NCBI GenBank assembly: GCA_016930515.1
Contig: JAFGGO010000086.1
Location: 1-32,024 of the forward strand
Length of the DNA stretch: 32,024 nucleotides
Direction: 5' to 3'
Source of the DNA: Promethearchaeota archaeon
GTDB taxonomy: Archaea > Asgardarchaeota > Lokiarchaeia > Sigyniarchaeales > SOKP01
Below are positions 1-32,024 of this stretch, one piece after another. The translations under genes and the position numbers were made by a program. The notes below the pieces were generated by a model that was given only the letters and a program-made list of their open reading frames with translations, did no database searches and was not told where the DNA came from. Numbering within the stretch: the first letter of the stretch is position 1; every line of letters begins with the position of its first letter.

Positions 1-861
1 ATCCAGGTCTTCCACGCCCTTTTTCTTGAGCTTTTCCAAGTCGTTCCTCGTCACGATGGCGGTCCTGAGTAGCCGGAGCGTTTCGTACACCTGCGGATTG
101 TTCAGGCCCTCCACGACCTTCAGGTTATCCTCTTCTGAAGGAACGTAATTCGAGAAAAACTTCTTGGATTCCATCAGGTATTCGTTAGAAAGTTTAGCTG
201 GAAGCCCTTTCTGCTCAGGATTTTCCAAGAGCTTGGTCGGCGGGACTCTCAGCATCACGACATCGTTTATGAGAAAAATCAGCTCCGAAAGCATCCCCTT
301 GACCGACGATTCCTTGATCATCTCCCGCTTGACCAGGTCGATGATGACCTCGTCAATGTTCACGAACCCCTGCTTGAACTTGTCCTTGAGCCATACTTGT
401 AGCTCCGATTTCGAAACCACGCCCTCGACCCTCAGTCGATCGATGATCTTGCGCTTGACCTCGTCTTGATAGGTCATTGCCAGCTGTTGTTCGAGGTTCA
501 AGGTCGGGTAAACGGCAAGTCGCCGGTACAAGTCTGGCAAGGCGATTTCGAGCGTATCGTCTTCGATGCTCTTGAGAATGTTTCGAGAAATGTCCGCAAG
601 ACCTCCCTCGTAGGCGTCCGTATCCTCGTCCAAGTTCATGAGCAATAACACGTAATACGGCTTATCGGGACCCATGTAATAGGAAGCGATGTTAAGAGAG
701 CCCACCATCAGGCTGATGATGCCCGTCTCGCCGCTATACTCGTGCGTGCTGTAAACGTGCATGAGGGTCTGGTCGGTGACGTTTACCTCCGGTGGGTATC
801 GAGCGACGATCATATTTCCTACCAGGTCGTCCCATTTCATAACGATGATTCCGAAGGGCAT
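1..861 (-). CDS. Longin/uDENN-like N-terminal domain plus probable winged-helix protein (NPRL2/DENN-like architecture), truncated at window edge
   Basis: Not in the ORF track. ATG at 861-859 directly after the TAA of the 1393-aa ORF, with SD GGAGGTGA upstream. Open to position 1: MPFGIIVMKWDDLVGNMIVARYPPEVNVTDQTLMHVYSTHEYSG...; WDxxxGxxIxxxYP resembles the longin/uDENN first hairpin, and KRKIIDRLRVEGVVSKSELQVWL...IDEVIIDLVKREMIK is WH-like. Confidence 0.7.
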   Translation of the reverse strand, partial: MPFGIIVMKWDDLVGNMIVARYPPEVNVTDQTLMHVYSTHEYSGETGIISLMVGSLNIASYYMGPDKPYYVLLLMNLDEDTDAYEGGLADISRNILKSIEDDTLEIALPDLYRRLAVYPTLNLEQQLAMTYQDEVKRKIIDRLRVEGVVSKSELQVWLKDKFKQGFVNIDEVIIDLVKREMIKESSVKGMLSELIFLINDVVMLRVPPTKLLENPEQKGLPAKLSNEYLMESKKFFSNYVPSEEDNLKVVEGLNNPQVYETLRLLRTAIVTRNDLEKLKKKGVEDLD

Positions 862-3800
862 TTAGACATCGTCACCTCCCTTGATGTTTTTCAAATCGCC
901 ACCCGCACCAGCTCCAATTGTTTTTCCCAGCTTCTTGTCCTTGGTAACGCCGAGCTTATCGCGAAGGGAGAGGTCGTGTATCTTCCAGCGATCTTCGAAC
1001 ATCTTGGCCAAGAATTCTTCCTTGGAAGGATATCCCATCGATTTTGAGAGGGATCCCTTCGAATTTATGGCTTTTATCAGCGCTTTTCCCTTCTTAATGA
1101 ACTTGGGTATTCTTCTTAATTGAACATACCTGTAAGCACCTAAACTGCCAGCAACCGCAACCACGGCACTAATTATCATTATGAGATAGAATGTAGGAAT
1201 ACCACCAACTTTAGGCATTTCGATTGTCAATACCACGCTAATCTCTGTAGTTTCGTGTAATTCTTTTTCCATGTATATCCTACCCCTGATAGTTATGGGT
1301 TGGAAGAAGGTGTCGTATCTCGATGTTGGAAAGTCAAGGTAGTAAATGCCGGGAGTTTGGGTCTCCGTGAAACTTAAATTCCCAAAGGATCCTGTTATAT
1401 ATATATTAGCACCTGTAATTGGAACGGAACTGTTTGATGGATCAGTTAGGTTTAATGTAATCCTGTAGGCAGAGCCTTGTTCTATGGATGTGAAAATCTC
1501 CTCGTATCCCGTGTAGATAGGTCTGTTCAGAACATTTAAGGTAAATATGACCGTTTTCGAAACATACTGCGTTTTTTGAAACGCAATATAGATGTTATAA
1601 GTGCCTACTGACAAATCTCCGGTTCCCACGTCTAAAATATGTATCTTTTCAGCACTTTCGTCTAAAAGCGTACTGAATACGAATGTTTCGTTTCCATCAT
1701 CGTCTTCGTAAAATATTTCTGCGGAAAATTCGTCTAAATTTCCAAGTCTCGTTGAGTCGTCAGAATCGTTGTATTCGAAATAATACAACACTTCCTCCCG
1801 GACCCAAATACTTGCTTCGAATTTCGGAGTAACTCTCGAAGAGCCATTAACTTCAGTGTGCTTTGCAAGCACCGTGATAAAGAACTCATAGTCTTCCTTT
1901 ATGGAGTGATTTTCAAGCCCTATTGTAACTCGAATTGAATATTCTCGAGAATCTGTAGCTTGTAAACTTTCAAACGGAAGCACCCAATAATTCGTGTGAA
2001 TGGTGTCTTGAATGAGATTACCTGAGATCGCCCCAGAATCATCCTCCCAATAGAATGAATATATATCTGGTGATAAAGTAGTACCAGAGCTTGAGTCAAA
2101 ATATCTCATTGTAATGTTTAGAGTTCTCCCGTAATAAACCGAAGCGAAATATTTTTTGCTGGTTGGTTTTTTCGCCAACTCATCAGGCGTCGGATCGCTC
2201 GGGTCGTATTCGTACAAGGTTAAACCCGTGGGTAATGGATTAATTTTTACGACGCGAATATCTTCCTTTGGTGGGAAATAGGTGTATTTCAACGCTGTAA
2301 TCCACACTTCGTAATAATTTCCCTCGTAACCAGCAGATAATAAAGAACTATCGATGGAAATGCTATAGATTCCATCACCGTCCTGAGACATATCTTGGGA
2401 ATACACGACGACTTTTGATTGATCGTATATCGTGCAGGTTACATCGCTGTCTGGCCCCTCGTCTCCGTACCAAGGACCAGTTTCACCATTATCTGAATAC
2501 GAAAAAATGATCGAAATATCAATATCTTGCCCCCACAAGTACTCTTGGATTGGGCTACCTTCTTCCGTTCCGTTCGTAAATCTGGTGATAAAATTATCAT
2601 CACCAAACCTTACTGCTAAGATAAGATCGATACTCCCAGCTGGTAACGAGTAATTATATCCCCACAATAAGCTCGAATCGTAGGATTGATCTGACTGGTT
2701 GACATAAAACTGATACTGTAAAGATTGCGTTTGCCATATGGTGATATTGTAATCGAGACTGATATTATACCAAAAAGCCATTCCCGTGCTTTGACCACGA
2801 GCAAATCCGTCAGCCCCTGTTTTTAGGCTGTTAGATACTAAGGTTTCCGTACCTGTCAAATAAACCTTTACCGTAAGCCCTGTCACAGGATTGAAAAATT
2901 GACTATCAACGATTTTGATATTCATTCGTGCAATATCAACAGTAATTTCCTCGACACGAGCGTATGTCAGGGTGATTTTTATGACTCCCAAGCACTCGGA
3001 ACTGTTAGATCCCACCACATCCAGCTTAATTCCGTACACATCGTAATCGTAGTCTTCTGCTGCTCGATAAACAAGGGATAATTCCGTCCTGGAATCTGAA
3101 TACGATTTGTAATCGATTATCTCTTCCGTGGAACCCAAGTCAATGTCGTAAAATTCCACTTGAACGATGTCGATACCTGTGTTCATGCCTGTCATTTCGA
3201 TCCGAGCATCTATAACCGTATTCTCGCCTCTTGATATTAACGAAGATCCATTCACATAAAGACTTTCTTGAACCTCGTATTCTGATTCGCCGGAATTTTT
3301 TTTATTTTTCTCGCTTACGATTAAGGTATCCGTTTTATCGACGGGACGAACTGTACCTTCCTTGATTAAAGTGATGCGAGGAGTGATATCGCTATTAATA
3401 TAGTATATAGAATAATCGTATCCTCCAGTACGGTTCTCCCAGATAAACCGTGCTTCACCGTTGGCATCTAAGGTCAAATTGGCTAATGCGGAATCGTCCT
3501 CATCATAAATTACGATATAACCCATATTGACTCGAATTCCATTCGCATCAAGGACTCTAAAATCAATCGTCCAGAGATCCGTGATTAGGTGCTCCGTGTA
3601 TATTAAACCGCTAAATTCAATGTCCCCGCCTTTATTGCTGCTATTATAGATCTGTAATTTTTTAACGCTCAAGTCGGGAAGAGTTTTCGTGTAATTGACT
3701 GTTATCGTGTAATTATCGTAGGCTACATCCGTAAAGAGCGCCGTGCCGTCATAACCAGCAGTGTGGCTTTGAATTAGTTGCGTGTTGTCGGAAGCGTTCC

Positions 3801-5043
3801 AAAAATAGACGGTTGCTTTACCGTCCGTGATCCTCCTTCCGTCTACATCTTTTACAACGATGGTAACGTCCGCTGCCCTTATTCTTTCTTCTAATAATTC
3901 AAAAGCAAGCTCGGTTCTTTCATAGAGCCAGGTCATTTCGTCATCCGATATGCCGTAATCAAAGAATCGCATTTCATCTATATATCCACAATATGCCTGA
4001 CTTGCATCAAAACCTCCTCCTAAAGAGTCTTGTTCCTGAGCGATTATCAAACCACCACTAGCAATTATGATCGGACTTCCTGGATTGCTATATATAAGGC
4101 CATCTGTAGGAAGGTTATTCGTATAAATATGGGTGCCCGAAGTGCCTCTACGCCATACGTAAAAGCTCCATTCTTGGATGGATGGAGCATCCATTAACAT
4201 GTAATTATGATTCGTTCCGGTCGTCCCCGATATGATATATTCAGTACCCGCGGATTGCCTCTTGGCCCAAAAGCATATTGTAAAGTCCGTAAGGCCGTTC
4301 AGTAAGGTATAAGGCGCGCTCATGTAAGCTGCTGTTTGCGTGTCGTTAAATTTTATAGATTTTCCATTAACACTTTCTTCTTTATAACCTACTTGTGGGT
4401 TTACACCCAATCCATAAAGCGTGGCATCGTGATCGTAAGCAGAAGGATTTACTACCTGATGACCCATTTTATCCTTTACGATACTCGTTGATCCTAACAC
4501 GGTATCGTCGTCAAAAGTATACCACGCCCTACCAAATTCATATTCCTTGTAATAGGAAGGATCGTACGAACACGTGGTGTTTCCATAATAGAGATAAGTA
4601 TCGTATTCGCTCGCTTGGGCGCTTATATTTGTTTTAAACCAAATACGCGCCGTTGTACCGTCTAATGTACAGTAATAATCCCTTAAAACACCATTTTCTA
4701 CTATCCGTATATCACCTAAATCTGCCTGCATTTTATCTGGAATTAGATCGGTGGTATCAATTTCAATATATGTCCGAAAATTGGTCAAATTATCGTCATT
4801 ATTATTAGTAAGATTAATGCATCGCCTAAACCGAAAATATTCGTTCCACCACGGATCCAAGCCCTCTCCTGCGCTCACGCTAATTGAGCTAGAATCCTCT
4901 TCAATTCCAAAATAGTTTTCATTTTCTTTGGTTACGTTAATTTTAAAAGGAGTAAAGATCCAAAAGGATGCGAGTAAAAAAACAGTAATGAATCCAATAG
5001 TGGATAATTCTTTCGATTTATTTTTTATATTTTTTATTTTCAT
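862..5043 (-). CDS. Giant membrane-anchored surface protein: N-terminal hydrophobic segment, DUF2341-like, LamG/ConA-like and Ig-like repeats, C-terminal TM and basic cytoplasmic tail
   Basis: 1393 aa. WWNEYFRFRRCINLTN...DLGDIRIV...YLYYGN (DUF2341-like); WYTFDD...FTICFW...QEQDSLGGGFD...GYIDEMRFFD (LamG/pentraxin-like); TM FYLIMIISAVVAVAGSLGAY followed by RRIPKFIKK. Confidence 0.8.
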   Translation of the reverse strand: MKIKNIKNKSKELSTIGFITVFLLASFWIFTPFKINVTKENENYFGIEEDSSSISVSAGEGLDPWWNEYFRFRRCINLTNNNDDNLTNFRTYIEIDTTDLIPDKMQADLGDIRIVENGVLRDYYCTLDGTTARIWFKTNISAQASEYDTYLYYGNTTCSYDPSYYKEYEFGRAWYTFDDDTVLGSTSIVKDKMGHQVVNPSAYDHDATLYGLGVNPQVGYKEESVNGKSIKFNDTQTAAYMSAPYTLLNGLTDFTICFWAKRQSAGTEYIISGTTGTNHNYMLMDAPSIQEWSFYVWRRGTSGTHIYTNNLPTDGLIYSNPGSPIIIASGGLIIAQEQDSLGGGFDASQAYCGYIDEMRFFDYGISDDEMTWLYERTELAFELLEERIRAADVTIVVKDVDGRRITDGKATVYFWNASDNTQLIQSHTAGYDGTALFTDVAYDNYTITVNYTKTLPDLSVKKLQIYNSSNKGGDIEFSGLIYTEHLITDLWTIDFRVLDANGIRVNMGYIVIYDEDDSALANLTLDANGEARFIWENRTGGYDYSIYYINSDITPRITLIKEGTVRPVDKTDTLIVSEKNKKNSGESEYEVQESLYVNGSSLISRGENTVIDARIEMTGMNTGIDIVQVEFYDIDLGSTEEIIDYKSYSDSRTELSLVYRAAEDYDYDVYGIKLDVVGSNSSECLGVIKITLTYARVEEITVDIARMNIKIVDSQFFNPVTGLTVKVYLTGTETLVSNSLKTGADGFARGQSTGMAFWYNISLDYNITIWQTQSLQYQFYVNQSDQSYDSSLLWGYNYSLPAGSIDLILAVRFGDDNFITRFTNGTEEGSPIQEYLWGQDIDISIIFSYSDNGETGPWYGDEGPDSDVTCTIYDQSKVVVYSQDMSQDGDGIYSISIDSSLLSAGYEGNYYEVWITALKYTYFPPKEDIRVVKINPLPTGLTLYEYDPSDPTPDELAKKPTSKKYFASVYYGRTLNITMRYFDSSSGTTLSPDIYSFYWEDDSGAISGNLIQDTIHTNYWVLPFESLQATDSREYSIRVTIGLENHSIKEDYEFFITVLAKHTEVNGSSRVTPKFEASIWVREEVLYYFEYNDSDDSTRLGNLDEFSAEIFYEDDDGNETFVFSTLLDESAEKIHILDVGTGDLSVGTYNIYIAFQKTQYVSKTVIFTLNVLNRPIYTGYEEIFTSIEQGSAYRITLNLTDPSNSSVPITGANIYITGSFGNLSFTETQTPGIYYLDFPTSRYDTFFQPITIRGRIYMEKELHETTEISVVLTIEMPKVGGIPTFYLIMIISAVVAVAGSLGAYRYVQLRRIPKFIKKGKALIKAINSKGSLSKSMGYPSKEEFLAKMFEDRWKIHDLSLRDKLGVTKDKKLGKTIGAGAGGDLKNIKGGDDV

Positions 5044-5242
5044 ATTTTATCGCTTTTTTATTTAAAATAGAAAAGTTAATCAAATAGTCTTAGAATTTGT
5101 TTTTAAATTTTTAGTAAAGATATTAGACAATAAGCTTAGAACTTGCAATTATTGATGCTTTTATCTGAGAATTTAGAACATTATAGTTGAAGACTATAAA
5201 CTTACCGCAAAAGATTTATTGAATTCTGCATTTTATATTGAT

Positions 5243-5755
5243 ATGGCAAAGAAGAAGAATGTCAAGTCGAAAGAAGAGGAAGAAGGTGATGACTCCGATT
5301 TTGACGATATTGATTCTTTAGAGGACTTGGACGACGATACCGCTTTTCCCGAGATTAAAAAAGAGCCTAGCGAGGCGAAAAAGAAAACAACTCCTATTCA
5401 AGAGGAAGAAGAGGAGGAAGAAGAAGAATACGAGGAGGACTACGAAGAAGAGCTCGAAGAAGTGAAGAAGGATTACAAGCTCGTAAAACCAAATATTTTC
5501 AAGGGCGAGAACGAATACGACTACGAGCTTCTCGTTGAGGGACAGTCCCACGGATTTTGTAACATTTTAGTAAAACACTTGTTAAAAACCGAAGGCGTTA
5601 ACATCGCTGCATACAAGATCACGAGAATTGATCCCCCAAAAATCTTTATCCGCGTGGAAGATGGATACGACGTGAAGGACATCATTCGCAATGGCATGGC
5701 TTCTCTTCAAGAGGAAGTCAAATCTGTCGAAAAAGTGTTTCAAAAGCTAATGTAA
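5243..5755 (+). CDS. rpoL: RNA polymerase subunit L (Rpo11/RPB11 family) with long acidic N-terminal extension
   Basis: C-terminal ELLVEGQSHGFCNILVKHLLKTEGVNIAAYKI resembles RpoL (GEDHTLxNLL...VxFAxY). Neighbours are RNase III-like and DUF99 genes. ATG at 5243 preferred over TTG at 5219. Confidence 0.7.
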   Translation: MAKKKNVKSKEEEEGDDSDFDDIDSLEDLDDDTAFPEIKKEPSEAKKKTTPIQEEEEEEEEEYEEDYEEELEEVKKDYKLVKPNIFKGENEYDYELLVEGQSHGFCNILVKHLLKTEGVNIAAYKITRIDPPKIFIRVEDGYDVKDIIRNGMASLQEEVKSVEKVFQKLM

Positions 5756-5813
5756 ATCACCTTTTTTAATTTATCTATAAACTTTATAAGAAAGTAAGCA
5801 CCATTTTACCTCA

Positions 5814-6266
5814 ATGCCTTACGATTTTATACTCAAAGACCTTAACGCAAGCAAGACTCAAAAGAAAATCGGAACTGATAAAGGTTTGGCTAAAATAGGC
5901 GATGGCGTTGTTAATTTGGCGTATTCCGTTGCCAAATCCATATATCTCACGAAAAGCGCGGCGAACAATGCAATAATAAGGACGGGGTGGAAGGTGAGCA
6001 AGGAAGTTTTATCTACCGCCTTAAAGAACGCGGGATTAAAGTCATTTGCTAAATCTAGGGCTGACGCTCACGACATTGCTGACACGGCAGAGGCCATCAT
6101 CGCATACATCTGGTTAAACGATTTTTTAAGCGTTAAAGAAATGGTCGATCTTTTAGTCGATAATCTCGAGGGAGATTTATACAAACGAACGGAAGAAACG
6201 AAAAACGCAACCAATGCTTTTACAGTCTTACTAAAACACTTGAAAAAGTACTTGCCGGAGAGTTAA
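5814..6266 (+). CDS. Archaeal ribonuclease III-family protein (no dsRBD)
   Basis: DKGLAKIGDGVVN signature and HDIADTAEAIIAYIWL second catalytic motif. Confidence 0.8.
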   Translation: MPYDFILKDLNASKTQKKIGTDKGLAKIGDGVVNLAYSVAKSIYLTKSAANNAIIRTGWKVSKEVLSTALKNAGLKSFAKSRADAHDIADTAEAIIAYIWLNDFLSVKEMVDLLVDNLEGDLYKRTEETKNATNAFTVLLKHLKKYLPES

Positions 6267-6268
6267 TC

Positions 6269-6835
6269 GTGAAGGAATATCCAATCGTCATGGGATTTGA
6301 CGACGCTCGATACGAGGGGTTTGACTCAAAAACAACGCATTTAATTGGCGTTGTTTGTCAAGGCACTAGAATGGTGGGAGTTTCAATAGGTAAGATTGAC
6401 ATTGATGGGACTAATTCTACGGATGTTCTCGTTAGCCTGGTAAGACTGAAGGAGAATCACGTGCAATACGTGATTACCGACACCATCACATTTGGAGGAT
6501 TTAACATCATGGATATACAGCGCGTTTACCAAGAAACGAAGAAACCTGTAATTGCGGTCGTCGATAGGAGCGTGGATTTAAATTCGGTAAAACAGGCACT
6601 CGTTAAAAAGTTTCCTGACTCGTATCGGGAAAAATTAAAATTAATAATTAGTGCTGGAAACTTGTATCAACACGAAATCACGACCGCTGGTGGCAATTCA
6701 ACAATCTTTTTTCACGCAATAGGGATCGATATAGATCGCGTGAGGGCCTTGTTAAACAAGATATCTATCGATTCCAAGCAACCCGAATGTACGAGGATGG
6801 CACACCTCATAGGAGGGGGCTTCGTTGGAAAATAG
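6269..6835 (+). CDS. DUF99 family protein (endonuclease V-like)
   Basis: MGFDD, IDIDGTNST, DTITFGGFNIMD, PVIAV and PECTRMAHLI motifs. Confidence 0.85.
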   Translation: MKEYPIVMGFDDARYEGFDSKTTHLIGVVCQGTRMVGVSIGKIDIDGTNSTDVLVSLVRLKENHVQYVITDTITFGGFNIMDIQRVYQETKKPVIAVVDRSVDLNSVKQALVKKFPDSYREKLKLIISAGNLYQHEITTAGGNSTIFFHAIGIDIDRVRALLNKISIDSKQPECTRMAHLIGGGFVGK

Positions 6836-6849
6836 CATAAGAAAAGAAC

Positions 6850-7338
6850 TTATTTATTTTCGCTCATTTCGTATTCCAAGATGTTTTTCATTCGTTCCCT
6901 GAGTTCGAGCTTGATGGCGCTCATTTCATAGGTTGGAATTCCCCCGAGTTTTTCTTGCACGACTTCGGCACCTAAAGCGCCTGGAAGATCTTGCTTGTTA
7001 GCGATGGCAATAACTTTCGAACCCAAGCGCTTCGAAAAACGTTCGTACAATTGCTTGGTTTTTTTAAGATTGTCCTCAGTTGAATCGCAGACCAACACGG
7101 CAAGACCTGAATTCTTGAGAAAATCGTCCCACATCAATTTAAACCGTTTCTGGCCTCCGAGATCCCATATAGTGCATTTCTTTCCGTCCAAAAAACTCTC
7201 TTCGATTTCCAAGCCAATAGTGGGCTTGGTAGGTGCCTCGAGAGAATCTTGAATTCTTCCTTGAAGAAGGGATATTAAAGTAGATTTTCCAACCCCAGCG
7301 TCTCCGAAAAAGCATATTTTACTCTTGTTTTCTACCAA
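6850..7338 (-). CDS. Small Arf-like (Ras superfamily) GTPase
   Basis: G1 GDAGVGKS, G2 PTIG, G3 WDLGGQ, G4 NKQD, G5 SAI; TTG start. Confidence 0.9.
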   Translation of the reverse strand: MVENKSKICFFGDAGVGKSTLISLLQGRIQDSLEAPTKPTIGLEIEESFLDGKKCTIWDLGGQKRFKLMWDDFLKNSGLAVLVCDSTEDNLKKTKQLYERFSKRLGSKVIAIANKQDLPGALGAEVVQEKLGGIPTYEMSAIKLELRERMKNILEYEMSENK

Positions 7339-7572
7339 TTATCTGACCTTTCTTTTTTTTAAGCACTTAATACGAAAGATCAACGGGCATCTCAAAAACA
7401 TGAATAACACGGAGATGTTACAAGAATAATACCACACGAATAAAATAGAACTATTAAATTCACTTCGAGGGTAGGAACAAATCTCGTTCCCTTGCGTTTT
7501 TTATATGGCTTGAAGTAGTTACTAATGTTTTAATACAAGTTCTTATATTAGCTTGTTAAAATAAACTCTTTA

Positions 7573-8415
7573 ATGGGAAAAATGTTGAAAAAATTCTTGT
7601 CAAAAAAACGCAACAAGTATATCTTAATCGCAATCCTCGCCGTGTTTCTTGTATTGGGCTCGATTCCGTTTACTCTCATAGTGATGGTTCCAATGGTTGT
7701 TACTCCTGCGATGTCCTACTTTCCTTTAGGGCTTAACACTTCTTGGGATTTTAATTCTACCGACGATAACGGAAGTTGGACAACGAGACGATATATCGGT
7801 AACCAATACGAATTTATCGGTATCGATTTCATGATATTCTTCCACGAAGAGCATGATGGCACGTGGCAAAACAAGATGTGGTTAAGCAAGAACGTGCATT
7901 CGCTCGTCTGGTGGGGCTTCGAAGATTCGAGCACCAAGTTTGTCGCAAGCGGCGGTCTGACCTACGTCACGGAACCCGTGCGATCGGGTCAATCAAACGG
8001 CGGAACTACTTCGGGAACCCTCACCATTAAAAGCGATAATCAAATATCCACGCAAAATTTCATGGGACGCTACACTATTGAGACCATCGAGACGATAACA
8101 GTCCCTGCGGGAACCTTTCAATCGTGTATCAGGGTGCACGAGGAAGAGAACACGCCCGAAGATACAGCGGACTTTCGCGTTTGGTACGCTCCTGGTGTTG
8201 GTCCGGTAAAATACGATTATCCAAAACGAGATAATCGCACTGACGAGCTTGTATCGTATAACATCGTAAACGACGACCCTTTTGAGACTTGGCTATTACC
8301 AAAAGTCCCAAGAATCGTTATTGCAACGATAATTTTTGCCTTATTGGGGATTGTATTTGTTGTTATTATCGTAAAGAGGCTTAAAAAACGAAAAACTGGT
8401 TTGAAAGAAAATTAA
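7573..8415 (+). CDS. Membrane protein: two TM anchors flanking a beta-rich extracellular domain (ETITVPAGTF motif, DUF3108/TapB-like)
   Basis: Hydrophobic segments at both termini, each next to a basic cluster; ETITVPAGTF...WYAPGVGPVK motif. Confidence 0.6.
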   Translation: MGKMLKKFLSKKRNKYILIAILAVFLVLGSIPFTLIVMVPMVVTPAMSYFPLGLNTSWDFNSTDDNGSWTTRRYIGNQYEFIGIDFMIFFHEEHDGTWQNKMWLSKNVHSLVWWGFEDSSTKFVASGGLTYVTEPVRSGQSNGGTTSGTLTIKSDNQISTQNFMGRYTIETIETITVPAGTFQSCIRVHEEENTPEDTADFRVWYAPGVGPVKYDYPKRDNRTDELVSYNIVNDDPFETWLLPKVPRIVIATIIFALLGIVFVVIIVKRLKKRKTGLKEN

Positions 8416-8540
8416 ATTTTTAGAAATGCAAAATTTTTTTCCTTTTTTTTACATTTAAACTACGGAACAGAAATAAAACAAAAAATAAATTTGAGATTTA
8501 GTTTAGCAAAAAAAAGAATCAAAAAAAAATTAAAAAATAT
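8416..8540. terminator. Bidirectional T-tract terminator region between convergent genes
   Basis: Long T runs after the + gene, and long A runs (T on minus) after EF-1alpha. Confidence 0.5.
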
Positions 8541-9839
8541 CTAGGCGTTTTTAATTTCCTTGACCACGCCTACAGCAACGGTTCGACCCATATCTCGAAT
8601 TGCGAATCGGCCCATTTCGGGGATTTCAGCGTATTTTTCGAGGCAGATCTTCTTGATTGGTTGCATTGTAACCATTGCCATATCGTTCTTCTTGATGAAC
8701 TTGGGATTGTCCTCGATGACAGCGCCCGTCTTTGGGTCGAGTTTCTTGTTTAACTCGAGGAAGCGAGCTGCGATTTGAGTCGTGTGTGCGTGGACAACAG
8801 GAGTGTATCCTTGAGCAACTGCAGTTGGGTGCCAAATAACGATTATTTGACCGGTCCAGTTGCCAGAAGGAGCAATGACCGTGGGAGGATCGTTTGGATG
8901 ACCGAGACAATCACCACGACCAACATCTTTCATCTCGATGCCTCGAATGCTGAAGCCGATGTTGTCGCCAGGTTCTGCTTGGTCGATTTCCTCGTGATGC
9001 ATTTCAATGCTTCGAATTTCTCCTTGGAATCCCGTGGGTTGAATTACGATCTTGTCGCCCTTTTTGAGGACGCCCGTTTCAACCCTACCTACGGGAACGA
9101 CACCAGTACCCTTGATCTTGTACGCGTCTTGGATTGGAACCCTAAGAGGCTTGCTAGTTGGTTTTTCGGGAACAACGAACGCGTCAATCGCCTCGAGCAA
9201 GGTGGGACCCTTATACCAGGGTAACTTATCGGTCTTTTCCGCCAAGTTTTCACCAGTCATTCCGCTCGTTGGAACGAATTGAATCTTTTTAACATCAAAA
9301 CCGACTATTTTCAAGAGATCCGATACGGCGTCCTTGCACTCGTTAAATCGGTCCTCGTTATATTCCCAGTTGTCTACTTTATTAATGGCAACGACTAATT
9401 GCTTAACGCCTAAAGTGTTAGCCAAGAACGCGTGCTCTCGAGTTTGGCCGTTGGCGGCAATGCCGACTTCCATTTCTCCTTTCTTACCAGAGACTACTAA
9501 AATGCCTGCGTCTGCTTGGCTTGCGCCCGTGATCATGTTCTTGACGAAGTCTGCGTGTCCCGGAGCGTCAATGATAGTAAAGTACTTGCTTGGGGTTTCG
9601 AATTTTCTAAAAGCAAGGTCGATGGTAATGCCTCTTTGTCGCTCTTCCTTGAGCCTGTCAAAAACATACGCGTACGACCAAGACTCTCTATCGTATTCCT
9701 TAGCAAGTTTTTCAAGCTCTCTGGCCTCTCTATCCGAGATTGCGCCAGTCTTGATTAACAAGCATCCCATCATGGTCGATTTGCCGTGATCGATGTGGCC
9801 AATGATCACCAAATTCAAATGTGGTTTATCTTTGGGGAT
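8541..9839 (-). CDS. tuf: Translation elongation factor aEF-1alpha
   Basis: GHIDHGKST, ERQRGITID, DAPGH, NKVD and GRFAIRDMGRTVAVG motifs. The frame continues upstream of the annotated TTG (9818) as PKDKPH to ATC at 9839, so the start is uncertain. Confidence 0.97.
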   Translation of the reverse strand: MPKDKPHLNLVIIGHIDHGKSTMMGCLLIKTGAISDREARELEKLAKEYDRESWSYAYVFDRLKEERQRGITIDLAFRKFETPSKYFTIIDAPGHADFVKNMITGASQADAGILVVSGKKGEMEVGIAANGQTREHAFLANTLGVKQLVVAINKVDNWEYNEDRFNECKDAVSDLLKIVGFDVKKIQFVPTSGMTGENLAEKTDKLPWYKGPTLLEAIDAFVVPEKPTSKPLRVPIQDAYKIKGTGVVPVGRVETGVLKKGDKIVIQPTGFQGEIRSIEMHHEEIDQAEPGDNIGFSIRGIEMKDVGRGDCLGHPNDPPTVIAPSGNWTGQIIVIWHPTAVAQGYTPVVHAHTTQIAARFLELNKKLDPKTGAVIEDNPKFIKKNDMAMVTMQPIKKICLEKYAEIPEMGRFAIRDMGRTVAVGVVKEIKNA

Positions 9840-10423
9840 AATACATCATCTCGTTTTATATTTCCGTTAATTTTATGATAGTTCAAACAAAATTTCGAAA
9901 TAATCTATTATTTCTCATTAGTTGAATAAGGTCTTTAATGAAGACCGTTTTATATTTTTTATGGTATTTTTTACGAAAAGTCGATCGTTTTGGGTATTTA
10001 GTGGGACTAAGAACGCGTTTTTACATTTACAGATCGATATAGCACATAGATTAATATAAATCAATACTTGATATTCTTCTTCTAAATTTAGAGACTTTCG
10101 ATTTTTCGAATCTGATTTCTTCTCATCTATTTTTTCATTAAACTAAATTTATCTAATTGAATATCTGTTTTTGGAAATAATTGTTCATTATGGAGTATAC
10201 CAGTTAATATATCGTAAATTTTCTCTATTTTTTATTTTTTAATATTTTTAGGAATATAAATTTACAAGCGTGGCACAAGCTTTCTTAGATTCGTGTTGTG
10301 ATTTCAATCAACTTCTTAAAAATTCCACTTTTCTCCCAGACGATTTTATATTATACTTTTTTTTTCTAATAACATCTTTTTAACCAATTTAGAAATTCAA
10401 TTAAAAAAAGAGATAAAAATCAA

Positions 10424-13400
10424 ATGAAAAAATTAAAAACAACAAGGATAAATCAAACCGTCGCATTTTTAACTATATTGATTTTTGGGGTGATTACAAC
10501 GCTTCCAATCTTTTTCAACGACGAAACCTTCTTTGATAACAAGATAATTGAAGAAAGGTTGAATCTTCGAGTTTCAGCACCTATCTCACCTATTTTCATA
10601 GATAACAATTGGACGGCATATATAACCGCAGGAGTATCGTGGCTGAGTGGTAATGGAACGAGCGACGATCCCTATGTCATTGAAGATATAGAGATCGATG
10701 GACAGTATAATTATCATTGTATACGCATCGAAAATTCGATCGCCCATTTTGTCGTGAGAAATTGTACCTTCGTTAACGGACCCCTATGGGATAGTCGTGA
10801 CTTTGAATACGGAGGAGGAATAAGATTATTCAATGTTTCAAACGGGCAATTAATAGAAAATAATTGTTCATATAACGATTATGGAATTTTTATGGAAGAT
10901 TGCGCTGAAAATACTTTATTTGGAAACGATTTATATTACAATTTCGATGATGCGATTGTTATATGGGATTGCAATAACATAGATGTTCTTGAGAACAATG
11001 TCATTTTTAACGAAGGTCGTGGGATTTACTTTGAGTTTTCGGACAATTGTAATATTTTAGAAAATGAGGTGCACTCGAACTTGGTTTATGGTCTCGATCT
11101 TTATGAGCTCGATAATAGCGTCGTGACAAACAACAACATTAGCAATAATGGGTTTTTCATACCAGATGGAGGTGTATCATCTGTTGGAATTAATATTGAT
11201 TGCTGCCATTTCAACGACTTCGTGAGAAACACGGTATCTGATCAGTTAATAGGAGGAATCGGAGAAGGAATAAAAATACTTGGTTCAAACGATAACTATT
11301 TTTTTATGAATGACATTAACCACAACGGTGACGGTATTCTAATAACTTATGGTTTTGATGATAGCAAAAATAACATATTCTTTGGTAACAATGTCACAAA
11401 CAATATGAACTACGGAGCGATGATAGAATATTCAAGTTCAAACAATACATTTTATTGCAATAATTTCGTTAATAACACCATTCACGCTCGAGATAGTACT
11501 TCTATAGATGATAATTTCTGGTTTTTTTCAGTAGTTGGAAATTATTGGGACAATTACACGGGAGTTGACACAGATGGTAATGGAATAGGCGATTCACCTT
11601 ACGAAGATATTGAAGGTTCAGTAGCCATTGATTTATATCCCTTGATGGAGCCCGTCTTGGATCCAGAAGAGGTTTATGCAAATCATACGGATGGCGGCCC
11701 AGAATGGTCCGGAGAACCAATCTATATCGACGACTCGTCACCGACAAATAGTTGGGCGCATTATAAGAGTTCGGGAGCGTCTTGGTTAAGTGGTAATGGA
11801 ACGAGCGACGATCCGTATGTCATCGAGAATGTTAAGATAAATGGGCAAGTTTTTTATTATTGCATTCACATTGAGAATTCGATCGCTCATTTCATCGTGA
11901 GAAATTGTACGCTTCTTAATGCTTCCTTTTCGACCAGAGCAGGAATCAGGTTATATAATGTTGCAAATGGACAAGTAATAGATAATAATTGTACATATAA
12001 TTATAACGGAGTATACATTCAGGATTGCGTTGAAAATATTACTTTATTTGGAAACGAGATAAAAAGTAATAGCGAATCTGGAATAGTCGTTGACGATTGC
12101 GATTTTGTAGATATCCTTGAAAACAATATTACTAATAACGGAGGTAATGGGATTTTCACCTATAATTCTGACGATTGTAACATATCATTAAACGAAATAC
12201 ACTCGAACGAAGGAACAGGGCTCTATCTTGATAATTCAGAGTATAACACCGCAGAGGAAAACAAGATTAGTAATAATGGTTTTTCTGATGAATGGGTCGG
12301 AATTGAGTTAATTTACTCTCACGATAACGATTTCTTGAGAAACACAATATCAGACGAGCTAAAATTCGTAGGAGGTTCGTGGGTAGGACAAGGTATAAGA
12401 GTATGTGATTCGTATCGCAATTACTTTTTCATGAACAATATAATCCACAACGGACAAGGAGTTGTTTTAACTGACACTGGAATGCAAAATCGATTTAATT
12501 GGTTATTCGGTAACAACATCACGGATAATGTAAATTACGGAGTGTTTATAGCAGATGGACAAATGTTGGAAAATTCGATATATTGCAATAACTTCATAAA
12601 TAACTCAGTTCACGCCCGAAATAACGATGATAGATATAATTTTTGGAACGCATCTACAGTTGGAAATTATTGGGATGATTACACAGGAGTTGACGCAGAT
12701 GGTAATGGATTAGGAGATACTCCCTATAATCTTTTTAGAGGTTGCGATTATCTCCCATTAATGGAAATAGTCCTAGATCCTGAATGGGTATTTGCAAATC
12801 TTACGAGAGATTCAGAAGAACCAGATGAATCAATGGGTATTAGTCCCATTTACATCTTCGGCTTGTCACCAACTGATGATTGGGTGTATTATAAGAGTTT
12901 AGGAGTTTCGTGGTTAAGCGGAGAAGGAACATTCGACAATCCTTATGTCATAGAAAACCAATTTATCAACGCTAGCTCTGCATCTGAAAATAGATCTTGC
13001 ATATATATCGAGGAATCAAGAGCTCATTTCATCATAAGAAATTGCACGCTAGTCAGTGCTTCAGAAGGTCTATATCGTTATAAAGAAGGTGCGGGAATAA
13101 CTTTGAATAGGGTTACTAATGGACAATTAATTGGTAATAATTGTTCTTTCAATGACATAGGAATTAAGTCAGCAGATAATTATGACAGTAGTATCCTTGT
13201 AACTGGAAATGACTTGATATTAAATAAAAAATATGGACTGTACCTAGAAACCATTGGTAATTGCGAGGTCACTGAGAACAATATGTTATATAACGGAATT
13301 GGGATGTCGATATTTAGCTGTAGATATAGTAACTTTTCTAAAAATGAAATACATTTTAACGATGGATATGGAATGCAAACTAGAAATATCCGTTCTTGTT

Positions 13401-14095
13401 CATTTGAAGAAAATAATATTAGTAACAATGGAGGTACAGACGAAATTGTCGTTAGTTCTTTACTCTTCTTGAAAGGAAGTGCTACAGATAATACGAATGG
13501 AATTTTCATTAATAATAGTTACGATAACGAGTTCCTGAAAAATATTATTAGTAACGAAATAACAGGTATCCAAATGCAAAATTCGAGCGAGAACTATTTC
13601 TTCTTAAATATCATTCACCACAACAAGAACGGCATTAATTTAGACTTGCAATCAAACAAAAATACGTTTTTTGGAAATAATTTCACAGACAACACGGACA
13701 AGGGGGTATCAGTAGCTGAAGGTTGTTCTGATAACCTATTGTATTGCAATAATTTCATAAATAACACGATTCACGCAAGTGATTTAAACCCTCCACTCGT
13801 TAATCATTGGAATACAAGCACGATAGGAAATTATTGGGATGATTATGGCGGAGTTGATACGGATGGTGATGGAATCGGAGATTCGTCAAATGGATTGGAC
13901 TATCTACCTATAATTGTGCCCGTTGAAGATCCAGAAGAAGTTATTGAAGATCATCAGAGCGATATGGATGATGGAAATACGGAAGATCAAGGAGAGGGGG
14001 GAGGAAACATCTCTTTTGGCGGTTCTTTCCTTCTTTTTTCTCTCTTAGCAATAGCTTCGCTTATTCTTATCTTTAGGAAGCGTCATTTCAAGTAA
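10424..14095 (+). CDS. NosD/right-handed parallel beta-helix surface protein with three tandem modules and a Loki-CTERM-like C-terminal anchor
   Basis: Three copies of PIxI...SWLSGxGTxDxPYVIE...FIxRNCT...GNYWDxYxGVDxDGxGxGD...DxxP; tail GGGNISFGGSFLLFSLLAIASLILIFRKR. Confidence 0.85.
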   Translation: MKKLKTTRINQTVAFLTILIFGVITTLPIFFNDETFFDNKIIEERLNLRVSAPISPIFIDNNWTAYITAGVSWLSGNGTSDDPYVIEDIEIDGQYNYHCIRIENSIAHFVVRNCTFVNGPLWDSRDFEYGGGIRLFNVSNGQLIENNCSYNDYGIFMEDCAENTLFGNDLYYNFDDAIVIWDCNNIDVLENNVIFNEGRGIYFEFSDNCNILENEVHSNLVYGLDLYELDNSVVTNNNISNNGFFIPDGGVSSVGINIDCCHFNDFVRNTVSDQLIGGIGEGIKILGSNDNYFFMNDINHNGDGILITYGFDDSKNNIFFGNNVTNNMNYGAMIEYSSSNNTFYCNNFVNNTIHARDSTSIDDNFWFFSVVGNYWDNYTGVDTDGNGIGDSPYEDIEGSVAIDLYPLMEPVLDPEEVYANHTDGGPEWSGEPIYIDDSSPTNSWAHYKSSGASWLSGNGTSDDPYVIENVKINGQVFYYCIHIENSIAHFIVRNCTLLNASFSTRAGIRLYNVANGQVIDNNCTYNYNGVYIQDCVENITLFGNEIKSNSESGIVVDDCDFVDILENNITNNGGNGIFTYNSDDCNISLNEIHSNEGTGLYLDNSEYNTAEENKISNNGFSDEWVGIELIYSHDNDFLRNTISDELKFVGGSWVGQGIRVCDSYRNYFFMNNIIHNGQGVVLTDTGMQNRFNWLFGNNITDNVNYGVFIADGQMLENSIYCNNFINNSVHARNNDDRYNFWNASTVGNYWDDYTGVDADGNGLGDTPYNLFRGCDYLPLMEIVLDPEWVFANLTRDSEEPDESMGISPIYIFGLSPTDDWVYYKSLGVSWLSGEGTFDNPYVIENQFINASSASENRSCIYIEESRAHFIIRNCTLVSASEGLYRYKEGAGITLNRVTNGQLIGNNCSFNDIGIKSADNYDSSILVTGNDLILNKKYGLYLETIGNCEVTENNMLYNGIGMSIFSCRYSNFSKNEIHFNDGYGMQTRNIRSCSFEENNISNNGGTDEIVVSSLLFLKGSATDNTNGIFINNSYDNEFLKNIISNEITGIQMQNSSENYFFLNIIHHNKNGINLDLQSNKNTFFGNNFTDNTDKGVSVAEGCSDNLLYCNNFINNTIHASDLNPPLVNHWNTSTIGNYWDDYGGVDTDGDGIGDSSNGLDYLPIIVPVEDPEEVIEDHQSDMDDGNTEDQGEGGGNISFGGSFLLFSLLAIASLILIFRKRHFK

Positions 14096-14261
14096 ATAAA
14101 AAAATTCCATAATTCATTTTTTTTTTCTTAATATCTTTTATTGAATTAGATATTGCACCTTAAAAAAAGAGTTTTGCACATTATGATGATAAAAGTCAAA
14201 TAACATTCCTTCTTTATAACCCTATCAAGGAAAAAAAAACACTTATCTCGTGCAAAACAAC

Positions 14262-15080
14262 ATGGTAAAAAGTCGAACGAAGTTTCCCCGAGAAGGAGAA
14301 TTTATAATGGGACGGGTGGTTGAAATTCAAAACCAATACATTTATGTGGACTTGATCGATTACAAAGGGCTTGATTCAGAAGAGCACGCTCGGGGCATGA
14401 TCCATATAAGCGAGATCTCAAGCAGGTGGATCAAGAATATCCGAAATTTTGCTCGCATTAATCAAATCCTCGTTTTAAGGGTTTTAAAAGTGGACTCATA
14501 CAAGGGGCACGTGGACTTGTCTCTCAGGCGGGTAAACTCCGCTCAGAAGGAAAATCGCAAGAAGGAACAAAAATTCGCAATGAAGTTCGAAACCTTGCTC
14601 GAGTTTCTATCCGAAGAAACTGGCATGACACTTGACGAAGCCTATGAAAAGGTCGGTTTTCCCATTTTAGACATGTACGACAACTATCAGGACGCCATCG
14701 AAGATTTAAAAGAGAACGGCCCGCAAATTCTTAGCAAGCTCAATGATATTCCCGAAGACGTCAAGCAGAAATACCTGAATATCATTAACGAAAATGTGGA
14801 AATTTCAACAATAAACATCATTGGCAAGATAAAGCTTTCTTTTTCTAACGAGAACGGAATCGAATTGATCAAGGATTCCTTGCTGAACGCCCTCAAGGTG
14901 GTGAAGCAACCAAAAGAAACGCGTCACATTAACATATCGTATATTGGAACGCCCTTCTATCGCTTGGAGATCGTTTCGAAGGATTACATCGATGCAGAAG
15001 CGATCTTATCAGAAGCCATGGAAATCATTCAGGCAAATGTGCAACAATATAATGGCCAGTTCGAGTTCATTCGAGATTAA
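14262..15080 (+). CDS. eif2a: Translation initiation factor aIF2 alpha subunit
   Basis: S1 domain FPREGE...IHISEISSRWIKNI...GHVDLSLRRV and C-terminal YIGTPFYRLEI. ATG at 14262 (alternative GTG at 14250). Confidence 0.95.
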   Translation: MVKSRTKFPREGEFIMGRVVEIQNQYIYVDLIDYKGLDSEEHARGMIHISEISSRWIKNIRNFARINQILVLRVLKVDSYKGHVDLSLRRVNSAQKENRKKEQKFAMKFETLLEFLSEETGMTLDEAYEKVGFPILDMYDNYQDAIEDLKENGPQILSKLNDIPEDVKQKYLNIINENVEISTINIIGKIKLSFSNENGIELIKDSLLNALKVVKQPKETRHINISYIGTPFYRLEIVSKDYIDAEAILSEAMEIIQANVQQYNGQFEFIRD

Positions 15081-15112
15081 TCAAGACTTAATGTGATGGG
15101 AGGAGTTCGATA

Positions 15113-15298
15113 ATGACAAAACACCTTCAAAAATGCGTAAACTGCGGAGAATATAGCTTGGCCAATCCGGAGCTCAAGTGCATTTACTGCGGAGGGCAGC
15201 TGACGAACGTAAAACCTCCCAAGTTTTCGTTACAAGACAAGTTTGGCAAATATCGGCTCAAATACTTCAAGGAAGAATTTGAAAAGAAATACAATTAA
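15113..15298 (+). CDS. nop10: H/ACA RNP protein Nop10
   Basis: CxxC...CxxCGG...PPKFSLQDKFGKYR, in the conserved position after aIF2a. Confidence 0.9.
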   Translation: MTKHLQKCVNCGEYSLANPELKCIYCGGQLTNVKPPKFSLQDKFGKYRLKYFKEEFEKKYN

Positions 15299-15344
15299 GT
15301 GATTTCTGAAGATCTGTTAAGAATGACCTATTTTATTTGCTGAT

Positions 15345-16058
15345 TTATAATGTAATTAACATTGCGTATTTTTCGTCCACGAAAATTTTCGCATTCTTGT
15401 ACGGAAGGCTTGCCACGTCTTCTTTTTCGTATGGACCGTAGTTCAACAAGTCAATTCCTACAATTGGGGGAGTTTTTTTCAAAAATCTGATGAGCACATA
15501 ATTGTAATCCTCTTCTTTAGGGTCTTGAAAGGTCTGGGAAGATGTATATTGTAGATTGGGTTTGATATCGTCATGCTCTGTATGTTCTTTACTCTCAAGT
15601 TTGGTTCCTTTTACTACGATCTCTTTAGCATCTTTTTTTAAATCTACATTGAAGGCATCAATCGGAGCTTGATTTATTGATTCGAAAGACTTGTCAACGA
15701 TGGATAGTTTTAAAGTCTTATCATACCCTTTCAATGACGCAACAAGATTTTGGTATAAAAGTTTCTCTGCCTCAATGAGAAGATCAATATCAATAGCTTG
15801 CAAGGCAAGTGCGGCGTTAATTAACTTGATTTCGCGAATTTTCAATAAATCTGAAAGCAAATATTCAAAGTTCTTTTGATAGGTTTTAGTTAAGGTGGCA
15901 TTAATCCCTTCTTCCTTTTCAATTTTAACTTCCTTAACTCGTTGGAAATCGTCTTGATATTGCTCATAGGAATCTTGCGATAACGGAGTCAACTCGTTCG
16001 ACTTATATTCCTTCAACCAATGCTTGTAGAGTTTATCGTAAGCCACCTGTAAATTCAT
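15345..16058 (-). CDS. gins15: GINS complex subunit (Gins15/Gins51 type)
   Basis: Helical A domain (LLKIREIKL...LLIEAEK) and B domain (LIRFLKKTPPIVGIDLLNYGPYEKEDVASLP...NA); downstream of priS. Confidence 0.85.
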   Translation of the reverse strand: MNLQVAYDKLYKHWLKEYKSNELTPLSQDSYEQYQDDFQRVKEVKIEKEEGINATLTKTYQKNFEYLLSDLLKIREIKLINAALALQAIDIDLLIEAEKLLYQNLVASLKGYDKTLKLSIVDKSFESINQAPIDAFNVDLKKDAKEIVVKGTKLESKEHTEHDDIKPNLQYTSSQTFQDPKEEDYNYVLIRFLKKTPPIVGIDLLNYGPYEKEDVASLPYKNAKIFVDEKYAMLITL

Positions 16059-16127
16059 GCGATTTAAAAACCATTTTTATGTGATTTAGTAGGGGATGAG
16101 AAAGTTAAAAAAGTTATTATTAACACG

Positions 16128-17399
16128 TCAAGAGAGTTTTGCCACTTCCTTGCATAGGAGAAAAACGGCCAGGTGGTTGGGAACCTCTATCACGTCTCCT
16201 TGAGAATAAGGGCCATAAGTTTGATCCTTCATTGTCGTTGGAGGCACAGTGGTTTCTATAATCTGGAGCTTCTGCGTTTCGGAACTGCTATAGAATACAA
16301 TTGGATCTAGCTCTTCGCTTTGCTCGTTGAGTGGATTAAACCAATCGAGCTGATCCCGCGTTAATTCTTGAACTTTAAACCCAGATTTACCGTGAAGCGA
16401 ATCAGGGTAGCGAATGAGCCTATGAACATCTATAGTGACAGGTTCGTCAATTTCCACGCCAATTTCGTGCGCAATGGCCTGCAAAAACTTGACCCAGGAT
16501 TCGCGCCCCAATCCTTCCACATCCCATATATTTGCTGTGCTAGTGCTTGAAAAGGTATTAAGCAATTTGATTCTTGAGTTTATAATGTTAGTTACGACAT
16601 TTGATTTCAGGCCTAATCTTGTTAGCGTATTTTCCAAGAGTTCAAGTGGTTCGTTTAATATTTTTTCTAGTCGAGTAGCGATCTTACAAGCCCATCCAAC
16701 ATTTTCCTTTCGGAGACCGTAAAAAACACCAGATTTTTCCTTGAAACCTAGAATATCAAGGGATAAATTATTTCCACTGAGGTAATCTGCGATTTCTCTC
16801 CTCCCTTCGCTTGAAAGAGCTCTCATCTTTTCGTTTTCGACCTTGATGTGATATCCTCGGTGACCGGAAAAGGCAATTTTTAATTCTGATTCTTCGAGTC
16901 CAAAATCGGGAATTAGAAAGTCGTCCACGAGCGAGATAATTGATCTTTTAGCGACTTCCAAGCATTGCTCACAAATCCAAGAGAAGGTCTTAAACCTCGT
17001 GCTTCCACAAGAGCATTTTTTCCCCGCCATGCCTTTACCCTGCTTACCACAATCTCTACAATACCAAAAGTCATGATTTTCCTTACATGGCGTGTAAAAG
17101 TGGTCTACATCGATATCGATGATGAAATCGCAACCAAGATAGCCCTTGTTATCCATTTCCGAGCGATCGGGATTTTTGTAAATTGTTCCGCTCGAATAAA
17201 CATGTCTTGGTCCCTCTTGAATTAAGTATTTACTCAAGAGAGCCGTTGTATCGAAGCCCATGTGTCGAATCATTATTTGTCGATCCCAAGGTATGAATCC
17301 AAATTCTCTGCTTCCAAATTGAGCCACGCATGCAATATCTTGTCCAATATTACGATAATAAGCTTGAAATAATCGCTTAAGAAACACCTGCTCGCTCAT
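16128..17399 (-). CDS. priS: DNA primase small (catalytic) subunit
   Basis: REFGF, DFIIDIDVD, FSGHRGYH and IDEPVTIDVHRLIRYPDSLHGKSG motifs; Cys-rich Zn insertion. Confidence 0.95.
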   Translation of the reverse strand: MSEQVFLKRLFQAYYRNIGQDIACVAQFGSREFGFIPWDRQIMIRHMGFDTTALLSKYLIQEGPRHVYSSGTIYKNPDRSEMDNKGYLGCDFIIDIDVDHFYTPCKENHDFWYCRDCGKQGKGMAGKKCSCGSTRFKTFSWICEQCLEVAKRSIISLVDDFLIPDFGLEESELKIAFSGHRGYHIKVENEKMRALSSEGRREIADYLSGNNLSLDILGFKEKSGVFYGLRKENVGWACKIATRLEKILNEPLELLENTLTRLGLKSNVVTNIINSRIKLLNTFSSTSTANIWDVEGLGRESWVKFLQAIAHEIGVEIDEPVTIDVHRLIRYPDSLHGKSGFKVQELTRDQLDWFNPLNEQSEELDPIVFYSSSETQKLQIIETTVPPTTMKDQTYGPYSQGDVIEVPNHLAVFLLCKEVAKLS

Positions 17400-18589
17400 T
17401 CTTTATTCTCCTCTTGATTAAATTTATCAACATCTTTTGATTCTGACTTGGCGTTCCTATACTGTTTAATCGTAATGTAAGTTAGGGGGTGGGAAATGAA
17501 TTTTTGTTGATCCGCTTGTTTTGAATAATAGCCTTTCAAGCAGAGTTCGTCATCGTATTCTTTGGCCTTACAAAAGTGAAGCGATTTCAAGGTATCGCAT
17601 TTATGGGGGGTATAATTCTTTTCCAAGGCAAAATCAACTTGATAACGCGTCTTACTTTCGTCAAAATCAGGGAGGTTTGAAAAGATGTTCACGATCTCAT
17701 CAAGTTTGTAATTAATGGCGTGTAATAAGAACACCATAAACAATCGCTCGTTGTGAACGAGGTTTTGGCCTTCTTTAGCTTTAGTTAAGATTTCCTGGAG
17801 ACAAGGAGGAAAAAATTCTGAAGAAGCTTTACCTTCTCCAAACGAAAAGTCTTTGAATTCACGGGCCTCCTTTCTTTTATCCCATTCATTTGCTAACTGT
17901 TCATGTAATTCCTGAAATTCTTTCACGCTTAACAAGTCATTTTTTAGGTCCTCATTCGAATTTTTGTCTAGGTTTCCGCTTGAAAGTATCTTTTTTCGAA
18001 TGTGTTCTTGGAGCAAGCGGGCAATGGACCTTTTTTCCACATATACATATCCTGCTTCTAGGGGATTATTTACTAATTTCCGGGGATCGTCTCGAAAATT
18101 CACAGAAAGAGCTAAATAGTCGGAAAAATGGAGCTTGATATTTGTCTGAAGAGTTTGCTTCATATCCTTCACGATATTAATACCGTAGTTATATGGCTTT
18201 ACGGAATACTGCAGGTCCAATTTAAGATCCTGACAGAGCGTGTAAATATTTGCATAGTTGTCCTCCTTGAGGATCTCGTAATTAATCTTTGAATATAAGT
18301 TGGCAATCCTATTCGTTAAAATCTTGTCGTTAAGTGCGACTAACAGAAATTTTATGGCTAAATATATATAGGTATTAAGCTCGTCAATCTTGTATGTCGA
18401 CAATTGTTCGGCGTTTTTGAATCCCGCCTTGAATATTGATACGAGTCGCGTTTTTACTTCGTTTGGAGGATATCTCGAAAAAAGTTCTTTCAAAAACTCG
18501 CTTGGTTTTTTTTCTGACAGTTCAGAGTAATATTCTCCGAGAGAAGGGAGCCAAGGGTACTTATGTAACAATTCAAGCCTAAGATCCAT
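17396..18589 (-). CDS. priL: DNA primase large subunit
   Basis: KYPWL, KLVN...GYVY, FPPCL, NLVHNER, PDFDESKTRYQV and YTPHKCDTL (Fe-S CTD); 4-nt ATGA overlap with priS. Confidence 0.93.
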   Translation of the reverse strand: MDLRLELLHKYPWLPSLGEYYSELSEKKPSEFLKELFSRYPPNEVKTRLVSIFKAGFKNAEQLSTYKIDELNTYIYLAIKFLLVALNDKILTNRIANLYSKINYEILKEDNYANIYTLCQDLKLDLQYSVKPYNYGINIVKDMKQTLQTNIKLHFSDYLALSVNFRDDPRKLVNNPLEAGYVYVEKRSIARLLQEHIRKKILSSGNLDKNSNEDLKNDLLSVKEFQELHEQLANEWDKRKEAREFKDFSFGEGKASSEFFPPCLQEILTKAKEGQNLVHNERLFMVFLLHAINYKLDEIVNIFSNLPDFDESKTRYQVDFALEKNYTPHKCDTLKSLHFCKAKEYDDELCLKGYYSKQADQQKFISHPLTYITIKQYRNAKSESKDVDKFNQEENKE

Positions 18590-18759
18590 CCGATAATACT
18601 CCTTTCGTTCAATATGGGTTTTAATAGCACAAATATTTAACCAGATTTAATATATAGGAGTTTATCGATTTTTAAAAATTCAGATTATTTGTAGATTAAC
18701 ATAAAAAAATGATAAAGACAAAGGAAAAAAAAGAACGAGAAGAGACAATTATCTAACAA

Positions 18760-19296
18760 TTACTTAATATCAATCTTTTTCTTCTCGGGTTTGGGAGGCT
18801 CTACTTTAGGTATCTTTAAGTGCAAGATACCTTTTTCCAGGTTCGCTTCTATCTTATTTTCGTCAATGTATTCCGGCAAGGCAAAAGACCTGAAATACTT
18901 CGAACTATGGTATTCCCTCCGGATGAGTTCCCCTTCCTTTTCTTCTTTCTTTTCTTCCTTGAGCTCACCTTTTATTTCTAAATTGCCGTCTTGAATCGTG
19001 ATTTCAATATCTCCTTTATCTAGTCCAGGGAGCTCGGCAGTAATGTTGAAGAACTTATCGTCTTGGGTTATATTTGCCAAAGGCGTTCGAAAGATCGGCT
19101 CGTCGTCTCGTATTATTAATGACAATGGCCTGGTTCTTCTAAATGGAAAGTAAAAATCGTCCAAAAAGCTACTTCTTAAGTCGTCAAACAGGCGGTCCAT
19201 TTGTTGGAACAATGAAGACGGGCTTTCCCGCCTCACGGTCATTTCTCGATCTTTCTTATCTTTCTTGCTAACCTCTATCTTATTATCTTCAGACAC
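18760..19296 (-). CDS. hsp20: Small heat shock protein Hsp20/alpha-crystallin
   Basis: AELPGLDK...FRSFALP...ANLEKGILHLKIPK. GTG at 19296 follows SD GAGGTGA; the track's start at 19305 lies inside the SD. Confidence 0.92.
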   Translation of the reverse strand: MSEDNKIEVSKKDKKDREMTVRRESPSSLFQQMDRLFDDLRSSFLDDFYFPFRRTRPLSLIIRDDEPIFRTPLANITQDDKFFNITAELPGLDKGDIEITIQDGNLEIKGELKEEKKEEKEGELIRREYHSSKYFRSFALPEYIDENKIEANLEKGILHLKIPKVEPPKPEKKKIDIK

Positions 19297-19342
19297 ATTT
19301 ATCACCTCAAGTTTTTCAATAGTTTTTCATTAGTGAGTGGAT

Positions 19343-19369
19343 GTATAAAATTATTCCTGTCAAGACAGG
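19343..19369 (-). promoter_or_regulatory. Putative hsp20 promoter: TATA-like TTTTATAC with adjacent palindrome CCTGTC-AA-GACAGG
   Basis: Perfect 6-bp inverted repeat at 19356-19369, just upstream of a TATA-like box at 19350-19343 on the minus strand. Confidence 0.45.
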
Positions 19370-19456
19370 GTTTACAACCTATAATTGTTAAACAGATACA
19401 ATCATATTTAAATTTTTTCCCCAAGTTATATACCACAAAAACACATCTAATTGTGG

Positions 19457-20245
19457 TTATTTTTTAGATTTAAAAATTTTCAATTCCACGAAGGTTTTTA
19501 TCAGTTTTATTATGGCTTTTTTCAGGTGATCCTTGCTCTTTGCCCCCAAGCATATAACTTTACCATCAGAAAAAATCCAAAATTCAACTTTTGGATTTCG
19601 CATCCGATAAATCAATCCAGGAAAAGTTTCAGGGTTGTATGTAATGGAATCCATCACGATTGTTACCGTGTTTAAATCAATTTTTAATCCCAGATCAATT
19701 GTTGAAACGATTTTGTGAATCGTGATTAAGGGATTTGAGATTATTATATTCATATTTTGAAGTATTGCAATTACGATATCTACTACCCTTTTAATCACTT
19801 TTCTATCTTTAAGGCCGGTTATAACCATTTTCCCATACGAAAAGATCATGATTGTTGCACTTGGTTTTTCAAGTTTTAAAATTAAACCAGGAAATTTGTT
19901 AGGGGCGTATTCTGTTCCTTTTAATGATTGAGAAATATTTTTTAAATCTAGTTTATCCACTATATCGGTAGAAACGGTCGCTACAACATTTAAAGAATCG
20001 ATTTGACTTAGGATTTCACCCAGATTTACGAAAATAATTGAAGAACCCGAATACTCAATAAAAATTCCGCTTGCGTTTAACCAATCTGCAAGATCTTGTT
20101 TAAGCGAAGGTAATCCATTTAGGGACTCGTCAAATATAAGGAAAGGATCTTCAATCAATTCTGGAAGATGCTTCCTTTCGATAAATAACACCATTTTCTT
20201 TTTTTCTTCCATTACGAAAAGAATATTATCTCGACTTCGTTCCAT
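19457..20245 (-). CDS. tbp: Divergent TATA-binding protein paralogue with N-terminal extension
   Basis: Two TBP repeats: NVVAT...LDL...EYAPNKFPGLI...IFSYGKMVITG and KIVST...IDL...YNPETFPGLIYR...IFSDGKVICLGAKS. Start uncertain (20245 or 20362). Confidence 0.85.
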   Translation of the reverse strand: MERSRDNILFVMEEKKKMVLFIERKHLPELIEDPFLIFDESLNGLPSLKQDLADWLNASGIFIEYSGSSIIFVNLGEILSQIDSLNVVATVSTDIVDKLDLKNISQSLKGTEYAPNKFPGLILKLEKPSATIMIFSYGKMVITGLKDRKVIKRVVDIVIAILQNMNIIISNPLITIHKIVSTIDLGLKIDLNTVTIVMDSITYNPETFPGLIYRMRNPKVEFWIFSDGKVICLGAKSKDHLKKAIIKLIKTFVELKIFKSKK

Positions 20246-20438
20246 CTTAATTAGTTCATTTAAATTATGAGGTTTACTAAAAGGATCTAAATAATTAGTA
20301 ATTATCAGTGAAGAATGCTTAATATATAAATATGATTTAAAGAGAATCGCTATTTTAATCATTAAATTCGAACACTATTTTGATTATAGATGTTAAAACA
20401 ATGGCAAGAAGAGAAAAAAAAAGGGAAAATTTACGCTT

Positions 20439-20597
20439 TTATTTTTTTTTCATGGGTTTACCACAACAATTAAACCCTTCTTCAGAGCAAGCCGCGTCAT
20501 CTTCTCCACAACCACACGCTTTCGTTATGGTCATTTCAAGACCACAATGCTCACATACTATAACATCTCCATCTTTCAAATTATTGCAACTACTCAT
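20439..20597 (-). CDS. 52-aa Cys-rich desulforedoxin-like metal-binding protein
   Basis: Manual translation MSSCNNLKDGDVIVCEHCGLEMTITKACGCGEDDAACSEEGFNCCGKPMKKK*; SD-like AAGTGA 6 nt upstream; CxxC...CCGKPM. Confidence 0.8.
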   Translation of the reverse strand: MSSCNNLKDGDVIVCEHCGLEMTITKACGCGEDDAACSEEGFNCCGKPMKKK

Positions 20598-20760
20598 TTA
20601 AAATCACTTTATATTGATTAAAGGATAATTATTCTATCAATTTATAAACATTTTCATAATAAAATAAATACAAAAATTAAAACCAAATCTCAATACTTTC
20701 TCGTTATTTTTATAAAGTATAAAATAAAACTATTTTACCTCGCGTCTCTTGTTAATTTTC

Positions 20761-21060
20761 ATGACACCTGCAAAATTCAAGATAATAACGAAAGAATATT
20801 GCCCGCACAGCAAGATGCTCAAGGAATGGCTCTCGGACAAGAGTATCTATTGGGAGGAAATCGATTACATGGACCCCTTGCTCGAAGCATCGGTGTTGAA
20901 AGACGACGAGTTTACCTCTAATTATTGCGAGATTGGAGGATGTGTGGAAAACACGCCAATTATCGTAAAAAACGGGAAAGAATATTATTACAGCGAAATT
21001 TGGAACGAGGGCATGCAATCCATCAACGAAGAAAAAGCACTGAAAGTGTTCGATCTCTAG
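20761..21060 (+). CDS. Glutaredoxin/NrdH-like thioredoxin-fold protein (CPHS)
   Basis: IITKEYCPHSKMLKEWL...WEEID...TPIIVKNGK (cis-Pro motif). Confidence 0.7.
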   Translation: MTPAKFKIITKEYCPHSKMLKEWLSDKSIYWEEIDYMDPLLEASVLKDDEFTSNYCEIGGCVENTPIIVKNGKEYYYSEIWNEGMQSINEEKALKVFDL

Positions 21061-21177
21061 TAATAGTTGTGGTTTAGGAGGGAATATCTCTCTTTCACTT
21101 TTTTACCGCTTTGATTTATAAATACAATTTGATTACTTAATTTATTTAATTTAATATTTAATGGAGATGGTGATATT

Positions 21178-21498
21178 ATGGTTAAATGTCCATATTGTGA
21201 GGCGGAACTTGATTTAAACCTGTCTATTCGACCAGTTACTATCGACCAAAATTTCAAAAACGGAGTTCTCGAAGCTATGCAATTCTTTTTTGAAGTCCAA
21301 TCAGAAATAACGCCTTTTGGGGGATTTGTAAAAAGTTTCATGAAAATGGGATTGCGATTCATAGATAGGTATCTTGAAAGGATTGGAGCCTTACCTACTG
21401 TGTTAATATCGTGCAAAAATTGCGATAAGGTAATAAGCGGGTCTTTATTCCATTCTTCAGACTTTTCAGGAGGAGTGGGTGGTGGATCTGGTAAATAA
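21178..21498 (+). CDS. Small zinc-ribbon protein with helical insertion
   Basis: CPYC at the N-terminus and CKNC near the C-terminus; SD GGTGA upstream. Confidence 0.65.
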   Translation: MVKCPYCEAELDLNLSIRPVTIDQNFKNGVLEAMQFFFEVQSEITPFGGFVKSFMKMGLRFIDRYLERIGALPTVLISCKNCDKVISGSLFHSSDFSGGVGGGSGK

Positions 21499-21563
21499 AA
21501 GGAAATTCGATAAATTAAAGAGTTTTAATTTTATTATTTATTTTTTTTAATATTAATATAGAT

Positions 21564-22184
21564 TTAATTTTGGCCTATTAGCATCCACATTGTATGATAT
21601 TTCAAGTCTTTAGAATAATTTTTATGAAAGAATTCAAATTGGTTGATAAGTGTCAAGAAATGAAAGTCCTTTTTCAATTCCTCTTCAGAGGAAAAATGAA
21701 TGAAATACTCGCTTTGAAACGAGTTTATATCACCTTTCACGGGATTTCCCTTTCCATAATATTGCCTATCGCTTGAAGAAAGAGTACTCAAGATAAAAAA
21801 TCCATTTGCTTTTAGAATTTTCCTGATCTTTAAGATAAACGATTTTCTCTCGGTTATAGGAAAGAAATGATAAACACCTGAAATAAAGATAATATCGTAT
21901 TGGGTATCGTCTAAATCCTTCCAATCCATGCGTTCAATCTTGATGTTTTCTTGAGTTTTGTTAAGTCTTTTTGCGTTTTCTACGGCTTTTAACGAACTAT
22001 CAATTCCATGCACGATGAGATTATCCAAGTTTGAACTTAAAAATTTAATATCGCGTCCATTGCCGCATCCAATGTCCAGAAGGGTATATCTATTAGATTT
22101 AATCAATTTTTTTTTTAAGAATTTTAAAGTCTCTTTCGCGACTATACTAACCTTATCTTCCCCACTTGGAAAATTTTTATCCAT
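21564..22184 (-). CDS. Class I SAM-dependent methyltransferase
   Basis: LLDIGCGNGRD, GIDSS, YDIIF and ILKANG motifs. Confidence 0.9.
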   Translation of the reverse strand: MDKNFPSGEDKVSIVAKETLKFLKKKLIKSNRYTLLDIGCGNGRDIKFLSSNLDNLIVHGIDSSLKAVENAKRLNKTQENIKIERMDWKDLDDTQYDIIFISGVYHFFPITERKSFILKIRKILKANGFFILSTLSSSDRQYYGKGNPVKGDINSFQSEYFIHFSSEEELKKDFHFLTLINQFEFFHKNYSKDLKYHTMWMLIGQN

Positions 22185-22246
22185 ACAATGATTTAATCAA
22201 TAGAACATTTAAAGAATTTTTTAAAATTCCATTTTACTATTTGTTT

Positions 22247-22606
22247 CTATTTAAAATCGGATTTTTGCACTTTTTCTCTGGCAAATAAAGATTTGAGATA
22301 ATCGGTTACAAATTGAAGCCTTTTTTCAAATGGTAAAGAATCATCTAATACCATTTTTCTCATGAGCGCTTGATATTTACCCTCTACTTTTTCGATTAGC
22401 GTGTTGTTTTCGGATTGAATGATTCGAATTTTGGGTTGTTTTTGGATGAAATCAATCAGTTTTAACCATTTCTCCGCGTCATTGGGATTTATGCCTATTT
22501 CTTTCAACCTGCTCTTTGGAAAAACATCTTGTTGGCTATCGATAAACTTAAAAATTGCTTCAATTCGTTCTTGGATGGTTCTTCTTTTAGGTTTTTTGCT
22601 CGACAT
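22247..22606 (-). CDS. Putative winged-helix DNA-binding protein
   Basis: Basic N-terminus and HTH-like KSRLKEIGINPNDAEKWLKLI followed by a beta-hairpin; divergent from the EutA-fusion gene. Confidence 0.5.
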   Translation of the reverse strand: MSSKKPKRRTIQERIEAIFKFIDSQQDVFPKSRLKEIGINPNDAEKWLKLIDFIQKQPKIRIIQSENNTLIEKVEGKYQALMRKMVLDDSLPFEKRLQFVTDYLKSLFAREKVQKSDFK

Positions 22607-22659
22607 TATTTTTTAATCCTAAATTATTATTGTGTTTTTAATATATAAGCTTTGGTACG

Positions 22660-22683
22660 TTATTGGATCTTGAGATCTAATAA
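22660..22683. promoter_or_regulatory. Palindromic putative operator between divergent genes
   Basis: TTATTGGATCT-TG-AGATCTAATAA: 11-bp arms with one mismatch, flanked by TATA-like tracts (about 22641-22648 and 22691-22697). Confidence 0.5.
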
Positions 22684-22792
22684 ACAAAGGTTTTTAAGAT
22701 CACATTTTATTGTAAATATTGTGAGTTATGAATGATTAGAATTTTAAAACGGGATATATCACTTACCTTGATCGGAAATTGAAGGAAAGAAC

Positions 22793-25288
22793 ATGAATAA
22801 TAAAGAAAGAATGGCATCTATTAGCATAAACATTGATTCGCAGAAAAATGCTTTAATTTATTACGTGCGAGAGGTGCTTGGGAAGGAGAATCCAAACGAA
22901 ATTGATTCACTAGAGAAGAAATTTACAGAGAAATACAATACACTGCTTGAACAAAACATTCACGAAGACATGGTTGATCTCGAAAAGTTTTATCAATTAA
23001 TCCGCTTTTTTAAACCAGCTTTATCGGAAATATTAAAACCAGGAAAAAGTTTCGATATGGCATGCGATCTTGCCTTGCAGAGTTTTAATGTGCCCCTAAA
23101 TCGAATTCGCCAGCAAATCAATGCGGACTATCAAACTACAAGTCAACGCACGAAAACTGGTCCAATCCTTCCGGGAACAAATAAATCACTGACGATAAGT
23201 TTCGTTTGTGCATCTTGTAAGGAAGAAATTGAGATCCCACAAGTGTTACAAAATAAAATATTGAACGGTCTTGAGAATTTTGAAAGACCTATTCACCACG
23301 GAAACCCCATGGAAATTAAGATCTCTCGAATCGTTCGGGATACATCTGAAGACCAATCAGTGAAAAAGATCGAAAAAATTGAGATCCCACCTGCGGAACT
23401 TTTAATGGGTCACATGAACACTTCTGAGCGAAATGTGGAATATTTAAAATTAATAAGCGTCGGAATTGATATAGGTTCTTCCACATCGCATTTAGTATTT
23501 TCCCGCTTGACGTTACAAAGAGAGAGAAGTTTTTTTAACATGACTAATCGGTTTAATTTAATCAATCGAGAAATTATCTACAAGGGAAGCATCCTGATGA
23601 CACCTTTATTAAGCAAAGAAGACATAGATATAGAAGCCGTGATTGAATTTTGCAAGAAAGAATACGAAAACGCTGGTATGACTCCAGAACAAGTCGACAC
23701 GGGTGCAGTTATCGTGACAGGAGAGACTGCCAAAAAACAAAATGCAGATCTTATAGTAGAAAGGTTATCGTCTGAAACAGGAAAGTTTGTAAGCGCTACT
23801 GCAGGTCCAAATTTCGAATCGTTATTAGGAATAATGGGAAGTGGCATGGTAAAATATTCGTCAGAAACCCAGAAGACCGTCATGAATGTCGATGTAGGAG
23901 GCGGAACAAGTAATTTGGCCATTGCTTCAAATGGAGTCGTGCATAGTTGTTCGTGTATTAATATCGGGGGGAGGCTGTTAGGGATAGATAACGACTTTAA
24001 AATCTGGAGAATTGATGGTCCTTGCGAATTCTTAATGAAAGAATTGAATATGAACTATAGGATTGGTGATATAATCCCAGAAGTAGATGTAAAAAAAATT
24101 GCTCACGAATTTGCTAAAGCTCTAGTTGAAGTAATGCAAGGTCCTGCCACGAGTAAAATAGCAAAATGGTTAATGATGACCGCTGATTTGGATGTTTCGA
24201 TCCCCGTTAATGAATATTCGTTTTCAGGGGGGGTTGCTGAATTTATATATTCTACGGAATATTCGTCAATATTTTACAACGATATTGGAAAATACCTTGC
24301 CGACGAAATAAAAGCGCTTGTAAGCACCCTTGAACTCCCAATTATAGAACCCGTTAATAAAATAAGAGCAACGGTGATTGGCGCAGGATCCTTTTCCTTA
24401 TCTGTATCCGGATCCACATGTTATTACGATGAAAACATCCCACTTCCTATAAAAAATGTACCTGTTATCACGATTCCGTTTAAATTAAACGATTTGACCA
24501 AAAATAAAGACGCTTTAAAAAATCAAATCGACTTAACATTAAAAACATTTGACATGGAAGAAGGAAAGGATCTTTACGCTCTTTATTTCAAGGAATTGAT
24601 AAGACCAACTCCAGAGTTCATCGAAGCGCTTGCGAACGCACTACCAAATTCAATCGCGAAAAAGTCCTTGATCATTATCATACTCAGATTCGACGGCGCA
24701 AAAGTTTTAGGTCTTGCTTTAAAAAAAAACACACAATTACGAGAAAATCTTTTTTGTTTGGACGAATTAGAATTAGAAACAGGAGATTGGATTGATATTG
24801 GTGCCGCACTCAAGCATAAAGACGCCTTCCCAGTTACAATAAAGAGCTTAGTATTTAATCAAAACAAACCATTTATTCAAACCGAACAAGATAAATTAGA
24901 TATTGATAAAACTCTTAATGCGTTTGAAGATTTTCAACAAAATCACGAGGGATACGAGAAATTATTGATTTTAAATTCAAAGGGAGAAATCGAGTTATCC
25001 TCAGATCCAAATTTCTGTACTGCTGAAGAAGCAAGAAATTTATTAAGTGCTTGGAAGGAACATAAAGCATTTTTTACAATTGGAGATAATCGATATCCAA
25101 TATTGAGTTCTGAAGAGCTTCAATTTGCCGCAGGGAGCAACCAATCGAATGGATACATAGTAGGATCAAAAACTAAAAATAATCGATATGCACTAGTAAA
25201 TATTACCAAGGGACCCATATTAATGAGACCTAACATTGCAAGAGTTGCGGCAATTGATGTAAATAAATGGTCGTGGGATTTGATTTAA
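22793..25288 (+). CDS. Multidomain protein: helical and metal-binding N-terminus, EutA-type reactivase (ASKHA/actin-like ATPase), C-terminal profilin-like domain
   Basis: EutA motifs SVGIDIGSSTSHLVFSRL, TPL, DTGAVIVTGETAKKQNA, FVSATAGPNFES, NVDVGGGTSN, IGGRL, FSGGVAE, IRATVIGAG, GDWIDIG and PVTIKSLVF, followed by about 140 extra residues. Confidence 0.85.
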   Translation: MNNKERMASISINIDSQKNALIYYVREVLGKENPNEIDSLEKKFTEKYNTLLEQNIHEDMVDLEKFYQLIRFFKPALSEILKPGKSFDMACDLALQSFNVPLNRIRQQINADYQTTSQRTKTGPILPGTNKSLTISFVCASCKEEIEIPQVLQNKILNGLENFERPIHHGNPMEIKISRIVRDTSEDQSVKKIEKIEIPPAELLMGHMNTSERNVEYLKLISVGIDIGSSTSHLVFSRLTLQRERSFFNMTNRFNLINREIIYKGSILMTPLLSKEDIDIEAVIEFCKKEYENAGMTPEQVDTGAVIVTGETAKKQNADLIVERLSSETGKFVSATAGPNFESLLGIMGSGMVKYSSETQKTVMNVDVGGGTSNLAIASNGVVHSCSCINIGGRLLGIDNDFKIWRIDGPCEFLMKELNMNYRIGDIIPEVDVKKIAHEFAKALVEVMQGPATSKIAKWLMMTADLDVSIPVNEYSFSGGVAEFIYSTEYSSIFYNDIGKYLADEIKALVSTLELPIIEPVNKIRATVIGAGSFSLSVSGSTCYYDENIPLPIKNVPVITIPFKLNDLTKNKDALKNQIDLTLKTFDMEEGKDLYALYFKELIRPTPEFIEALANALPNSIAKKSLIIIILRFDGAKVLGLALKKNTQLRENLFCLDELELETGDWIDIGAALKHKDAFPVTIKSLVFNQNKPFIQTEQDKLDIDKTLNAFEDFQQNHEGYEKLLILNSKGEIELSSDPNFCTAEEARNLLSAWKEHKAFFTIGDNRYPILSSEELQFAAGSNQSNGYIVGSKTKNNRYALVNITKGPILMRPNIARVAAIDVNKWSWDLI

Positions 25289-25501
25289 GCTTTTTTTTAT
25301 TGATATTGTTTTTTCACTAGATTTTACCCATAACAAGCAAAGTGGTTTGTGCCACGCTTACAACAGCATTACCTTTATCATCGCCACTTGGAAAGGAAAT
25401 TATATAAATTTAATACTAACATTAAATAAATAATTTTAAAAAAATTGATAATTGTCTTTCTAAGCGATTTAAATATAATTTTCTTCAAAAAGGAATGTAC
25501 A

Positions 25502-26395
25502 ATGAACGATCAAAATATAAAAAAAAATATTTTTAGCCGAGAAAAGTTAATCAAGAAAGGTAAACGGATGAAACGCTTGGTTTCGCTTGTAATGAAGCTA
25601 GGACTTTTAAAAAGCAAGAAAATAGGTACTGAGCGTTTTGTCGAAATGTCTTACGGAAAGATAAGGGTGTTGGAATATGGGTTTGACGATCCCAAGATTT
25701 CACCGCTATTTATAGACATGCACGGAGGAGGATTCATTTTCTTATCAGCGGATTTTGACGAACCCATAAATCTTTTTTTCAGAGAAAAAACTAACATCAA
25801 AATCGTTAGCATTGATTATCCACTAGCACCAGAAAGCCCATATCCCATCGCAGTCGAAGCGGTTTACGAGGTAGTCGAACATTACGTGAATAATGCCGCA
25901 ATATTTAAATGTGATCCTAATCGTGTTGGAATCGGTGGGCACAGTGCGGGAGCCAATTTAGCAACGGTTACTTGCATTCGGGCAAAGGAGAAGGACGGTC
26001 CAACCTTTAAATTTCAAATTTTGGACTTCCCACCTTTAGACCTACACACCAACCCGTTTCAGAAGCCGCGACCCAAGAAAGCCATGTCGCCAAAGATGGC
26101 TGCAGCTTACAACGCTTGTTATACGGATTTTGAGACCGCAAAATCACCTCATGTTTCCCCAGTTTTTGCGACTACGGAACAATTATTAGGACTTCCCCCC
26201 GCCTTGATCATCGTGGCAGGTCACGACCTGCTTCACGACGAAGGAGTCTTATATTACCAGATGCTCAAAAAGGCTAGAGTTCCTGTAGAGCTCCACGATT
26301 TCCCTAACGCTAAGCATGGTTTTGCATATAAAAAAAATTCTGATGCAAAGAAAGCACAGGAATTTATGGCAGATTTCATCAAAAATAATATATAA
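25502..26395 (+). CDS. Alpha/beta hydrolase, hormone-sensitive lipase (family IV esterase) type
   Basis: HGGGF, DYPLAPE, GHSAG nucleophile, DLLHDE and HGF motifs. ATG at 25502 preferred. Confidence 0.92.
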   Translation: MNDQNIKKNIFSREKLIKKGKRMKRLVSLVMKLGLLKSKKIGTERFVEMSYGKIRVLEYGFDDPKISPLFIDMHGGGFIFLSADFDEPINLFFREKTNIKIVSIDYPLAPESPYPIAVEAVYEVVEHYVNNAAIFKCDPNRVGIGGHSAGANLATVTCIRAKEKDGPTFKFQILDFPPLDLHTNPFQKPRPKKAMSPKMAAAYNACYTDFETAKSPHVSPVFATTEQLLGLPPALIIVAGHDLLHDEGVLYYQMLKKARVPVELHDFPNAKHGFAYKKNSDAKKAQEFMADFIKNNI

Positions 26396-26523
26396 TTCCC
26401 TTGTTTATCACACGGATGTTTCTTTATTAGAGAAAAAAATCGTCAATGTTTTAACAGCGGTTCATAAAAATTATTTGTATTGATTTTCTATATATATTAA
26501 CGAATTAAATGCTATATTAAACG

Positions 26524-27651
26524 ATGAATTTCGATTATAAATGCGTGGAATGTCGTGCGTGTGAGGAAAATTGTTCAATTTTTATTACTACGGGCAATAA
26601 TAGCCCAATGGAAAAATTAAAGATAATTGATGATTTACAAAACAAGATCAAGATTACTGACGACCAAATTCACACGATCTTTAATTGCAATAAATGCGAA
26701 GCGTGTCAAAATAGTTGTCCACAGCAAATACCCCTTATCAAGCTTTACGATTGGGCGCGTCACGAAATTCAAAGTTCCTATGGCTTGAGAAACGAAAAAC
26801 AATCTCGTTTGATTCAAAATATCGTGCTAACGGGTAATCCTTTTGGTAGCGAAGAGTCTCGTTTAAAAGGAATTTCGTTAGAATTATTGAATAAAACTAA
26901 AGACCAAGAAATCAAACGAGTTGAATCAAAAACATTGCTCCATCTCGGGTGCATGCTAGGATATAGACTTAATTCAATGCGAGACGATCTCCTTCAAATT
27001 TTTGATTTCCTAAATATAAATTATACCTTGCTTAAAAACGAAAATTGTTGCGGTTATTTTGTCTGGAACACCGGCGATCATGCGACTGCTAGAAAAATAA
27101 TCGGAAAAAACTCACAAGACTTTAACCAATTCGATAAGATTATCTGTGCATGTGCGGGTTGTTACACTTTTTTTAAAGAACACTATCCCAATAAAGAGAA
27201 ATTTTTTCATTGCATTGAAATCATTGACGAGAATTTAACGAGGCTGAAACAAGAGGGTAAATTACATGCTAAACCTTTGAATAATACGGTCGATAAAGCA
27301 ATCTTATTTCACGATTCGTGTCACCTCACGAGACCACACAAAATTATTGATGCCCCACGCAGGGTCATGAAATCAATTGGAATTAAATACAAGAACTTTG
27401 CTCGTCATGGAGAAAATTCATTATGCTGTGGGGCGGACGGCGGGTTGAGAATGATTAATCCAGATTTAGCGATAAAGATAGGACTGGAGAGAGTTAAAGA
27501 GGCTAAAAAAGTGAATTCTGATGGAATCATAACCTTATGTCCCTTCTGTATTTTTAATTTTCGGGACGCTACTTCCGAAGAAGACGCAATAGAAGTTCAA
27601 AGCCTTTATCATCATATACGGAATTATGTGGAATTAATCGAGAAATCTTAA
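26524..27651 (+). CDS. HdrD/GlpC-like Fe-S oxidoreductase (two [4Fe-4S] motifs plus two CCG domains)
   Basis: CVECRACEENC, CNKCEACQNSCP, GC, ENCCG, CAGC, HDSCH, LCCGADGG and CPFC motifs. Confidence 0.9.
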   Translation: MNFDYKCVECRACEENCSIFITTGNNSPMEKLKIIDDLQNKIKITDDQIHTIFNCNKCEACQNSCPQQIPLIKLYDWARHEIQSSYGLRNEKQSRLIQNIVLTGNPFGSEESRLKGISLELLNKTKDQEIKRVESKTLLHLGCMLGYRLNSMRDDLLQIFDFLNINYTLLKNENCCGYFVWNTGDHATARKIIGKNSQDFNQFDKIICACAGCYTFFKEHYPNKEKFFHCIEIIDENLTRLKQEGKLHAKPLNNTVDKAILFHDSCHLTRPHKIIDAPRRVMKSIGIKYKNFARHGENSLCCGADGGLRMINPDLAIKIGLERVKEAKKVNSDGIITLCPFCIFNFRDATSEEDAIEVQSLYHHIRNYVELIEKS

Positions 27652-28162
27652 TAAAAGTTCTTTTTATGATTCATTTGTCTTAAAACTGGTTTGTTTAAAA
27701 TTTTCTCGAACAAATAAATATATCAGATAATCAATTATGTGCTAAAGTCTTTCTTCTCGAAAAAAGTTTAAGAAAAGTAAGTTGAAAAACGATGAATTTC
27801 AATAAAAATTTATCTATTTACTATCTCCATATCACTTAAATTTTATTCTTTAGTATATTGAGATTTTAATGATTTACTTATTGTGCGGATTATAACCTTT
27901 AAAAATCCCTGTATAGCTGTTTCTGGAAATTTCAACATTTATCTTATAATTGCCCGTTAAAGGCTGAAAGCCGGCACATGTTCCCATTTTTATCTGTTAT
28001 TCATATAACACATTTTATAAGCTCTATTCTCATATTTGAGCATGCATTTCTGCATTTCTTGTGGTAAAAATACATGAGAAATATAAATAATGCTAGATAA
28101 TGCTTGCAATCATACAAAAAGTCAAGTGTAAGGTTAAAAAAAGAATATAGCCCGAGATCTAT

Positions 28163-29245
28163 TTACACGATCGCCTGACGGACATCTGCTATGTTTTCAC
28201 AGACCTCCAGAGCCATCATTGAGAAAGATAATCCGGAACCATATCCCATGAGAAGGATTTTTCCCCCCGGAAGCACCTGGTTCTCATTGAGTATTTTTTG
28301 CAGTGTAAACGGTATTGAAACAGAAGCCATGTTACCGAATGAATCAAGGGTGATGGGGCACTTCTCAATGGGTAAACCCATCGAATCCAAACCCGCTTTA
28401 ATGATCTTAATACTTGGCTGATGAGGTATAAAGAGGTCGATATCTTCTTTTGTCCAGCCTATATCATTTAATAAATTGTGAATCATGTCAGGACCATGTA
28501 ATAATGCTCCATCGAATAATGCTTTTGAATCGACAAACATCGGTTTTTCCATTGAAGGCAGGATGCTGAGGTCGGCATAATGACTTAATGTTGTTCTCGA
28601 ATATGCGTTAAAACTCAAAGAAGTTTTCCCAGAATATGAATCCGGGCAGATAAGCGCGGCAACAGCACCATCTCCTAAAGTCAATGCCGCCATACACTCC
28701 GTTCCTCTTTCCCGGTTTATCATTGCATTATAGCTGTTCTTCAACACCGTGCACCCTTTTTCAGCACCTATAATAAGGGCCAATTTTGATTTTCCTGAGG
28801 CAATAAAAGAATCAACTACAATCAATCCGTCAAGGAAACCTAAACAGGCGTTGGAAATGTCAAAGCTCGTTGCCGAATGAATCCCGATTTTTTTTTGTAT
28901 TAGAGATGCTGTCGAAGGCTCGGCATACATGCGGCAAACAGAACAAAAAATGACTGTATCTATATCTTCAAGATGGATGTCATTATTATTACTCTGTGCA
29001 TTTCTAATTGCGTCACATGCCGCCAGCGCGCCCATTTCTACAACCGTCATCCCCTCTGGCGCTTCTCTTCGCTCAGTAACACCAGCGCGCTTACAGATAT
29101 CGTATCCGTTTAACTCTGGTAAAGCATTATTGATCCCCTTCTGGATGTGCGAACTTTCAAGAACATTTTCGGGAATCCAGCATCCAAATTCCATAATTTT
29201 AACCGAACCCATATGAGTGGGTAATTTCTTAACCATCGTTTTCAT
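28163..29245 (-). CDS. KAS III/FabH-superfamily condensing enzyme, OleA-like
   Basis: EPSTAS, FDISNACLGF (catalytic Cys), AALTLGDGA, HQPS, GNMASVSIP and GSGLS motifs. Confidence 0.88.
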   Translation of the reverse strand: MKTMVKKLPTHMGSVKIMEFGCWIPENVLESSHIQKGINNALPELNGYDICKRAGVTERREAPEGMTVVEMGALAACDAIRNAQSNNNDIHLEDIDTVIFCSVCRMYAEPSTASLIQKKIGIHSATSFDISNACLGFLDGLIVVDSFIASGKSKLALIIGAEKGCTVLKNSYNAMINRERGTECMAALTLGDGAVAALICPDSYSGKTSLSFNAYSRTTLSHYADLSILPSMEKPMFVDSKALFDGALLHGPDMIHNLLNDIGWTKEDIDLFIPHQPSIKIIKAGLDSMGLPIEKCPITLDSFGNMASVSIPFTLQKILNENQVLPGGKILLMGYGSGLSFSMMALEVCENIADVRQAIV

Positions 29246-29391
29246 AATAATCCCCCGAAGAATTTGTTTTTTAAGTACAAATTAAAGTTTACAAATTCTG
29301 TCACTAATATTATTTACCAAATATAAACATTGCAAAAAATGTAGAATTTTATCATACAGTGATTAGGTTCAATAAAAGTAGGACGAAAAGG

Positions 29392-29410
29392 AAGTAATTC
29401 AGAATTACTT
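29392..29410. promoter_or_regulatory. Perfect 19-bp palindrome
   Basis: AAGTAATTC-A-GAATTACTT, about 150 nt upstream of the OleA-like gene. Confidence 0.45.
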
Positions 29411-29844
29411 GGACAACTTAGTTTTGAATAATAGTGGATAAATTAAAGGTTCTTTTGAATATTAGCACCATTTCTGTTTCAAAAGAATCATCAAAAAAAA
29501 AAGGAGTTACATCTTTTTTTGAAAAAGTATCATCTTTTCTGTAAATTTACAACAATAGTGTAACTACAATTAAATAATGAAAAATTTTACTTATAAATTT
29601 TAATGTTTAAACCATTCTCTGACGATCTATAATTTCTATGCGATAATTAAACTAAAAAATGATTGTAGAATAAATGAAAAAAAATCTGAAAATACGATTA
29701 AAAAATTAGAAAAAATAAACCACCTTTACCCATCTTATTATCTAATAAATCCAATATTTGAGAAGGGATTTTTTGCCCTCAAATTTAACTTAGAGATATA
29801 AATTATAAATGTTTAAATTCCAAAAGATCTAAGGATTAAATATT

Positions 29845-30423
29845 ATGATTACTGATGTTAATTACTTTCTAAGAAGATATATCCAAGCGGAGGATGATTT
29901 TCTCGATATTATGGATTATATTAATATAACTGAGAATTGGAATGACCCTTGTTATAAAATTGGATCTTCAAAACTAATGGATTTTTGTTTAAAAGTCTGT
30001 ACAGAAATTGAAACTCTTTTTCGCGAAATTTTAAATAGTACCAGATTTGATTCTCATCAAGATATATCTAGAAAGAGAAATAACCAAAATATTAATGTAT
30101 ATATGGATGTTATAGAACCAGTTTATGAATTAGGGAAATATTCCGTTTTTTTTCTACAAGGAAGAATGGAAATTTGGCCATTTTTGAATTTTAACACTCA
30201 AACTCCAGAATGGTTTAAAATTTACTCAAAATATAAACATAATAAATTGGAATTACTGAAAAGATGGAATATTAAAGCTAGCATTCATGCTCTTAGTGCG
30301 TTTCTCATTCTTGCTATAAATCATCCAACAATTGATGGAAAAAATTTTATAAGTAATAGCGTTTTTCAAAGAGTCTTAGATTTAATATCAGCTAGACCTA
30401 GATTTAGTTTACCTCCAACTTAA
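29845..30423 (+). CDS. Hypothetical protein, possible HEPN-like fold
   Basis: LKVCTEIETLFREI helix and PEWFKIYSKYKHN motif; very low GC. Confidence 0.5.
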   Translation: MITDVNYFLRRYIQAEDDFLDIMDYINITENWNDPCYKIGSSKLMDFCLKVCTEIETLFREILNSTRFDSHQDISRKRNNQNINVYMDVIEPVYELGKYSVFFLQGRMEIWPFLNFNTQTPEWFKIYSKYKHNKLELLKRWNIKASIHALSAFLILAINHPTIDGKNFISNSVFQRVLDLISARPRFSLPPT

Positions 30424-30472
30424 TATACTATTATAGTTCTTAGATGCAAAGGCAGAAGATAAGAAAGAGATA

Positions 30473-30611
30473 TTAGACAACTCCATCTCTACCATCTGAA
30501 TCATCAATATTTGTAAATTTTCCTAGGTTATCAAATTCATTCAAAGCAAGTACATAACAAATCTTCAAAGGTCTTTCTTGGATTTCCTTGTAATCTACTC
30601 CAGTCAATCAT
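30473..30611 (-). pseudogene. Frameshifted, truncated remnant of an Mrr-like restriction-endonuclease N-terminal domain
   Basis: MIDWSRLQGNPRKTFEDL, frameshift, then YVLALNEFDNLGKFTNIDDSDGRDGVV*. Restoring 2 nt (TG) gives FEDLCY. Confidence 0.55.
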
Positions 30612-30781
30612 TTTAATCCGAAATATCTCTATATTAAAAATTTGTAGTTTTTGTCATCTTAAATCTAATTGCATATATACTTTACAAGTTCTATATATTT
30701 GTTTTAAGGACTCATGATATTATTTCTGAAACAGAACAAATTCTAAGAATTATGTAATATTTTATTTAGAAGGGATAAGAT

Positions 30782-31987
30782 CTAAATATTTAGATCATCA
30801 AGATCTAAATCATAATTCATAAAGTCTATACACTTTTGTTTTCTTTCCTTGTCAAGATCTAATTTCATAAAAAGTTCTTTAAACTTAATGATTGAAATGT
30901 TTGGATGTGAATTTAATCTTTTTTCGTAGTCAAAAAATGGATTTTCATTCCATACCCAAATTTCAAGAATATAATCAAAGTATTCTTTAATTTGAATTTT
31001 GGATTTAAAGTTATTATCATCTTGAATCGTAGTTTTAATTAGATCAATCTTATTTAAAATTGTATCTATATATTTATCGTGTAAGTCATTTTTACATTCA
31101 ATTAAATGTAGAAGTTCGTTATTATCTTTATAAACTAAATCAAATTCAAAAGTAGATTGAGTAGATTTAATTTTTTCTGACCAAAATATATCAATCTGTC
31201 TTGTTTTTGTAAGATAATAATAGATTAAAAGTTCTAAATATGATCCTTTAAATTCTGAGAGAAAAATCCTTCCAAATTTAACCAAATTAGATCTTTGTAA
31301 TAGATTTGGTAAATATCTTCTTATTAGTAATTCCGAAGAAACTTCAAAGGTTTCAATTTCAAAATCTCCTAATAGTTCCATTTGTCGAATAAAATCTTCA
31401 ATTAAAAGGCGATAATCATTGCTTGTTCCCATTGGATCATCCGTACCAAGTTCATAAAAAACAATCCAGCCACTTTCATTTAATAATATAGCATAAGAAT
31501 AAAAAAATGAATCAGATGCATTAATTTTATGTATTATTCTCTTAAGAATTATCTTTTCTTTTAGGTTCTCCCGATCTTTCAAATCTAATGTACCTAATAA
31601 TAATCTTTTAAATGTAAGAAATCCTTCAAAATCTCTCTTATAATTAAAGTGAAGTATAGTTACGGGTTTAAAGTAAAATTCTTGTTCTAAACTTTGAGCA
31701 TCTGCAATTTTTTTTACTTTTTTTTTCATATCTTCAATCAGTATATTTAATGATTTTTTAATACTATTTCTTAAGGATTTCTTCTTTAATGAACTATCAT
31801 CTTTAAGATCAAAATGATTTTCTAAGAAAAAAACGAATGGATTCGTGATATTAAAATTATTAAAACACGGTTCGATTAATTTATCCCAAATTTTTCCGAA
31901 GTATTTATCCAAGGATAACCATTTTTTTCGTATTTCAATTCCTTTTTTTAATCTTTTTTTATCCTTTCTATAAATTTGAAGTATCAT
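30782..31987 (-). CDS. Hypothetical protein with C-terminal PD-(D/E)XK nuclease domain
   Basis: GSYLELLI...EFDLVY...LHLIECKN; very low GC. Confidence 0.65.
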   Translation of the reverse strand: MILQIYRKDKKRLKKGIEIRKKWLSLDKYFGKIWDKLIEPCFNNFNITNPFVFFLENHFDLKDDSSLKKKSLRNSIKKSLNILIEDMKKKVKKIADAQSLEQEFYFKPVTILHFNYKRDFEGFLTFKRLLLGTLDLKDRENLKEKIILKRIIHKINASDSFFYSYAILLNESGWIVFYELGTDDPMGTSNDYRLLIEDFIRQMELLGDFEIETFEVSSELLIRRYLPNLLQRSNLVKFGRIFLSEFKGSYLELLIYYYLTKTRQIDIFWSEKIKSTQSTFEFDLVYKDNNELLHLIECKNDLHDKYIDTILNKIDLIKTTIQDDNNFKSKIQIKEYFDYILEIWVWNENPFFDYEKRLNSHPNISIIKFKELFMKLDLDKERKQKCIDFMNYDLDLDDLNI

Positions 31988-32024
31988 ATCTAAAGGTGAA
32001 ATTCTTATATCCTTAAATTGGAAT

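Follow-up and report, generated by a model that had tools for sequence, protein, structure and literature searches.

Profilin, the classic binder of actin monomers, nearly always stands alone as a protein of one domain. Its Asgard versions are central to the case that a regulated actin system like that of eukaryotes existed before eukaryotes did. In the profilin fold, the N- and C-terminal helices lie on one face of a seven-stranded antiparallel sheet. Stand-alone Asgard profilins, for which Akil and Robinson in 2018 are reportedly the source, are represented by structures from Odin (5ZZA), Loki (profilin-1, 5YED and 5YEE; profilin-2, 5ZZB), Thor (7PBH) and Heimdall (6YRR) lineages. Actin binding by Asgard profilins has been shown experimentally (PMC8410842; PMC13716822). 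A three-strand motif, which replaces half of the central helix, separates profilin from roadblock and longin domains and contacts actin (PMC10933270). In eukaryotic, Heimdall and Thor profilins, polyproline is bound by the face that carries the N- and C-terminal helices (PMC8410842). Among 256 Asgard profilins surveyed in 2021, N-terminal extensions were no longer than 25 residues (PMC8410842).

The window (the whole 32,024-nucleotide stretch of DNA analysed) encodes a cytoplasmic, multidomain protein, P0001, in which a profilin domain follows an ATPase core of the EutA family (Table 1). The known Asgard profilins are single-domain proteins of 120-150 aa, whereas the profilin here is the C-terminal module of an enzyme-like protein of 831 aa. 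The other closest described system, bacterial EutA (PF06277), shares the full family model and intact ASKHA ATP-binding motifs with P0001, which differs in the absence of EutB and EutC and in having a 218-aa N-terminal module, a conserved small partner gene and the profilin domain.

Table 1. Features of the locus that encodes the EutA-profilin fusion (window coordinates)
Feature	Position	Strand	Description
Whole fusion gene	22793..25288	+	N-extension, EutA-like ASKHA core, linker and profilin domain
N-terminal helical bundle, aa 1-117	22793..23143	+	Asgard-specific; no Pfam family
Small beta Zn-ribbon-like knuckle, aa 133-179	23189..23329	+	C139, C142 and H168 invariant
EutA-family ASKHA ATPase core, aa 219-689	23447..24859	+	PF06277 over full model length
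Flexible linker, aa 690-703 (about 12-15 aa)	24860..24901	+	Low pLDDT
Profilin domain, aa 704-831 (modelled: aa 696-831)	24902..25285	+	AF2, Foldseek, VIA-align, BLASTP
Conserved divergent partner gene, 119 aa	22247..22606	-	Upstream gene; no family
AT-rich divergent intergenic region, 186 bp	22607..22792	.	Between partner gene and fusion gene

The EutA-family ATPase core

The fusion gene is one uninterrupted open reading frame and the sole EutA-family gene of its genome. A reading made from the sequence only had proposed a complete EutA-like core ending at PVTIKSLVF, followed by a continuation of about 140 aa. Both proposals hold: PF06277 matches the core end to end (profile positions 2-475 of 475, E 1.1e-134, 450 bits against a cut-off of 27) and stops at ...KSLVFN, 142 residues before the end of the protein. 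The nucleotide-binding motifs are intact (phosphate-1, GIDIGSST; phosphate-2, DVGGGTS; adenosine, SGGVAE), and residues D226, G228 and T231, D367 and G369-G371, and S478-G480 and E483 are invariant among 53 relatives, P0001 included. Foldseek matches for the full-length model were Ppx/GppA, MreB, PilM, HgdC and EutJ.

Membership of the family does not extend to the equivalogs. P0001 falls below every cut-off of the NCBIfam EutA models NF007991-NF007994, the best scoring 395 bits against 598 and the rest 227-283 bits against 769-952. The client enzyme EutB/EutC is normally encoded next to EutA. The sequence-only reading had noted no eutBC in the window, and neither EutB nor EutC was found in the whole genome (4.0 Mb, 94% complete). 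EutB also occurs in none of 41 related genomes, including the only 11 that have an EutA-like gene. Since this genome lacks EutB and EutC, and 40 relatives lack EutB, the ATPase here is not an ethanolamine ammonia-lyase reactivase. The Asgard EutA-like family is currently mis-annotated as such, its client enzyme being absent.

The N-terminal extension

The 218 residues that precede the core (aa 1-218) have no counterpart in bacterial EutA. In the full-length AF2 model, six helices are placed between H3 and H117, and this bundle is kept in the ~700-aa Asgard relatives by sequence comparison. Beyond it lies a CxxC...HH knuckle with beta strands at 133-138, 145-147 and 174-179 in the same model. 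Its C139, C142 and H168 are invariant in an alignment of 53 sequences and H169 is either H or C, and we consider the knuckle a putative metal-binding site. No significant family was found in Pfam or NCBIfam for the N-terminal 215 aa, no solved relatives for the N-extension and core in a sequence search of the PDB, and no leads for the N-extension in a protein-atlas look-up.

A profilin domain at the C terminus

The C-terminal domain is modelled by AF2 with a pLDDT of 91.5 and a pTM of 0.84, and its topology, H-EE-H-EEEEE-(H)H, is the alpha/beta/alpha sandwich of profilin; the order of helices and strands sketched from the sequence alone agrees with the predicted H-EE-H-EEEEE-H. All of the top 50 Foldseek matches are profilins, and the top five are Asgard profilins either in complex with actin or able to bind it (5zza_P at 7.8e-8, then 5zzb, 5yee and 5yed), with an identity to solved profilins of 11-19%. 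An independent aligner, VIA-align, ranks Odin profilin (Z 16.4) and Loki profilin-1 (Z 15.0) above roadblock (Z at most 10.8) and longin or GAF-type domains (at most 8.6). The three-strand motif is present in the model at domain residues 65-68, 71-78 and 82-87, after a helix at 49-60, and contains 6 of the 24 residues that are invariant among fused domains. Readings of the domain as roadblock, longin or GAF were ruled out by this insertion in the topology together with the Z ranking, and the proposed Foldseek check returned profilin.

Homology is also detectable by sequence profile. A profile of the domain family matched the solved profilins 5zza_P (5e-12), 7pbh (1e-9), 5yed (4e-6), 5zzb (5e-6) and 6yrr (1e-3), and BLASTP related the domain to the two stand-alone profilins of its own genome (8e-16 and 3e-12), both of which themselves match 5zza, 6yrr and 7pbh. 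The domain thus has fold, topology, three-strand motif and profile homology in common with the stand-alone Asgard proteins, and structure and profile searches support its identity as a bona fide Asgard-type profilin, as the sequence-only reading had suspected.

The domain alone scores below threshold against Pfam PF00235 (Profilin), and the C-terminal 142 aa have no significant family in Pfam or NCBIfam. Because the domain has no Pfam match, standard annotation is blind to the fusion, and profilin-domain fusions may therefore be under-counted in Asgard cytoskeletal inventories. A further protein of the same genome, 223 aa long, has a profilin-like domain at its N terminus.

Distribution and origin of the fusion

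The fusion recurs across Asgard genomes. The same continuous frame occurs in a genome of the same genus (G003, 77-85% identical), and a genome of the same family (G013) has the same fusion in an 899-aa frame. Further members are P0002, P0005, P0008, P0014, P0036, P0040 and P0060, from NCBI, JGI and ENA assemblies. Altogether, independent assemblies supply about 10 protein clusters with the fusion, while unfused relatives of ~700 aa number more than 3000. When long proteins were searched for the domain with words from a single sequence, only close kin were recovered, and a profile search was needed; in a set of 5.8 billion proteins, the longer proteins that this profile search found with the profilin subtype were all of the EutA family.

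The unfused proteins include those of MK-D1 (Promethearchaeum syntrophicum, P0095), Lokiarchaeum ossiferum (P0057 and P0083) and Odinarchaeota (P0018). They carry the N-extension with the invariant CxxC...H knuckle, have a core 56-61% identical to that of P0001, and end at ...KSLVFN without a profilin domain. Among unfused members, 291 of 690 columns are at least 90% conserved. The fusion is a rare derivative of this large, highly conserved Asgard family with its N-terminal Zn-knuckle extension.

Linkers vary from ~12 to ~60 aa across fused relatives; in the full-length model of P0001, pLDDT is below 50 for aa 688-699. Identity between fused profilin domains of different lineages is as low as 36-49%, but 24 columns never vary, which speaks for selection. 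By their profilin domains, all fused relatives fall into one clade (support 94/87), whereas for the tree of the EutA part the AU test rejects monophyly of the fused forms (p 2e-41); the combination has therefore been reassembled or transferred, and kept. Fused forms also sit on longer branches than unfused ones. Seven of eight fused proteins share the substitutions D209N, P560T/S/K and I649L/V/F at sites where unfused proteins show at least 93% conservation, the exception being P0008, which has the profilin domain but none of the three changes.

Within the profilins, the fused clade nests beside stand-alone proteins of the P0124/P0126 type, whose genes occupy the DUF2110/gelsolin locus usual for profilins, so that the domain was captured from a working stand-alone profilin paralogue. 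A split-gene origin, with the nearest stand-alone profilins beside EutA-like genes, was rejected: P0126 has DUF2110 and gelsolin as neighbours and no EutA in its vicinity, and P0123 is a fragment at a contig edge. Searches of the literature on EutA in Asgard archaea and on profilin fusions returned no description of this architecture, as the sequence-only reading had anticipated, and the EutA-profilin fusion is apparently rare, conserved and undescribed.

Possible functions of the fusion protein

The overall best explanation, to which we assign a probability of roughly 0.4, is that the profilin domain tethers the EutA-like ATPase to Lokiactin, where the ATPase would act on a client. The domain would have kept the ancestral binding of monomeric Lokiactin, or of the barbed ends of filaments, by way of the three-strand face specific to profilin, and would thereby hold the ATPase at the actin pool. 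There, the ATPase could perform ATP-driven, chaperone-like work on a client that might be actin itself or an actin-associated partner; EutA/DdrA-type reactivases and other ASKHA switches are the analogy behind this proposed step. The genome has four actin-family genes, one of them a Lokiactin that is 88-100% identical across relatives. A natural, selected fusion of profilin with an actin-superfamily ATPase provides a concrete hypothesis for an Asgard family that is both abundant and very conserved: it might serve as a 'Rosetta stone' that joins the large orphan EutA-like family to the actin cytoskeleton, and hints that this widespread family works with archaeal actin.

Several points weigh against tethering. 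We infer actin binding by the fused domain from homology alone, and the genome keeps two ordinary profilins, so the fused domain was free to change its partner. The domain also falls short of Pfam Profilin and has just 11-19% identity to solved profilins. Being rare, the fusion may tell us little about its unfused relatives; MK-D1 has its unfused EutA-like gene ~350 kb away from the nearest profilin. The long branches of the fused forms could reflect relaxed rather than new constraint.

An unlikely alternative to tethering is that the profilin domain docks in cis on a barbed-end-like groove between the two lobes of its own core, and that this contact governs exchange of nucleotide, ATPase activity or self-assembly in the way profilin acts on actin. 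The core has an actin-superfamily fold, the linker of about 12-15 residues would hold the domain near it in P0001, and the substitutions common to seven of the eight fused proteins, together with the long branches, are expected if the core has co-adapted. However, linkers of ~50-60 residues in other fused lineages demand no fixed contact in cis, P0008 has the domain without the signature changes, and EutA has diverged far from actin.

We also doubt that the domain is a profilin fold that no longer binds actin and serves instead for docking, for dimerisation or as a module for phosphoinositide-like lipids or proline motifs, localising the ATPase elsewhere, for example at membranes. The core common to profilin, roadblock and longin is used for many partners (PMC10933270), and roadblock domains match with Z up to 10.8. 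The aromatic residues F16, Y26, W131 and W133 of the domain are conserved on its N- and C-terminal helices, the face used for polyproline in the profilins named above, some fused relatives (P0008 and P0040) have Pro-rich linkers, and two canonical profilins are already present in the genome. Against such a change of use, Asgard profilins that bind actin are clearly the closest structural matches, and the three-strand motif that contacts actin has been kept and is conserved.

A broader form of the actin hypothesis seems quite unlikely. It would make the whole orphan Asgard 'EutA' family an ATP-driven factor of the Lokiactin cytoskeleton (e.g. a chaperone, nucleotide-exchange or nucleation factor) rather than a cobalamin reactivase, and the fusion a form in which an actin-recruiting subunit has become covalent.

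It is more improbable still that the ATPase serves another adenosylcobalamin enzyme, such as an isomerase of the methylmalonyl-CoA-mutase type, with the profilin domain as a minor accessory. Full-length membership of PF06277 fits such a role, as do 21 B12-binding domains in the genome, including two sets of mutase-like large and small subunits. Each of these mutase sets, however, has its own MeaB-type G-protein chaperone, and no B12 genes neighbour the EutA-like gene in seven loci. The N-extension, the partner gene and the conservation of 291 of 690 columns are unlike a niche metabolic accessory, and the EutA-like gene is found in only 11 of the 41 related genomes.

That two adjacent genes were joined at the junction by a sequencing or assembly error is extremely improbable, since at least eight independent assemblies contain the same uninterrupted frame at 36-81% identity and with differing linker lengths, and a separate start or ribosome-binding context is not required.

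Partner gene and genomic context

Actin or actin-regulator genes do not neighbour the fusion in four loci, which also weighs against tethering. An operator search of the intergenic region upstream of the fusion gene gave only short, weak inverted repeats in AT-rich DNA. The divergent partner gene on its far side has no significant Pfam match, and a protein-atlas search with its product returned weak leads only, by which it is probably a small protein of helical or winged-helix type. The product is 61-72% identical to those of genes immediately upstream of both fused (L049-L051) and unfused (L052, which is MK-D1, and L054) EutA-like genes, and could act as a local regulator or as a subunit.

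The EutA-like core and the protein's architecture

The fusion gene (window 22793-25288, + strand) is a single ORF encoding 831 aa. Residues 219-689 match the Pfam family EutA (PF06277) over its full length (profile positions 2-475 of 475, E 1.1e-134), so the EutA family ends at ...KSLVFN (nt 24859), where the sequence-only reading had placed the end of a complete core. The frame continues for 142 residues beyond this point (about 140 had been noted), and 218 residues lie ahead of the core; no Pfam or NCBIfam family was found for either extension. A full-length model (pLDDT 78.7) resolves the protein into the parts listed in the table. The ATP motifs of the ASKHA core are invariant among 53 relatives, as are C139, C142 and H168 in the knuckle; the residue after H168 is H or C, and these positions suggest a putative zinc site. 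Foldseek searches with the whole model matched Ppx/GppA, MreB, PilM, HgdC-type activators and EutJ, and a sequence search of the PDB found no EutA structure.

Features of the fusion protein, its partner gene and loci in related contexts
Feature	Location	Strand	Comment
Helical bundle	aa 1-117		Full-length model; disordered stretch after
Small beta knuckle	aa 133-179		Full-length model
ASKHA core	aa 216-686		Full-length model
Linker	aa 688-699		pLDDT below 50 in full-length model
Profilin domain	C-terminal, after linker		Full-length model
Partner gene, 119 aa	window 22247-22606	-	Immediately upstream, divergent
Partner homologues, fused loci	L049 6123-6914; L050 6153-6899; L051 1019-1756
Partner homologues, unfused loci	L052 4465-4848; L054 4499-4864
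Tandem profilins and divergent DUF2110 gene	L001 1027-1869 and 1962-2750	- and +	Window's own genome, G000:C126
223-aa profilin-like-domain protein	L056 1413-2084	-	G000:C23; weak Pfam Profilin match, E 0.078
Methylmalonyl-CoA-mutase-like sets (large subunit and 137-aa B12-binding subunit)	L012, L014		G000:C61, C174

The C-terminal profilin domain

By sequence profile and predicted structure, the C-terminal domain is a profilin, which bears out the profilin-like fold proposed from sequence alone. A profile of seven fused domains (alignment A2), run against 1.8 billion representative proteins, gave 31 matches, nearly all of them stand-alone proteins of 120-140 aa. The AlphaFold2 model of the domain, for which 30 sequences from these matches were aligned (A3), has a mean pLDDT of 91.5 and a pTM of 0.84, with the order helix, two strands, helix, five strands and C-terminal helix. 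In comparisons with profilin, roadblock and GAF folds, profilins came first: they make up all of the top 50 Foldseek matches in the PDB, with Odin profilin, Loki profilin-2 and Loki profilin-1, actin-bound or free, filling the first five places. A second, independent structural aligner, which compared 48,161 representative chains, gave Z 16.4 for Odin profilin (rmsd 2.2 over 116 residues), 15.0 for Loki-1 profilin and 10.8-12.2 for other profilins. A roadblock/LC7 identity (Z 9.2-10.8) and a longin/GAF-type identity (Z 8.6 or lower) both fall below the Odin and Loki-1 profilins and were rejected. The model shows a three-strand motif in place of half the central helix; this motif contacts actin and sets profilin apart from the roadblock and longin folds (PMC10933270). 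The A3 profile also matches every solved Asgard profilin (5zza_P 5e-12, 7pbh 1e-9, 5yed 4e-6, 5zzb 5e-6, 6yrr 1e-3).

The window's genome also encodes two tandem stand-alone profilins (127 and 140 aa), divergent from a DUF2110 gene. BLASTP of the fused domain against them gave E 3e-12 and 8e-16, and they themselves match Heimdall, Odin and Thor profilins. The same arrangement surrounds P0126, a stand-alone profilin of another lineage, which lies beside DUF2110 and gelsolin genes with no EutA nearby, the ordinary setting of a profilin gene. In the 223-aa protein of the window's genome, an N-terminal profilin-like domain is joined through a Ser-rich linker to a short C-terminal domain, and proteins of 217-248 aa in eight related genomes match the same query. 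Four separate stretches of the 1125-aa protein P0131 match a short part (positions 47-75) of the profilin-domain profile.

In EutA-profilin, two known families combine into a new domain architecture. As the sequence-only reading had suspected, no description of it was found in the searched literature, nor any of the function of an Asgard 'EutA', and in a survey of 256 Asgard profilins N-terminal extensions reach at most 25 residues (PMC8410842).

Distribution and origin of the fusion

The fusion is genuine and rare, and it has been under selection. The same continuous frame occurs in the same-genus genome G003, where a contig end falls inside the gene, in the same-family genome G013 (899 aa), and in seven further proteins (P0002, P0005, P0008, P0014, P0036, P0040 and P0060) from NCBI, JGI and ENA assemblies. 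Fused profilin domains share 36-49% identity between lineages, with 24 invariant columns, and in a set of 5.8 billion proteins all longer proteins with this profilin subtype belong to the EutA family. The EutA-like protein has more than 3000 relatives. Of the top 120 listed, nearly all measure about 700 aa and terminate at ...KSLVFN; MK-D1 and L. ossiferum, both in culture, are represented among them, as is a protein with the label Odinarchaeota. Linkers of fused proteins vary in length between about 12 and about 60 residues. Those of P0008 and P0040 carry proline-rich stretches (TPPTPP, GPPPG) just ahead of the profilin domain (alignment A1, columns about 760-800); the short linker of the window protein has none.

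The EutA-like gene is single-copy in the window's genome and patchy elsewhere (11 of 41 related genomes have it; within the same family, 4 of 24). Within one genus, the window's genome and G003 carry the fused form and G001 an unfused copy that is only 58% identical (G001:C243:309-2369 versus window 22793-24862). The gene is missing from two fairly complete same-genus genomes, G004 and G005. Such a patchy pattern points to transfer or differential loss.

In the profilin-domain tree the fused domains form one clade (94/87) that includes P0123, a fragment at a contig edge. Stand-alone P0124 and then P0126 are its successive sisters (98/98), and the two own-genome profilins, P0121 and P0122, fall in another clade. 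The tree of N-extension and core places fused proteins, on long branches, at three positions, with P0008 nested within an unfused clade; a single clade of fused forms was rejected (delta lnL 98, AU p 2e-41). D209N, P560T/S/K and I649L/V/F are common to seven fused proteins and absent from P0008. One profilin clade beside stand-alone profilins, combined with three positions for the EutA part, therefore shows that the domain derives from a single capture of a profilin paralogue and that the combination later moved to, or was rebuilt on, another EutA-like backbone.

Ethanolamine and B12 context

The sequence-only reading had seen no eutBC in the window, and this extends to the whole genome (4.0 Mb, 190 contigs, 94% complete), where neither EutB nor EutC was found. 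None of 41 related genomes, among them the 11 with the EutA-like gene, yielded EutB, and the 831-aa protein scores under the cut-off of the NCBIfam EutA equivalog models. The gene is not part of an ethanolamine system. The genome search for B12 enzymes found 21 B12-binding domains. Two mutase-like sets are among them, each with a MeaB-type chaperone. At L012 a MeaB/ArgK-type GTPase follows the set.

Possible roles and genomic neighbours

Architecture, homology, conservation and the lack of a canonical client are established; beyond them, we propose that the profilin domain may still bind Lokiactin and would tether the ATPase to the actin pool. Four actin-family genes are present in the window's genome, the main actin being 88-100% identical across relatives. 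Asgard profilins bind actin in vitro (PMC8410842), and co-immunoprecipitation with Lokiactin significantly enriched one of them (PMC13716822). Alternatively, the domain could dock in cis onto the protein's own actin-fold core, or could be a repurposed adaptor with polyproline or lipid as its target. As a further alternative, the EutA-like ATPase could be the reactivase of another B12 enzyme.

The fusion gene's window neighbours are unrelated (GINS, PriS, PriL, Hsp20, TBP, a methyltransferase, an alpha/beta hydrolase, an HdrD-like protein and a thiolase-fold enzyme). The partner protein shares 61-72% identity with the product of the same-position gene at three fused and two unfused loci, MK-D1 included. 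No family was found for it, winged-helix-like leads being weak, nor a known family for the additional C-terminal extension, about 130 aa long, that it carries at P0005-type fused loci. Elsewhere in the window, PriS (16128-17399, -), whose gene adjoins those of Gins51 and PriL, weakly matches the Gins51 C-terminal domain at its own C-terminus (E 1.5e-4).
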